From: Candidatus Thorarchaeota archaeon
GTDB taxonomy: Archaea; Asgardarchaeota; Thorarchaeia; Thorarchaeales; Thorarchaeaceae
Direction of reading: 5' to 3'
Assembly: GCA_020348985.1 (NCBI GenBank)
Contig: CP070761.1
Location: forward strand, 2,009,492 to 2,071,076
DNA length: 61,585 nt
Shown here: piece after piece, positions 1 through 61,585 of the stretch
How positions within the stretch are numbered: position 1 is the stretch's first letter
How the letters are laid out: every line of letters starts with the position of its first letter
Translations under genes and position numbers: made by a program
The notes under the pieces: model-generated
The model's database searches: none
What the model was told of the DNA's origin: nothing
Seen by the model: only the letters and a program-made list of their open reading frames with translations

Positions 1-184
1 ATACTGCAAAACTCATCAGAGTTGCGACTCCTCCCGCAGCAATGAAGCCACTCATCGGAAGTAGAGCAAGAACTGCGTAGACTGCGGCAAGCACAATCCC
101 TACAACTAGCCGAATAGTAGATGGTGAGCCGCCGAACAACACCATTTCAGTATCGTCTTCATTGACTACAGTGGATTCGTCCAT
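1..184 (-). CDS. Membrane protein, 5' part only (runs off window edge); ECF S-component-like N-terminus possible
   Basis: Manual translation from ATG at 184: MDESTVVNEDDTEMVLFGGSPSTIRLVVGIVLAAVYAVLALLPMSGFIAAGGVATLMSFAV, open to the edge; hydrophobic helix. Confidence 0.6.
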   Translation of the reverse strand, partial: MDESTVVNEDDTEMVLFGGSPSTIRLVVGIVLAAVYAVLALLPMSGFIAAGGVATLMSFAV

Positions 185-243
185 ACTTGGTCTCAACCAA
201 TGGGTTGGTCGAAAGCGTTTGCTTTATGATTGTTGCCCTGGGT

Positions 244-1230
244 CTACATTGGATAGAAATCCCAATAGTGGGTAAACTTCCATCCCCGACCTACCCTCTT
301 GATGTCCTTCTCAAGATCGATGAACTTTGTCCCTTCGAATGGGTAGAATCGCATGTTATCATCGTCATCACAGACCATGAGGTCGGGTCGTCCGCCCTCA
401 CGCCAGAAGCCTGGGAGGTAATGCCAGTCGTCCTTGAAACCCCTTCCAGTGACCGGATAGGGAGGGTTGGCAAACACATTGCTGTCCCTGTTGGGATCAA
501 GTCGGCCAAATTGGTAGAGCATCAGATCCTTGTTCTTTTTGCGCACCATCAGATCAGTTGTTCCATTGCGCGTCCACTCTTCTGCCATGTAGTGTGTGAA
601 GTCTTTCCCGAATCCCCGTCCCACACGTTCAGGCCGACCCTGATCTCTGAAAGTGTGTCCATTAAATGGATAAAGATGGAGCTCTCCATTCTCCCTGCGC
701 ACCATCAAATCGGGGAAGTTCTGTCCACGCCAATATCCCGGCAACAAGTCAGGGTACTTCTCCTTGTCGAATCCATCACCTATGAACTTTGAGCGCCCCA
801 AGTCATCAAATTCACGTCCGTTCCATGGATAGAGTCTCAACTTGCCCTCATCATCTCTGACGATGAGGTCTGATGTTCCATTGTCAGTCCATTCGGCAAC
901 GTAATAATCCCATTCGGGAAGGAAACCTCTACCTACTCTGCGACCAGTGTCATCGACGAAGAATGTCTCATCTCGAAACGGGTAGTATCGCAGGTCCCCG
1001 TCCTCCTCAAGAACCACCAACCCAGAACCGCCGCCAATCCTCTTTCGAAATCTGGATGGATGGCCGGGGTCCCAGTAGCCAGGGAGATACACTTCGAATT
1101 CCCAGTTGTCACCGACCTTGATACCCGTTTCCACATCATCGGGAGGATAGAAAGTAACGTTGCTCCCGACCTGGAAAAGCGGATACCATCTGAGGTCACC
1201 ATTGTCTTTCCTAACAACAAATCCAGGCAT
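244..1230 (-). CDS. Repeat beta-propeller protein (FG-GAP/tachylectin-like), six repeats
   Basis: Six repeats of about 50 aa with consensus (D)LxVRxxxGxLxxYPF..G..F....vGrGf; no signal peptide. Confidence 0.7.
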   Translation of the reverse strand: MPGFVVRKDNGDLRWYPLFQVGSNVTFYPPDDVETGIKVGDNWEFEVYLPGYWDPGHPSRFRKRIGGGSGLVVLEEDGDLRYYPFRDETFFVDDTGRRVGRGFLPEWDYYVAEWTDNGTSDLIVRDDEGKLRLYPWNGREFDDLGRSKFIGDGFDKEKYPDLLPGYWRGQNFPDLMVRRENGELHLYPFNGHTFRDQGRPERVGRGFGKDFTHYMAEEWTRNGTTDLMVRKKNKDLMLYQFGRLDPNRDSNVFANPPYPVTGRGFKDDWHYLPGFWREGGRPDLMVCDDDDNMRFYPFEGTKFIDLEKDIKRVGRGWKFTHYWDFYPM

Positions 1231-1378
1231 CGTTCAATCGCCATTCCTTCGATGGCGTACTATTCACTTCCGCAGTTTTATTGTTTTGTCTGCTGAAGCG
1301 AACTGTGTTCTCACATGGGACAACAACTCTTTTAGGCCGCATCTCATCGTGCGGCCACGACGAGTGGAGGCCCTCCCG

Positions 1379-2695
1379 ATGAGTCAAGAGGAGTCGTTCG
1401 ATGTTGTTATTGTAGGTGCTGGTGTCCTCGGCGTAGCCACAGCATACTATATTCAGAAGAACAGTCCTGAAAAAACGGTTCTAATTGTTGACAGATACCT
1501 CGCTGCGGGTCAGGCAAACACTGCAATGAGTGCGGCCGCAGTCCGGAACATGTTCGCTTCCTCCACGAATCAACTACTTACAGATACCTCCATCAAATAT
1601 TTCGAGCATGTCCAAAACGAGATAGGATATGACTTGCTTTTCGAAAAGTGTGGATACCTCTGGCTTTTGAGTGACATCCAGTTCAACAATGACAGTGTGA
1701 AAACCTGGATGGAAAGGATGGAAAGATCAGGAATCAGCTATCACGTCTACAACAAGCAAGAACTGAAAGAGATGATCCCGGGGTTGAATGTGGATTTTGA
1801 GGGTGACGAAGAAGCAGAGTTGATGAATCTTCAAGAGGTCTCGTGGGGTCTGTTTGGAGCAGACTGCGGCGTCCTCGATCCGACCCGTCTTGTTGAGTAC
1901 TACCTCGAGGAATTCAAGAAGATTTGCCATGAGAAACCAAGGTTCGGAGTAGACGTTCAGGAACTGCTCCTAGAAGCTGACCCGAAATTGGATCTGCCTG
2001 GAGAACCATATGTGTGGCAGAAAAAGAAAGTCACAGGCGTCAAAGCAAACAAGGGTATACTAAAGGCTGAGACCGTCGTCTTGGCAACAGGTGCTTGGGC
2101 AAATGAGCTTCTCGACCCAATAGGTATAGATAGTCAGACTAAGGCCAAGAAACGGCAGTTGTTCGTTGTGCATGCCGAGCATAAGGAGGATTTGAAATCG
2201 GTTCTCTTTTCGAATGGTTTCAACAAGTATGGTTGTATTCCATTCACAATTCTTCCCTCAGCAGGAGTCTATTTCCGTCCACAACTCCAGGAGCTAGGGT
2301 TCTGGATTGGATGTGGAGACAAGGAAGGCCGCGCATACAAGTATGTCCAAAGCGATGAGGATCTGGTTCCAGAGGGTATATACTACGAGAATAGTATCTA
2401 TCCAGTACTCTCCAAGTACTTCCCTGCATTTGAAGACACTCGGCCAACTAACAGCTGGGCAGGAGGCTACTGCTATAGTCCAGACCGTATTCCGTTCGTC
2501 TACAAAAAGTGCGGGGTCTTGGTTGTGAATGGTGCGAGTGGGTCCGGAATAATGAAAGCGGATGCACTGGCAAGAATCGCCGATGCTTTGTTGAGAGGGG
2601 AAGAGGTAACCGAGCTGTTCGGAGGAAAACACATCTCCTCAACGGCACTTGGCCAAACAGATAGAGATATCGAAGTGGAGAGCGTGGTCATATAG
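1379..2695 (+). CDS. FAD-dependent oxidoreductase, DAO/sarcosine oxidase beta/proline dehydrogenase family
   Basis: DVVIVGAGVLG Rossmann motif, VVLATGAW, WAGGY..SPDRIP, GASGSGIM; start moved to MSQEE (GGAGG upstream). Confidence 0.88.
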   Translation: MSQEESFDVVIVGAGVLGVATAYYIQKNSPEKTVLIVDRYLAAGQANTAMSAAAVRNMFASSTNQLLTDTSIKYFEHVQNEIGYDLLFEKCGYLWLLSDIQFNNDSVKTWMERMERSGISYHVYNKQELKEMIPGLNVDFEGDEEAELMNLQEVSWGLFGADCGVLDPTRLVEYYLEEFKKICHEKPRFGVDVQELLLEADPKLDLPGEPYVWQKKKVTGVKANKGILKAETVVLATGAWANELLDPIGIDSQTKAKKRQLFVVHAEHKEDLKSVLFSNGFNKYGCIPFTILPSAGVYFRPQLQELGFWIGCGDKEGRAYKYVQSDEDLVPEGIYYENSIYPVLSKYFPAFEDTRPTNSWAGGYCYSPDRIPFVYKKCGVLVVNGASGSGIMKADALARIADALLRGEEVTELFGGKHISSTALGQTDRDIEVESVVI

Positions 2696-2770
2696 TCTGC
2701 ACATTCGGCCGTCAATGTGTTAGTCACACTGATATACGGTTGTTCAGAATTTCAGGTGAGGTGAAAAGCG

Positions 2771-3727
2771 GTGAGCAGTGAAAACGCCAACATTTGGACA
2801 ATGACAATCACAGCATTGGATAGCGGAATCGAATACGAGAGCTTGAACGAAGCGCCAGATGAGCCACTGCTCGTCGAGATGGTGGGAATACAGCCTGAGC
2901 ACTTCCCTGTGCTCTCTCGCAGATTTGGCATCGACCTTGAGGATTTGGAGGACCTCACGGACCTCGATGAACGTCCCAGGGTGCAAATCGAAGACGACTT
3001 CGCAATGATAGTTGTCCGAGTTCCTGTCGACTTAGAGAAGAAGGAGAGGGAGTACTCTACCTATCCTGTTGGTCTCTTTACAGACGGCGATTCGCTTTTG
3101 ATAATGAAGCACGCGCAGGTTCCGATTAGAAGGAAGGGACTTCACAAAAAGGCCCAGAAACTAATGACCCCACCCGAGATAATCTATAACCTTTGGGAAG
3201 TAGTAATCCATTCATTTGAAACGATGCTTGATGTGATTGAGGATACAATAAAGAAGACCGAAGATACATTACAGGCGGAACTGTATCCTTCAGGCATGAA
3301 CAGATTTTACACTCTTTCTTCTGATGCTGTGTATTTGGAAGCTGCATTGAAATCAAACATGCGGGTCCTACGACGCCTGGTTCGAAAGCCAAAACTGGGA
3401 AACATCGAACTCGATTGTGAAAGGCTGGAAGAGCTTGTGGTAGACCTTCAACAACAAATGGAACTCGGAAGAATCTACAGAGAGCTAATCGCCAATGCAA
3501 TGGATGCCTATGATACAATCGTTGGTCATAATTTGAATAGAGTGATCAAGACGTTGACTTCCATTTCGCTCCTAGTAAGCGTCCCCACACTGATTGCTTC
3601 TCTCTTTGGGATGAACGTTATTCTCCCAGGTGTCAACGAGCCATCAACGTTCCTTCTCATTCTTCTCTTGAGTTTGTTGATCACAACTCCGCTTCTAATG
3701 TTCTTGAGAAGGAAAGGTCTCGTATAG
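2771..3727 (+). CDS. corA: CorA-family Mg2+/Co2+ transporter
   Basis: DERPR, LNRVIKTLT, PTLIASLFGMN signature and two C-terminal TM helices. Confidence 0.93.
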   Translation: MSSENANIWTMTITALDSGIEYESLNEAPDEPLLVEMVGIQPEHFPVLSRRFGIDLEDLEDLTDLDERPRVQIEDDFAMIVVRVPVDLEKKEREYSTYPVGLFTDGDSLLIMKHAQVPIRRKGLHKKAQKLMTPPEIIYNLWEVVIHSFETMLDVIEDTIKKTEDTLQAELYPSGMNRFYTLSSDAVYLEAALKSNMRVLRRLVRKPKLGNIELDCERLEELVVDLQQQMELGRIYRELIANAMDAYDTIVGHNLNRVIKTLTSISLLVSVPTLIASLFGMNVILPGVNEPSTFLLILLLSLLITTPLLMFLRRKGLV

Positions 3728-3781
3728 GGTTTCCAACAAGTACTCGCTCACTTTATTTGTCAGCGTGCCCACCGGTGAATC

Positions 3782-4747
3782 ATGAAAGTAGGAGTGCTCA
3801 CCAGCGGCGGCGATAGCCCCGGAATGAATGCGTGCCTAAGGGCCATTGTCAGAGTGGGAATCAGCCGAGGTCTCAGCATCTTTGGAATGCATGGTGGACT
3901 CCAAGGATTGCTTGACCGTTCCATATTTGAGCTGACTGCCAGAGACGTATCGAACATTGTCCATCGGGGAGGAACATTCCTGACAACCGGCCGATCCGCT
4001 GAGTTCAGAACCGAGGAAGGGCAGAAGAAGGCTGCACGGATTCTTACTGATGAAGAGTTTGACGGGCTTTTGGCGCTCGGTGGCAATGGTACGATGCAAG
4101 CAATGACAAAGCTATGCAAGCTTTGGGACGGATTGATAATTGGGCTTCCGGGCACGATCGACAACGATATTCAAGGAACTGACTACACAATAGGATTTGA
4201 CACTGCAGTCAACAATGCCGTGAACGCGATCGACAAGATTCGAGACACAGCTCAGGCTTTCGACAGAACCTTCCTCATAGAGGTAATGGGGAGAGATTCG
4301 GGACATATTGCCGTCCATGTGGGAATATCTTGCGGAGCAGAAGCAATCGCTGTGCCTGAGACTCCAACTGACCTGAACGAGATTGCGACTATTATCAAGG
4401 AGGGCAGGGCGAGAGGCAAAACCTTTGCGTTCATAATTGTCGCTGAAGGCGATGAGGAAGGAGACGCCCGCACGATAGCCAAGAAGCTATCCGATGCAAC
4501 TGGAGAGAATTGTCGAGTGTCCGTTTTGGGATACATCCAGAGAGGAGGGAACCCCACGCAATTCGATAGAATACTTGGAACCAAGCTTGGGGCATATGCT
4601 GTTGAATGCCTTAAGAAAGGGATCTCAGGAGTCATGGTGGGCGAAATGGGAGGGGAGCTTGTCCTCACGCAATTTGAGGACACATGGAGTAGTCAAAAGG
4701 GACTCGATCTCTGGCTCCTTGGACTAGTTGATGAGCTGTCTATCTGA
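3782..4747 (+). CDS. pfkA: ATP-dependent 6-phosphofructokinase (PfkA family)
   Basis: LTSGGDSPGMN, GGNGT, PGTIDND, EVMGR, LGYIQRGG motifs. Confidence 0.95.
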   Translation: MKVGVLTSGGDSPGMNACLRAIVRVGISRGLSIFGMHGGLQGLLDRSIFELTARDVSNIVHRGGTFLTTGRSAEFRTEEGQKKAARILTDEEFDGLLALGGNGTMQAMTKLCKLWDGLIIGLPGTIDNDIQGTDYTIGFDTAVNNAVNAIDKIRDTAQAFDRTFLIEVMGRDSGHIAVHVGISCGAEAIAVPETPTDLNEIATIIKEGRARGKTFAFIIVAEGDEEGDARTIAKKLSDATGENCRVSVLGYIQRGGNPTQFDRILGTKLGAYAVECLKKGISGVMVGEMGGELVLTQFEDTWSSQKGLDLWLLGLVDELSI

Positions 4748-4756
4748 GAGACTCAC

Positions 4757-7081
4757 CTATGCGCTTCCCACTTCAGATCCATTGCGTCGCCTTGTGTAAA
4801 GAATGATTATCACGACTACGCCACCGGCAGCTGTAGCTAGTGCAACACCAAGCTCAAGGGGGAATCCAAGCGGAAGGGTTGTTGTCGTTGTGGTCGTTGT
4901 TGTAGTGGTTGACGTTGTTGTCGATGGTGTTGTAGTTGTTGTTGTCAGAGGAACTGTCGGCCACAGATTCTCAACTTCCTCAGGGGTCGGAATGTCTGGG
5001 AAGATGTTAATCGTCATTGGCGACTCTTGTTGCTCTTGAGATATGAGTAGAAGACGTGTGCCATTTGCCTGAACGTCAAGGGGAACTTCGAGAGTAGTCC
5101 CACTCGTGGCATATGATCCAAGAGTTTCATTCGTATCGATTGAATGGACATAGTAACTTCCTGTAGGCAAGCCGAATCGACCAATGTCTAGAGTGTAATT
5201 CAGAGACCGAGGCTCGTTGTAGAAGTTGGAGATACCAGCCAGAATCACTCCAGGCTCAATCTCTGCTTGTGTTACCAACATCTTCTCATATCCTTGCTGA
5301 GCTACTGGTGTCGTGAGGTTCAATCTGTTCTCTAGAAAAGCTCTCGTTACATTCCTGTGCAGGAATCGGGTCTGATTGTGTTCCGGCAAGAATGTATCAA
5401 CCACATCATTGAACATTGGATTGTGGTTCGTTCTAGAGGACCTCGGACCCCAATACAGTGTCCATCCTTCATCCGGATTTGATGAGTTTCTGTACATGAC
5501 AAGAGGATGGTAGTCTAGTTTTGTAAGACTGGAATCCTCCTCAACATGGTAGAAATCACCTATTGGTGTGTGGTCATGTGTAAGAGTATCGTTCCTCAAG
5601 TAGTGGATACTTGACTCTAGGCTATCATATTCGATTGAGAGATTCAGCATATTTGGTCTAGTCTCATTAAAGTAGAGATGACCGCCAATCTGCTCTTGAA
5701 TCACGCCCGTCTCCATGAGAAACTTCACCGACCTTGTTGCATTGGCATAGACATTCTTCTGTTCCCAGCCGAAACCTCCCAAGAGAACAAGATTCCCTCC
5801 AGACGCCACATAGTCATTCAGCTTCTGAACCACTTCTTCGTAGTAGGCTTCCTCGTTGGCGATTATGACTTCATACTGTGACAGGTTAACATACAGGTTC
5901 ATCAGGTTCACTTGACTAAGCACGTCGTATTCGTTGAACAGACCATACTCTGATGCGAATCCAGTTTGGTAGGATATGAGATAGTCACGCAAGACAAGAA
6001 TCTGCGACTTCGGCTTGAAGACTGGCATCTTCTCAAGCTCTGCATTCAATCGATTCATGTATAGAAACTGCTGCTTTCCTAGGACGTCTTCACGTCCCCA
6101 GTTCCACCCGTGCAAATAGTGCCACGTGAACCAGGTCAACGTGTCCACTCCCGAGAGATACGTCAGCCATGCGTTCCTTCGAAGATGCTCAAAACCCCCA
6201 TTCCATCCTTCGTTCTCTGGCCATGTTTCCTGACCCCAAGTTGTGAAGTGGTAGTCCTTTTCAGGGAAGGCGGTTTTGTAGGCCCGGATCCATTCGTACA
6301 TCCAGAATGGATTATCATATGCCATATAGTAGAACAGATTGTCTATGTACGCATCCGCCTTCAACTGACTGATGTCCATGCCTCCCGTCCAGACTGGGGG
6401 AGCTCCGGGATGCATGAAGAATGCTTGAAAAACCAAGACATCTGGCCACTTGGCCTTAAGATAGTCATAGATGTGGTTGAAGAGCCAGATCGTCTTTTCT
6501 CTCTGCCATTCCCAGAGCACAAACTCCTCGGTCTTGTTAATCGGTGTTTCCCACCTTAGCCAGAAGCCAGTCTCCGAGTTATATGTCGTGTTCAGCTTCT
6601 CGTACTTGTCTTGTTTGCTAAAAAAGGCAAGAGAACCTGCGGGTTCCTCGCTTGAGAGTGTCAGTGCCCAAATCCACTCAGGCTCAACGAAACTAAGATA
6701 CCAATCAATCTCATCGTCTAGAAGCTCAAGAAGTGTGAGGTTGTAGCAGAAATCTATCGCGGTCGTATTCCAGGCGATTTCTCCATTGAAAAAGGGGGCC
6801 CACCAATCGAGCTTCATGTTGACTCTAACGCCGCTTTCTGCAAGGTCTCTGATGACCTCGGCTTCCCATGGGTAGTGAAAGAAGTCAGGTGCTGCCGCAA
6901 AGTAGGTTGGGTTTGTTGGAAGAATACGAATCAGTGCGTTCTCCATTTCCAATGCTCCGCCAAACCCTGTCGGGATTGCACCGACTTGGGAGACCGGGGT
7001 CGCTGCTAGTAACAGCAGGGAGAGAAAGTAAGTTAGCCGCTTCTTCAATGGCAGAACCGCCCTCATTATGCGAATTGACAA
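4757..7081 (-). CDS. Secreted, C-terminally anchored protein; putative glycoside hydrolase (TIM barrel + GH42-trimerisation-like + beta-sandwich)
   Basis: Signal peptide; aromatic-rich domain with SEEP; QYEVII..KLNDYVASGGNLVLLG motif typical of the beta-galactosidase trimerisation domain; Thr linker; TM then RRR. Confidence 0.55.
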   Translation of the reverse strand: MSIRIMRAVLPLKKRLTYFLSLLLLAATPVSQVGAIPTGFGGALEMENALIRILPTNPTYFAAAPDFFHYPWEAEVIRDLAESGVRVNMKLDWWAPFFNGEIAWNTTAIDFCYNLTLLELLDDEIDWYLSFVEPEWIWALTLSSEEPAGSLAFFSKQDKYEKLNTTYNSETGFWLRWETPINKTEEFVLWEWQREKTIWLFNHIYDYLKAKWPDVLVFQAFFMHPGAPPVWTGGMDISQLKADAYIDNLFYYMAYDNPFWMYEWIRAYKTAFPEKDYHFTTWGQETWPENEGWNGGFEHLRRNAWLTYLSGVDTLTWFTWHYLHGWNWGREDVLGKQQFLYMNRLNAELEKMPVFKPKSQILVLRDYLISYQTGFASEYGLFNEYDVLSQVNLMNLYVNLSQYEVIIANEEAYYEEVVQKLNDYVASGGNLVLLGGFGWEQKNVYANATRSVKFLMETGVIQEQIGGHLYFNETRPNMLNLSIEYDSLESSIHYLRNDTLTHDHTPIGDFYHVEEDSSLTKLDYHPLVMYRNSSNPDEGWTLYWGPRSSRTNHNPMFNDVVDTFLPEHNQTRFLHRNVTRAFLENRLNLTTPVAQQGYEKMLVTQAEIEPGVILAGISNFYNEPRSLNYTLDIGRFGLPTGSYYVHSIDTNETLGSYATSGTTLEVPLDVQANGTRLLLISQEQQESPMTINIFPDIPTPEEVENLWPTVPLTTTTTTPSTTTSTTTTTTTTTTTLPLGFPLELGVALATAAGGVVVIIILYTRRRNGSEVGSA
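4878..4946 (-). repeat. Low-complexity ACN tract encoding a poly-Thr linker
   Basis: gttgttgtcgttgtggtc... translates as TTTTTTPSTTTSTTTTTTTTTTT. Confidence 0.85.
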
Positions 7082-7193
7082 CTTAAGTTTTGGTAGTTTT
7101 CTGAGCTGACATTGTTTACGAGTTTATCAATGCCCAGTTACACGTTATTGCATGAGGCGCACTGTGCAGACACGCTTGGTAGATTTCGATGAT

Positions 7194-7652
7194 ATGTCTC
7201 AGAAGAAAAAGAAGAAGACCCCTCAGAAGCCTCAGAAGATCAAGAAGAAGAAACCAAAGACACCAAGGAGTCAGCTGTGGAAGAAAACTATTCCCAAGGA
7301 AGAAGACTGGGCAGTCTGCAATTTCGATGGCACGGTCCTCTTTGTTCGCTTAGTGGCTGGGAGAATACATGTCCACGGAACAGAAGCAGTCTGCAAATGG
7401 TGCGAAAGTGTGTTAGAGATTCGCGAGGACAAGGTGTTTTGTGGAGGCCACTGTGGCAAGTACCAAGGTGAATTCTCCAGGGACTTGGATGCATATCTTC
7501 ACTGGGAGGGAGCGAAATCTTGGACTTTGCGAAGACAAGTGGCAGAAGCAGAAGGACTTCAGTTAGAGGAAAGAGACCTCGAACCCATGACGTACGCACC
7601 TAATTGGTCCATTCTCGAGGAGTTCGAAGCGGATGACGACGAAGATTCATAG
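7194..7652 (+). CDS. Hypothetical protein: Lys-rich N-terminus, putative Zn-binding core, acidic tail
   Basis: MSQKKKKKTPQKPQKIKKKKPK; CKWC and CGGHC; ends EADDDEDS; start could be 7152. Confidence 0.7.
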   Translation: MSQKKKKKTPQKPQKIKKKKPKTPRSQLWKKTIPKEEDWAVCNFDGTVLFVRLVAGRIHVHGTEAVCKWCESVLEIREDKVFCGGHCGKYQGEFSRDLDAYLHWEGAKSWTLRRQVAEAEGLQLEERDLEPMTYAPNWSILEEFEADDDEDS

Positions 7653-8906
7653 ATGAGACTCTACCACTTGCGTCGCACGTCTTACAACTGCTAGCCAGTA
7701 TCCTCCCGCAATCAACACAGGAGCAAAAAGAATGACCACTAAAGAGACGTTGAAGATATCATAGGAGTCCAATTGAGGACCACCCGTTATCACCGCCGGG
7801 ATGATGAACTGAGCCACAAGACTGTCATGAGGATATGGATCGTTCCTGCCCATGGTTGATGAAAATGCGACAACGAGATCGTGTTCAGGAACCACATAGA
7901 TATACTGCCCGTAAAGACCTGCGGCGCGATAAAGCCCAAGTGAAGGAATTGTCCACCATTGATACCCGTATCCTTGATGGTCCCAGAATAATGTGTGGCT
8001 GCTTATGGAGGTGTTGACCCACTCCGAAGAGACGATCTGCTGACCGTCCCAAGTTCCGTTGTTCAAGAATAGGTAGCCAAACTTCGCCATGTCTCTTGTT
8101 CTAATTGAGAGATCATATCCGCCTTTGTACCAACCCGCTGTATCATGATACCAGCGAACATTGTCTATGCCAAGCGGGCCAAAGAGATACTGCTCCGCAA
8201 AATCAAGCGTGGTCATTCCTGATGCCACCTGCACAATTGCCGCCAAAAGGTGAGACGCACCTGTGTTGTAGTGCCACAATTCTCCTGGTTCGGCAACCAT
8301 GTCCAGATTGAGAGAGTATTCAACACCATCTCCTGTGTTCAAGTGGTAAATACCATTGGCAGGTGAGTCGTATGGTGCCGTGGTTTCGTCCCAAAACATA
8401 CCTGACCTCATAGTGAGAAGATGCTCGATCGTAATCCTGTCTCGCCGTTCATCCATGTTTGTGATGTTGTAGTCTGGGAAAAAGGAGAGCAGAAGCTGGG
8501 ACACATTGTCCAGAAAGCCCTTGTCAAGAGCAATACCAATGAGAGCTGATGTGAAGCTTTTTGTGACCGAATACAGAAGATGTGTGCTGTTCTCGTGATA
8601 TATCGTGGAAAGCGGGAACTCCTCCAGCACTATTCGTCCATTACGCACAACTACCATGGACTTTATTGGAATAGTCTCGTTCTCAATGTAGTCCATCATT
8701 TCTTGGAGCTTGGCCGAGTCCATTCCTTGTTCCTCGGGAGTCGAGTTAAGCCACCCCTCTGTGGGCCAATAGTCACGTTCGACAGATTGTGCAAGCGCTC
8801 GATTCTCACCGACTGAGGTTCCGAATGAGACGGATGAAAGAAGGATGATAATAGCTATCCCAGTCAATGTTAGCATTCGATTGGATCTTCGTAGTCGTAG
8901 GCTCAT
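7647..8906 (-). CDS. Membrane-anchored serine hydrolase, beta-lactamase class C/NylB-like
   Basis: YSVTKSF (SxxK), HLLTMRSG, WHYNT, LFGPLGI, RDMAKFG, YGYQWW; signal peptide and C-terminal TM; start may be about 10 codons later. Confidence 0.9.
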   Translation of the reverse strand: MSLRLRRSNRMLTLTGIAIIILLSSVSFGTSVGENRALAQSVERDYWPTEGWLNSTPEEQGMDSAKLQEMMDYIENETIPIKSMVVVRNGRIVLEEFPLSTIYHENSTHLLYSVTKSFTSALIGIALDKGFLDNVSQLLLSFFPDYNITNMDERRDRITIEHLLTMRSGMFWDETTAPYDSPANGIYHLNTGDGVEYSLNLDMVAEPGELWHYNTGASHLLAAIVQVASGMTTLDFAEQYLFGPLGIDNVRWYHDTAGWYKGGYDLSIRTRDMAKFGYLFLNNGTWDGQQIVSSEWVNTSISSHTLFWDHQGYGYQWWTIPSLGLYRAAGLYGQYIYVVPEHDLVVAFSSTMGRNDPYPHDSLVAQFIIPAVITGGPQLDSYDIFNVSLVVILFAPVLIAGGYWLAVVRRATQVVESHL

Positions 8907-8910
8907 TACG

Positions 8911-9819
8911 TCACCACATCAGGATGATTAGTCCCAGCCAATAGGCAATAGCAACATAGGCCAGGAGCCAGTATTGAGATCTTCTCTGTTCTCTGAAGTG
9001 CGTTCTAGATAGAAGGAAACCAAGACAAAGGTAACCTGCGAAGATTCCGAGTGCCCAAGGCACAATCGCACCAATGATTGCTGGAACTGCCCCGGTCATT
9101 TGGCTTCCATCGAGAACAAACGTTCCGAATTGAAGAGTGCCTCCAAAGTAGCCTATCTTAAGCACCAGAGCAAGACAACCGAGAATCGCCCTTGTTGATA
9201 CAACCATACTTGTTGTTAGAAGGAACATCGAAGGTGCAAAGCTCTTCCGGATTGGCTTGATGAGTAGTGGAATGAGAAAGACAATCCCAACAATGAGAGT
9301 GTAGAGAACTAGTTCGGACCCAATCTCACTGAATAAGTCCGGATTGTCTCCGATAACAGATGTGAAGAGGATCCAGCTCCAGGGCTCGTGAAAGAGGTCA
9401 ATTCCTCCAAGAGGCAATGGGAAGCCACCGTACCATGGCAGAGTTCCAATCCAGCCGCCATGGAATGGAGTCTGAAGTATCACAATGCTGATGGTCCTTG
9501 CAAGTCCATTGCTGCCTTGTGTGATCGGAATGGCAACATCAGCCATAATGTAGTAGAAAGCACCTATCAGGTTGCTAGATAGGAAAACGATGATAGACAA
9601 ATACGCCAACTTCAGCTTCATAGATGGTCCGGCTCTGTCGCCCTGTTTGGGAACACCATCACTGAACGGATTGATCAGAAAGGAAACCAATCGTCCCAAA
9701 ATACCTCCGACAGCTTTTCTGTCAATAGCTATGATAATCACAATGAATGAGAAGACAATTACAGGTATCAGATACACAAGGAAGTCTGCAATTGCCACGG
9801 GTATCTCAAGAATCGTCAT
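8911..9819 (-). CDS. Polytopic membrane protein, unknown function
   Basis: About six hydrophobic segments; ends 4 nt before the hydrolase gene. Confidence 0.7.
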   Translation of the reverse strand: MTILEIPVAIADFLVYLIPVIVFSFIVIIIAIDRKAVGGILGRLVSFLINPFSDGVPKQGDRAGPSMKLKLAYLSIIVFLSSNLIGAFYYIMADVAIPITQGSNGLARTISIVILQTPFHGGWIGTLPWYGGFPLPLGGIDLFHEPWSWILFTSVIGDNPDLFSEIGSELVLYTLIVGIVFLIPLLIKPIRKSFAPSMFLLTTSMVVSTRAILGCLALVLKIGYFGGTLQFGTFVLDGSQMTGAVPAIIGAIVPWALGIFAGYLCLGFLLSRTHFREQRRSQYWLLAYVAIAYWLGLIILMW

Positions 9820-10086
9820 TTATCAGACCGCCTTACTCATTTTGGGAGAATGTGCAGAATGCATTAAAGCGCTTCTCACCCTGAGAGAAGGTTTTGGGCT
9901 ATCAGCGGGTCTATTCTGCCGAATAGATAACCAAAATGTTCGGAAATTGGCAGACCTTGCTGACTGAAATCGACAATCTTATGATGGAAGACAGCACATC
10001 GCTTGTTACTCGTGACTTTGTGTCGTTGACGAGGGTGGGATTCGTACTTCAATCACAGAGGATTCATTCAAGGGGAGTATAGGACT

Positions 10087-13000
10087 ATGGCCACCAAACA
10101 GAGAGGTAGCCACCATATCATTCTGTCATTCTTGGTAGCTGTATTCATTCTTACAATGTTCACATCTTTATCTAACAACCTAGAAACACGACTTCTTGAC
10201 TCTGAAGCAAAAGGTGACGACTGTATCCATGAATCGAGGTTGCTCACGGGAAACCCCCATTCCAATATCACTATCGCAAACGATACTGACTTCGCACAAC
10301 AGAAGATTGTCGAGTCCTGGTCTGGTAACGGGTCAGAAGGCAATCCGTATATCATCGAAGGCTACGATATAGACATGGCCTCAGGTCCTGGCAGGTGTAT
10401 AGAGATTAGAAACACGAGGGTTCACTTCATAATTCAGGACTGTTATCTCACTGGTGCGTCACAAACTCAAGGAATTGGGATTTATCTAGAGAACGTGACA
10501 AATGCAGCAATTCTTCGCAACACAGTATCCAACTGCTGGAGGGCAATTCACCTAGCTACTAGCTGGAACATCAACATTGAAGATACGACATGTTCTGCAT
10601 CTGACTTGGCAGTCGCGCTTGTGCTTTCTCATAACAACACCGTTGTAGACAGCGTCATGTCGGATGCCATTCATGGATTACATCTTGACACTTCGCACCA
10701 AAATGAGCTTGATAACAACACGTGCATCAAAAACACAAACGGCATCTACCTAACAAGCAGCAACCTAAACAACATAACCCGGAGCAATTGCACTGGCAAT
10801 ACTGAAGATGGTATCAAATTGGCATCCTCAACTCAGAATCTTCTTTTCAACAACACTTCTTCCAAGAACGAGTGGCATGGTATTGACTTGAGATTCACTG
10901 ATCAAACCATGATAGCGCACAACACTCATAGCTACGCTGTTGAATTCATGGTTGCCGAAGAAGAGCCTCCGACTTGGGACGAGACCCCCGAGGACCAATA
11001 CGTCTATCCATGGACTAGCCTATCTTGGGATCTCAATGCCTCAGATCCAAGTGGGATAGATGCATGGTGGGTCAATGACACTGTCAATTTCGCCATTGAT
11101 GCAAACGGAATTCTGACAAATGCAACAATCCTCACTCATGGCAACTATGGTATACGAGTATTCGTGAATGACACTAATGGCAATATACTGACATACGATT
11201 TGACAGTCTATGTTGACTTGATTGCACCGTACATCCATGCACCAATCACAATCAATGGCGATGCTGACTTTGCATCAATAGCACAGAAAGAAGGATGGCA
11301 GGGCAATGGGTCAATCACGAATCCGTACATAATTGAGAATTGGCACATCAATGTCGTTGGTCTCAGCGTAGATTGCATCGAGATTCGTAACACCAATGCA
11401 TACTTCGTTATCAGATTCTGTCTTCTCGAGGGTGATAAGGTGTGGTTCAGATATGGCGTCGATCTGTTTAATGTGGATAATGGAACGCTTTCAAACAACA
11501 CATTCATTGCACTACATAGAGCCGTACAACTCGAAGCGTCAAGTTATAGCCTGATTGCCAACAACACCTGTCTCAACAGCACATATGGGATTCGTCTTGT
11601 CGATTCGAATGAATGGAATGACATCGTTAACAACACATGTAGAGAGTGCTGGCGAAGTATTGAGTTGTGGACCGGTTCCAACAATAACTATGTTGGAGGC
11701 AACTTCGTCACCAATGGCGAAAGTGAAGGCATCAACGTGGAAGGGTGTTCCTACATCACCATAGAGAGCAACTTTGTAACCAACTGCCTATCTGGAATAA
11801 ACTCGTACAACTCATTTGACATAGAGATTTCCAACAACACGTGTAGTGGCAGTTCAACTGGTATCAATATGGCCGGCTGCGAAAGATTCACAGTTCTGAA
11901 TAACGTCTTGTTTCTGAATAACCGAGGAATATCAGCCTCGCTATCGAACTGGTCTCATTTCACTAACAATTCAATCTCCGATCAATCACAAATGGGAATC
12001 AGCATAGAATCAAACTGCCATCACAACATATTCAGCAACAACACATGCATTAGAAATGAGTATGGAATACGTGTCTGGTATGGTAACTGCGTCAACAACT
12101 CGTTCTATTGGAATGTGCTTGTCAATAGCACAGTAGATGATGCCTACGACGTCGGGACCGATTCTGTTTTTGACTACAACCACTACTCAGATTACTCAGG
12201 AACAGACTTGGATCTTGATTGGATTGGAGACACTTCACATTCAATAGTTGGCGGAGCAGGAACAGTAGACCTTCATCCGCTCATGTACCCACCATTTCCA
12301 TTTGATTGGAATGAAACTCTGGCTGATCAGAATCTCGAGATTGAGTCGCCCCTTCTTGTTGAGCTGGGCACTAACCCACCAGCCCCGATGGGATATTGGT
12401 CGATCAACGACACAGTCCATTTCGCTGTAGACGAATGGGGCGTGATTTCAAACTCCACTCCTCTATCTCTAGGAACCTATGGTGTTGAGGTTGTTGCGTC
12501 GAACATCTACGGTATCCGACTAATAGGAGCATTCAGCATACACGTCGCACCGGGATCTCCACCGAGATGGGTTGAGACTCCAGTCGACCAACTCATTGAG
12601 TACGGAGAAGCACTCCTGTATGACTTGGACGCAACCGATCCTTCTGGAATCGACAGATGGTGGGTCGACGACACCATAAGATTCTCAATTGACTGGCAAG
12701 GAAGGCTTTGTAACGCCACGACTTTGACTCCTGATGACTATGGAGTCGAAATATTCGTCAGTGATATTCATGGGTACACAATCTCCGCAAGAATATTAGT
12801 TCAAGTTAGAGATACGACTCCGCCTGATTGGACAGTATCAATACATGACATTGTCATTACTTATGGCACACCTTTTGAGTATCAGTTTTCAGCTTGGGAT
12901 TTGTCAGGAATAGATGGATGGGAAGTCAATGACACAGCCCGATTTGCAGTTGACGACACGGGACTTGTCACCAACAGAGTCGTACTGCAGGTTGGAGAGT

Positions 13001-13227
13001 ATAATCTCGCAATAACAGTGAGTGATTCATATGGCAACTCCAGAACTGCGATTATTGCATTGTCAGTACAACAGACCGGACCAGGGTTCGCTGACTTGAA
13101 CCAGGTCTTGACACTTGCGATCATAGCTGGGTCAGTAATAGGTGGCGTAATGGCAGTCATGGCCTTTGCTTCCTGGCTCAGCAAAAGAAGAATCGCCCAG
13201 GCAAAGCAGAAACAGAAGGAAGAATAG
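10087..13227 (+). CDS. Cell-surface protein: two NosD/CASH beta-helix domains, four Ig/cadherin-like domains, C-terminal TM
   Basis: GIxL..s.N.i.nN repeats; duplicated WxGNGSxxNPYIIE cap; repeated DPSGIDxWWVxDTxxFxID module; signal peptide; TM then KRR. Confidence 0.88.
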   Translation: MATKQRGSHHIILSFLVAVFILTMFTSLSNNLETRLLDSEAKGDDCIHESRLLTGNPHSNITIANDTDFAQQKIVESWSGNGSEGNPYIIEGYDIDMASGPGRCIEIRNTRVHFIIQDCYLTGASQTQGIGIYLENVTNAAILRNTVSNCWRAIHLATSWNINIEDTTCSASDLAVALVLSHNNTVVDSVMSDAIHGLHLDTSHQNELDNNTCIKNTNGIYLTSSNLNNITRSNCTGNTEDGIKLASSTQNLLFNNTSSKNEWHGIDLRFTDQTMIAHNTHSYAVEFMVAEEEPPTWDETPEDQYVYPWTSLSWDLNASDPSGIDAWWVNDTVNFAIDANGILTNATILTHGNYGIRVFVNDTNGNILTYDLTVYVDLIAPYIHAPITINGDADFASIAQKEGWQGNGSITNPYIIENWHINVVGLSVDCIEIRNTNAYFVIRFCLLEGDKVWFRYGVDLFNVDNGTLSNNTFIALHRAVQLEASSYSLIANNTCLNSTYGIRLVDSNEWNDIVNNTCRECWRSIELWTGSNNNYVGGNFVTNGESEGINVEGCSYITIESNFVTNCLSGINSYNSFDIEISNNTCSGSSTGINMAGCERFTVLNNVLFLNNRGISASLSNWSHFTNNSISDQSQMGISIESNCHHNIFSNNTCIRNEYGIRVWYGNCVNNSFYWNVLVNSTVDDAYDVGTDSVFDYNHYSDYSGTDLDLDWIGDTSHSIVGGAGTVDLHPLMYPPFPFDWNETLADQNLEIESPLLVELGTNPPAPMGYWSINDTVHFAVDEWGVISNSTPLSLGTYGVEVVASNIYGIRLIGAFSIHVAPGSPPRWVETPVDQLIEYGEALLYDLDATDPSGIDRWWVDDTIRFSIDWQGRLCNATTLTPDDYGVEIFVSDIHGYTISARILVQVRDTTPPDWTVSIHDIVITYGTPFEYQFSAWDLSGIDGWEVNDTARFAVDDTGLVTNRVVLQVGEYNLAITVSDSYGNSRTAIIALSVQQTGPGFADLNQVLTLAIIAGSVIGGVMAVMAFASWLSKRRIAQAKQKQKEE

Positions 13228-13330
13228 GACATGAGTGTCAGAGACCTTCTTGACGAGTTCCTTGAAGATTGAACACCAAAAGCAGATACTATCGAAACAA
13301 TAATCTAGTGCCCTGACACCGTATCTGGCT

Positions 13331-13696
13331 ATGACCGAAATACCGATGGCGGACCCTGGCGTCGCGGCAGGGGAAAGGCCCAGAGAAGTCACGTACGCTG
13401 CATTCATCGTGTTTCTTGACGCAATTGCTGGACTCGTTTCCGGAGCAATCAGCTACATGATTTGGGAAGACTGGACAGCTGGTATTGGGGTTATTCTTGC
13501 TCTGATTGCCTTCTGGTTGTACTTCCAGATACTGAAGCAGGACAACCAGGCATGGACACTAGCTGTAATATTCAACATTGCTGCAATCTTTCTGTATGCG
13601 TCTGGAGGAATAGTCAACAACTCGGCAGGAATCCTACTCAGCATCATATCTGTGATCTATCTGAACTTGCCAGATGTCAGAAAGCACTTCCAGTGA
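13331..13696 (+). CDS. Small 4-TM membrane protein
   Basis: Four hydrophobic helices; RP..V N-terminal and YLNLPDVRKHF C-terminal motifs. Confidence 0.75.
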   Translation: MTEIPMADPGVAAGERPREVTYAAFIVFLDAIAGLVSGAISYMIWEDWTAGIGVILALIAFWLYFQILKQDNQAWTLAVIFNIAAIFLYASGGIVNNSAGILLSIISVIYLNLPDVRKHFQ

Positions 13697-13702
13697 TTTG
13701 TA

Positions 13703-14575
13703 TCAAAGATTCATCTCGTGAAGAGCATACTCGCGTCCGGAGTATTCTTCCGGTACTATCATGAGGGCCGGAGCCCATTCCGTAGCGTTGGGCCCTAGGA
13801 AGAAAACGGCCCTCTCTATTTCAGATAATTCCAAATCGTCAAGGATTCTGGCCATGACATCTACGAACATGGACCTGCTGAGGCTGAAAACGGAATAGAT
13901 CGCTGAAGTTCTCCCATCTCTCTCCCTTTGCAGAAAGTAATAGAGGCTTTCCACTATCCCCTTTTCATCTATCATCAGCATGAACTCTGAAGTCTCGCCA
14001 ATCTTTTGGATGCCTTCGATATTCTTTCGTTCAAACTGCCAAGCACTCGGAAGTGTGTTTGCTTCTACGAGACTTGGATTCTTCCTCAGGACATCCAGGA
14101 GTCGGGCTGCATCAACCTTCAAAGGTCGAAGATTAGGACTCGGGGTGGGGTGTGGGGGAAACGGACGAGTCAGCTGGAAGTAACCAACTCTGTTGACCTC
14201 TCTGAATCCCAAGGACCTCGCCAGATGCATTGAAGCGACATTTCGGCTTCCAGTGGCGTACCATAGCGTCTTGACAGATTCACGCCTTGCAGTCTCTATC
14301 AGATTCTTGGTTATTGTAGAGCCATAATGTCGCCTCTGGTGTTTTAGTGAAACCCTCAGACCCCTTACCCATGCGTCCGAAGTGTCCTTCATAAGTTGCA
14401 ACGCACCAAAGCCAATCAATTCACTTTCAATGAACAGGCCAAGTAGATGCCAGCATTCATCCTTAGTCCAGTCTTCGAAAAGAAATGGAACGTAATCTTC
14501 ATCCCACACCGTTCTTGAGACTCTATTTACGGCATCAGCATCATCAATTGTTAGCTTTCGGAGCTCAACGGTCAT
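13703..14575 (-). CDS. GNAT-family N-acetyltransferase with C-terminal extension
   Basis: LRVSLKHQRRHYGS (motif A), NVASMHLARSLGF (motif B). Confidence 0.85.
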   Translation of the reverse strand: MTVELRKLTIDDADAVNRVSRTVWDEDYVPFLFEDWTKDECWHLLGLFIESELIGFGALQLMKDTSDAWVRGLRVSLKHQRRHYGSTITKNLIETARRESVKTLWYATGSRNVASMHLARSLGFREVNRVGYFQLTRPFPPHPTPSPNLRPLKVDAARLLDVLRKNPSLVEANTLPSAWQFERKNIEGIQKIGETSEFMLMIDEKGIVESLYYFLQRERDGRTSAIYSVFSLSRSMFVDVMARILDDLELSEIERAVFFLGPNATEWAPALMIVPEEYSGREYALHEMNL

Positions 14576-14618
14576 AGGCTTGCGTCAGTACGACTTCTTT
14601 ATGAATCGTGTGTAATGC

Positions 14619-14645
14619 AAAAAGATGTCCTCCGGAAGGGACATC
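14619..14645 (-). terminator. Hairpin + U-tract at the methyltransferase stop codon
   Basis: Minus strand GATGTCC-CTTCCGGA-GGACATC-TTTTT, overlapping the TGA. Confidence 0.5.
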
Positions 14646-15477
14646 ATTGCTTCTGGAAAACCAGACAATAGTGATGGTGAACGTTGGACACGTATGTCGT
14701 AGGGTATCCCCAGCATCCCAAACGCTTGTTATCTTGGCACCAAATCTGCTCTTGCTTCAACAAGAAAGTCCTAGATAGTCGTGCAGCCAAGTCCCATGCT
14801 ATAGGCCGCATTGTGCCGTCTACATCTCTCATGTTCTGCGCGACCACAACAATGTATTTGCCTTGCTCAACGAAGGAACCTGCTTCTTCTAGTATTTGTG
14901 AGACTGCTTCTATGTATCTGGAGTACTGCCCAATGTTTCCGAGGTCCTGATGTGATTCGCTATAGTACTGCTTCAGACCACTCGACTTCCGATCTTTGTG
15001 AACCGAATCATTTCCTCCACGAGACTTCCTCAACATATTCCAGTACGGCGGGGATGTCATGAGGAAATCGAACATGGGCGGATTTCCTTCAAAATAGGTC
15101 TCCAAGAGCTCGGTGATACACGTTGAATCTCCTACAATGATTTCGTAGAATCCTTCGCCGTCTATCTCTCGAAGTGCCTGTTGAGCCACTGAAACAAAAT
15201 CGGGATCAAGCTCAACTCCAACCGAGTTTCGGCTCAGCAGCTTGGAAGCAACCAAAGTGCTTCCTACCCCTGCAAATGGGTCCAAAACCCAGCCGCCAGG
15301 TTTTGTGAAGAATTCTAGAAACCTCTCTACCAATTCCTCGGGGTACTTGGCTGGATGGCTCAACTGGTCTGCATTCCTACGTCTAGGATTGATGACAAAC
15401 CACGACTTCGTCCGCTTGACCCACTCTTTCCCGTCTAACGTGTTTAGCCGCCTGTCTTGAACTTCAAGAGAAGTCAA
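14644..15477 (-). CDS. Amino (N4-C/N6-A) DNA methyltransferase, orphan
   Basis: HPAKYP, VLDPFAGVGST (motif I), GVELD, TSPPYW (motif IV). Confidence 0.88.
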   Translation of the reverse strand: MTSLEVQDRRLNTLDGKEWVKRTKSWFVINPRRRNADQLSHPAKYPEELVERFLEFFTKPGGWVLDPFAGVGSTLVASKLLSRNSVGVELDPDFVSVAQQALREIDGEGFYEIIVGDSTCITELLETYFEGNPPMFDFLMTSPPYWNMLRKSRGGNDSVHKDRKSSGLKQYYSESHQDLGNIGQYSRYIEAVSQILEEAGSFVEQGKYIVVVAQNMRDVDGTMRPIAWDLAARLSRTFLLKQEQIWCQDNKRLGCWGYPTTYVSNVHHHYCLVFQKQ

Positions 15478-15562
15478 ATCTCACACCAAGAAAGGCCGAA
15501 ACTAGTCTTGATTCATAAGTCTACTCAGATGAACTGCAATCACACCAAATTGGGCGCCTTAT

Positions 15563-17188
15563 TCAGTAGCGTTCCATAATGATGTCAAGTGCTATGTTGT
15601 CTGCGTGGTCGCCAATTCTTTCGAGGTTGCGAAGGGTCTCAACAAAGAATGTGTCCGCTTCAGGTCGGCATATACCCTTCGCGACACGTCTCACGTGTGC
15701 TTCCTTCAAGGCTCGCTCTAGCTGATCAATGTCATCTTCAAGTTGCTCGGCAGCTCTAGCAAGGTCCTTGTTCTTTGTTGTCATTGCATTTACGGCAGTT
15801 ATGTACGTCTCAGCCACGAGATCGAATATCTGCTCCAAGTCGGTTTGAGCAGTCTCTGAGAAATCAATCTTCTTCTCTGTCAATTCCACTGCAAATTCAG
15901 CCATGTTCGTCGTGAGGTCGCCAACTCTCTCGATGTCAGTAAGAATGTGCAAGAGCTTGAACCTCCATATCGTATCTTGTTGATTTAGCTCCTCCTCTCG
16001 AATCTTATCTATGAACGTCTCCGTTGCTCTACAGCTGTCGTCCACTTCATCTTCAAGTTGAAGCACGCGCTTTGCAGATTCCAAGTTTCTTTGGAGAAGT
16101 GCGTCTCTACTAAGGTCAATCATCTCAACTGTAATCTCAGCAGTCCGAATGATTTCATTCTCTGCTTCCAGTAGAGCAACTTGGGGCATGTGAAGCATCT
16201 CATCATCAAACATGTGTTGACCAATTTTCTCGCCTTCCTTGTCTGGGATGATTCTCTCACAGAATCTCACAAGCACCCCTACAAGTGGAACGAAAATGAG
16301 ACTAACCAGGACATTGAAGATTGTGTGAGCGTTGGCTATTTGGCGCGCCAAATCTACGTCTGTAGACACTATCAGGCTTGTGAATGGACCCAGGATCGGA
16401 AGGAACATGAGAACGCCCAAGACATTGATGAGCGCCTGAGCCAATGCGGTCCTCTTTGCGGGAGTTGTAGCACCTATTGCTGCGAATATCTCAAGAAATG
16501 TTGTGCCGATATTGGCACCCATGACCAACGCAATGGCAGGGGATAGGTCAATCACGCCGCTCATTCCCATTGCTATGACGAGGCTTGTTGTCGCAGAGCT
16601 GCTCTGTGTGACACCCGCAATGAATGCACCAATCAGGATTCCGACGATAGGAATTGCTCCATAATCATTGATCAAATCCCGGAAGAATGGATAGTCGGTT
16701 GCGAGGGGCCTGGCACCGGCCTTCATGAAGTCCATTGCGAGAAATAGCAGTCCAAGACTGAATATGACCTTCCCAGTAAGTTGGACCTTCTCATCTTTCC
16801 AAAACATTGGAACAAAGAAGCCAATGGCGATTAGGAGCCAGTAGAACTGTGATTCAATCTTGAAAGAAACTAACTGTGCTGTAAGTGTTGTGCCGATTTC
16901 GGATCCAAGCATCACGTTTACCGATTGTCGAAATGTCATTATTCCTGCATTGACAAATCCTATGAGAGTCAAGACAGTTATACTAGAACTCTGCGTCATG
17001 AATGTCGTAGCAGTGCCTACACCCATGCCTCGTACAGGACTGTCAGTGGTCTTCTCGAGAATCTTTGCGACTCGCTTTCCTGAGATCTTGCCCAGCGTTT
17101 CTCGAAGAAGCGTAATCGCATACATGAAAAGACCGAGACCTCCAATGAGGCTGAATATGATTTCAAGCTCGGTCGTCTGCATCAGCAA
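15563..17188 (-). CDS. Na+/phosphate cotransporter (NptA/PNaS) with PhoU domains
   Basis: GGLGLFM, two QSSS repeats, GSEIGTT/GANIGTT, ANAHTIFN; PhoU-type DIERVGD and NLERIGDH. Confidence 0.93.
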   Translation of the reverse strand: MLMQTTELEIIFSLIGGLGLFMYAITLLRETLGKISGKRVAKILEKTTDSPVRGMGVGTATTFMTQSSSITVLTLIGFVNAGIMTFRQSVNVMLGSEIGTTLTAQLVSFKIESQFYWLLIAIGFFVPMFWKDEKVQLTGKVIFSLGLLFLAMDFMKAGARPLATDYPFFRDLINDYGAIPIVGILIGAFIAGVTQSSSATTSLVIAMGMSGVIDLSPAIALVMGANIGTTFLEIFAAIGATTPAKRTALAQALINVLGVLMFLPILGPFTSLIVSTDVDLARQIANAHTIFNVLVSLIFVPLVGVLVRFCERIIPDKEGEKIGQHMFDDEMLHMPQVALLEAENEIIRTAEITVEMIDLSRDALLQRNLESAKRVLQLEDEVDDSCRATETFIDKIREEELNQQDTIWRFKLLHILTDIERVGDLTTNMAEFAVELTEKKIDFSETAQTDLEQIFDLVAETYITAVNAMTTKNKDLARAAEQLEDDIDQLERALKEAHVRRVAKGICRPEADTFFVETLRNLERIGDHADNIALDIIMERY

Positions 17189-17287
17189 CAGGTCACGGCC
17201 TATGCGTCCGCCTAAAGAAGTTTTCCGGACATTCCATTCTATTATTGAGTGTCAGTCATGTTGAGGACGAGGCATGAGTACGTAACA

Positions 17288-17812
17288 TTAGCGGCTTCGA
17301 GTCCTCATCTGTATCTCATCCACCAGTTCGGTGAAAGCCTCGTCTACGTTCTCATTTTCAGTTGCACTAGTACGAATCAGATCGAGATTACGCACTTCTG
17401 CAAGTCCGTCTAGCTGAGCGTCAGTTATTACTGGCTGCAAGTCAATCTTGTTGGCAATCAGGATCACGGGAACTTCCCCGGCAGCAGAGAACAACGAATT
17501 CAACCAATTGTCTATGTTCGCTAGTGTTTCCGGTCTTGTGATATCCACCACCAAGAATGCCCCAGCGGCGTTCGCGCAGTATTGCTCTCTTAATGCTGCA
17601 AAAGACTCCTGTCCACCAAGGTCCCAAATTACAAGCTTGATCGTCTCATCTTGGTGTTTCATTACCTTCACGTGAAGCATGGCACCGATTGTACGTGCAG
17701 TCTGAGGCGAGAGACTATCGTAGACATATCGTTCCACAAGAGAGGTTTTGCCAACCATACTGTCCCCTAGAAAAACTACTTTGTGGACGAAATCTGGTGC
17801 CGTTACTGCCAA
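17288..17812 (-). CDS. Ras-superfamily small GTPase, Rab-like
   Basis: G1 GDSMVGKT, G2 TIG, G3 WDLGGQE, G4 NKID, G5 TSAT. Confidence 0.93.
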   Translation of the reverse strand: MAVTAPDFVHKVVFLGDSMVGKTSLVERYVYDSLSPQTARTIGAMLHVKVMKHQDETIKLVIWDLGGQESFAALREQYCANAAGAFLVVDITRPETLANIDNWLNSLFSAAGEVPVILIANKIDLQPVITDAQLDGLAEVRNLDLIRTSATENENVDEAFTELVDEIQMRTRSR

Positions 17813-17866
17813 CTTACCTCATTCTCTAAGTACCCTTTCTACGCTTTAAGATGTTCTATTCTGTGT

Positions 17867-18433
17867 CTAGATTGCGCTCGGATTTCTTCTTCTGGATCTC
17901 TCAAGTATCTGGCGGGTTATTTCAGTGAATGCTTCTTCCACATTGACATCGTCCTTCGCGCTGGTCCGCACGTGTTGTATTTTGTGTTTCTTCGCTATTT
18001 CAGCAACCGACTTCTGATCTAGCCTGCTTTCAAGATCACATTTGTTCTCCAGCAGCACGAGCGGAATCTCTTTCGTGACGTCAAACAGAGCCCTAATCCA
18101 GTCATTGGCACGTTCCAAGGTTTCGGGTCTGGTGGTGTCAAAAACTAGGAATGCCCCAGCCGCGTTCTGATAGTAGGCCTTTCTCAGCTGCGCAAAGTCA
18201 TCCTGTCCAGCTATGTCCCAAACAACAAGTTTCACGACAGTATCATCGACTGTGACCATCTTCACGTGGATGTCTGTACCAATTGTGGCCAAGTAGTCGC
18301 CCTCAAAGCTATCGTATACGTATCTGCCAACAAGGCTTGTCTTTCCGACGGCGCCTTCGCCAAGGAAGACCAGCTTGAAGAGGTATGCGACACCTTCAGG
18401 CAGGAAATTCACACTCCGCAGGTCACTGACCAC
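17867..18433 (-). CDS. Ras-superfamily small GTPase, Rab-like
   Basis: FKLVFLGEGAVGKT, YLATIG, WDIAGQD, YYQNA, NKCD, TSAK. Confidence 0.95.
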   Translation of the reverse strand: MVSDLRSVNFLPEGVAYLFKLVFLGEGAVGKTSLVGRYVYDSFEGDYLATIGTDIHVKMVTVDDTVVKLVVWDIAGQDDFAQLRKAYYQNAAGAFLVFDTTRPETLERANDWIRALFDVTKEIPLVLLENKCDLESRLDQKSVAEIAKKHKIQHVRTSAKDDVNVEEAFTEITRQILERSRRRNPSAI

Positions 18434-18478
18434 TCTCGATGGTTGCGCGTCTAATAATCCTATCGCCCATCTCTACTC

Positions 18479-19600
18479 CTATTGCTTCTGATAAGCAAAA
18501 AGAGAATCCATTGAGGAGACAACCGACTCAATCAAGTTGGCCTGAACAAGCAGCGCTCGGCATTGTGTATCAATCTGGTCCCAAGTCGACTTGAAGTCTT
18601 GTTCACTAGGGAGATCAGGGAAACGCCGCATCAGTGCAACATGAAGGTCAAGACACTTGGGAAAGGCACCTATTGTTTCTACTGCGTCGGCGATATGATC
18701 TTCGTAGACATCTGCAAGGCGCGCGAGAGTCGAGTGGTTCTCCGCTATTAGCTCTTGATACTTGACAATGAGTGGATGAGAACGAAAATCAGGACTTAAC
18801 GACCAGGAGCTCTTGACAAGAGGCTCCTTCTTTCTTGCAAGAAATGAACGAGGATAGCTCACTATGTCACGCATGATATCCCATTGACGATTCGCTTCTC
18901 GCTTAACGGCAGCTGATACAACACTTAGACTGACTATGTACTCCTTCATTACCTCTAGAAGTCCTGAATCAGTCCTTAGCTTTCTGGCGGCTCTAGTCAT
19001 TTCAAACTCGAGGTCTTCACCAAATCCTTCGCTTGCCGCAATCCTTTCGAGAATTGACTTCGAAGCATTCCCGACCTCTACAAGATTTGAGGGTGGGAGG
19101 GTCTGCTCAAGGGAATCAAGTGCAAGGTACTTCAGATCAATGTGTTCGTGGACACTCCGGATAATCTCCCATTGGACAGACTCCAGGGCTTTCTTGAAAG
19201 GCTCGGGGTTATTGAATCTCGAGATAGTCTGCTCAATTGAGTCTTCTCCTTTGCTCGAGCTTAGTCCGAAGAGTGTGTTCATCAGAACACTTAGCATGAC
19301 ACGATATCTGCCGCCCCCCAAGGAGACAAGAACACTCGAATCCTCGAACTCCTTCATTACGTCTACGGTCTCTGAACGCAGGATGCTAATCGGGGGCAGT
19401 GTTAGTTCGATTTCGAACCTTAGTGGTAGTAGATCGCCTGCAACATGATCTTGTGCCATTTTGTCAATGATTTGCGATATGGCACATAATCTTCCTATTT
19501 GTGATATCACAGCCCTCAACGGTTCTAATTGGACTCCTCCTTCATCCAGAAGATCTTGTACAACAGATCTGTCAGAAAAGAATGCCCGTGAATATATCAT
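18479..19600 (-). CDS. Hypothetical alpha-helical protein
   Basis: 373-aa ORF with Leu/Glu-rich helical composition; co-oriented with and 45 nt upstream of the GTPase pair. Confidence 0.7.
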   Translation of the reverse strand: MIYSRAFFSDRSVVQDLLDEGGVQLEPLRAVISQIGRLCAISQIIDKMAQDHVAGDLLPLRFEIELTLPPISILRSETVDVMKEFEDSSVLVSLGGGRYRVMLSVLMNTLFGLSSSKGEDSIEQTISRFNNPEPFKKALESVQWEIIRSVHEHIDLKYLALDSLEQTLPPSNLVEVGNASKSILERIAASEGFGEDLEFEMTRAARKLRTDSGLLEVMKEYIVSLSVVSAAVKREANRQWDIMRDIVSYPRSFLARKKEPLVKSSWSLSPDFRSHPLIVKYQELIAENHSTLARLADVYEDHIADAVETIGAFPKCLDLHVALMRRFPDLPSEQDFKSTWDQIDTQCRALLVQANLIESVVSSMDSLFAYQKQ

Positions 19601-19778
19601 AAATGCAATCTCCCAAGAGCTGATTGCCTGACGTCAGACGTTCGAAGGGAATCAACTACAGACAACTAGGTCACGACTGGATGCTTCTGCCTTATCTTAC
19701 TATTCCGCATGAAAGGAACGGTCTCTTGGCTCACAACCAAAACTCAGAAAAGACGCGGACTATCGGGTCTCACTGGGT

Positions 19779-20576
19779 GTGATATTGGACATAGGAACGT
19801 TCGCACGAGAGGACAGTCAGGTCACGGAAGCAATCAAACACAAACCTGACTTCATCGACCTTCGTATGGACCTCGATTATCGACTCACATTCCGAGAAGT
19901 CTCGAAACAGTTGACAGATGAGGGAATCTATTGCACTCTACATCTTCCTAGTAGTCCAGAGTGGAGACCTCAAGACATCAGCAGAGAGATTGTACCATTC
20001 ATAGATATCGGAGCTGACATTGATGCAAAGCTTGTGACGTTCCATACAGCTCTTTCTTCTATATTCTATCCAGATACAGAGATAGATCAGTTCCTTCAGT
20101 CTGTCGCACTAGCTTGTGATGCGGCTCATGAAAGAGGCGTGACTCTGGCCGTGGAGAATCTGGGTCTGTTTTTCACTGAATTGGTTCTCCTATTCGACAT
20201 CTGTCCAAGAATCAAGATCTCCTTGGACATTGGCCACGCACAGATTTTGGCCTATCAGAATAGGGCGATTTCGATTATCCGCTCATTCTTCGATCGAATC
20301 GAGATGGTCAATGTTCACGACAACAATGGTTCAAGAATGATCAAAGACCTGATTGGGCAGAGAGAGAAACGCGATGTATCACACGAAGAAATCCGTGATA
20401 TGGGTGTCAGTTATGATCTACATCTGCCTATAGGGGAAGGTGAAATCGACTTCCAAGCTGTCTTCAGAGATCTCAAGGAGAATTCGTTTGATGGCAGATT
20501 TCTAATGATGTGCAATGAACCAGGTAGGTTCGCTGAAGAGAGAACCAAATTCGAGAAAGTGTGGTTGGAAGCCTAG
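19779..20576 (+). CDS. Sugar phosphate isomerase/epimerase (AP endonuclease 2 TIM barrel)
   Basis: TLHLP, VTFH, LAVEN, LDIGHA, NVHDN, HLPIGEGEIDF. Confidence 0.85.
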   Translation: MILDIGTFAREDSQVTEAIKHKPDFIDLRMDLDYRLTFREVSKQLTDEGIYCTLHLPSSPEWRPQDISREIVPFIDIGADIDAKLVTFHTALSSIFYPDTEIDQFLQSVALACDAAHERGVTLAVENLGLFFTELVLLFDICPRIKISLDIGHAQILAYQNRAISIIRSFFDRIEMVNVHDNNGSRMIKDLIGQREKRDVSHEEIRDMGVSYDLHLPIGEGEIDFQAVFRDLKENSFDGRFLMMCNEPGRFAEERTKFEKVWLEA

Positions 20577-21664
20577 CCCCTCTCCTTTATTGAACCGATA
20601 AGCTTCTCGAGTTCTTTGAGACCATTCTCGTCGTTTGCCTTCTGGAATAGCAACCTTGCAGTATCAACGACTTTTTTGGCATCAACATACTTCGCCTGAA
20701 CGACAAAGTACCGTGCCTGCTTGAGTCGAACCTGCCCCATCGCGCTATAGATTTCAGGGGGATAATCAAATCCATCGTGTGTAACAAGAGTGCCGCAATT
20801 TGGACAGGGTGTCGCAAGAATAGCGGCGGGAACACTTTCCATTCCAGATTCTGGCGTTGGTACCATTTTTGGTTCCTCCGGTAGTTCATATTCAAGGCCA
20901 ACCTCTTCGCCAGTGGGCTTTGCTGGCTGGACGATAGGTTCAGCGGGCGGTTCAGCGGCAACATCATCGTAGCGAGACGACGTAAACTCCTCCGACAAGT
21001 CAGATGGAACTGGAGAGCCCGACACGTGAGGCTGCAGAGAGGGATCAGCCTCAGCTTCGGAAGGAGCGGCAAACGCTGACTTTGTGCCGAGTATCTCGGC
21101 TTCAGCCTTCGTTGACGGAGTCGGTTCAGGCTCTGGAGTCACAGGAGCTGCAGGAGACGGCGGCGCCACTTGGGCAGGAGGAACCTCCGATGTTGGTGGT
21201 GCAGGCGCTGGCTCCGCGGGAGCAGCTGGCGCAGGGGGTCTTGGTTCCTCAGGACCCTCCAAGAGCTCCTTGACCTCACTAGCCCGTAGCATTCTGGTCT
21301 CAACCACTCCGGATCCTTCTTCTTCCAATCCGACAGTGTCAGCGCGTGAGAAAGCTTCCATGGCCTTCTCCATCTCGGTCTTTCCGCGTCTGGCGTCAGA
21401 CGTCCTAACTCTGTCTCTAGAGATTTCACTTGGCTTGACCCATGCATCATCAGTTGTTGTAGGCGAATCTGAACCAGAAGCCTCCGAAGCTGCACGGGTT
21501 GCTCTGCCTGTAGTCACTCGTCCGGTTTCAGGAATTTCGGGAGTGGGTTCTCTTGCGACCGGTGCGGGTTTAGTACTCGTACTCTTCAGTAGGGATTTGC
21601 CACAGCGTATGCAATACTTGCGTGTTGGCTGATTTGCCTTCCCGCAGTGACTACAGACCCGCAA
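20573..21664 (-). CDS. Zinc-ribbon protein with Pro/Glu-rich disordered linker and C-terminal helical (TPR-like) domain
   Basis: CSHCG..CIRCG; PAPAAPAEPAPAPP; CPNCG; helical C-terminus. Confidence 0.75.
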   Translation of the reverse strand: MRVCSHCGKANQPTRKYCIRCGKSLLKSTSTKPAPVAREPTPEIPETGRVTTGRATRAASEASGSDSPTTTDDAWVKPSEISRDRVRTSDARRGKTEMEKAMEAFSRADTVGLEEEGSGVVETRMLRASEVKELLEGPEEPRPPAPAAPAEPAPAPPTSEVPPAQVAPPSPAAPVTPEPEPTPSTKAEAEILGTKSAFAAPSEAEADPSLQPHVSGSPVPSDLSEEFTSSRYDDVAAEPPAEPIVQPAKPTGEEVGLEYELPEEPKMVPTPESGMESVPAAILATPCPNCGTLVTHDGFDYPPEIYSAMGQVRLKQARYFVVQAKYVDAKKVVDTARLLFQKANDENGLKELEKLIGSIKERG

Positions 21665-21763
21665 GACTTTCTATCCGCCTTTTGATAGTAAGGCATCTGA
21701 CCAGATATACATTTGTAAGGTGGGCTCTTCGAGGTCTATAACACATCTGAAGAGCAAGACATC

Positions 21764-22984
21764 CTAGGATAGACTACGTTGAATCTCTACTGCGGTTGTT
21801 ATGGCTCTAGCATAACATTCTTTGAGAGATTGGTTATCCTCAAGAATTGTACAAACAGGGTCTCCCTTTTCGACAATGGTACCGTCAGGGGTCCTATCAA
21901 CTGTCGTTCTGTAACGACTAAGACCAGCAACCTTTCCTGCTCGCCTAGAAAAAACAACCAGTTTCACCGCAGGTTTCGGGCTTGGGAGAGACTTCGGCAG
22001 AAGACCGTTGGTCGAGTCGATGTGAAGCTTGGTCAGTGACACGTTCATTGACCTTTCAATCATCTCAAGAGAACCTTGAATTCTGGGGTTTATCTCAAGT
22101 AACCAGAGTTCTTCTTTTTTGTCAACCACGAAATCGAGCCCATTGGATCCGATTAGCCCAAGTTCACAGGAGATCGCCTCAGAGAAATCTCTAACCTTCT
22201 TTTCCAAGCGGGCTGACAGATTATGTGGGAAGTAGTTCCCACAATAGACGAAATCACAGTTGCGTCCTGCGCTAGGCAGTCCTATTAGTTGTCCCTGAAC
22301 TGACACGAATCTTGCCTTTTCTCCTGAGGACAACACGCTGCAGCTAACATCAATCCCATGCACATACTCCTGAACCACCAGTGATGAAGACATTCTAGTC
22401 TCAGCTATGCGGGAATAGCGGTGTTTCGTTTGGTCAACGCTGCTAACCAATGCAATATCGCTTCCTCCTCCTGAGCGAATGGGCCGGACAACACAAGGAA
22501 AGCCAATCTTCTCTGCAGCCTTGACAGCAGATTCAGGAGAGTTGACTAGTCTTCGAGCTGGATATCGTATTTTCAGCTCCTCTGCTAGTTCTGAGACCCT
22601 CTTCACATTACGTGCCCGTCTCATGATCTCGGGCGAATTCCCGCAGATACCCCACTGCTCCTCAATCGGTGCGAGTACATCCGAACGATCGTCGAAACCG
22701 CTACCAACAATAACATGGTCAAAGTCAACCTCAAGATACTGGCTCAGGAAATTCTCAACGAGGCTGACATGAGCGGGTCTGTCAAGATCCGCTCTCTGAC
22801 GCAATCCTGGTTCTGGTGTTAAGACCGAAACAAACTCGGTGCTGCAATCTGCAAGATCGTCATCCCCCCAGTAATCAGAAACGTAGACACTCGCACCAGC
22901 TCTCAGTGCAGAGCAGGCGATAGGCCGTGCGTTGAAACCTATGACTGCTATTCGTGTGCCTTTCAGAGAGTTCTCAAGGGTCAT
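21764..22984 (-). CDS. ATP-grasp superfamily ligase (archaeal carboligase-like)
   Basis: DYWGDDD, IGFPCVVRP..SGGG, QEYVHG, YCGN, GLDF, LLEINPRIQG; start reassigned to MTLEN. Confidence 0.85.
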   Translation of the reverse strand: MTLENSLKGTRIAVIGFNARPIACSALRAGASVYVSDYWGDDDLADCSTEFVSVLTPEPGLRQRADLDRPAHVSLVENFLSQYLEVDFDHVIVGSGFDDRSDVLAPIEEQWGICGNSPEIMRRARNVKRVSELAEELKIRYPARRLVNSPESAVKAAEKIGFPCVVRPIRSGGGSDIALVSSVDQTKHRYSRIAETRMSSSLVVQEYVHGIDVSCSVLSSGEKARFVSVQGQLIGLPSAGRNCDFVYCGNYFPHNLSARLEKKVRDFSEAISCELGLIGSNGLDFVVDKKEELWLLEINPRIQGSLEMIERSMNVSLTKLHIDSTNGLLPKSLPSPKPAVKLVVFSRRAGKVAGLSRYRTTVDRTPDGTIVEKGDPVCTILEDNQSLKECYARAITTAVEIQRSLS

Positions 22985-23180
22985 TGTTTCTGGATTTGAA
23001 AGCGCCTTCTTAAGCGCTTTCAATGCATGACAAATTTGAGCAGCCGATTCTAGTGAGGTGCGATAGTGGCCCATTTGGCTGGTTTCCATTGGAGATAAGA
23101 AAGGCAGTTAGTTTCACCGCATAAACCTTATACATGCGATGTAGCATTTAACGCATGGCAAGCCCTCTGAGGGATTTGAT

Positions 23181-24761
23181 ATGCCAGATGAGAAGCTAAG
23201 TGAAGATGAGCAAGCCAAACTCATGGAGTCATTCAAGGATGCTGTTCTTGACGACACTGAAGTCCAGAGTATGGCTGTCGGAGAGGGAGAGGAAGGAGAG
23301 ATCATGCTCCCAGTAGATTCCGAGGAAGACCTGATTGCGGCTGCAGCCTCTGCTTTGGAGTTTGTAGATGCTCTTGATGGTCCTTCCGGCGCGACTGAGG
23401 CTGTAAGCGATCAACAGGCTGTTGCAGGGTTCGATGCTCTTCTAAACAAGCTGGAAACTCTTCGAGCCGACATTTCATCATTGCAGAGGGGAGTTGTGGG
23501 CGTTTTCGCGGCGCAGTTGCTTACTTTCAGAGGGAAAGTTGTTGAGCTGAAGTCCAGAGTATCAGAAGAGATGGTAGAAAGACTGAGGATGAAGTTCTTC
23601 AAGAGCTTCATCGAGACGACCTTCGTGGATATTGTAGACCACGAATTCTCTGCGCTTGAGAAGGAGCTTGTTGACAAGATCGTTGAACAGACTCAAGAGA
23701 AGTTCAAGGAATTCGCGTCTAGAGTAAGAGAGTCTGAGGTCGATCTTCGGACGACAATTGTAGAGCAACAGGATGTAGTGAGATCATTCATGCAAAGTCT
23801 CGAGCAGGAAGCAGCTGCACAGCTCGGCGAAGTTGCCGCTCGTGAAGGGGACGTCAGCAAGTTGCAAGATCAAATTCGCGCGCTTCAAATTGAGGTTGAC
23901 CAAGCTAGAGCAACTGGAGCGGCCACTGAGGAACTAGCTAGAAAGGTCGAAGAGCAAGAAGCACAGATCGAGTCTTTGAGAGCAGACCTTGCCAAGAAAG
24001 ATGGCATAATTGAGCTTCGTGCAAAAGAGCTGGAGGCCGCAAAAGCCCAGACTCAGGAAGCAACAATGAAGCTCGGTGAGGCTCAGAGTGCCATTGAGGT
24101 GTACAAGACTGAGCAAGCAACCGCGAAAGAGGCACCCAAGGCGTCTACAGCTGAGATTGAGGCCATGCAGAAGAAGATCGACCTTCTTGAGACGGCTCTA
24201 TCTGAGAAGAGGGACGAAGCCGAGAGGCTTGCTGCAACTGTCAAGGACTTGGACACACAGGCAGCTGAAGCTTCAAAGGCAAAAGATACAGCGGAAGCAG
24301 AGTCAGCCTCTCGCCTTGCGGAACTTGATCAGATTCAAGACAAGATTGCCCAGATAAAGGACCTTGAGGGTCGAGTCTACGAACTCGAACGTGAGCTTGA
24401 TGAATCACAGAAGAGTGTAGAGATTGTCAAGATGCAGAGTGAGGCATTTGAGAAAGCAACTCGCTTGATGGAAAAAGAGCGGGACATGGCTTTGGAACGC
24501 AGGGACGTTTCTGAAGAACGGACCAGACGTTACATAGAGGCCATGAAGGTCGAGGCAAGGACAAGAACACTTGTAATAGTCGACGAGGTGGGTTCGATAG
24601 AATTCGAGAAACTAGCGAAGACTCTAGGCATACCTGTTGGACTAGCCACAAAACACGTGAGAGACCTTGAGAAGATTGGTGTTCTCAAGATTGAAGGAGA
24701 TAGGGCCGTATCAACACTAAAGGATGACCAAATTGTAGAGGGTGAAGTGAAAGTAGATTAG
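23181..24761 (+). CDS. Long coiled-coil protein with C-terminal winged helix
   Basis: Acidic head, heptad-rich rod (about aa 85-455), tail SIEFEKLAKTLGIPVGLATKHVRDLEKIGVLKI; no Walker motifs. Confidence 0.8.
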   Translation: MPDEKLSEDEQAKLMESFKDAVLDDTEVQSMAVGEGEEGEIMLPVDSEEDLIAAAASALEFVDALDGPSGATEAVSDQQAVAGFDALLNKLETLRADISSLQRGVVGVFAAQLLTFRGKVVELKSRVSEEMVERLRMKFFKSFIETTFVDIVDHEFSALEKELVDKIVEQTQEKFKEFASRVRESEVDLRTTIVEQQDVVRSFMQSLEQEAAAQLGEVAAREGDVSKLQDQIRALQIEVDQARATGAATEELARKVEEQEAQIESLRADLAKKDGIIELRAKELEAAKAQTQEATMKLGEAQSAIEVYKTEQATAKEAPKASTAEIEAMQKKIDLLETALSEKRDEAERLAATVKDLDTQAAEASKAKDTAEAESASRLAELDQIQDKIAQIKDLEGRVYELERELDESQKSVEIVKMQSEAFEKATRLMEKERDMALERRDVSEERTRRYIEAMKVEARTRTLVIVDEVGSIEFEKLAKTLGIPVGLATKHVRDLEKIGVLKIEGDRAVSTLKDDQIVEGEVKVD

Positions 24762-24771
24762 AAGACTTCTG

Positions 24772-25143
24772 CTAGAATAACATTGATCTATCGCCCATCG
24801 AAAACTCTTCGACAATGTTGGTCCAGTAGCCTGCCATCTTCTCAAGGGATTTCGAGAAATCCTTTGAGAGCCTGAATTCGTTGTTCCTTTTCTCTACAAG
24901 TCCAACATCGATGAGCTTCCTTCGAACCTTCACATAGAGACCTCTGCTTGAGAGCATCAAACGCTCCCACTCCCAGTCAGGAATAGCCCCGTCTGATTGT
25001 ATTATCTCGTTCAGAATCCTAGATGCTTGTTCAATCTGCTTCTCCGTGAAGAACAAGTACCTCAGCAGATAACGAGGGGCAAGTAGCGACGGGCGTCTGA
25101 CAAGTCTAATCTTCTGATTCTCTCCTAGGGTTCCCATATCCAA
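24772..25143 (-). CDS. Small winged-helix protein
   Basis: SRGLYVKVRRKLIDVGLVEKRNNEFRLS wHTH pattern. Confidence 0.7.
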   Translation of the reverse strand: MDMGTLGENQKIRLVRRPSLLAPRYLLRYLFFTEKQIEQASRILNEIIQSDGAIPDWEWERLMLSSRGLYVKVRRKLIDVGLVEKRNNEFRLSKDFSKSLEKMAGYWTNIVEEFSMGDRSMLF

Positions 25144-25186
25144 TAACCGAGTACAGTTTCACGTTTGCTGAATATGGAACTAGGTA

Positions 25187-26179
25187 TTACTGCTGTGCAT
25201 ATGAGGATCGTCGAAAGCTCTTGACCAACAAGAACATAATGCCAAGAGCAGCAAACACTAGAACAGACACGACCGTCTGAAACGCAATCGTACCGATGCC
25301 TTGATAGAACAACACACCGCCTGCAACGATACAAGCAATGAAAGGTAACAGATTGATTGGGGTCCTCAGCTTGGACATCGCTGTGATCATGAAGAAAAAC
25401 CCGTAGCCTACCCCAGCAAAGGCAATCCCGAGTGCAAACATAACGGCTAGAAGCTCAAAAAGCCCAAACAGGAGCCATCCAGCAGCTGGGTAAACATATG
25501 CGACAACAAGCCATACAAGGTTGAAACCTACAATCACTTTGATTCCAGTTGATGCGTTGGAAATGTCTTGGTCTGATGGAGCGTTGCTGAACATGATTGT
25601 CATTGCCAGAAAGGCAACTATCCAGAATATTGGATTAACGACACTAAGCTCTGCAAAAGTGTAGAAGAAGACGTAGATGAATGATCCAATCTGCTCCACC
25701 GGATACATTGGATCTGCAAGAAGAACTGGGTTGTCCTTCATGAATATCAGGTCATTCAGTAGGTCAAGTCCAGCCCCTCCGATCCCAGGAGTATCTGGAA
25801 CAAGGTAAGTAGCGCCCAGTGCAAAGAACGTGAGAAGCACAAGAGACACCGCAACTGGCGCCAAGCTTATGATGGCGCTCTTAATCGAGCTTGTGGGCTT
25901 GTGGTGTTTCACATACCCAAGAATGACTTGATCTCCTTCATATGATACATTGATTGGCTTAAACTCGACTATAGGAGTTCTCGTGAATACACAGCCCAAT
26001 GCATGAGACGACTCGTGAAGTGCAACGCCCGGACCTACAAGAACCTGCCATGCACGGGACCCATGTGCTCTTGCTGTGCTCAACTCCCTATAGGACAACC
26101 TCTCAAGTATCCAGCCCAAACTCCACATCAAGAAGAAGAGTCCAAAAGATAGCAAAACGATTACGAAATAAGCGTTCAA
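25187..26179 (-). CDS. Membrane-embedded HExxH zinc metalloprotease (M50-like)
   Basis: PGVALHESSHALGC, GYVKH, ISLAP, PSDQD; about 7-8 TM helices. Confidence 0.78.
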   Translation of the reverse strand: MNAYFVIVLLSFGLFFLMWSLGWILERLSYRELSTARAHGSRAWQVLVGPGVALHESSHALGCVFTRTPIVEFKPINVSYEGDQVILGYVKHHKPTSSIKSAIISLAPVAVSLVLLTFFALGATYLVPDTPGIGGAGLDLLNDLIFMKDNPVLLADPMYPVEQIGSFIYVFFYTFAELSVVNPIFWIVAFLAMTIMFSNAPSDQDISNASTGIKVIVGFNLVWLVVAYVYPAAGWLLFGLFELLAVMFALGIAFAGVGYGFFFMITAMSKLRTPINLLPFIACIVAGGVLFYQGIGTIAFQTVVSVLVFAALGIMFLLVKSFRRSSYAQQ

Positions 26180-26200
26180 TTCAGAGCCTCCCTTTCACAT

Positions 26201-26683
26201 TCAGTCGATTCCTAATTCTCTTCTCTCTTCTTCTTCGGCTCTGTTAACTTCCCTCTCTTTAATCCTGTCCATTTCTATTTCGCGCCCTCTTCTGGCCTTG
26301 TCAACTTCTTTCTGTTTCTTTGAATCCAACTCACGAATTCTTTTCTCTCGTGCTTTCTTTGTGGATTGAATCTTCTTTCTCAGATTCTCGACTTTCTTCC
26401 TTGCTTCAGATTTCTTCTTTTCCTTGCCACCCTTAGCTCTCTTGTATGCTCTGTCTGCAGCTTTCCAATTTCGCTCTACTTCTAGAATTCTAGCACTGAT
26501 GCTTTCGTATGCGTCACGCTTTGCCATAGCATCCTTTCTCAACATCTCGACTTCTTGTTCATAGCGTGCATCAATCTGTGATAGCTCAGCTTCGGCTTGT
26601 CGAAGTTCTGCCTCGAACTTGCTCTTGTCTGAAGCAATCTTCCGAATCCTCTTGTCATCCCGGTATTCTGGGTCGTCTGACAT
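26201..26683 (-). CDS. Highly charged coiled-coil / single-alpha-helix protein
   Basis: Dominated by E/K/R with helical periodicity. Confidence 0.72.
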   Translation of the reverse strand: MSDDPEYRDDKRIRKIASDKSKFEAELRQAEAELSQIDARYEQEVEMLRKDAMAKRDAYESISARILEVERNWKAADRAYKRAKGGKEKKKSEARKKVENLRKKIQSTKKAREKRIRELDSKKQKEVDKARRGREIEMDRIKEREVNRAEEEERRELGID

Positions 26684-26747
26684 GGTTATCGGAAAACATT
26701 TGCTTGATGACTATTTCACTCTTGCCTATCTTGGCCGTGTCAAGTCA

Positions 26748-27020
26748 CTAGACTGCCATCATTATGGCAGTTGCAATATCAGCTGGGTCTGCACCAATGA
26801 TTTGTGTCCCCGATTTTGAAAGAAAGTCAGCGATTACTGATTTGATAGAGCTACTCTCCAAGTAGACTCCCTTCAGCCGCTCTTCAAGATCGGATAGTGC
26901 ATCCTCAGGGTGGAGGAAGAAATCCCCCATTATGGTGACTTTCTCAATCTTGTAGCCGACAGTCTTGAGTCGTATCTTGAGAAGCTTTCCGCCCGGAACT
27001 TTGTATGTGCTCGATCCCAT
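26748..27020 (-). CDS. lplB: Lipoate-protein ligase C-terminal subunit
   Basis: KVPGGKLL..ITIxGDFFLHPE-type motif (VTIMGDFFLHPE); real start MGSSTYK at 27020, 4 nt after lplA. Confidence 0.88.
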   Translation of the reverse strand: MGSSTYKVPGGKLLKIRLKTVGYKIEKVTIMGDFFLHPEDALSDLEERLKGVYLESSSIKSVIADFLSKSGTQIIGADPADIATAIMMAV

Positions 27021-27024
27021 TCTC

Positions 27025-27792
27025 CTACCTCGACAGATTCCATTCATCCCTGCCGTATTTCTCTTCAACAAGACTCTCCGCCAGTTCGATTTCGGCCGCA
27101 CTGAGTTCACCTTCAACAAGCTCAATGCCAAGAGCTTCCCCAAATCCGTCTCCTAAGGCCACCACCAGTTCATCAACTCCCACTTCACGTCCAAGAACCT
27201 CACGAACTGAGGTCACTCTTTGCCTGACATCTTCGATCATCTTGTCAGAGATCTTCTCCTGTGGCACTTTCAGAACAGAAAACATGACTTCTACATCTAG
27301 GTCTAACAGCGTTGTTCCGTGTTGAAGAACACAAGAACGACGCCGTGTCTGCGCATTTCCAGAGATCTTCTTGCCTCCAGTGACAACATCGTTGATAGGC
27401 TTGAATTTTGCATCAATGCCAAGGATATCGAGTGCTTTCACAACGCCGGCGCAAAGAATCTTGTAGGATTCGATTATGTCACTTGACACAAGCCTATGAT
27501 CGTTAGGTAGAATAATGCTGTATGTGACCTCTCCCCCATAATCGTGATAGACAGCGCCACCACCCGTCAAGCGACGTATATGGTCAATTCCGTTTCTTTT
27601 GCAGTATTCAAGATCGACCTCTTCCGTCATACCCTGGAAAGTCCCAATTGAGACCGCGGATGGTTGCCATCTATAGAGACGAAGGGTCGGAGGAACATGT
27701 CCAGCTTGAATTGAACGCATTATGGCTTCATCCAGTGCCATGTTCATATGTGCGCTACGGATTTCCAAGTCCAAGAATCGAACTTCATCCAT
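27025..27792 (-). CDS. lplA: Lipoate-protein ligase catalytic subunit (LplA/LipM family)
   Basis: NMALDEA, LRLYRW, RRLTGGGAVYHD, ND..GGKKISGNAQ, LQHGT. Confidence 0.93.
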   Translation of the reverse strand: MDEVRFLDLEIRSAHMNMALDEAIMRSIQAGHVPPTLRLYRWQPSAVSIGTFQGMTEEVDLEYCKRNGIDHIRRLTGGGAVYHDYGGEVTYSIILPNDHRLVSSDIIESYKILCAGVVKALDILGIDAKFKPINDVVTGGKKISGNAQTRRRSCVLQHGTTLLDLDVEVMFSVLKVPQEKISDKMIEDVRQRVTSVREVLGREVGVDELVVALGDGFGEALGIELVEGELSAAEIELAESLVEEKYGRDEWNLSR

Positions 27793-28780
27793 CCCGCTTC
27801 AACACTCCAGAGACCTCTAATGCTGATTTGACTTCGTTTTCAGAGAGAGTACGAGGAAAGTTGTAAGAGGTGCCTCCAGGACGCTCATTGTAGTATGGCC
27901 GATTGCAGCCGCTACAGCCAGATACTCTAAATGCTTGTCCAGTTGCAAGGCTCTGCTCAAGTTTCTCCGGTTCCATGCTGAATGACAGCTCCCCTGTTTC
28001 GTTGTATTCAACCAGCTCGTGTGAAGATACTCCCTGCGACAACAAGTGTCGGAGAATCTGCAGTCTTCGATAACTTCCTAGGTCTGGTGAACTTTCTCCT
28101 TCCAGAGATGTTCCACGAACACTTGTGAACGCAAATAGTCCCACACAAATACCCTGCTGGAACATCTCTATCAAGAATTCGCTAGCCTCGCGTTCTGTTT
28201 CTCCCAACCCTACTATCAGATGGGTTGTGACGTTTCCATCGCCAAACACTTCAACGGCATCCGAGAGAGCCTGTCTATGTGTCTCCCAGCGATAGTCACT
28301 GTCCCTTTCCTCTCCTTTGATCTGATTGAAGATAGCGGGTGTCGCGGCATCGATTGCGATGCCAATGTTCGTGGCCCCTGAATCGCGTAATCTCCTGAGG
28401 TCTGTGGACTGTAGGGGATGAATACAGACTGAGATAGGCCCATCGTAATGCTTCCTCAACTCTGTGAGGATGTACACAGTGTCATCAGCAACCCCCTGGT
28501 AGTTGAGACATTGAATGCAGATGCGCTGAAATTTCACAGAATCATTGAAAGAAGACATGGAATTTTGGAAGTCGTAAACGGGCCAGCTAATCCTAGAAAG
28601 CTTGTTCAATGCAGAGGTACTTTCTCGGGCTTGAGGGCAGAAGGCACAGTTTGCTCTGCATCCTGTTTCACAATACGTCATCAAGAAGGCTGAAGTGAAA
28701 TCTGGAATCAGATTTCCTCGCTCCAGACCTAGCTGGATTGCAGTCCCGATTGAGAGGCGGACTTTTTCGATTGTCTTCAT
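27785..28780 (-). CDS. lipS2: Radical SAM protein, LipS2-type archaeal lipoyl synthase component
   Basis: CRANCAFC (CX3CX2C), LSRISWP, HLIVGLGETE, C-terminal SGCSGCNRPY resembling the LipS2 TxGCPxC(N/D)RP motif; overlaps lplA; start 28780 or 28798. Confidence 0.78.
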   Translation of the reverse strand: MKTIEKVRLSIGTAIQLGLERGNLIPDFTSAFLMTYCETGCRANCAFCPQARESTSALNKLSRISWPVYDFQNSMSSFNDSVKFQRICIQCLNYQGVADDTVYILTELRKHYDGPISVCIHPLQSTDLRRLRDSGATNIGIAIDAATPAIFNQIKGEERDSDYRWETHRQALSDAVEVFGDGNVTTHLIVGLGETEREASEFLIEMFQQGICVGLFAFTSVRGTSLEGESSPDLGSYRRLQILRHLLSQGVSSHELVEYNETGELSFSMEPEKLEQSLATGQAFRVSGCSGCNRPYYNERPGGTSYNFPRTLSENEVKSALEVSGVLKRDG

Positions 28781-28874
28781 CAGCTTCACTCGAATCATGT
28801 TCCGCTATAATCGTGTCGTTTCACTGGCCAAGTCCACAACCAACCGAAAAGCACTATAGCAGGATGAAGCGGAC

Positions 28875-29198
28875 ATGTCTGCGGTGTACCTTTTGTCGAC
28901 AAGGACTAGGTTCAAGACATTCGTCACAGAGCAACGGATGCTTCTGATTACACAGATTGCGATTCTGCTAGGCCTGGTAATCCAAGTAATCATGTTTGCG
29001 TTTTTGCTGTGGTACGGCCGACCAGCCGACAGTAGCGATACTGCCCTAGTACAGCAGTTCTTCCTTGTCGCGGCCCTGTGGGTGATTACGATTGATTTGG
29101 GTGTAGGGCTTTTCTGGTGGGTATCGAAGCAGGGAGATTGGCCAATAGATCTTTCAGAATTCATAGATGAAGAGGAAGTATCACCGGAGCACACTTGA
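28875..29198 (+). CDS. Small 2-TM membrane protein
   Basis: Two hydrophobic helices and an acidic tail. Confidence 0.55.
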   Translation: MSAVYLLSTRTRFKTFVTEQRMLLITQIAILLGLVIQVIMFAFLLWYGRPADSSDTALVQQFFLVAALWVITIDLGVGLFWWVSKQGDWPIDLSEFIDEEEVSPEHT

Positions 29199-30128
29199 GA
29201 GCTCCAGTACGTCTCCGACCGTCGCGCTTTTCCTGAATCCCAAGGGCTTCCTAGGAATCAACGTAATAGGAGGAGATCCTCGATGAGATTGTCTCCGAGT
29301 GAGTGTGAAGAAGGATAATCCATGAATCTCATCACCGTTCAACATGAATCTCAACCGTTCATTCGAATCAAAGACAAAGGAGTCTTTTCTTTCACTCCTA
29401 CCCAGTCCGATTAGTGTATTCCAGAGAACCACATCGCCGCTACCGTAGTCTGCAAGACCATGAAGGCCTCCAAAGGAATAGTGTGCAATTCCCGCGTCAA
29501 GAATCCCGAAGTTCCCTGAATGGCCAGAGAAAGCTGCATGGCCACGGAGGTCTCCCGACTTGATGTATTGGATTCTCGGGCAATAGGCCACCATGAAATC
29601 ATCACCGACTTCAAGTACCTCTACTGCGAGGGGCCACCCTCCAAATGAGCCGTGCAACGTTCCAGGTTTGAAACGGGTTTGAAGAACACTTGATTTTGTC
29701 GATCGCACAAAGTGTTTATCTTTCATGACTTCGACATGATAGTGCGCTCCAGTCCAGCGACAGAAGAAACGGGACCTGACTATGGACCCGATTTCATCGC
29801 CTGCCTCCACAGAATCACCTTCCTTCACATTGGGCCTACAATGGAGCACTCGCACAAGCAAGCTTTCATAATCTATGGGCTGAATCCCGATTCCATAGTC
29901 CTCCGCTTCGGAAGCAAACTGCTTCTTTCGACCCATCTTGATCTTCTTGATCTTGACTACCGTTCCATCAACAGGAGAGAAGGCGGGACCATTCCATTCT
30001 CTGTGTGCAGGGTAGATATCTACCGCAGTCCTCAATTCATGCCCCGGATATGGGCTGTCGAAGAATGAGAAGTAGGCATCATCAGGAGCTAGGATGTCCA
30101 CCCCTGATGCATTGCCCAAGACTCTCAT
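29181..30128 (-). CDS. Archaeal protein with M23-peptidase-like N-terminal domain
   Basis: H..AVDIY, SPVDGTV, LH..PNVKEGDSVEAGDEIG, HYHVEV. Confidence 0.6.
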   Translation of the reverse strand: MRVLGNASGVDILAPDDAYFSFFDSPYPGHELRTAVDIYPAHREWNGPAFSPVDGTVVKIKKIKMGRKKQFASEAEDYGIGIQPIDYESLLVRVLHCRPNVKEGDSVEAGDEIGSIVRSRFFCRWTGAHYHVEVMKDKHFVRSTKSSVLQTRFKPGTLHGSFGGWPLAVEVLEVGDDFMVAYCPRIQYIKSGDLRGHAAFSGHSGNFGILDAGIAHYSFGGLHGLADYGSGDVVLWNTLIGLGRSERKDSFVFDSNERLRFMLNGDEIHGLSFFTLTRRQSHRGSPPITLIPRKPLGFRKSATVGDVLELSSVLR

Positions 30129-31498
30129 TTCAGTCCCTTCGCAGCTGTGTAAATCGGCTCAATTTGCTTCTTCCAGTCCGCCAAACCGGCAGGGGAGTTA
30201 GGATACTTTCTATAGACTTCCTTAATCCCTTCCATCAGCTTGGCCACCTTGTTGACCCTCATCAACAGTGGAACCTTTCCTATGCCTGCGACCAGCCGCT
30301 TCAGCTTCTCTCCAGTACCGAAACGAACCTTGCCAGTCATGCTAGTATCAAGAAGGTCATCAGCTTTCACAATCCCTTTCTTGAATGCGAAGTCTATCTC
30401 TTCGTTTGTGACATTCAGGAGGAACCACCTAAAGACATCTAGTGAAGCTTGTTTGATACCATAGCTCTCCATGTATCGTGGATTGTATGGCCAGAGAGAT
30501 TCGATAGAAGTGTCATTGCACTCCAGAGCTTCCGATGCCGTGATGCCCGCATGTGCTCCGCCCAACATAGAACTGCCGATTCCGCCCCCGTGAATCGGGT
30601 TGACCTGAGCTCCAGAATCTCCTACCAACATGAAATTGTCATCAACAAGGGTGTCGATAGGTCTCCGTACGGGTGCAATCCCTCCGCTACTGTCTAGTTC
30701 AACAAGATTCGTCTTCATGAAGTCGAAAGTCGTTCTAACAAAGCTGTCGTAAATCTCTTGGGGCTTGCGGTGACCAGGCAGAATCATGAGTCCAAGGCCC
30801 ACGTTGACACGATTCTTCCCTTGTGGGAAGACCCAGGTGTAGCCTCCAGGTGTTTGATCCTGATCCCAGTATATCTCCAAGAACTCAGGTGTGTCAAATG
30901 TATAGTCGGGCGTCTCGTAGACATCTCGCCAGGCAACCATCATGTCCTCTTTCGCGACAACTCTTTCGACAGGAGAGGACTCTGGAAGCTGACGACGAAG
31001 CATTCCAGTTGCTCCTGTGGCATCGATCACGATTCTAGCGGTGAGGTCTGTATCACTCTCACCCGTAGTTAGAACTCTCACACCGCTCACTCTGTCTTGG
31101 TCAAACAACAGCTTCTTTGCTCTGGTCGAGGCCCTTACTTCGGCACCAGCACCTTCAGCAAGATTGACGAACCACTGACCCATCTTATGTCTGTTAAAGG
31201 AGAAACCTGTTGTAGTTGGTCCAGTCATTCTCAGTCTGTTCTCTCTGTCAGGGGCGATTATGTCAATTCCTGCCACATCATATTCGATTATGTCCCTCGG
31301 AAGGTCTGGAATTCCAATGAGATTCTTCAGCTCTTTGAGATGATGGGACCCTAGTGCGTCACCACATGTCTTGTATCCAATCTTCTCCCTCTCTTTGCTA
31401 TCAATCAAGAGAACTGAATGTCCTCGCTTAGCAAGAGTGTATGCTACAGTAGAGCCGCCAGTACCGGCTCCAGCAACTATAACGTCGTAGTCCACCAA
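30125..31498 (-). CDS. Digeranylgeranylglycerophospholipid (geranylgeranyl) reductase family
   Basis: GAGTGG, KTCGDA, PGGYTWVFP, VGDSGAQVNPIHGGGI; TTG start at 31498 after GAAGGAGG. Confidence 0.9.
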   Translation of the reverse strand: MVDYDVIVAGAGTGGSTVAYTLAKRGHSVLLIDSKEREKIGYKTCGDALGSHHLKELKNLIGIPDLPRDIIEYDVAGIDIIAPDRENRLRMTGPTTTGFSFNRHKMGQWFVNLAEGAGAEVRASTRAKKLLFDQDRVSGVRVLTTGESDTDLTARIVIDATGATGMLRRQLPESSPVERVVAKEDMMVAWRDVYETPDYTFDTPEFLEIYWDQDQTPGGYTWVFPQGKNRVNVGLGLMILPGHRKPQEIYDSFVRTTFDFMKTNLVELDSSGGIAPVRRPIDTLVDDNFMLVGDSGAQVNPIHGGGIGSSMLGGAHAGITASEALECNDTSIESLWPYNPRYMESYGIKQASLDVFRWFLLNVTNEEIDFAFKKGIVKADDLLDTSMTGKVRFGTGEKLKRLVAGIGKVPLLMRVNKVAKLMEGIKEVYRKYPNSPAGLADWKKQIEPIYTAAKGLK

Positions 31499-31500
31499 TC

Positions 31501-32235
31501 TTATGCCTCCTTCGACAATCCCCACGTTTGATTGAGAAACTCCTCTAGTTGGTGTGCAATCATCGGGATATCAGCCCACCCACAAACGGAGAAATCGGGC
31601 ATCGCGATCAATGCCTCGTCACTGTCTGTAATGAGATTGATTGCTAGAGTGTTTCTCTTCAGACGAATTTCGGCCTCGAATTCAATCTTAGAGGGCTTCT
31701 CTCCTGCAATGATTCGAATCTTCACTCCCCGCTTGGCTGCATGCTCCAAAGATTCGAGGAAGCTACCTTCGAGCTCAGAAAGACAGGAAGCAACAAACAT
31801 GATTGAAGTTTTGGCCTTTGCCACCATATTGTGCATTTTTGCCAAGACGTCGGCCTGTCCTCGAATAGTATAGATCAAAGTGGGCAACGGTTCGAGTTTC
31901 GAACGCTCAGCCTGTAGCTTCTCCAGGTCATCTATCAACTGTGTCACTCGTGTCGAGAACATATCTTCAACGTGTGAGAGAGAAGCAAACTCATAGGTTC
32001 TTGGCCTAGCGCCAGTTCTTACCACAAGGCCACGTTTGTCAAGTGACTCAAGCACACCATACAAGTTGGCATGATGAATACCAGTAGCTTCAGAAATCTC
32101 AGCCACAGTACAGGAGCCAGTTCGATTCAGTGATAGTATAACCTCTGTCTCGTGAGCTCCGAAACCCAACTCCCGCAGCAACCTTACGGCTCTTAGCGCT
32201 GTGCTCTCATGTGCTTCATATACAGCCCCGGTCAT
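31501..32235 (-). CDS. trmB: TrmB-family transcriptional regulator
   Basis: LRELGF..E, EISEATGI...LYGVLESLDKRGLV, PRTY; C-terminal KRGVKIRII effector domain. Confidence 0.88.
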   Translation of the reverse strand: MTGAVYEAHESTALRAVRLLRELGFGAHETEVILSLNRTGSCTVAEISEATGIHHANLYGVLESLDKRGLVVRTGARPRTYEFASLSHVEDMFSTRVTQLIDDLEKLQAERSKLEPLPTLIYTIRGQADVLAKMHNMVAKAKTSIMFVASCLSELEGSFLESLEHAAKRGVKIRIIAGEKPSKIEFEAEIRLKRNTLAINLITDSDEALIAMPDFSVCGWADIPMIAHQLEEFLNQTWGLSKEA

Positions 32236-32262
32236 TGCAATTTTATGTGCAATTACTAATAC

Positions 32263-33198
32263 TTAATCCTTTCGCAATGCAAACCCAGTCAGGATTTCCT
32301 TCACAATGTCACGAGCAAGCACAGCAGTCATGCCAGTCTTATCGAGAAGGGGATTGAGCTCTACGAGGTCTGCATAGAGAACCTTCCCAGTGTCAAAACA
32401 TGCACGAAGCAATTGGAATATCTCCACGGAATCGAGTCCACCGGACTCAGGATGACCTACGCCAGGTGCAATATCCGGTCTCATGACATCCAGGTCTATT
32501 GAGACGTAAATCCTATCGACTTCCTTGCTGAGCTCCTTAATTCCCTCTGAGAAGGATTCGGTTGAGAGGTTTACCATTGCTCCACCATCCGCCAACGTAT
32601 TTCGCTGGTCCGGGAGGGCAGACCTCAGGTCGTGCGCCAAGACATGCGACATCTCCACTAGCTTGTCCTCTATAATCCGTCGCAGGGTTGTTGCATGTGA
32701 AATCGGATGACCATCATAAGACTCGTACAGGTCAGCATGCGCATCCAGGTAGACAAGGCCCACATTGTCCTTGGACCCCCGAGCAATGCCTCTCAGTATC
32801 GGATAGGTGATGAAGTGGTCTCCACCCAGGAAAAGCAATCGAGCCTCATGTTTGACAAGTCTTGCGGTAGCCTCAGATATATCAACAATAGCTGATTCCG
32901 GAGGCCGTCCGGTGACCTCCAAATCACCGATATCCTCAAGAGTAATCAACTTCGAGAGCGGCTTGAGCTCTCTGTCATGGGTTGTTCCTGCTTGGATTGG
33001 GTATGTGTGTGACCGTTCTCTGTCAGTTGCGGCCCTGATTGCATCTGGACCGAATCTGGCCCCGGGCGCATAACTCGAAGTCATGTCATATGGAATCCCT
33101 AGGACTCCAACATCAGGATCCTGTACTTCAGGTTCAGGAATGCCAAAGAACGATCTTGGAGGCTTCAAAAAACCATTCAGGTCATCACGAAGGGGCAT
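32263..33198 (-). CDS. speB: Agmatinase / ureohydrolase
   Basis: GIPYD, PGARFGP, GGDH, DAHAD, SIDLDV, PGVG.PE.GG, DLVELNP. Confidence 0.88.
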   Translation of the reverse strand: MPLRDDLNGFLKPPRSFFGIPEPEVQDPDVGVLGIPYDMTSSYAPGARFGPDAIRAATDRERSHTYPIQAGTTHDRELKPLSKLITLEDIGDLEVTGRPPESAIVDISEATARLVKHEARLLFLGGDHFITYPILRGIARGSKDNVGLVYLDAHADLYESYDGHPISHATTLRRIIEDKLVEMSHVLAHDLRSALPDQRNTLADGGAMVNLSTESFSEGIKELSKEVDRIYVSIDLDVMRPDIAPGVGHPESGGLDSVEIFQLLRACFDTGKVLYADLVELNPLLDKTGMTAVLARDIVKEILTGFALRKD

Positions 33199-33259
33199 GA
33201 TACTCCACTGCGCTAGTGGACAGAATACATCAGATAAAAGTGATGCAACACCTGGTTTG

Positions 33260-33307
33260 AAGAAAGAGAAGGAATGACTCCCGGACGACTTTGTGTATCC
33301 GAGAGTC
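33260..33307 (-). terminator. 11-bp hairpin followed by a pyrimidine tract
   Basis: GACTCTCGGAT-N10-GTCCGGGAGTC (2 G.U pairs on the minus strand) then ATTCCTTCTCTTTCTT; 10 nt after the 33318 stop. Confidence 0.6.
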
Positions 33308-33317
33308 TCTTTGGATT

Positions 33318-34973
33318 CTAGATCCCGTAAGTGTCTTGTCTACCGCCGCCTCCGCGTACGATTCCAGCAATGCTGTAGATTGCAGTCAGGCCAAACAGAG
33401 CACCAATTCCGAGAGTGATCTCTGGGAAGTTGGCCATGGCATCTGAAAGCAACTGCCCAGCGAAGGCAGTCGGCTCAGGCTCGACTGTGAATCCGTGATC
33501 CACTGTGTCCTTGTCATAGGTTGTAGCATCATAGGTATAGTTCACTTTCGCTCCTGGGAAGAGGTAGGCTCCCTCATTAGCGAATGTGACTGTATACTGC
33601 ATCGATTCCGATTCTCCTGGAAGCAGTGTAGACACAGTTGTACTTGTAGTTCCTGTTACGGATGCAGAGGAATACAACAACTGGAACTCTACATCACTGA
33701 CCTCAACATCTGTGATTGAAACTCCACCATTATTGGTCACTGTAACAGTAACTACGATCGATCCCCCTACAGTTGCAGTTCCTGGAGCGAATGTCCTTTC
33801 TATGGAAACCTCAGGTGGAAACTCGTGGTCATCGAAGAAAATCTCGTAGTCGCTTTGAACGCCGAGTCCACTTGCATTCCAGAAGACTAGCGAACTTCCA
33901 GGCTCATGGTATGACAGATTGGCAACGCTTGGTGAGTATCCAGTGATATTCACTTCAACTGGCATGTTGGAGACCACATAGGAGTGCTCACTCATTGGAG
34001 TTATGGAACCTGTGGCACCGATGAGCTCAGCGAGGCTTAGACTTGTGTCATCAATCGTCAGAACCTGATCATCGATGTATCCGACAGCCGCAATGGCAAG
34101 AGGACCATCGAGCATAGGAAACTGAGCAACAGCGAAGTCAGAAAGCGGAGTTGGTGGTTCCTCTTCTCCGCCACCAAACAAGTCATTGAAGATACCCATG
34201 TCAGGAATGGCGAGGAGCCCTGCGGCAGACCCTCGGTTATCTGTGAATTTCGTCGAATCCATGGACCCCAGAATTCCAGATGTGTCAAGGCCATCCATAA
34301 TGGCAGTCAAGGTGTCCGCGAACTCGTTTACAATATTGTAGACGTAGATGTCCAACGAATCAAAAGGAAGTTGAACATCCACGTCGGGAGGGATGATTGA
34401 CTCATCAATCCTGAGCGTGAAGAGTTCTGTAAAACTCAGACCAAACAAGCTGTCGAGTCGGCCTAGTACTTGGCTCATTCTCGAGTTTGCGGTAGCCGCG
34501 TCAAGATTGAGATATGCGCTAAAGAGCAGGCCGAAGTCTGTGCCAATCATCTGAAGGATTTGGGATGGGTCAGGCAGACCTCCTTCAAACTGTTGGGCTG
34601 TTATTTGACCGTCGGTTAACTTCGAAGAGGCATTCAGGAATTGCCCCCCAATAAGATTCAGGGCGTATTCGAGCAGTTCGCCCTGCGTAGCAATGAGAGC
34701 GAATGCCATATTGCCGTCAAACATTTCATCAGACAAACCCAGGTCCTCTGATGGCAGACCCAGTTGTCCGTAGATGACAGCTGGTGCTCCCTCCGAATCT
34801 ATGTTCGTCAGAAGAAGCTCCGCGCCTGTATCAAGTAGCTCGGTGAAGAACTGACCAATGTCGTCTACTTGGTCGGGCTCCACCTGAATGCTGTCAAAAG
34901 CTGCAGCTGCCGGACTGGCTATGAGAATAGCCATCATCACAATGACAAATGCGTGCGTGATTCTTATCTTCAT
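33318..34973 (-). CDS. Acidic secreted surface protein with CARDB/DUF11-like Ig domain and C-terminal TM
   Basis: Signal peptide; VTVTVTNNG..ITDVEVSD...LLPGES...YTV; TM then short tail. Confidence 0.75.
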   Translation of the reverse strand: MKIRITHAFVIVMMAILIASPAAAAFDSIQVEPDQVDDIGQFFTELLDTGAELLLTNIDSEGAPAVIYGQLGLPSEDLGLSDEMFDGNMAFALIATQGELLEYALNLIGGQFLNASSKLTDGQITAQQFEGGLPDPSQILQMIGTDFGLLFSAYLNLDAATANSRMSQVLGRLDSLFGLSFTELFTLRIDESIIPPDVDVQLPFDSLDIYVYNIVNEFADTLTAIMDGLDTSGILGSMDSTKFTDNRGSAAGLLAIPDMGIFNDLFGGGEEEPPTPLSDFAVAQFPMLDGPLAIAAVGYIDDQVLTIDDTSLSLAELIGATGSITPMSEHSYVVSNMPVEVNITGYSPSVANLSYHEPGSSLVFWNASGLGVQSDYEIFFDDHEFPPEVSIERTFAPGTATVGGSIVVTVTVTNNGGVSITDVEVSDVEFQLLYSSASVTGTTSTTVSTLLPGESESMQYTVTFANEGAYLFPGAKVNYTYDATTYDKDTVDHGFTVEPEPTAFAGQLLSDAMANFPEITLGIGALFGLTAIYSIAGIVRGGGGRQDTYGI

Positions 34974-34980
34974 TTTTGAT

Positions 34981-35559
34981 TCACTCCTTTGGGCGAACGA
35001 CGGCGCCGATTATCCCACCAACTACGATCGCAATAACAGGTGCAAATACAAACACCAGAAACGGTGCTATGATGGAAAACAGGTTCAAACTTGCACCTCC
35101 GCCTCCAGCGAACCCGCCCATGACTGATAGCAGTGTGCTGAGCAAATCTGATACAAGCGGTATTGATAGAAGATCGGCCAGCGAATATCCAGGTGGAACC
35201 GGTGGCAGTGCAAGTGGATTGAATCCGCCCATCATCAGCATATACACTGAGAATACAGTGAGTACTAGGCAAGATATCCATGCCATGAACCCTACAACAA
35301 ATGCACCCTTCTTGGTACCTGCAATCACCCCGCCAATGAAACCTGCACCCACCCAGATTCCAAGCGACAGAAAGTTCGTCAATGGATTGAGGAGTAGGAG
35401 GCTTGCCATGACTGCTAGTGGTCGCACATAGTTGCCGAAGTAGGGCGAGTATAGTGCGATCAGAGTATTCCAGCCCTCGGGCAGCAGTATCCATCCCAGG
35501 CCGACGACAAGACCAAAGGCTGCTAAGTATCCGAAGAATTTCGAGCCAAAACCCATCAT
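34981..35559 (-). CDS. Membrane protein (4-5 TM)
   Basis: Hydrophobic Gly-rich helices; ends 7 nt before the surface-protein gene. Confidence 0.75.
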   Translation of the reverse strand: MMGFGSKFFGYLAAFGLVVGLGWILLPEGWNTLIALYSPYFGNYVRPLAVMASLLLLNPLTNFLSLGIWVGAGFIGGVIAGTKKGAFVVGFMAWISCLVLTVFSVYMLMMGGFNPLALPPVPPGYSLADLLSIPLVSDLLSTLLSVMGGFAGGGGASLNLFSIIAPFLVFVFAPVIAIVVGGIIGAVVRPKE

Positions 35560-35685
35560 TGGGACCTCTTAAGACGTCTTACAGCAGTTATGTCTTAGAC
35601 TAGACGATATTAACGTATCTTGGGTGAAACAGATTCCTGCCGGCTGGAAAAACCCCAGAAGCTCGGAAAGGTAAAATAGACCGTC

Positions 35686-35708
35686 CGAATGACCTATGTT
35701 GTCATTCG
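35686..35708. promoter_or_regulatory. Perfect inverted repeat in a divergent intergenic region (candidate operator)
   Basis: CGAATGAC-N7-GTCATTCG. Confidence 0.45.
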
Positions 35709-35800
35709 ACACACAACTACTGAAAGGATATCCCTGCGGAGAGCACGGGGTTTTGTGTGCCGATAAACACAAGCAACTAGATAGTCGGTTGCGAGTAGAA

Positions 35801-36151
35801 ATGGACGACGACGAACTTGCTTCGATGTATGAACTTATCCAGCTTCTGTCGTCACTCAACGACACACGGAGATCAATTCTCCAAGCGCTGGCACATGTCT
35901 ACCCTCGAAGCGTGAGCGGCGTTCAGCTAAGCCGAATGATAGGCTATAGCGGGAAGTCAAGAAGTCTCTATCGAGGCGTCTTGGCGCATATGGAGGAAAA
36001 CAACTTGATCTCGATAGATCAGTTGACACCGAGGCTCTATGCCATAAGGATTAACAACGAGCATCCTCTGCTTGATCTGCTTGTTGAGATATCGAGGAAG
36101 TATGGCGGCGCAACGAGGAAGATCTATCTAAGGTCACTGGAGGAAGAGTAG
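35801..36151 (+). CDS. Winged-helix DNA-binding protein
   Basis: DTRRSILQAL..SVSGVQLSRMIG...LAHMEENNLI; start MDDDE preferred over 35696. Confidence 0.72.
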   Translation: MDDDELASMYELIQLLSSLNDTRRSILQALAHVYPRSVSGVQLSRMIGYSGKSRSLYRGVLAHMEENNLISIDQLTPRLYAIRINNEHPLLDLLVEISRKYGGATRKIYLRSLEEE

Positions 36152-36748
36152 ATGGATAGGCTCCTGAAACGCGCACAGGGTTTGTATCTAGACAGACAAA
36201 GGATTGCCCTTTCCGCATTCATGGTTGTCTTTGTGGTTACTCTTTACATGTTCTATAGTCCCGGGATTGTGGGCATTGCTGAGCCGCCAGAGTGGTTCCC
36301 ACCAGGATGGTCGGAAGGTCTTGAAGTAGTAGCGTCATTCAACACAGTGGGCTTCCTCCTTGCCTTCGCAGTCATGGTCTTCGCCTATGGATTCTGGCAG
36401 TGGGCATTCCTGCCGACTCCAGCAGTCAGCTACACAAGAACAGTTCTTGCGGGCATCTTCGGTAGAGGCGCCAAAGTCACACAAACCATAGGGAAGCGGT
36501 TTCGAGTATTTCTTGACGGCGATGCATACGTAGACGTCACTTGTCGCATTCGTGGGCAAGGCTCAGGGAATTGGTTCGCCTATAGACTGACATCTTCGCC
36601 CATCAGTCGAACAGATGCTGAAGACATTGCATTGAGACATGGGATGTCAGTCAAGAAGGGGCGGTTTACGACTTGGATAAGCAATGAAGAACTCCATAGC
36701 AGGACTCTTCTGCTTGCCAAGGCGATGTATCTTGCATTGCACACTTGA
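36152..36748 (+). CDS. 2-TM membrane protein with soluble C-terminal domain
   Basis: Two TM helices; ATG directly abuts the upstream TAG. Confidence 0.72.
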   Translation: MDRLLKRAQGLYLDRQRIALSAFMVVFVVTLYMFYSPGIVGIAEPPEWFPPGWSEGLEVVASFNTVGFLLAFAVMVFAYGFWQWAFLPTPAVSYTRTVLAGIFGRGAKVTQTIGKRFRVFLDGDAYVDVTCRIRGQGSGNWFAYRLTSSPISRTDAEDIALRHGMSVKKGRFTTWISNEELHSRTLLLAKAMYLALHT

Positions 36749-36783
36749 AGTGTATTCGTTATCATGAACTCCCAGACATTCGA

Positions 36784-36796
36784 CAAAGCTATTTCT
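36784..36796 (+). promoter_or_regulatory. Candidate BRE/TATA-like promoter element
   Basis: CAAAGCTATTTCT; identical 13-mer at 47376-47388 upstream of the amino-acid ABC operon. Confidence 0.4.
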
Positions 36797-36830
36797 AGCC
36801 GAGTATATGGTAGATGTTAGTGGTATACTA

Positions 36831-37223
36831 ATGGCAATGCGCATCAGACGTACGATTGACATAGCCATGACCAACTATAGCGAGGTTGTTGGGGCATGTG
36901 CTTTCAGCTATGAAGGCAATATAGCTTATGCGACGGAGAACATGCAAATTCAGGATGACGTCCAAGCAATTCTCGAAGCCTGGAACACTGGGACATCATC
37001 CCTGCTCGTCAAGCACCTATCGTTCGTTGTTGCACAAGCGACGAACAACTCTTTCGTTGCGATAAACCCTGATGGCGCAATCTCACTCATATGCGGAACC
37101 GGTAAGGGTGTCTGGTTTGTGGCGATGTTTGCCCCGCTGGATGCCAACAAGAACGGAATTCTCAATGATTGCATTCAGGCGGCCAAGAACCTGGAAACCT
37201 CTGTTTCGATATTCGATGTTTAG
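36831..37223 (+). CDS. Asgard-type profilin
   Basis: G.A.fs.eG.I.yaTEN..I.dD pattern, SL.V..l.F.V, G...I, P.A....L....aAK.L resemble Lokiarchaeal profilins (TENWNIS motif); about 130 aa; start 36831 or 36807. Confidence 0.75.
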   Translation: MAMRIRRTIDIAMTNYSEVVGACAFSYEGNIAYATENMQIQDDVQAILEAWNTGTSSLLVKHLSFVVAQATNNSFVAINPDGAISLICGTGKGVWFVAMFAPLDANKNGILNDCIQAAKNLETSVSIFDV

Positions 37224-37231
37224 ATTTCAGT

Positions 37232-37696
37232 CTACCTGTCCACAAATGGTTTTTGTTCGGCAACAATCCGACCAAGGAGGGCCAGCATTCCTCCAATCCA
37301 TCCGAGAGACTGAATGATTTGCACCGTTAATCCCATTTGGAACATACCGGCCAGTCCACGTTGCACAAGGGACATAATCAAACTAAGGATCGCAGCCAAC
37401 ATCGCGACTAGAATCACATTTCGTCCTACTTCCACGCGTCTTGTCGTGAGTATCAGACCACCTATGATGATTCCTAGGCCACCCATGCTTGTGAGGACGG
37501 AAAGAATACCAATGGTGATTTTGAATGAGAGAACAGATTCGGGACCGAAAAGTGCGTCTAGACCATCAGTGAACTCACTGATTACTCCAAACGTGTCACT
37601 CACACCGGAGATTATTATCAGCACTCCTCCAATGAGACAAAGAATCATAGGATTCCTGTTGTGAATGTTCATCAAGGTGCGGTCCCGCCAGTCCAT
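37232..37696 (-). CDS. 4-TM membrane protein
   Basis: LIGGVLIIISG, GGLGIIIGG, LGWIGGML helices. Confidence 0.72.
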   Translation of the reverse strand: MDWRDRTLMNIHNRNPMILCLIGGVLIIISGVSDTFGVISEFTDGLDALFGPESVLSFKITIGILSVLTSMGGLGIIIGGLILTTRRVEVGRNVILVAMLAAILSLIMSLVQRGLAGMFQMGLTVQIIQSLGWIGGMLALLGRIVAEQKPFVDR

Positions 37697-37783
37697 CCCG
37701 GTCTTAAGATTGTCTAGTGCATCTTGACTTAAAGGTTGAGTCCAGACGCCTATTCAAGGCATACACCCATTATATTGCTCAGG

Positions 37784-38734
37784 TCACACTCTCACTTCTT
37801 TCTCGTAAGGTACAGCAATCCCTTTGGGAGGAATAGACCTTCTGATACCTGCGAGTGCAACGATGACAAGTGCGTATGGGAGAATCTTCACAAGATTGGT
37901 CAACGTAACCAACTCAGGTATAAGGATTGGAAAGATGAACTGCAGCCCAGTGACGAAACCAAAGAAAAGTCCCGCGAGGAAACAGCCAATGGGTGTCCAG
38001 TTCCCAAAGATGAGTGCAGCCAACGCAATGAATCCTTTACCTGCTGTCATACCCTTGCCAAATGCATTCTCGAAGCCAATGCTAAGATATGCACCACCTA
38101 GACCTGCAAGAGCTCCACTTAGGACAACACCAACAATCCGTGTCCACTCAACACTCACGCCCGCAGCATCGAGGGTACTAGGATCCTCTCCTGCTGCTCT
38201 CATTCGAAGACCGAAGGGCGTACGATAAAGCACATACCAGCTCAGAGCAGTTATGATGAACATGAAGTAGATAATCGGGGAGAGAGAACCAAATGCAGTA
38301 CCCAACATGGGGACATCTCGTAACTGTGGTATAACGACTTCAGGAATCCTTTCAACAGAATCAGACAGACCTTGTTTACCCCAAACCACTTGAAGTCCTA
38401 ACGTAGTTGATCCCAATCCAAACAGGATTATTCCAGTTCCACTCACAATATGGTTACCTTTGAATTTGACACAGACAATAGCATGCGCTCCAGCCAAAGC
38501 TCCACCTGCAATAACTGCAATAATCAGACCAAGCCAAGGACTGCCTACGTAATATGTTCCAGCAACAGCTGAAAAGGCTCCTACTAGCATCATGCCTTCC
38601 AGACCAATGTTCACTACACCAGTACGTTCTGAAAACATTCCGCCAAGCGCCGTTAGGACAAGGGGTGTTGCCATCTGCAATGTTGCTTTCAATAACCAGC
38701 CCATTAATTCGAGCATTGGATCTCCAGTTTGCAT
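37784..38734 (-). CDS. Nucleoside/simple-sugar ABC permease 2
   Basis: ATPLVLTALGGMFSERTGVVNIGLEG, GLRMRAAGE, GKGFIALAALIFGNW. Confidence 0.93.
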   Translation of the reverse strand: MQTGDPMLELMGWLLKATLQMATPLVLTALGGMFSERTGVVNIGLEGMMLVGAFSAVAGTYYVGSPWLGLIIAVIAGGALAGAHAIVCVKFKGNHIVSGTGIILFGLGSTTLGLQVVWGKQGLSDSVERIPEVVIPQLRDVPMLGTAFGSLSPIIYFMFIITALSWYVLYRTPFGLRMRAAGEDPSTLDAAGVSVEWTRIVGVVLSGALAGLGGAYLSIGFENAFGKGMTAGKGFIALAALIFGNWTPIGCFLAGLFFGFVTGLQFIFPILIPELVTLTNLVKILPYALVIVALAGIRRSIPPKGIAVPYEKEVRV

Positions 38735-40236
38735 CAGTTGTCACCTCCTAAATCGAGAGGGGTTTCTGGGAAGACTCTCTCAACTAGTACCACCAACAAG
38801 AAAGACACCATCCCAATCACAAGACTCTGCCAGACTATGAGCATACTTCCTGCTATGTATCCCAGTGCTGCAACTAGAAGCCACACAATTGCTGCAAAGG
38901 CCACCAGCCTTAGGCCCCTTGGTTTTCTCATGAGGAGTTCAATAAGTGCATAGATACTGACCAGACTCGTGAGGAATAGCAGCAGTGCCACAATTCCCCC
39001 AACACCAGGTATTCCAGCCTCAATCATTGCAGAATAAGAACCAAACACTGACAGACATACAATTGCGGAAGCGCCAGCCATAAAACTGGTAGCCAAGTGT
39101 ACGGACGCAGGAACACGATCTGTCTTCAACCAGGTGGCATAGTCAACGCCTCTTTTTGACAACCAATCGATTGCTCTAGGCGCTGCTACAAACAAGACAA
39201 TTAGACCTTGAATGACTCTCACCATCTCCAATGGAACTCCAGCTATACGTTGCATTTGAAGTCCTCCGGCTCTCAGGGCACCAAAGAATATGGCTGCTGC
39301 CAGTACCCCCCAGGGATTGTTGTTCCCTAGGACTGCTACAGTGATTCCATCCCAACCTAGTCCCACCGACCAGTTGTCTTGAAACAAGTGGTGATATCCA
39401 AGTATCTCTCCGGAGCCACCCATTCCTGCTAGTGCCCCAGCAATACCAAGAGCGAGAGCGATGTTCTTCTTTGGATTGATGCCAGCGGTTTCAGCAGCGT
39501 CCGGATTTTGTCCAACTGCTCTCATCTCATAGCCTAAGACCGTCTTGTTGATTAAGTAGTCAACCGCAATCACGGCCAGTATTGCCAAGATTAGGCTAAA
39601 GTTCAGAAACGAACCAATCAGCTTTGGGAGTTCCGCAGTCACCAATATTGGTGGAGTTCGATCCAGTGCTTGAGTAGTATCCTTTAGAGGATATGTAACC
39701 AGCCATGCTGTGAAGAGGATTGCTGAGTATGACATCATCATTGTGGTTACTACTTCGTGCGTACCTCTGTAGGCTTTCAGAATACCTGGAAGCAGTCCAT
39801 ATAGAAATCCCAGAAACGTACCAAACAACAATGCCGTAAACTGATGAAGCACTATAGGAAGCGAAACCAGATACCCCACAATGGCCGCTCCAATTGCACC
39901 CATGTAGACTTGCCCTTCAGGACCAATGTTGAAGAGACCACATTTGAAGGCCAAAGCCACTGAGAGTCCAGTAAAAATCAGAGGGGTGGCAAAGAACAGG
40001 ACCCGATCGAACTGAGTGATAGCCCCCCAAAGGAGTGTGAGAAAGGCCAGACCTACATTGTAACCAGTCATCATCATTAAGACTGAGACAACGACAAGCG
40101 CTAGGATGATGGAACCAGTTGACCATATTGCAGTCTTCTGAAATGAAGGATCGCTCACCATTCTCATAATGTTGTTTATAGGATTGAATCTAGCTTTCTC
40201 ATTCTCATGCCGTCCTTCTCGTGACTGCTCGCTCAA
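38734..40236 (-). CDS. Nucleoside/simple-sugar ABC permease 1 with C-terminal TM extension
   Basis: GLFNIGPEGQ, HEVVTTMM, GYEMRAVG.NPDAA, GWDGITVAVLG. Confidence 0.92.
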   Translation of the reverse strand: MSEQSREGRHENEKARFNPINNIMRMVSDPSFQKTAIWSTGSIILALVVVSVLMMMTGYNVGLAFLTLLWGAITQFDRVLFFATPLIFTGLSVALAFKCGLFNIGPEGQVYMGAIGAAIVGYLVSLPIVLHQFTALLFGTFLGFLYGLLPGILKAYRGTHEVVTTMMMSYSAILFTAWLVTYPLKDTTQALDRTPPILVTAELPKLIGSFLNFSLILAILAVIAVDYLINKTVLGYEMRAVGQNPDAAETAGINPKKNIALALGIAGALAGMGGSGEILGYHHLFQDNWSVGLGWDGITVAVLGNNNPWGVLAAAIFFGALRAGGLQMQRIAGVPLEMVRVIQGLIVLFVAAPRAIDWLSKRGVDYATWLKTDRVPASVHLATSFMAGASAIVCLSVFGSYSAMIEAGIPGVGGIVALLLFLTSLVSIYALIELLMRKPRGLRLVAFAAIVWLLVAALGYIAGSMLIVWQSLVIGMVSFLLVVLVERVFPETPLDLGGDN

Positions 40237-41846
40237 ACAACCGCCTCCGCAGATGACTGATCCTGTTTATGTCCTGCCATCAGCAGGCCCAACTCTTCAG
40301 CCGTTGTGGCTTCTGGTTCTTTGACAGCTACTATCTGGCCATCAAAAATGACAGCGATACGATCCGATACGCTCATGATCTCATCCAATTCCGCTGAAAC
40401 AAGTAGAATCGCTGCGCCCTCATCCCTCATTGATACGAGTACGTTGTGAATGTATTCTGTTGCCCCCACATCGAGTCCTCTTGTTGGTTGAGCTGCCAAT
40501 ATCAGCTTTGGATTGGCTGAGAGTTCGCGTGCGACTATGACCTTCTGTTGGTTTCCTCCAGAAAGTGTACTTGCAAGACTATGGATATCAGAAACTTTGA
40601 TTGAGTAGGTATCAACAAGTGCTTCTGTTATTCCGTCTGCTTCCGAGAGATCAAGCACCTGGCGACCGGGACCCATAGCAAATGGAGCTCTATGGTGTCT
40701 ACCTAAAGTGCTGTTCTCGGCAATCGTAAAACCAAGAATGAGTCCTCTTCGGTGGCGGTCTTCAGGGATATGACTCACACCAGCTTCTCTTACCTCTCGA
40801 GGATCTAGGCCAGTAATATCCTTTCCATTGAGGAGTATATTTCCTTCTCTCGATTTGAGCAAACCTGCGATTGCTTCAACCAGTTCAGTTTGACCATTAC
40901 CTTCAACCCCGGCAATTCCAAGAATCTCACCAGCTTTAACTTCTAGATTGATGCCCCTGACTGCCGTAATTCCTCTCTTGTCCTGAACTGTAAGGTCTTT
41001 GATCGCAAGTACTACCCCTCCAGGATTGGCGGGACCTTTTTCAACCCTGAAAACCACAGGTCTCCCAACCATCATTCTTGCTAGTTCTTCAGGCGATGTG
41101 TCCTCTTTGTTAACAGTTCCAATCAATTCTCCATCCCTTAGTACACTAATCCTGTCGGCCAATACCATCGGTTCTCTCAACTTATGAGTGATCAGAATGA
41201 TAGTACGCCCGGCCTCTTTGAACTTCTCCAATGTTACAAAGAGATCATCAACCTCTTGAGGTGTTAGAACCGATGTAGGCTCATCAAGAATCACAATATC
41301 CGCGTTTCTGTAGAGTGTCTTGATTATCTCGACTCTTTGTTGAAGACCTACTGATATGTCCTGAATCTTGGCGTCTGGGTCTATATGCAGACCATTTTCT
41401 TCCGCTATTCTCCTGATTCTATCAGCTGCCCCCCTGAAGTCAATTGGCAGAAGAGACGAGAAATGCTTAGTCTCTACGAGTCTCTCTGCCCGCAATCTCT
41501 TTAGCACTGGTTCAAGACCAAGAATGACATTCTCGGTTACCGTCAGGGGTGGAATGAGTTTGAAGTGTTGGTGTACCATTCCAACACCTCTTAAGATGGC
41601 ATCCTGCGGAGATTGAAGCTCCACCTCCTCCCCTCTAATCAGTATCCTCCCAGTATCCTTAGAGAGAAAACCGTAAAGAATATTCATTAGCGTTGATTTG
41701 CCTGCGCCGTTCTCACCCAACAGACCGTGAACCTCACCCTCACGAATCCTCAAGGTTATGTTCTTGTTTGCTTCAACGCCTCCGGGAAAAGTCTTCGAGA
41801 TATTCTCAAGCTCTACTGCGTAGATAGTGAGCCCTCCTTGTGGCAT
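40233..41846 (-). CDS. Nucleoside/simple-sugar ABC ATPase (tandem NBD)
   Basis: GENGAGKST, ILDEPT, GVEGNGQ, LSGGNQQK, QPTRGLD. Confidence 0.95.
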   Translation of the reverse strand: MPQGGLTIYAVELENISKTFPGGVEANKNITLRIREGEVHGLLGENGAGKSTLMNILYGFLSKDTGRILIRGEEVELQSPQDAILRGVGMVHQHFKLIPPLTVTENVILGLEPVLKRLRAERLVETKHFSSLLPIDFRGAADRIRRIAEENGLHIDPDAKIQDISVGLQQRVEIIKTLYRNADIVILDEPTSVLTPQEVDDLFVTLEKFKEAGRTIILITHKLREPMVLADRISVLRDGELIGTVNKEDTSPEELARMMVGRPVVFRVEKGPANPGGVVLAIKDLTVQDKRGITAVRGINLEVKAGEILGIAGVEGNGQTELVEAIAGLLKSREGNILLNGKDITGLDPREVREAGVSHIPEDRHRRGLILGFTIAENSTLGRHHRAPFAMGPGRQVLDLSEADGITEALVDTYSIKVSDIHSLASTLSGGNQQKVIVARELSANPKLILAAQPTRGLDVGATEYIHNVLVSMRDEGAAILLVSAELDEIMSVSDRIAVIFDGQIVAVKEPEATTAEELGLLMAGHKQDQSSAEAVV

Positions 41847-41904
41847 TCCGATTTGACCGGAGTGTCAACTCACTCCTATTTATCTCTGTCCAAACTACTT
41901 CATC

Positions 41905-41938
41905 AAAAAAAAGTGGGAAAGAGAGGCGTTAGCCTCTC
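41905..41938 (-). terminator. Hairpin + U8 tract between BMP and ATPase genes
   Basis: GAGAGGC-TAAC-GCCTCTC-TTTCCCAC-TTTTTTTT on the minus strand. Confidence 0.7.
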
Positions 41939-41945
41939 GATTTCA

Positions 41946-43073
41946 CTAGGTCCAGTATATCGTGTCTGGTACAGTTACCGTTCCAGCTATAATATCCGCC
42001 TTTAGATCTTGGATGGTGTCGACTATCGACTGTGAGAGCGTAAGCAATGGCGAATCATATTCAGTCAATGTGTACACATCAGTCACATTACTGTAGGGAA
42101 TGTAGCCATTGATCTCCCAATCATGACCACCATTTTCAAGATTATAGGCAAAGATACTACCAGTCGTACTATCCAAGTCACCATTCATGACATCTTCGAT
42201 GACTTCGAAGACCGCCGAGTCGACTCTCTTCAGCATGCTTGTAAGACCGAAAGTTGGGGCAGTATGGGCATAACCTGGTCCTTGATCATAAGTGTCACAT
42301 CCATACCACATCATTGGCGAATCCACTCCAATCATCCAGAGAGGAGTCGTATTGGTCGCTCCTGTGATCCTATTCCTTGCTGAAGTCCATGCACCAAGAC
42401 CAGATCTGCCTGCAGCTGTATAGATGATGTCAGCACCGGCAGTGAACATTGCATCGCCCAGGTTTTGACCTATTGCGGTGTCAATCCAGCTACCAGTGTA
42501 CTGTACGGTGAAGTTTACACCTGGATTTGTGTAGTTTGCTCCCCACACGTATCCAGCAGCAAATCTGTGTATAAGCCACATGTCCTCACCACCAACAAAC
42601 CCAACATGACCAGTCTGAGTCATGAGGCCTGCAAGTGCACCGACAAGGGCTGAGCCTTCATTCTCTGTGAACACACAACTGCGAACATTTGGTGCAACCA
42701 CGACATTGTCTACTATAGCAAACGTCTGGTTGGGAAAGTCTGCCGCCACCAAAGCTAGTGCGTCAGCTTGGTCGAAGCTGCCACTTATGATGACGTCGTA
42801 TGTACCAGCCGCTGCGTAGTCTCTAAGAAGTCCTTCAAACTCAGCAATCTGGTCGGGTTCCGCCACATCAAAGTTCCAGCCCAACTCATTCCTAGCATTC
42901 ATAGCCCCGGCATAAGACGCATCATTGAAGCTCAGGTCACCTCTACCACCAGTTCCAAGAATTAAAGCAACTCTTGGCGGAGCTGGAAACAGAGATGGTC
43001 CCAAGAAAACAACGGCTCCGACGCCCACGACTATTATGACTATAAGGATTATAGCTGTAGTCCTTTGTTCCAT
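41946..43073 (-). CDS. BMP-family ABC substrate-binding protein (nucleoside)
   Basis: N-terminal TM, GGRGDLSFN, GSALVGALAG, GADIIYTAAG, IGVDS, TSMLKRVD. Confidence 0.92.
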   Translation of the reverse strand: MEQRTTAIILIVIIVVGVGAVVFLGPSLFPAPPRVALILGTGGRGDLSFNDASYAGAMNARNELGWNFDVAEPDQIAEFEGLLRDYAAAGTYDVIISGSFDQADALALVAADFPNQTFAIVDNVVVAPNVRSCVFTENEGSALVGALAGLMTQTGHVGFVGGEDMWLIHRFAAGYVWGANYTNPGVNFTVQYTGSWIDTAIGQNLGDAMFTAGADIIYTAAGRSGLGAWTSARNRITGATNTTPLWMIGVDSPMMWYGCDTYDQGPGYAHTAPTFGLTSMLKRVDSAVFEVIEDVMNGDLDSTTGSIFAYNLENGGHDWEINGYIPYSNVTDVYTLTEYDSPLLTLSQSIVDTIQDLKADIIAGTVTVPDTIYWT

Positions 43074-43268
43074 ATCTCTCTACTCCAGGAGTAGTGCCTT
43101 TTCGGCACATATTCCAATCATGGAATCGAATCTAGTTTCCACAACACCAACTAAAAACTTCTTCCATTGACTCGCCTTGCATTATTTCTGGGATTTCTCA
43201 TCTCTTTTGTAGATTGAGGCAATCTACATGCCCAAAGGTTCAAAGCAGGAAAGAAGCAGCTTGATGCC

Positions 43269-44009
43269 ATGACGGTGCACACGGAAGAAGCAGGGGCCGG
43301 AGGACTGGGACCCGTCATATTTGTGCATGGTGCGGGAGGGTCTGCTGCAACTTGGACTCTGCAGCTTCGAGGACTCTCCGGGAACATCCATGTCATAGCA
43401 GTTGATCTCAATGGTCACGGAAAGACTGAGGATAGGAAACAGGATGCATTGGGGTCCTACCTAGAAGATATTGATTCTGTAGTCAGTCAATTCGCGCAGC
43501 CAGTCCTAGCGGGACACTCGATGGGAGGAGCACTCACACAGCTATACGCAATGAAACATCCAGAGAAAGTCAAGGGGATAATATTGGTTGGCACTGGGGC
43601 ACGCCTCAGGGTCACACCAGTCATCTTCAGACTGCTAGAAGGGGACTTCGAAGACTATGTCCAAGCATTTGGTCAATTCATGTTCCACGAAGAAACATCA
43701 ATCGACATGGTGGAATCCTCACTAAACGAAATGAGGAAGGCTCACGTCCATGTTGTTCGTAGAGACTTCGAGCTATGTGATGCCTACGACATAATGGAGG
43801 ATGTCCACAGAATCGAACATCCTGCGCTTATCATTGCTGGAGAAGGGGATGTGCTTACTCCACCCAAGTACTCCCTGTACCTTGATGAGAAGATGCCGAA
43901 CACAGAGCTGCATATCATTGACAAAGCCGGACATGCTGTGATGCTAGAAAGAGCCTCGGCCTTCAACCAGATAACTGCGGATTGGGTCCCAAAGCTCTAC
44001 GAGTCCTAA
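43269..44009 (+). CDS. Alpha/beta hydrolase
   Basis: VHGAGG, DLNGHG, GHSMGG, G..D..TP, AGH. Confidence 0.92.
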   Translation: MTVHTEEAGAGGLGPVIFVHGAGGSAATWTLQLRGLSGNIHVIAVDLNGHGKTEDRKQDALGSYLEDIDSVVSQFAQPVLAGHSMGGALTQLYAMKHPEKVKGIILVGTGARLRVTPVIFRLLEGDFEDYVQAFGQFMFHEETSIDMVESSLNEMRKAHVHVVRRDFELCDAYDIMEDVHRIEHPALIIAGEGDVLTPPKYSLYLDEKMPNTELHIIDKAGHAVMLERASAFNQITADWVPKLYES

Positions 44010-44422
44010 CGATTCGGCCGCGACTCCTGTTTCAATGCATCTATCGCCTTCAAGAGAGCAGTTCTGTCGAAGTAGACCTCATTCCTTGTGATCTTGTCAT
44101 CCGAGATCTCAACGATATCTAGACCTTGTTCAATGATTGATTTGCCACCAACAGGTATGGCACACTCCCACTTCAAAACACAGCCTCTCTCTGTTGGGAC
44201 TACTTCCAAGGGCTTCCACGTCCATTCTTTGTTGACTGCAAGAAGTTTTTCGAAATACTGAAGAATAGCGCTATGCCCTCTCAGACCATCACGACGTGCC
44301 GGATCGGAGTACAATGCATTCTCCGAATAGAATGATATCAGCAGATCTGGTCTGTTCCCTGTCCAAGCCTGAAGCCACTCTCTGCAATAATCGAGGAGTT
44401 CTTTTTCGTTCATGAAAAGCAC
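44006..44422 (-). CDS. SnoaL/NTF2-like protein
   Basis: YSENALYSDP, GLDIVEISDDKITRNEVYFD. Confidence 0.85.
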   Translation of the reverse strand: MLFMNEKELLDYCREWLQAWTGNRPDLLISFYSENALYSDPARRDGLRGHSAILQYFEKLLAVNKEWTWKPLEVVPTERGCVLKWECAIPVGGKSIIEQGLDIVEISDDKITRNEVYFDRTALLKAIDALKQESRPNR

Positions 44423-44452
44423 CTAGCGCAAATCTGGTCAGCGATACTTGTT

Positions 44453-46045
44453 TTACTCTATCCATTTGATTATGTCATCGGCAATAAGTTCGCGGATGGC
44501 ATGTGGAGCATCAGTGGTTTCACGAAGGACTCCTTTTGCTGAAACATCAGCCTCTTGCGGAAGGTCAAGGTTTCGCAGTGAATGGCAGCTGAATAGGGGT
44601 GAGACATCAATTGATGACAATGGATTATCAGCAATATCCAAAACAGACAGGTTGATGCAGCTCTCGAGTGGAAGTAGGTCTATGTTTGCTATCCCGTTCT
44701 TCGAAATCGAGAGAACCTCTAGTTTCTTGCAGTACGTGAGGGGCCCAAGATTGATTCTTTCAAGTCGATTGTGACTAAGGTATATTCTTTCCAAATCCAG
44801 TACTTTGCCAAGTGGTCCGAGACTTATCTCTTTCAGGGAGTTGCCATCGAGGCGAACAAGTTCCAATCTCGGACATCTCTCCAGTGGAGAGAGGTCTATG
44901 AATTTCAGGTGATTCTCACTAATGTCGAACTCCCTCAGTCCAATGCAATTTGAGAGAGAACCAATATCAATTGTCTCCAGGTGATTGTTGGCGATATCAA
45001 AAACCTGAAGACTGATACACCCTGCGAGAGGAGCAATCTCAATCTCGTATATGTCGTTCTGGAAGAGAAGCAGGCTTTCCAGCGCTGACGAGTCTCTCAA
45101 GGGGGACACATCAATCTCTTTGATTTTGTTGCCATTTAGCGCAAGACGCTCTAATTTCCGGCACTCTGATAGAGGGCCAAGATCAATCTTCACGATTCTG
45201 TTGCCATACAAGTTCAACGTCTTCAGGCTAACGCAAGAACCCAAAGGGGTGAAATCAATGGATTCGAGCTCGTTACCACTTAGACTCAAGCTCTCAAGCT
45301 CCTTACAGCTGGAGAGCGGTGCTAGATCAATCTCTATCAGTCTGTTCTGATCCAGTTCCAGTAGTTGCAGTGCCGTGCATCCCTGGAGTCCATCTAGGCT
45401 AACTGACGAAAGGTGAGTATCAGATATCCTGAGAGTCGTTAAATCTGGACAGGATTGCAGAGGCGATACATCAAGATGTTTTAGAGGATTGGCAGAGAGA
45501 CACAAATTCTTCAAGTTCTTGCATGAGCTCAATGCAAGCACGTCAATCTGTTCAAGGCGATTGTGGTCAATATCGAGTCTTCTAAGTTCGATGCATGCAG
45601 ACAACGGAGTGAGATCTATCTCGTGCAATCGATTATATGAAAGGTCAAGTATTTCAAGATCCAGGCATTGGCCCAGCGAATCCAGATACAAAGTCTCCAA
45701 GCTGTTGTTCTCCAAATCTAGGACTCGCAATTCGCGACATGATGCGAGAAGTGACAAGTCCAGATCCATGATCCTGTTGCCGCTGAGATCCAAAGCACGC
45801 AATTCTGGACATGCATCTAGGGGGCCCAAATCAATAGATGCAAGTTTGTTTCCTCTCAGTGAAATAGCACTAAGTCTCTTGAGCTTAGAAAGTGTGGAGA
45901 GACTAATCAAGGAAATGTCACGTGTTGAAAGGTCAAGGACAGCTGCATCTTCGTCTACGCTGAGACTCTGCGTGCTACCTGTCGTGTCTTTCCATACAAC
46001 ATCAACAATCAACAGTTGCGGCCCTCCGCAATATGCGCACACCAT
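44453..46045 (-). CDS. Leucine-rich-repeat protein, about 19 repeats of 24 aa
   Basis: Consensus LxxLxLxxNxLxxIDLxPLxxCxx. Confidence 0.93.
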   Translation of the reverse strand: MVCAYCGGPQLLIVDVVWKDTTGSTQSLSVDEDAAVLDLSTRDISLISLSTLSKLKRLSAISLRGNKLASIDLGPLDACPELRALDLSGNRIMDLDLSLLASCRELRVLDLENNSLETLYLDSLGQCLDLEILDLSYNRLHEIDLTPLSACIELRRLDIDHNRLEQIDVLALSSCKNLKNLCLSANPLKHLDVSPLQSCPDLTTLRISDTHLSSVSLDGLQGCTALQLLELDQNRLIEIDLAPLSSCKELESLSLSGNELESIDFTPLGSCVSLKTLNLYGNRIVKIDLGPLSECRKLERLALNGNKIKEIDVSPLRDSSALESLLLFQNDIYEIEIAPLAGCISLQVFDIANNHLETIDIGSLSNCIGLREFDISENHLKFIDLSPLERCPRLELVRLDGNSLKEISLGPLGKVLDLERIYLSHNRLERINLGPLTYCKKLEVLSISKNGIANIDLLPLESCINLSVLDIADNPLSSIDVSPLFSCHSLRNLDLPQEADVSAKGVLRETTDAPHAIRELIADDIIKWIE

Positions 46046-46209
46046 TGTTGGAAGCGTCGCTCATAATTCTTGGCCCTCCGTTAGGTTCTAGTCATCTGGG
46101 TCAGTCTGTAGTCAATTGGTCAGAAAAACGAATTGCTTTGTCGCAAATGTATATGTTTGCCTTCCGTCCCGAACTTGGATAGAATTCATCAATAATAGGG
46201 TGAATCTTT

Positions 46210-47325
46210 TTGAGAGATATTAGAGCAATCCTGGTCAGTTGCCTTTTCATTACTTTTCTGCTAATTGTGAACACTGGATACTTCGTGAGGGCCCAATCGG
46301 ATCAAGCTATCGAGATAACTGAAATCGGACAGTTTGACACCATTGGATGGGCTGCCAATATTCACGTACAGGATGACACTGCAATTATATCAGATTCTGA
46401 GGGGGGTCTTTACATCATTGACGTTTCCAATCCAGAGAACCCGTCAGAATTGGGTCATTTTGATGAGGGTATTGATCATTTGCATGAATTATATGTTGAA
46501 GGAAACTTCGCCTACGTGGCAGACTACACAGATGGACTCAAAATCATAGACATATCAGACCCAGCTAGCCCAACACAAGTGGGGAGATTTCATGACGGGG
46601 GAGAAGTGGGTACCTTCGAGGTGGTTGGGGATCTGGCTTACACTGCTGATTTCATAGATGGGCTTGAGATTGTGAATATCTCTAATCCATCGCAGCCAAC
46701 TGAGATACTCCAGTATAATGGAGAAATCAACTACATCTTCAATGTCGAAGTATACAATGAATTGGCGTTTGTGTCCGATTATCTCTCAGCGACAGAGAAG
46801 AAGATACGGATCCTAAACATATCTGACTTGAATAATATCGAGGAAATTGCCGAGTACACCATTAACGGAGAAGTCTTCTCAATCGATTTCATTGATGATG
46901 TTGCGTACATGATGTGCTCATACGGGGGTGTGAAAATCTTTGATATTAGTGACCCTGCATCTCTCTCAGAAACAGGCAGTTATGACGACGGAGGAAATGC
47001 AGTTGATTTCGAGTTCCTAGAAAGCTGCATGGTTATTGCTGACAGGGATGATGGCTTGGAAATCCTGGACATTAGTAACCCCGCCAATCCAGTCGAGATA
47101 GCGAATTTCACTGACGGTGGAAGCGCGTCAGGGGTGAAGATTGCCAATAACTTGGTCTTTGTAGCTGACGGGGAGGACGGTCTGGAAATTCTTCGGATTG
47201 AGGGTATACCAGGGACCACAGACACAACGGATACCTCTGGCTTGACTCTAGTCTTGGTTTCAGGCGGGCTGATTGCCATAATTGTCCTAATTATGCTGGG
47301 AATTAGAAATCGAAGAACTGACTGA
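46210..47325 (+). CDS. LVIVD-repeat beta-propeller surface protein with C-terminal TM
   Basis: Repeated aYvAD..dGL.IiDISnP..P; signal peptide; TM then RNRR. Confidence 0.9.
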   Translation: MRDIRAILVSCLFITFLLIVNTGYFVRAQSDQAIEITEIGQFDTIGWAANIHVQDDTAIISDSEGGLYIIDVSNPENPSELGHFDEGIDHLHELYVEGNFAYVADYTDGLKIIDISDPASPTQVGRFHDGGEVGTFEVVGDLAYTADFIDGLEIVNISNPSQPTEILQYNGEINYIFNVEVYNELAFVSDYLSATEKKIRILNISDLNNIEEIAEYTINGEVFSIDFIDDVAYMMCSYGGVKIFDISDPASLSETGSYDDGGNAVDFEFLESCMVIADRDDGLEILDISNPANPVEIANFTDGGSASGVKIANNLVFVADGEDGLEILRIEGIPGTTDTTDTSGLTLVLVSGGLIAIIVLIMLGIRNRRTD

Positions 47326-47409
47326 CATGAATGCCTCATATCCCTCAATCACGTTTCTTTTGGCGCAGCAAAAGGCAAAGCTATTTCTGGATGTTTCATT
47401 AATAAAGCC

Positions 47410-48249
47410 GTGATTTCTGTCCTTAGGAAGGAGGAAATGCGTGGAATGAGTAGTAGCAGACAAACCGTTTTGGTTTATTTGGTAATTGGTCTCATCATTG
47501 GGTTTGGCATTGGTTTCTTTACACCCGGCCTAATCCAACCAGGTGAGGTCAATTTGGTGCCAAGTATCCAGGCGCGTGGAACCCTCATAGTAGGGACCGA
47601 GGCTGGATATCCACCGTTTGAGATGTACAATACAACAACAGCGGAATACTATGGTTTTGACATAGATATAGCTCAGTTGATTGCCGATGAACTTGGAGTA
47701 GATCTTGTTATACAGGATATGCCATTTGACTCGCTAATTGCTGCGTGCAAGGCCGGCAATGTTGACATGCTTGCAGCGGCGATGGATCTAAGTGCTGAGC
47801 GAGCTAGAGAACTGGCATTCTCTGACCCCTACTTACAGACTAATCAAGTAATGGTCGTGAACGGTTCTAGTACACTGGAGATTGATGAGCTTGCAGATCT
47901 TGCTGGGTATGAAGTTGGAGCGCAGACTGGCACAGTCCAAGCTGCTGATATCCAGGCAGCGATTGATGCGGGGGCTGCCATTGTCTTGAGCACATATGCA
48001 AGTGTTGCACAGATGTTCATTGATTTAGACTCGGGTGGTCTTGACGCGGTTTTCGTTGATGAGCCAGTATACGAGGTCTATGCGGAACTCTACACTCTTC
48101 GAACAATCTACACGGTCAGAGCTGCTCCAATGGTTCTATATTGTAGATATGAGAATCCAGACCTACTTGCAGTGATCAACGATGTTCTTGGCGATGCATT
48201 TGCAGACGGTACAATGGCAAACCTAGTTGATACTTGGTTTGGAGGATAG
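47410..48249 (+). CDS. Polar amino-acid ABC substrate-binding protein
   Basis: GTLIVGTEAGYPPFE, GFDIDIA, FDSLI, FSDPY, GAQTGT; start may be 47437 or 47446. Confidence 0.93.
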   Translation: MISVLRKEEMRGMSSSRQTVLVYLVIGLIIGFGIGFFTPGLIQPGEVNLVPSIQARGTLIVGTEAGYPPFEMYNTTTAEYYGFDIDIAQLIADELGVDLVIQDMPFDSLIAACKAGNVDMLAAAMDLSAERARELAFSDPYLQTNQVMVVNGSSTLEIDELADLAGYEVGAQTGTVQAADIQAAIDAGAAIVLSTYASVAQMFIDLDSGGLDAVFVDEPVYEVYAELYTLRTIYTVRAAPMVLYCRYENPDLLAVINDVLGDAFADGTMANLVDTWFGG

Positions 48250-48252
48250 TCC

Positions 48253-48912
48253 TTGCAGGAGCGGGATTTGCCCAGTCTGTTGGTCTTTATCATAACAGCT
48301 GGGCTTCCCGCCACTCTACTTCTTTCAGTTGTAGGGCTAGGAATGGGTTTTCTTATCGGAGTAGCTTTAGCACTCATCAGAGTATATGCTGAGGAAGATA
48401 TCTCACTCTTGGCTCAGGCTTACGAGAATCTCTTTAGAGGAGTTCCTGTTCTGGTCCTGATGCTACTCTTTCTTGTCAGTACAGGATGGCCTGCGTTCTT
48501 TTCGGCTGGTCTTGCACTGGGACTCCGTAGTGGGGCATACCAGTCTCAGATTGTACGTGGGGCTATACTGTCCGTCAGTGAGAGTCAGATGATTGCTGCA
48601 TATTCTATTGGCATGAATCGGATGCAAACAGCAAGGCACATTGTCCTACCACAAGCGTTTCGACTTGCACTACCAGGGTGGTCCAATGAATATGCAGTTG
48701 TGACAAAAGACACTGCATGGGCCGGGGCAATCGGAGTTCTCGACATGGTCAAGGCCTCGGACTATCTGGTGTTCGAGGATCCAGTATTATTCTTACCTGC
48801 CATTCTGGCCATCACTCTGATATACTTCGTATTGACATATCCAATAACGAGGTATGCAGGTGAAGTGATGTCTAAGAGGCTGAGAAGTCTTGGATTAGGA
48901 GGCGATTACTAA
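48253..48912 (+). CDS. Polar amino-acid ABC permease
   Basis: FRGVPVLV, SGAYQSQIVRG, IVLPQAFR. Confidence 0.92.
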   Translation: MQERDLPSLLVFIITAGLPATLLLSVVGLGMGFLIGVALALIRVYAEEDISLLAQAYENLFRGVPVLVLMLLFLVSTGWPAFFSAGLALGLRSGAYQSQIVRGAILSVSESQMIAAYSIGMNRMQTARHIVLPQAFRLALPGWSNEYAVVTKDTAWAGAIGVLDMVKASDYLVFEDPVLFLPAILAITLIYFVLTYPITRYAGEVMSKRLRSLGLGGDY

Positions 48913-49677
48913 GTGTCAATTGTACTTGATGTGAGAGATGTCTGGAAATCTTATGGTGAACTCCAGGTTCTGAAAGGAGTCACATTCAGTGTGGGTGAGA
49001 AGGAGGTCAAGGTTGTATTCGGTCCTAGTGGCTCAGGAAAAAGCACACTTCTCCGGTGTATCAACATGCTGGACCCACCTGATAAAGGAGAGGTCCTTCT
49101 CAAGGGACAGAGCTTGATGGAAGATGGTGTTAATCTCACTATGATGAGAGCACGCATCGGAATGGTCTTCCAACAATTCAACCTGTTTTCTCATCTAAAA
49201 GCTTTGGACAACGTCACCATTGGACCTCAGAGGGTTTTGGGGTTAGAGAGAGAGGAGGCAGTAGACAGAGCCCATGTGGCTATCGAACAAGTCCAGATGA
49301 CGGATTGGATTGACCACTATCCAGCACAGCTTTCGGGAGGCCAACAGCAAAGGATTGGCATTGCTAGAGCACTAGCTATGGATCCAGATGTCGTACTATT
49401 CGATGAACCCACCTCCGCCTTGGATCCCGAACTAATCGGGGAGGTTTTGCAGGTGATGCTCGATATTGCTCAAGCAGGGACAACAATGATTGTTGTCACT
49501 CATGAGATGGGTTTTGCCAGAGCTGTAGCGAATGAGATGTTGTTCATAGATGACGGTATCATCGTTGAGACGGGAACTCCAAAGCACTTCTTCACGGCTC
49601 CAGAGAATGAACGGGTCAGACAATTCTTGCATAGGCTAGAAGTGCTCTATGGAGGACAGGAATCGGTAGAACAGTAG
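48913..49677 (+). CDS. Polar amino-acid ABC ATPase (GlnQ-like)
   Basis: GPSGSGKST, LSGGQQQR, FDEPTSALDPE, VTHEMGFA. Confidence 0.95.
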   Translation: MSIVLDVRDVWKSYGELQVLKGVTFSVGEKEVKVVFGPSGSGKSTLLRCINMLDPPDKGEVLLKGQSLMEDGVNLTMMRARIGMVFQQFNLFSHLKALDNVTIGPQRVLGLEREEAVDRAHVAIEQVQMTDWIDHYPAQLSGGQQQRIGIARALAMDPDVVLFDEPTSALDPELIGEVLQVMLDIAQAGTTMIVVTHEMGFARAVANEMLFIDDGIIVETGTPKHFFTAPENERVRQFLHRLEVLYGGQESVEQ

Positions 49678-49697
49678 AACAAGGAGGAGAGTAAGTC

Positions 49698-50456
49698 ATG
49701 GTAGGAAGCGGAGATATGCACAATCTAATGCCCCTACAATATGGCATTGTTTCCTACATCGACGAACTTGCACAGGCATTCCTTGTGACCTTGGAGCTCT
49801 ATTTTGTCGGTCTAGTTCTTGGGTTCATTATGGGACTAACATTCGCAATAATGCGACAATTCGGAGGACGCGTTCTCTCACGTATCGCCACAGGCTATAT
49901 AGAAGTCATTCGAGGAACACCGTTGATAACTCAAGTTCTCCTCGTCTACGCGATACCAGTTGCAATCAATGCAGCAGGTATTGCTGATCTTCCACTGAAC
50001 TGGTATTTCTACTACATTGACTCTCAAAATCGAATCGCAGTCACACTGAACTGGCCAATCCTAGCAAGTATGTTAGGCCTTGGCATCAATAGCGCGGCCT
50101 ATCAGGCAGAATACATGCGTGGCGGGTTTGCTTCGATAACCTCTGGGCAACTTCGTGCTGCAAGTTCTATCGGCATGACTCGCTGGCAGAGCATCCGATA
50201 CATCATACTACCCCAGGGCCTCAGGCGGTCAATCCCTGCTTGGTCGAATGAAGCCGCCTACCTCCCCAAGTACACCGTCGTCGCGATCTGGGTTGGTGTG
50301 ATGGAAATCCTGAATATGTCCAAGACCGTGATTGCGAGGACCTTCTTGTCTGTGGAGATGTACCTGATTCTAGCCATTATCTTTTTCGTGTTTATTACTG
50401 CGATCAACAAAGTCCTAGAAATCACTCATAGTCGAACCAAGATACCAGGTGTCTGA
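49698..50456 (+). CDS. Polar amino-acid ABC permease 2
   Basis: IRGTPL, SAAYQAEYMRGG, IILPQGLRR. Confidence 0.92.
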   Translation: MVGSGDMHNLMPLQYGIVSYIDELAQAFLVTLELYFVGLVLGFIMGLTFAIMRQFGGRVLSRIATGYIEVIRGTPLITQVLLVYAIPVAINAAGIADLPLNWYFYYIDSQNRIAVTLNWPILASMLGLGINSAAYQAEYMRGGFASITSGQLRAASSIGMTRWQSIRYIILPQGLRRSIPAWSNEAAYLPKYTVVAIWVGVMEILNMSKTVIARTFLSVEMYLILAIIFFVFITAINKVLEITHSRTKIPGV

Positions 50457-50551
50457 ACCATACACGAAGACCACCCCCTATTGAAACGTATCTATGTCGA
50501 ATCATTTTTGATAGGGTCCTTCACTAACTGCGGTTCCCTAGTTTCGCTTGA

Positions 50552-51112
50552 TCATAGTCGTCTAGTCGTGTCTGGGTTAAGCCTCAGCAGCTCCTCAACG
50601 TAAGACTTGTGTTTCATCCTAAGAATCGCGGCGCGTGATGAAGAATCGAATCTAACTATTGAGACTGCTCTTTCAAGTGCACTTGGTCCAAGCGCTCTGA
50701 AGGTTCCAATCATTGTCAGAAGTGATGTCAAGAAAGCGAGGTTCAGACCCAAGTCAACATTGAATCCATCATATAGGTAGAAGGCAATGGCGGATCCAAG
50801 AAACAGCGAGAAGACAATAGCCAGTCCATTGACCACTGTTAACAACGTCATCGTCCGTGCTCTGTCGTGAATGGACGTACGATGTTTGCCACAGACTGGG
50901 ATTTCCAATCCTCGTCTGTTCCTTGGAGGAGGGGAATACCTCTGTATACTCCACCAGCTCCCGCGTCTAGTTCTCAAAGGATCCTTTACCGCTTTGGAGA
51001 CAAAGCCCCGCGTAGTTGTGGGTCTACTGCATACAGGGCAGCTGCTAGGGAAATCAAGGTTTGTCGTGCTCACAACCACTAGATGATTGAGCGCTTTCTT
51101 TTCAGAATTCAT
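50552..51112 (-). CDS. Hypothetical 2-TM protein with putative Zn site
   Basis: CPVC ... PVCGKH followed by two TM helices. Confidence 0.68.
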   Translation of the reverse strand: MNSEKKALNHLVVVSTTNLDFPSSCPVCSRPTTTRGFVSKAVKDPLRTRRGSWWSIQRYSPPPRNRRGLEIPVCGKHRTSIHDRARTMTLLTVVNGLAIVFSLFLGSAIAFYLYDGFNVDLGLNLAFLTSLLTMIGTFRALGPSALERAVSIVRFDSSSRAAILRMKHKSYVEELLRLNPDTTRRL

Positions 51113-51235
51113 CTAGTGTGCACCATCACTCCCTCAATTGTATCGTACATCTTTCTTTTGGATGCTGCATGTTATGCGTTGTTCACTGAGGCCTAATTCA
51201 TCACATTGAAGAGGCGCATTGTAACGTGCGTTGTC

Positions 51236-51934
51236 ATGCAAGTTCTTGTCTTCAATAGTAGTCCACGTAGAGGAAGAGGCGCCACAGCCGGAATCTTGAA
51301 TCGCTTCTTGAAAGGAGTGGAAGATGCTGGAGGAAAGGTAGAGCTGATCTACGTCAGCGACCTCGATATCAAACCTTGCCGAGGTTGCTTTACCTGTTGG
51401 ACAAAGACACCAGGCAAATGCGTGCAATCTGACGACATGGCGGAACTATTGCCGAAAATGGACAGTGCGGACGTTGTTGTCCTAGCAACTCCTGTCTACG
51501 TGGACGGCATGACCGGATCTCTGAAGATGCTTTTGGATAGATTCATACCGCTTGAAAGCGGCAAGGTTGAACTTATCGACGGACACTGTAGGCATCCCAG
51601 GAGGAGCGGAAGGTCTGGGGACAAGCTTGTTCTTCTTTCAGTGTGTGGTTTCGCTGAAATGGATAACTTCGATTCACTGGTTGCACATGTGAAGGCTATG
51701 TCGAAGAATATGCATCGTGATTATGTTGGTGCTGTGTTGCGACCATATGCTTGGGCCTTGGGTATGCCTGAAAGAATTGGAATTGAAATCGGAGACATTG
51801 TTCAGGCACTTGAAGATGCTGGTCGCCAGCTTGTGGAAGAAGGAAGATTCTATCCAGAGACTCTCGCGACGATTTCGAAGGAGTTGCTACCACAGCAAGT
51901 TGTCGCACAAATGATTAGTTCTGGTTTCCGATGA
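51236..51934 (+). CDS. Iron-sulfur flavoprotein / multimeric flavodoxin family
   Basis: NSSPR, CRGCFTCW..PGKC, ATPVY, LLDR. Confidence 0.9.
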   Translation: MQVLVFNSSPRRGRGATAGILNRFLKGVEDAGGKVELIYVSDLDIKPCRGCFTCWTKTPGKCVQSDDMAELLPKMDSADVVVLATPVYVDGMTGSLKMLLDRFIPLESGKVELIDGHCRHPRRSGRSGDKLVLLSVCGFAEMDNFDSLVAHVKAMSKNMHRDYVGAVLRPYAWALGMPERIGIEIGDIVQALEDAGRQLVEEGRFYPETLATISKELLPQQVVAQMISSGFR

Positions 51935-51993
51935 GTTACCCGTCCCTTATCACACGAGGGCTACGATTCATGAAACGCTAGGATAGTAGAAGT

Positions 51994-52014
51994 GAGGAGC
52001 CGTTCTGGCTCCTC
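51994..52014. terminator. 8-bp hairpin between convergent genes
   Basis: GAGGAGCC-GTTCT-GGCTCCTC. Confidence 0.5.
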
Positions 52015-52028
52015 TACAGCCTCTTCTT

Positions 52029-53810
52029 CTAGAGTGTGTCCTCAAACTCCTTGATGAACACATCAAACTGGTCGATGCCTTTCTGCCAGAATTCTTCAGT
52101 TGTGATGTCGAAGCCAATCTCGGCTGCCAACTCACGGGGGGATTTGCTGGAACCCGCTGCAAGAAGCGCCTTAAGGTTGGGCACAAACACCTTCCCTTGC
52201 TCCTTGTAGAGTCTGTACATAGCATACACGAAGAGCTGTGCGTAGACGTATGGATAGTTGTAGTACCTGTAGTTGGGAATGTAGAAGTGTAGTTTCATTG
52301 TCCACCACCACTTCATAACAGGTAGCCAATCGATTGCATCGCCGTAGACCTTGTCACGCGCTTCAACCCAGAGTTCAGAAATTTTCTCGCCGCTGAGGAA
52401 GATATTCTTCTCTATCGCTTCATACATCGCGGTTTCAAAGAATACTCGTGCAGAGACCTGAAAGGCCGCTTGACCGAAATCGTCCAAAACTGTCGATAGC
52501 ACTGCAAGCTTCTCTTCTTTGGTCTCACCTGTTGTGAGTAGCTTCTCCACTAGGAGAAGAGTCCCGAAGATTGAACCGGTCTCAGCAATACAGCTGCCAA
52601 TTTCATAGTTTGATGGCTTCTGGGCCCGAGTGCCAAGGTAGGCATGGAGGGCATGTCCCAACTCATGTGCCATGGTGAAAACGTCGCCTAGAATTCCATT
52701 GTAGCTTTGAAGAATGTACGCGCTCTTGCCGACGAACCAGGTTGAGCAGAAGGCCCCGGAAGTCTTCCCTTTGCGGACCTCACCATCCAGGTGGCGTTGC
52801 TCGAACATTTCGTCCATCCATGTGCCACTTTCTTCGTCGAACTCGGTGTACGACTCAACAACCATCTTTCGTGCTTCGTCCCAGGAGTACTTCTTGTCTG
52901 GTGCACTCGGGAGTGGTGCAATCTCATCCCAGTTGCCTAGTTTCTCTAGCCCCATGGCCTTGGCCTTGAGTCGAAGGTACTTTTGGAACACACCGACATT
53001 CTTCTCAATCGTGTTCATCAGTGCTTGAATGGCCGCCTCATCAACATCGTTCGCAATCAAGCTCTGAGTCATTGGAGTCGGCCATTTACGGAGTTTCGTC
53101 ATATCATTATGGTCGGAAGAAACTGAGCGTACAGCGCTGGCCCACAAGATCTCATCTTCCCCAAGCTTGCTGTAAACAACTTCGTGAGCTCTTTTCCGCA
53201 AATCGCGGTTTGGGTGCTCATAGAGTCCGATGATCTCGCCGTAGGGCATTGTCTTTGTCTCACCGTCAACTTCAATCTCGAATTCCCGTGTGGCCAACCA
53301 ATCACTCTGAATCTGGGACCACGCATCAATGCCATTCTTGTCCTTCTGGATAGCCAGCTGCTCTTGCTCCTCAGAAAGCATGTACGGAATCTGACGTTTG
53401 AGCCTCTCAAGCTTGTGCTTATACTCCGACAACACTGGGTCATTGATAATCTCAGGATTCTTCTTTAGAAGCTGCCCTAGCTCAAGCTCCATGAATGCGA
53501 GATTCTGCTGCGAAAGCATGGTTGCATTTTGAGCATTTGAATGAAGTCGCTTGGCTACATCAGTGGTCATGTCCGCAAAGTACTTCAGATATGCGTACAT
53601 GAAGGGCCCTTCGAATTCAAGGGCCCATTTGTCTGATTCTTCGAGCATCTCCAAGACTTGCTTGGCATTGAAGTCCGGAACTTTCCCTCTATGTTTGTCC
53701 CTAAACTCTTCAGATGCTCTTACTGCAGCCGTAAGGCGTTCAGAAATGTAATCAGGATCGTCAATCTCAACAAGCTGAGACAGATCCCACCTCATTTGCT
53801 CCACAATCAT
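52029..53810 (-). CDS. pepF: Oligoendopeptidase F (peptidase M3B)
   Basis: WDLS, GKTSGAFC, AHELGHALH, AETGS, HFY..YYNYPY. Confidence 0.93.
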   Translation of the reverse strand: MIVEQMRWDLSQLVEIDDPDYISERLTAAVRASEEFRDKHRGKVPDFNAKQVLEMLEESDKWALEFEGPFMYAYLKYFADMTTDVAKRLHSNAQNATMLSQQNLAFMELELGQLLKKNPEIINDPVLSEYKHKLERLKRQIPYMLSEEQEQLAIQKDKNGIDAWSQIQSDWLATREFEIEVDGETKTMPYGEIIGLYEHPNRDLRKRAHEVVYSKLGEDEILWASAVRSVSSDHNDMTKLRKWPTPMTQSLIANDVDEAAIQALMNTIEKNVGVFQKYLRLKAKAMGLEKLGNWDEIAPLPSAPDKKYSWDEARKMVVESYTEFDEESGTWMDEMFEQRHLDGEVRKGKTSGAFCSTWFVGKSAYILQSYNGILGDVFTMAHELGHALHAYLGTRAQKPSNYEIGSCIAETGSIFGTLLLVEKLLTTGETKEEKLAVLSTVLDDFGQAAFQVSARVFFETAMYEAIEKNIFLSGEKISELWVEARDKVYGDAIDWLPVMKWWWTMKLHFYIPNYRYYNYPYVYAQLFVYAMYRLYKEQGKVFVPNLKALLAAGSSKSPRELAAEIGFDITTEEFWQKGIDQFDVFIKEFEDTL

Positions 53811-53885
53811 GGTGTGTCAACTATCGTTTTGGGCCAACGAAGTTACTTAATAGTCAAACGTATGGGACATCTAGAGCGACAAAGC

Positions 53886-54500
53886 TCAATCATCCAGCAG
53901 GCTTCTTCGTTTTCTTCGGGCTACGTTCTTTCTTGCCACCCATACTCCGCCAATTAGAATCACCGAGAAGAGGACTGTCACCATGATACCAACAATAACT
54001 TGTGGCGACCCTATGCCCCCGCGGATTGCAAATGGACCTATAAGATCCTCATCAGAGGTCGAAGTGAAAGCATTCGAATACGAGGAGTTGGAGTAGGCAC
54101 CCAGCACTGAGATTCCGAAGTAGCATTCTTCTCCGAGCCCGCCTCCTGATATTACCACCGTCGATACAATGTCTACCTGACTTTCTCCCTCTTCAGCTGG
54201 AGTGAAGGAGGTGCTTTCCGCCGAAATGAGCGAGAATCCAAGACCACTAATATCTTTTCGATGTACAGTCAGAATAAACTCTGTAACATTCACTTCTGTG
54301 ACTCCCTCTGCTTGAGGCTGGACACTCAAAGAGACACTGACCGATTGTGTGAAGGGACTGTACCATGGCGTATTAGCAGATATTGTGACGGATACTTCAA
54401 CGCCATCACTCGTGAATGACTGTGTTGGGAAATCCGTTGCAGATGCAGTAGGCAATAAGACCAAGCTGACAATCAAGATAGCAACGGCAGTCCTCAACAT
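53886..54500 (-). CDS. Secreted beta-sandwich protein with C-terminal TM
   Basis: Signal peptide, Ser/Thr/Val-rich body, TM then RKNVARRKRR. Confidence 0.72.
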   Translation of the reverse strand: MLRTAVAILIVSLVLLPTASATDFPTQSFTSDGVEVSVTISANTPWYSPFTQSVSVSLSVQPQAEGVTEVNVTEFILTVHRKDISGLGFSLISAESTSFTPAEEGESQVDIVSTVVISGGGLGEECYFGISVLGAYSNSSYSNAFTSTSDEDLIGPFAIRGGIGSPQVIVGIMVTVLFSVILIGGVWVARKNVARRKRRSLLDD

Positions 54501-54555
54501 AGCTCTAGCACTTGCTCTCAGTCGCAGACAGGCTTCTTAACTTTGACTCTTCGCG

Positions 54556-56406
54556 TCACACAATCTCATTCAGCCATTCGAGGACCTTTGTGTAGGCTTC
54601 TACGCGGTTCTTCCTTTTGGCCAAACCATGTCCTTCGTCGGCGAATCGCAAAAGGCGGACTGGAATCCCCTTTTCCTTGAGCTTCTCGTAGATCTGAACG
54701 GATTCAGATAGCGGCACTCGTTCGTCATTGTCACCTTGAATGATGAAGAGCGGAGCTGAGATCCTGTCCACTTTGTGAATTGGGCTTATTCGCATTAGAG
54801 TGTCAAAAGCGTTTTCGAGACTTCCATATTCAACCTCACGAAGACCCCGGCGCCATGAAGCTGTGTTCTGAAGGAACGTAACGAAATTCGATATCCCAAC
54901 TATGTCGACTCCCGCTTTCCACAGGTCCGGATGTTCAGTCATGGCTGATAGGACCGAGAATCCTCCATAACTTACTCCATAAATGACTAGCCGGTCGCCG
55001 TCGATTTCCGTATCGTTCTGTTTGATGTGAAAGGCCAACTCACGAATGTCCATTATCGAGTCCAGTCTCTTCTCAACATTGTCAAGGTCAAGATAGGTTC
55101 TACCGTATCCGGTACTTCCACGGATGTTTGGTGCTACGACAGCATAACCCGCAGACACAAAGAACTGTATAACGGGATTGAAGTCGGGACGAATCTGCGA
55201 CTCTGGCCCACCGTGAATCATGAAGATGGCAGGCCACCCTTTGGAAGGTTGACTTCCTGTAGGCAAGTATCTGAAGTAGGGCACTCTCAGATCGTCGAAG
55301 CTCTTGAAGTCCCAGAGAGTAGCGTCGGAAAAATCTGCTGGATCTAACCCAGCAATGCTAACTTCGGTGGCTTTCCAGCTAATGCCTTCTGCCAGGTCCA
55401 AGATCCATATATTCGATGGGCCAGTTGCGGATGCCAGCGTTATTGCTAGCTGCTTCTCATTCTCGGACAAGTCCATGCTTTTTGAGAATGACCTCGAGTC
55501 ACCTATCGTGATTACGCCTTTCATAGGCAAGTCCAGTTCTCTGAAACCGTCAACACCCGAGGGCTTGAACTCACCCATACACAAGGAGCTGTACCCTTCT
55601 TCATTGAAAACAACAAACGTCTTGGCGCTGTCATTGATGTGGGTTGACATGCTAAACTCAAGACCCATCATCGGGTACTCTAGCGGCGAATACTCACATG
55701 CGAGAGAAAGCACTCCCAGTCCTTTTGTATCTGAATTCAGATCAGAAGCAACCAAGAGGTGTTCGTTGTCCAAGAATCTCAAAGCGGACCATCTGCATGT
55801 TCGAGAGGACTTCAACTCATTTGTAAGCTCAATGGTATTCCCCGTCTCTGGTTCCAGAAGAGCCAACTCTTGATGGTTATTGCCGAAGAAGTGCTGGAGG
55901 ACCAGCTTCGAATCATCCGGTGAGACTGCACTGACTGCAGTAAGACTCCCACTCGGACGATAGATCAACTCTGGCTCGTGATCTGAAAGAGGAATCCTCC
56001 AGCGATAGAGGTCTAGTCTAGCTTTATCCTCAATGTTTGCCATGTAGTATAGGCCGTATTCTGTGGCGAGGTTGATTCTGTGTTTTGCATCCATATCCTG
56101 TGTCAACCAGGTTAGCTCACCGTCCATTCCTATGCTGCCGAGCTGGAAGTTCTCGTTACCTCCACGGTCTCTTGTAAACACAATTGATTCATCGGATAGG
56201 AATCGAGGGTCTGTGCATCTGTCCTCCTCAAATGTGACAATTGTGGGCTCAGCTACAATGTTCATTTCCACGGTGGTCTTATGAATCTGAAAAGATCCGG
56301 GAGCGTTTGCGACATATACAATTGAACTGTTACGTGGATGCCAAGACGGACCTCCTGCGGTCTCAATTTCGAGATAGCTTTCAACACGATCTGGTTTTGG
56401 CTTCAT
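54556..56406 (-). CDS. S9 family peptidase (prolyl oligo-/acylaminoacyl peptidase)
   Basis: N-terminal propeller; HGGPE, RGSTGYG, GVSYGG, QGDNDERV, DEGHG; start MKPKP. Confidence 0.93.
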   Translation of the reverse strand: MKPKPDRVESYLEIETAGGPSWHPRNSSIVYVANAPGSFQIHKTTVEMNIVAEPTIVTFEEDRCTDPRFLSDESIVFTRDRGGNENFQLGSIGMDGELTWLTQDMDAKHRINLATEYGLYYMANIEDKARLDLYRWRIPLSDHEPELIYRPSGSLTAVSAVSPDDSKLVLQHFFGNNHQELALLEPETGNTIELTNELKSSRTCRWSALRFLDNEHLLVASDLNSDTKGLGVLSLACEYSPLEYPMMGLEFSMSTHINDSAKTFVVFNEEGYSSLCMGEFKPSGVDGFRELDLPMKGVITIGDSRSFSKSMDLSENEKQLAITLASATGPSNIWILDLAEGISWKATEVSIAGLDPADFSDATLWDFKSFDDLRVPYFRYLPTGSQPSKGWPAIFMIHGGPESQIRPDFNPVIQFFVSAGYAVVAPNIRGSTGYGRTYLDLDNVEKRLDSIMDIRELAFHIKQNDTEIDGDRLVIYGVSYGGFSVLSAMTEHPDLWKAGVDIVGISNFVTFLQNTASWRRGLREVEYGSLENAFDTLMRISPIHKVDRISAPLFIIQGDNDERVPLSESVQIYEKLKEKGIPVRLLRFADEGHGLAKRKNRVEAYTKVLEWLNEIV

Positions 56407-56425
56407 GAGATAGCCTCGAAGTGTG

Positions 56426-56686
56426 TGCACAATGCGTACCTGATTTCGCATTGCGCAGATGGGTATCCCTTAATTAGGTACCTACCCCATCCCTTCAACG
56501 AGACATTTGGTCTTTCCCACCCCAATGAAAGAGCAAATACCTCCTTCTCTCGGTCGTGGTGTGGAACCTTTCCATGCCGCGGCCGTACAATGTCTTGTGA
56601 CTTCATTGTTTGACGATTTGATTCCGCTATTCCATCATAGCGTTGAAACAACGGCAAAGCATTTGTGCTCGGTAGAGTCTGCACAA
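56426..56686. ncRNA. Candidate structured RNA or regulatory leader (unassigned family)
   Basis: Seven or more adjacent inverted repeats, including a 16-bp stem with four G.U pairs (56551-56585). Confidence 0.4.
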
Positions 56687-56708
56687 TCGTGTACAAGGTG
56701 AGCTACCT

Positions 56709-57566
56709 GTGAAACTCCCTGCAATAGTTGTTCATGGCGGCGCTGGCAGCTGGAAGGATGATAGAATTCCAATAGGCCTTGCTGAAGTAGAGAATGCGGC
56801 CAAGGTGGGATTCAGGATTCTAGAGACCGGTGGATCATGCCTTGACGCTGCCGAGGCTTGCACATTGTACATGGAGTCCTGTGGAAAGCTAAACGCAGGT
56901 CTTGGAGCAAGACCTAACTCGGATGGAGAGAAGGAGCTAGATGCTATCATCATCGACGGATTTGAACTGAAGACTGGAGCAGTCATGGCTGTGAAGGGAA
57001 TCCAGAATCCCACGTCTCTGGCAAGATACGTCATGGAAGAGACCGAGTACGTGATGTTCGCAGGCGAAGGTGCTCGCCGGCTGTATGATAGAATGATGTC
57101 GGAGGGTTATCGAAAAGAGGCTGAGCACGGAGCTATTCAGATGCCATTACTGGAAGAAGGTGGGGATACTGTCGGATGCATTGCGGTAGATGTCGGCGGC
57201 CGAATAGCTGCAACTTCTTCGACAGGAGGAATTTCGGAGAAACTCCCAGGACGTGTGGGAGATTCACCGGTTTTTGGAGCGGGTGCCTACGCTAACAAGG
57301 TCTGCGGGGCCACAGCCACTGGATACGGTGAGCACATCGTTCGAGTTGTGATGTGCAGAATGGCAGTTCAGTACTACGAGAATGGAGCAAGCATTCAGAA
57401 GGCATCCGATATGGCAATTGAATTGCTTGAACGCGATACTGGCAGCGAAGCGGGAATAGTGATGGCTAGTGCAAATGGAGATTTTGGTAAGTCAACCAAT
57501 GCCAAAGCAATGCCAACAGTGGCAATCCGAGAGAACATTGATTCCATTGAACGCTTCACAAGATAG
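56709..57566 (+). CDS. Isoaspartyl peptidase / L-asparaginase (Ntn hydrolase T2)
   Basis: VHGGAG, NAGLG, DTVG autocleavage site, TSSTGG, GRVGDSP, ATGYGE. Confidence 0.94.
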   Translation: MKLPAIVVHGGAGSWKDDRIPIGLAEVENAAKVGFRILETGGSCLDAAEACTLYMESCGKLNAGLGARPNSDGEKELDAIIIDGFELKTGAVMAVKGIQNPTSLARYVMEETEYVMFAGEGARRLYDRMMSEGYRKEAEHGAIQMPLLEEGGDTVGCIAVDVGGRIAATSSTGGISEKLPGRVGDSPVFGAGAYANKVCGATATGYGEHIVRVVMCRMAVQYYENGASIQKASDMAIELLERDTGSEAGIVMASANGDFGKSTNAKAMPTVAIRENIDSIERFTR

Positions 57567-57617
57567 ACTAAGAGTGCGAGGCATAAAACAGAGAGATTGG
57601 TCGATGACCATTTGCAC

Positions 57618-58043
57618 TCATTGCATCTTCAAAAGCTGGGAGATTAGAATGTCATAATCGTCGTATCGGCGGAGGCCCGGAAGCTTGTGAACAGGAGTTC
57701 CGTTCTTGAAAGCAAAGACCATCGGAACTGATTGAACGCCGAAGTGGATAGCAATTCGAACATTACGATCAATGTCGACTTTTGCGAAGTATACTTCGCC
57801 CTCGTAGTCTATTGCTAGCTGAGCCATGATGGGTGCAAGAGTCTTGCAGGGCATACACCATTCCCCGTAGAAGTCAACCATGGCTGTCTTCGTATTCTGC
57901 ATCTTCGTCCAGAAATCAGAATCGTATAGTGGGTTCACCAGTCCGTTTGCCATAGGCTCTAAGACTTCAGGTTGCTGAGCCCTCTTCATCATGAGCTCCA
58001 TTTTTCTGCGGCGAATCTCTTTGAGATCGTCATCGCTTAGCAT
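57618..58043 (-). CDS. trxA: Thioredoxin with N-terminal helix
   Basis: DFYGEWCMPC, FGVQSVP; N-terminal SDDDLKEIRRRKME. Confidence 0.88.
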   Translation of the reverse strand: MLSDDDLKEIRRRKMELMMKRAQQPEVLEPMANGLVNPLYDSDFWTKMQNTKTAMVDFYGEWCMPCKTLAPIMAQLAIDYEGEVYFAKVDIDRNVRIAIHFGVQSVPMVFAFKNGTPVHKLPGLRRYDDYDILISQLLKMQ

Positions 58044-58115
58044 CGATAACCCTCTATTTTCGACTGTGCAAACTTCGTGCACAACCGATATAACTCCTTC
58101 GCATGAGGAAATTGG

Positions 58116-61100
58116 CTATGCTCTGACACGTGCAACTGGAAGAATGATGCGGAATGATGCCCCATGCTTGGCGGAGTCCAGAAGCTCTATGGTACCCCCG
58201 TAGACCTCAATGATCTTCTTAGTGAGAAAGAGTCCATAACCGCCGCCAGTTGTAGACGTTCCTTTCTGAAAGAGACTCTCTCGGATTTCCTTTGGAATGC
58301 CGGGGCCCTTGTCCGACACGTCAATCTGAACTCCCTTTTCAGAGGGAGATACAACAACGGTGACCTCGGCATCCGGACCAGCGTACTCCGCAGAGTTTCT
58401 AAAGAGATTGTCAAAGACCGTTGTCATCAATCTGCCGCCCAGTACCCTTAGTTCAGGACCAACACTTCTGAGGCGCAGCTCTACATTCAAGCCTGGATGG
58501 CTCTTCTCAGCTTGTCTGCTTGCAAGCTGAAGGATTCTGATAATGTCTCGTTCCTCTAGTGCACTGGGCCGTCCTAAGACGTCCAACAGCTTGGTCATCC
58601 GTTCAGTAGCAGCAGCGATTGCCTCCAAGTTGCCCTTTGTCTTAGGGATATCCTCGATTGTCATGAAGGCAAACTCGGTGCTGTTGTATACGACTTGTAG
58701 ATCGTTTCGAATGTCGTGCTGCAGGAGATTAGCATACATTTCCAACTCACGATTTGAGAAACGGAGTTCCTCCTCTGCACGTTTTCGCTCAAGAGCGCTC
58801 ACGAATACAGCCGCCACCAATCTCAGAAGATGGCCTAGCTGCTCGGGCCACAGATGTTCGGTACCCCTAGCCCCATAGAAACCGAGGACACCATACAACG
58901 CCCCTTCATGTGTCATTGGAACAAGAAGCTGAGACCTGAAAGGAATTCCCAGAGACTGAGCCCATCTCCGTTCTCCTATTGCCTCTGGCGGGTTTTCTTC
59001 TCGCGTACTGATGATTATGCTGTCGCCTCGATGCAGAGTCTCAAAGTAGTAACCGAAAGTAGCTGAAGGGATACCTTGCAGATTGGCAATTTGAGAGTCT
59101 TCTGGGGAATCTGCCCACTCATGTGTGTTTGTGAGCGTGGAGAGATCATCTGAGAAAAGAATTACAGAGCCAAGCACAGCGCCAACGAATTCGCCAATCC
59201 GATTCAATGCTGAGTTGATCTCTCTGTCAATCTCTTCAATAGGAAGGTCAATGAATCGTGTTGCAAGTTCCGAGACAATCTCCTCGAATTCGGCCAAGTA
59301 TCTTACAGCTTCTTCAGCTTCGTGTCGGTCTGTGATGTCCCTCACTACAGACACGATGCTCTCACCATCGTCATGAAGACTCAACGTGGCTGAGAACCAA
59401 TATTGTCTATCCTCAATCACAAGAGGGTAATCGAATGTCCGCGGTTCCTTCGTGTTTCGAACCTCTCTGGAAAGTGCAAGGTGCTTATCCGCTACATCTT
59501 CTGGAATAGTATCGGCAACATGCTTCTCCATCATCTCTTCGGCAGGCTGCACGAGAAGGTGTCCACTCGAAGCGTAGCATTCTCTGTACTTGTCCTCTTT
59601 GTCGTATACGAATATGAGATCGTGCATGGATTCGATGACAGTGCGATGTTTCTGCTCGCTCTCGCGGATGGCCTCTGCGACCTTCTTCTGTTCTGTGACG
59701 TCTCTTATGAAGCCTAGACGGTGTGGGACGCCGTCTAGCGTAATTGGTGTTGATTTAATATCTGCGAAGAAGAGAACTCCATCGCTTCTCATCATAGGAA
59801 TCCCTTCTACAGTGTCAGTCTCACCCGATATAATCCGTTCAAACTGCTCCATTGCATACTGCCGTGCATCTTCGGGCATGAAATCGACAATATTCATTGT
59901 CATGATTTCGTCAAGAGAGACACCCATCATTTCACACATTCTGGCATTCGCGGAACTAGTATTTCCATCTCGGTCGATTACGTGTATTCCATCGACTGCG
60001 CTATCGAAGATCGTTCGGTACCTTTCTTCACTCTCTCTCAAGTCTTTCTCAGTTTCCTTCAGGTGAGTGATGTCCAAGAGGGTGCCAGTTGCTTGCTGGG
60101 TAGAGCCATCTTCCTCCCATTCCACTACTTTGCCTCTTTCTAGAACCCATTTCCATTCTTCGGACTTGGTCTTCATTCTGTGCTCGGAAGAATACAGCGG
60201 GGATTCTCCCGCCACATGCATGTTCCAACGTGCCACCACCTCTTCCAAGTCATCGGGGTGTACAAGCTTCTCCCACCCTTCTATGGTCATTTCAAGGTCA
60301 TCCAAATCATAGCCTAGGATTGTGGCCCATCTCGAGGAAAATGTCATCTCACCCGTTCTTGCGTCCCAATGCCATATTCCCAGTTCGGCCCCCTGTAGTG
60401 CAAGATCTAGGCTCTCCTGGCTCTCACGAAGAGCCGCCACAGTCTCTGTACGCTCAGTGACGTCCTGAATCTGGGAAAAGTAGCCTGTTATATCACCTGT
60501 TTCGTCCAGTCGTAGAGGCGTATGAAGAACATCAATGTGCATAAGCCCTGTTTTCGTAGTAGTGTACTGACCTGCCTGCCTTGTCTTCTCAAAGTCAAAC
60601 TCTAGCATGAATCTCGCAGCTTCACCCGCAAGAAGCTTCTCCTTGACATCTTCAGGCGTGTTGGGATCCTCAAAGAGAACAAAACCCTTCATGTCCTCAT
60701 TGCTTGGTACACCGAATAGGTCCAATCCAGCTTGGTTTATGTCCAGGATTCGGCCTTCGCTGTCGAACACTTCCATTGCAATGGGAGACTCCTCGAATGC
60801 TGTTCGGAACTTCTTTTCACTCTCCATCAGAAGACGTTCGATCCTCTGCGGCTCAGTGATGTCCCGAATTAGCGTCAACACCCAATTCACGCGTCTTCCC
60901 TTCAAAATCGGGATTCTCCTTATCTCGACAAACACTTCGGAATCGTCTATCTGGTGCATCTCTTGAGAGACTATGACTTTTCGTTCACTCAAAACCTTCT
61001 CATACTCTTTGAGTACGTCTTTGGTCAGAAAGGTAAAGCAGTCAAGCAGCTTCTTCCCGGCAGGCTCAGGGTCCAAACCCATCCTCTTCAACCATACATC

Positions 61101-61217
61101 CAGTGCGGGATTTGCGTACTGAATTACCATGTCGCGGTCGACTATGTGCAATGCATCGTCAAGTGACTCAAGTGCTAGCTGACCTAGGTCATGAGCCCCA
61201 GAGCGGAACTTAGACAT
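58116..61217 (-). CDS. Cytoplasmic sensor histidine kinase (about 5 PAS + GAF + HisKA + HATPase)
   Basis: Repeated RDITE/DVTE PAS ends, QHDIRNDL, NLFRNS, DKGPGI, GGGYGL; start MSKFR after GGAGGA (or 61250). Confidence 0.93.
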   Translation of the reverse strand: MSKFRSGAHDLGQLALESLDDALHIVDRDMVIQYANPALDVWLKRMGLDPEPAGKKLLDCFTFLTKDVLKEYEKVLSERKVIVSQEMHQIDDSEVFVEIRRIPILKGRRVNWVLTLIRDITEPQRIERLLMESEKKFRTAFEESPIAMEVFDSEGRILDINQAGLDLFGVPSNEDMKGFVLFEDPNTPEDVKEKLLAGEAARFMLEFDFEKTRQAGQYTTTKTGLMHIDVLHTPLRLDETGDITGYFSQIQDVTERTETVAALRESQESLDLALQGAELGIWHWDARTGEMTFSSRWATILGYDLDDLEMTIEGWEKLVHPDDLEEVVARWNMHVAGESPLYSSEHRMKTKSEEWKWVLERGKVVEWEEDGSTQQATGTLLDITHLKETEKDLRESEERYRTIFDSAVDGIHVIDRDGNTSSANARMCEMMGVSLDEIMTMNIVDFMPEDARQYAMEQFERIISGETDTVEGIPMMRSDGVLFFADIKSTPITLDGVPHRLGFIRDVTEQKKVAEAIRESEQKHRTVIESMHDLIFVYDKEDKYRECYASSGHLLVQPAEEMMEKHVADTIPEDVADKHLALSREVRNTKEPRTFDYPLVIEDRQYWFSATLSLHDDGESIVSVVRDITDRHEAEEAVRYLAEFEEIVSELATRFIDLPIEEIDREINSALNRIGEFVGAVLGSVILFSDDLSTLTNTHEWADSPEDSQIANLQGIPSATFGYYFETLHRGDSIIISTREENPPEAIGERRWAQSLGIPFRSQLLVPMTHEGALYGVLGFYGARGTEHLWPEQLGHLLRLVAAVFVSALERKRAEEELRFSNRELEMYANLLQHDIRNDLQVVYNSTEFAFMTIEDIPKTKGNLEAIAAATERMTKLLDVLGRPSALEERDIIRILQLASRQAEKSHPGLNVELRLRSVGPELRVLGGRLMTTVFDNLFRNSAEYAGPDAEVTVVVSPSEKGVQIDVSDKGPGIPKEIRESLFQKGTSTTGGGYGLFLTKKIIEVYGGTIELLDSAKHGASFRIILPVARVRA

Positions 61218-61455
61218 TTCAGAGACTCCTCCTTGCTTGATCTCGTTCATTTCTCAGTTGAATTGTCCATTCTAATGGAGGCGTATGTTGATGGCGACGG
61301 CGCGAATCTGGGCAAAGGAACAGGATTCTTCGTGATTCTCGATTAATAGAAGTTTAGGTGATACATGCCCCCTTTTGGCCCTGAAATGACGTTAATGGAA
61401 CTCTTTATACGACTCAAACCGGCTCGAGCCACACAGCATTTCCTAAGTGAAAAAC

Positions 61456-61585
61456 ATGGGAGCCAACACCAAGTATCACATTCTGCTAGTTGTGTGCGCA
61501 ATGTTCTGGGGTGGTTCCTGGGTTTCTGCCAAGATTATCGTCTCGATAGCGCCCCCGCTCACGGTAGGGTTCTTCCGTTTCTTCA
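61456..61585 (+). CDS. EamA/DMT transporter, 5' part (runs off window edge)
   Basis: MGANTKYHILLVVCAMFWGGSWVSAK..PPLTVGFFRF. Confidence 0.85.
   Translation, partial: MGANTKYHILLVVCAMFWGGSWVSAKIIVSIAPPLTVGFFRFF

Follow-up and report, generated by a model that had tools for sequence, protein, structure and literature searches.

A constrained non-coding block beside an S9 peptidase operon in a Thorarchaeota genome: candidate promoter and operator-like DNA with a strand-biased fold

The divergent S9 peptidase/asparaginase locus

The DNA analysed here (the window; 61,585 nucleotides) is part of a closed 3.16-Mb genome, and the relatives of its proteins are annotated as Candidatus Thorarchaeota / Promethearchaeota (Asgard archaea). 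Within it, a 302-nt spacer separates an S9 family peptidase gene from a divergently transcribed asparaginase gene. A preliminary description had proposed that this spacer, tiled by hairpins with mutually exclusive pairings, is a non-coding RNA or RNA switch. The features discussed below are as follows (positions are those of the window).

54556-56406, minus strand: S9 family peptidase gene (prolyl oligopeptidase / acylaminoacyl-peptidase type; Pfam Peptidase_S9, 4e-45; database call of 616 aa from 56406)
56407-56708, unstranded: divergent spacer, 302 nt, single copy in the genome (GC 48.3%, ordinary among the genome's spacers)
56426-56436/56447-56457, better on the minus strand: hairpin H1, 11 bp with one A.C on the plus strand
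56426-56457, minus strand: H1 as a candidate hairpin of the S9 mRNA 5' UTR, specific to this genome (56407-56464 has a minus-strand z of -2.24)
56461-56485, unstranded: palindromic box resembling BRE/TATA (core CTTAATTAGG), a candidate core promoter, shared or bidirectional
56465-56586, unstranded: conserved non-coding block linked to S9 (67% identity to the nearest relative, one 1-nt indel)
56498-56598, plus strand: predicted Y-shaped RNA domain (9-bp closing stem, H3, 14-nt single-stranded CU-rich linker, H4)
56505-56516/56527-56538: hairpin H3, 11 of 12 positions paired, one G.G mismatch
56508-56536, unstranded: H3 inverted repeat TCTTTC / GAAAGA, arms invariant and loop variable in the relative
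56551-56566/56570-56585 (56551-56585), plus strand: hairpin H4, 16 bp, its four non-Watson-Crick pairs all G.U on the plus strand
56587-56708, unstranded: asparaginase-proximal part with H5-H7 and the ribosome-binding site GGTGAGC (56697-56703), not conserved
56709-57566, plus strand: isoaspartyl peptidase / L-asparaginase gene (Asparaginase_2; Pfam 1.4e-66; homologues found)

The S9 gene is the first of a three-gene operon in which it is followed by the gene for a 204-aa protein, which is a secreted or membrane protein and not a DNA binder, and by the gene for an M3 oligopeptidase. While the longest S9 reading frame begins at 56451, orthologues and the 616-aa database call favour the ATG at 56406; the asparaginase start codon is the GTG at 56709, and the gene borders given previously are correct. 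On the 3' side of the asparaginase gene lie a thioredoxin gene and then a PAS/GAF histidine kinase gene, both on the opposite strand.

The spacer is unremarkable in length and GC content among the divergent gene pairs of this genome. Its description as the longest spacer in the window is roughly right, although a crude gene map has a 341-nt gap at 26684-27024. On this map, which is our own, is based on open reading frames and underlies the genome-wide statistics, spacers of at least 300 nt occur in about a quarter of the divergent pairs. A GC-content anomaly is ruled out by comparison with the mean of the genome's spacers (48.3% vs 46.2%).

Hairpins and folding energy

Direct reading of the sequence confirms every stem, G.U position and repeat that had been listed, together with its coordinates. 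Besides H1, H3 and H4 the spacer holds H2 (originally placed at 56458-56491), which contains TAGGTACCTA, and three perfect 6-bp stems, H5 (56587-56592/56604-56609), H6 (56625-56630/56637-56642) and H7 (56663-56668/56681-56686). The competing pairing is likewise present, CGAGACATT (56499-56507) being complementary to AATGTCTTG (56589-56597) with one G.U, and TGCACAAT occurs at both 56426 and 56680. By our own arithmetic about 0.66 repeated 8-mers are expected per 302 nt, which places the latter repeat at chance expectation.

Folding energies were expressed as z-scores against dinucleotide shuffles. The whole spacer folds more stably than its shuffles on both strands, as had been anticipated (z -3.93 on the plus and -3.34 on the minus strand), and since 120 random 302-nt windows of the genome reach a minimum of -3.73 (mean -0.29, sd 1.29), it lies in roughly the top 1%. 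The signal is concentrated in the 106 nt from 56495 to 56600 (z -6.75 on the plus vs -1.25 on the minus strand; MFE -43.3 kcal/mol), with H4 by itself giving -7.1 vs -1.8. The adjacent region with H1 and H2 (56420-56495) prefers the minus strand (-2.9 plus, -4.1 minus), and the region with H5-H7 (56600-56708) folds at chance level (+0.37 plus, -1.3 minus). H5-H7 and the 8-mer repeat are accordingly treated here as chance features.

The restriction of the H4 irregularities to G.U had been taken to point to selection on RNA rather than on a DNA operator. Such an argument predicts asymmetry between the strands, and asymmetry is seen: H3, H4 and the closing stem prefer the plus strand, H1 the minus strand. 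The G.U-only deviation in H4 is real, but as evidence for RNA selection it is weak, with an estimated p of ~0.02-0.03 under a model in which a perfect palindrome decays by transitions.

The fold was calibrated against the rest of the genome with RNALfold, which assigns the domain an SVM z of -5.9, a value that ranks third among the plus-strand folds of the window. Across a 25% sample of the genome, folds with an SVM z of -5.9 or lower occur at 1.87 per 100 kb-strand (~120 per genome), and their density is equal in coding (1.86) and intergenic (1.90) DNA; an intergenic position adds nothing to the significance of a fold of this strength. A genome shuffled in 300-nt blocks with dinucleotides preserved yields 0.67 such folds per 100 kb-strand, thus about a third of them are expected from composition alone. 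Other plus-strand folds in the window with comparable SVM z lie at 48812-48864 (-6.2), 34320-34428 (-6.0) and 35413-35468 (-5.8). The strongest folds in the scanned quarter of the genome (G000:C1:640871-640929, 642104-642223 and 608025-608120; z about -7.0 to -7.5) include several clustered within 35 kb, and these may be structured RNAs or palindromic elements.

In the plus-strand domain, the single-stranded linker (56541-56552) reads ACCUCCUUCUCU and resembles the anti-Shine-Dalgarno end of 16S rRNA. On the minus strand the same positions give a perfect GGAGGU ribosome-binding site, which no usable start codon follows. The nearest relative keeps only CTC and TCTC of this linker.

Comparison with known RNA families and mobile repeats

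In agreement with the preliminary description, the spacer matches no known RNA family or MITE. Rfam 15 covariance models run over the whole window gave no matches at the gathering threshold, and at E<10 only noise (a Na+ riboswitch at 16 bits vs a threshold of 40.5, rli61 at 15 bits vs 50); the Rfam sRNA models left the spacer unmatched. ARAGORN reported neither tRNA nor tmRNA in the window. In the closed genome it found only 21 tRNA genes, a low count that possibly reflects intron-containing or split tRNAs, or the 13,100 N bases. As for guide sRNAs, reading of the sequence revealed no conserved C/D box pair on either strand, and H4 is a perfect stem with neither pseudouridylation pocket nor K-turn, the ACA that follows it here being missing in the relative. 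A literature search on Asgard non-coding RNA transcriptomics returned nothing relevant.

Searches for repeats (blastn, blastn-short, tblastx and a covariance model) found one copy of the spacer in the 3.16-Mb genome. The nested inverted repeats flanked by an 8-bp direct repeat recall MITEs and REP-like repeats; in contrast to these, the spacer is single copy in every collection searched and has no terminal inverted repeats. With the 8-mer repeat at chance, a MITE or interspersed palindromic repeat is ruled out. Phage, plasmid, viral-contig and metagenome collections, pattern scans included, held no match to the spacer. Among 40 relatives spacer DNA matched only at the coding edge of the asparaginase gene, and a covariance model built from the single sequence (R1) found no other copy in 85 family genomes or in the genome itself.

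A conserved block that stays with S9

The two species representatives of the same genus have nothing in common with the spacer. One of them (G001) keeps the divergent S9/asparaginase pair across an AT-rich spacer of only 115 nt, and the other (G002) has a different neighbour gene. The nearest relative with alignable DNA carries an S9 protein that is 73% identical (loci L027-L029, mutually identical, from GCA_054388615.1 and two sister assemblies) and an asparaginase that is 79% identical (L016); the protein accession numbers of L027 and L016 lie close together, thus both loci probably belong to the same MAG. In this relative the operon of S9, 204-aa protein and M3 peptidase is intact and in the same order, its divergent neighbour being an FtsX-like permease gene across a 217-nt spacer, while the asparaginase, thioredoxin and kinase group sits elsewhere, 18 nt behind a different gene. 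The relative's arrangement is probably the derived one, since G001 shares the arrangement of the window. The rearrangement breakpoint falls just after H4 (L027:2784-3000 vs window 56586-56708), and the gene 18 nt ahead of the relocated asparaginase encodes the tail of a membrane protein (L016:1-193). Cluster members of the relative's proteins supplied no third distinct spacer sequence, and the comparison rests on two effective sequences.

Between these two sequences a block of 122 nt (56465-56586) is 67% identical, while its flanks are near random in an alignment of the two S9-side spacers (28% over the 58 nt next to the S9 start, 35% beyond 56586). Shuffled controls reach an identity of at most 59% with gaps allowed. 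The S9 coding DNA is 70% identical to that of the relative and its 4-fold sites 39%, so that neutral sites are near saturation and the block is under constraint; purifying selection on part of the spacer, as had been supposed, is upheld. The block keeps its position and orientation beside S9 although the asparaginase gene has moved. From 56587 to 56708 there is no similarity to G001, G002 or L016 except in the ribosome-binding site.

Conservation within the block is patchy. A box sequence, ATCCCnnAATTAGGTAC, is conserved at 15 of 17 positions (88%), the next 19 nt, which lead to a predicted plus-strand start (see below), at 42%, and the remaining 86 nt at 69%. Invariant islands are GTCTTTCCCA, GAAAG, GTGGAACC and TCCATGC. 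A gapped pattern of these islands met only coincidences inside coding sequence in 86 family genomes, and a covariance model of the two sequences (R2) gave no true matches in 40 genomes, its two weak ones lying away from any S9 gene.

These values bear on the possibility that the stems are a matter of chance or a by-product of mutation (template-switching quasi-palindromes, or coincidence), with the similarity to the relative reflecting slow decay. The rate of strong folds in shuffled DNA (0.67 against 1.87 per 100 kb-strand, with the same rate in coding DNA), the chance-level H5-H7 and TGCACAAT repeat, and the absence of the element from G001 and G002 all agree with such an origin. Slow decay would have to account for 67% identity over 122 nt beside 39% at 4-fold sites and random-level similarity in the adjacent 58 nt, a level that no shuffle attained, and we consider it improbable.

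A small protein gene would also explain constraint, and two frames are open, a 97-aa frame on the minus strand (56403-56696), the TGA of which overlaps the S9 ATG (ATGA), and a 64-aa frame on the plus strand (56507-56701), which ends 8 nt before the asparaginase start. Searches of 1.84 billion representative proteins and of the 85 other family genomes found homologues of neither. The codon score of 0.046 falls short of the 5th percentile for real genes and corresponds to the 81st percentile for shadow ORFs, and stop codons and the 1-nt indel interrupt the frames in the relative. The mismatches in the block have no 3-nt periodicity. With no coding signal, translation of the block is scarcely credible.

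Little of the fold is conserved in the relative

The preliminary description had looked to conservation and covariation in relatives as a check on the RNA, and on this point the structure largely fails. Within the alignable 96 nt this genome's fold has 30 pairs, of which 17 are invariant; of the 13 that vary, 2 are compensatory, 1 has become a wobble and 10 are broken. The covariation score of 0.167 is equalled or exceeded in 120 of 500 shuffles. H3 persists in the relative. Of H4, only the 5 bp at the top and the 5 bp at the base can form there, its middle being lost (5 of 7 substituted pairs broken; z -0.27), and the relative has no counterpart of H1 or H5-H7. For the closing stem, the 3' strand is on the far side of the rearrangement breakpoint and hence outside the alignable region. 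The extended H4 and H1 are peculiar to this genome, and the closing stem probably is as well.

What the two species do share is a strand preference. The block folds with a z of -6.6 on the plus vs -1.0 on the minus strand here and -2.2 vs -0.4 in the relative (the relative's whole spacer gives -0.3 and +1.1), and each wobble pair, here as in the relative, is G.U on the plus strand. A purely DNA-level element does not predict this bias or these wobbles.

The synteny contradicts a switchable leader between the two peptidase genes, as the block stays with S9 and the asparaginase gene moves away; the gene downstream on the plus strand is that of asparaginase in this genome and that of an FtsX-like permease in the relative, so that a constant association is missing. 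Nor is there support for an RNA switch. The alternative pairings are present, yet the predicted folding contains no expression platform in which the asparaginase ribosome-binding site is sequestered: when 56498-56730 is folded, the 5' domain is autonomous, the region of the ribosome-binding site is weakly paired and no U-tract is present. The spacer resembles the riboswitches and cis-regulatory leaders of Rfam in being a long structured region with competing helices upstream of a metabolic gene, and differs from riboswitches in that its downstream gene is not conserved and it has neither a predicted expression platform nor a conserved aptamer.

The fixed orientation of the block beside S9 would suit a minus-strand mRNA of the S9 operon with a long structured 5' leader, transcribed from a promoter beyond 56586. 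RNAalifold finds a minus-strand consensus hairpin of 13 bp (56464-56478 with 56492-56505) that contains two adjacent compensatory changes and minus-strand G.U pairs, and H1 also favours this strand. With 40 mismatched columns, a few apparent compensations are to be expected, and RNAalifold reports four 'compensatory' pairs on either strand, which does not discriminate between them. On the minus strand the block folds no better than chance here or in the relative (z -1.0 and -0.4), and neither species has a PWM promoter match upstream of the block in the S9 direction. We regard such a leader as very unlikely.

A palindromic BRE/TATA-like box and a predicted plus-strand start

A position weight matrix (PWM) for BRE/TATA elements was built from 20 tRNA promoters of this genome, which share the consensus CGAAATCTTTATAA located 35-65 nt (in most cases 42-54) upstream of the mature 5' end. 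In the spacer the PWM scores highest on the plus strand at 56461-56474, within the palindromic box (7.2 bits, against a training minimum of 7.3; background frequency 3.4e-4), and ~0.24 matches of this quality are expected in the scan. On the minus strand the box reads GTACCTAATTAAGG, which is like some tRNA promoters, yet scores only 1.9 bits. In the relative the PWM match is lost (TT to CC), though 15 of the 17 bases of ATCCCnnAATTAGGTAC are conserved. G001 has a match of 9.7 bits, a clear S9 promoter at the expected distance, which suggests that the basic role of the region is that of promoter DNA. The PWM scan found no good TATA nearer the asparaginase start, no U-tract terminator follows the plus-strand domain, and the positional promoter signal relative to start codons was uninformative.

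The plus-strand match predicts, by estimate, a start at about 56498, which is the first paired base of the Y-shaped domain. The alternative that follows is a clade-specific structured RNA, transcribed divergently from S9 out of the palindromic BRE/TATA box, with its first ~100 nt folded as the Y-shaped domain and serving as a stable 5' leader, a leader-derived sRNA or a stand-alone sRNA. The succession of a highly conserved box, a poorly conserved 19 nt and a better conserved stretch from the predicted start is the layout that a promoter and its transcript would be expected to have. The plus strand is favoured in both species (z -6.75 vs -1.25 over the domain here), every wobble is G.U on that strand, one compensatory change from G-C to A-U is found at the base of H4, and a better-placed TATA for the asparaginase gene is wanting. 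This evidence is countered by the 10 of 13 varying pairs that break, by the loss of the middle of H4, by covariation equal to that of shuffles, by the promoter match that the relative has not kept, by the expectation that about a third of folds this strong arise by chance and by the lack of Rfam or covariance-model matches elsewhere. In addition, with no U-tract terminator the RNA would have to be a leader, and the gene that follows is not the same one in the two species. We keep this RNA as a live alternative because of its promoter geometry and of a strand bias seen in both species, but judge it doubtful.

Among archaea, transcriptome maps of Haloferax, Methanosarcina, Sulfolobus and Thermococcus contain sRNAs and 5' UTR-derived sRNAs. 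The domain is like them in being intergenic and ~100 nt long, with stable stem-loops, paired 5' and 3' ends and a narrow phylogenetic distribution, and in its single-stranded pyrimidine-rich linker (anti-Shine-Dalgarno-like CCUCCU). It is unlike them in that it is predicted from sequence and has no terminator or covariation, and in that most of its structure is not conserved in the only relative. A more specific proposal, of an undescribed ~100-nt plus-strand RNA restricted to a clade of Thorarchaeota, the exposed CCUCCU linker of which could pair with the ribosome-binding sites of target mRNAs, we hold to be unlikely. If true, a plus-strand RNA would supply a definite sRNA candidate for the Asgard archaea, one of the first, for which both start site and structure are predicted.

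A candidate regulatory module of the S9 operon

Archaeal divergent (bidirectional) promoter regions combine BRE/TATA boxes with upstream or overlapping operator palindromes for dimeric regulators. The reading that we favour, tentatively, is that the spacer serves the S9 operon as a divergent promoter, with inverted repeats that resemble operators. Regulatory DNA of S9 is the most likely identity of the block because it stays with S9, because its inverted repeats have invariant arms and because the pairings of the RNA fold are not kept. In an operator comparison the arms of H3 and the top of H4 are invariant and their spacing is unchanged, while the loops differ in the relative.

The functional core would be a DNA module of ~120 bp (56465-56586) belonging to the operon of S9, the 204-aa protein and the M3 peptidase. 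Its first part would be the palindromic BRE/TATA-like box, from which the operon is presumably transcribed. The second, located upstream of the box relative to S9, would consist of the inverted repeats of H3 (TCTTTC-N10-GAAAGA) and of the top of H4 (TGGAA-N3-TTCCA), putative sites at which a dimeric transcription regulator may bind. The hairpins of this genome would then be largely lineage-specific extensions of the inverted repeats, through lengthening of H4 to 16 bp and addition of the closing stem, with H5-H7 probably representing chance-level stems and H1 a genome-specific hairpin in the S9 5' UTR.

Like archaeal divergent promoters, the spacer lies between divergent genes, has a BRE/TATA-like box near the consensus of the genome's tRNA promoters and carries inverted repeats with invariant arms and variable spacers, tied to one operon across a rearrangement. 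Several observations argue against a promoter and operator. We found no cognate DNA-binding protein for the inverted repeats, the 204-aa protein of the operon not being a DNA binder, and the motifs of the block do not recur at other promoters of the genome, hence no regulon is visible. At about 86 bp, the conserved stretch upstream of the TATA-like box is longer than is usual for archaeal operators, and in this the block departs from known divergent promoters, as it does in its consistent plus-strand folding bias, which DNA sites do not require. The PWM match, moreover, is on the plus strand, its predicted start coincides with the base at which pairing of the domain begins, and the relative has not kept it.

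Since non-coding regulation has hardly been explored in Asgard archaea, a conserved non-coding element with a testable role has some, here modest, value. What is gained is a constrained block of 122 bp upstream of a peptidase operon, along with the genome's own BRE/TATA consensus. The locus also illustrates how poorly a striking z-score for folding in a single genome predicts a conserved RNA.

Within the same operon, the intercistronic gaps between the S9, 204-aa and M3 genes (54501-54555 and 53811-53885) are 84% (46/55) and 69% identical to their counterparts in the nearest relative (L027:4852-4906 and 5522-5598). The former is more conserved than the S9 coding DNA (70%; 39% at 4-fold sites), and both gaps may hold conserved intercistronic signals or processing sites.
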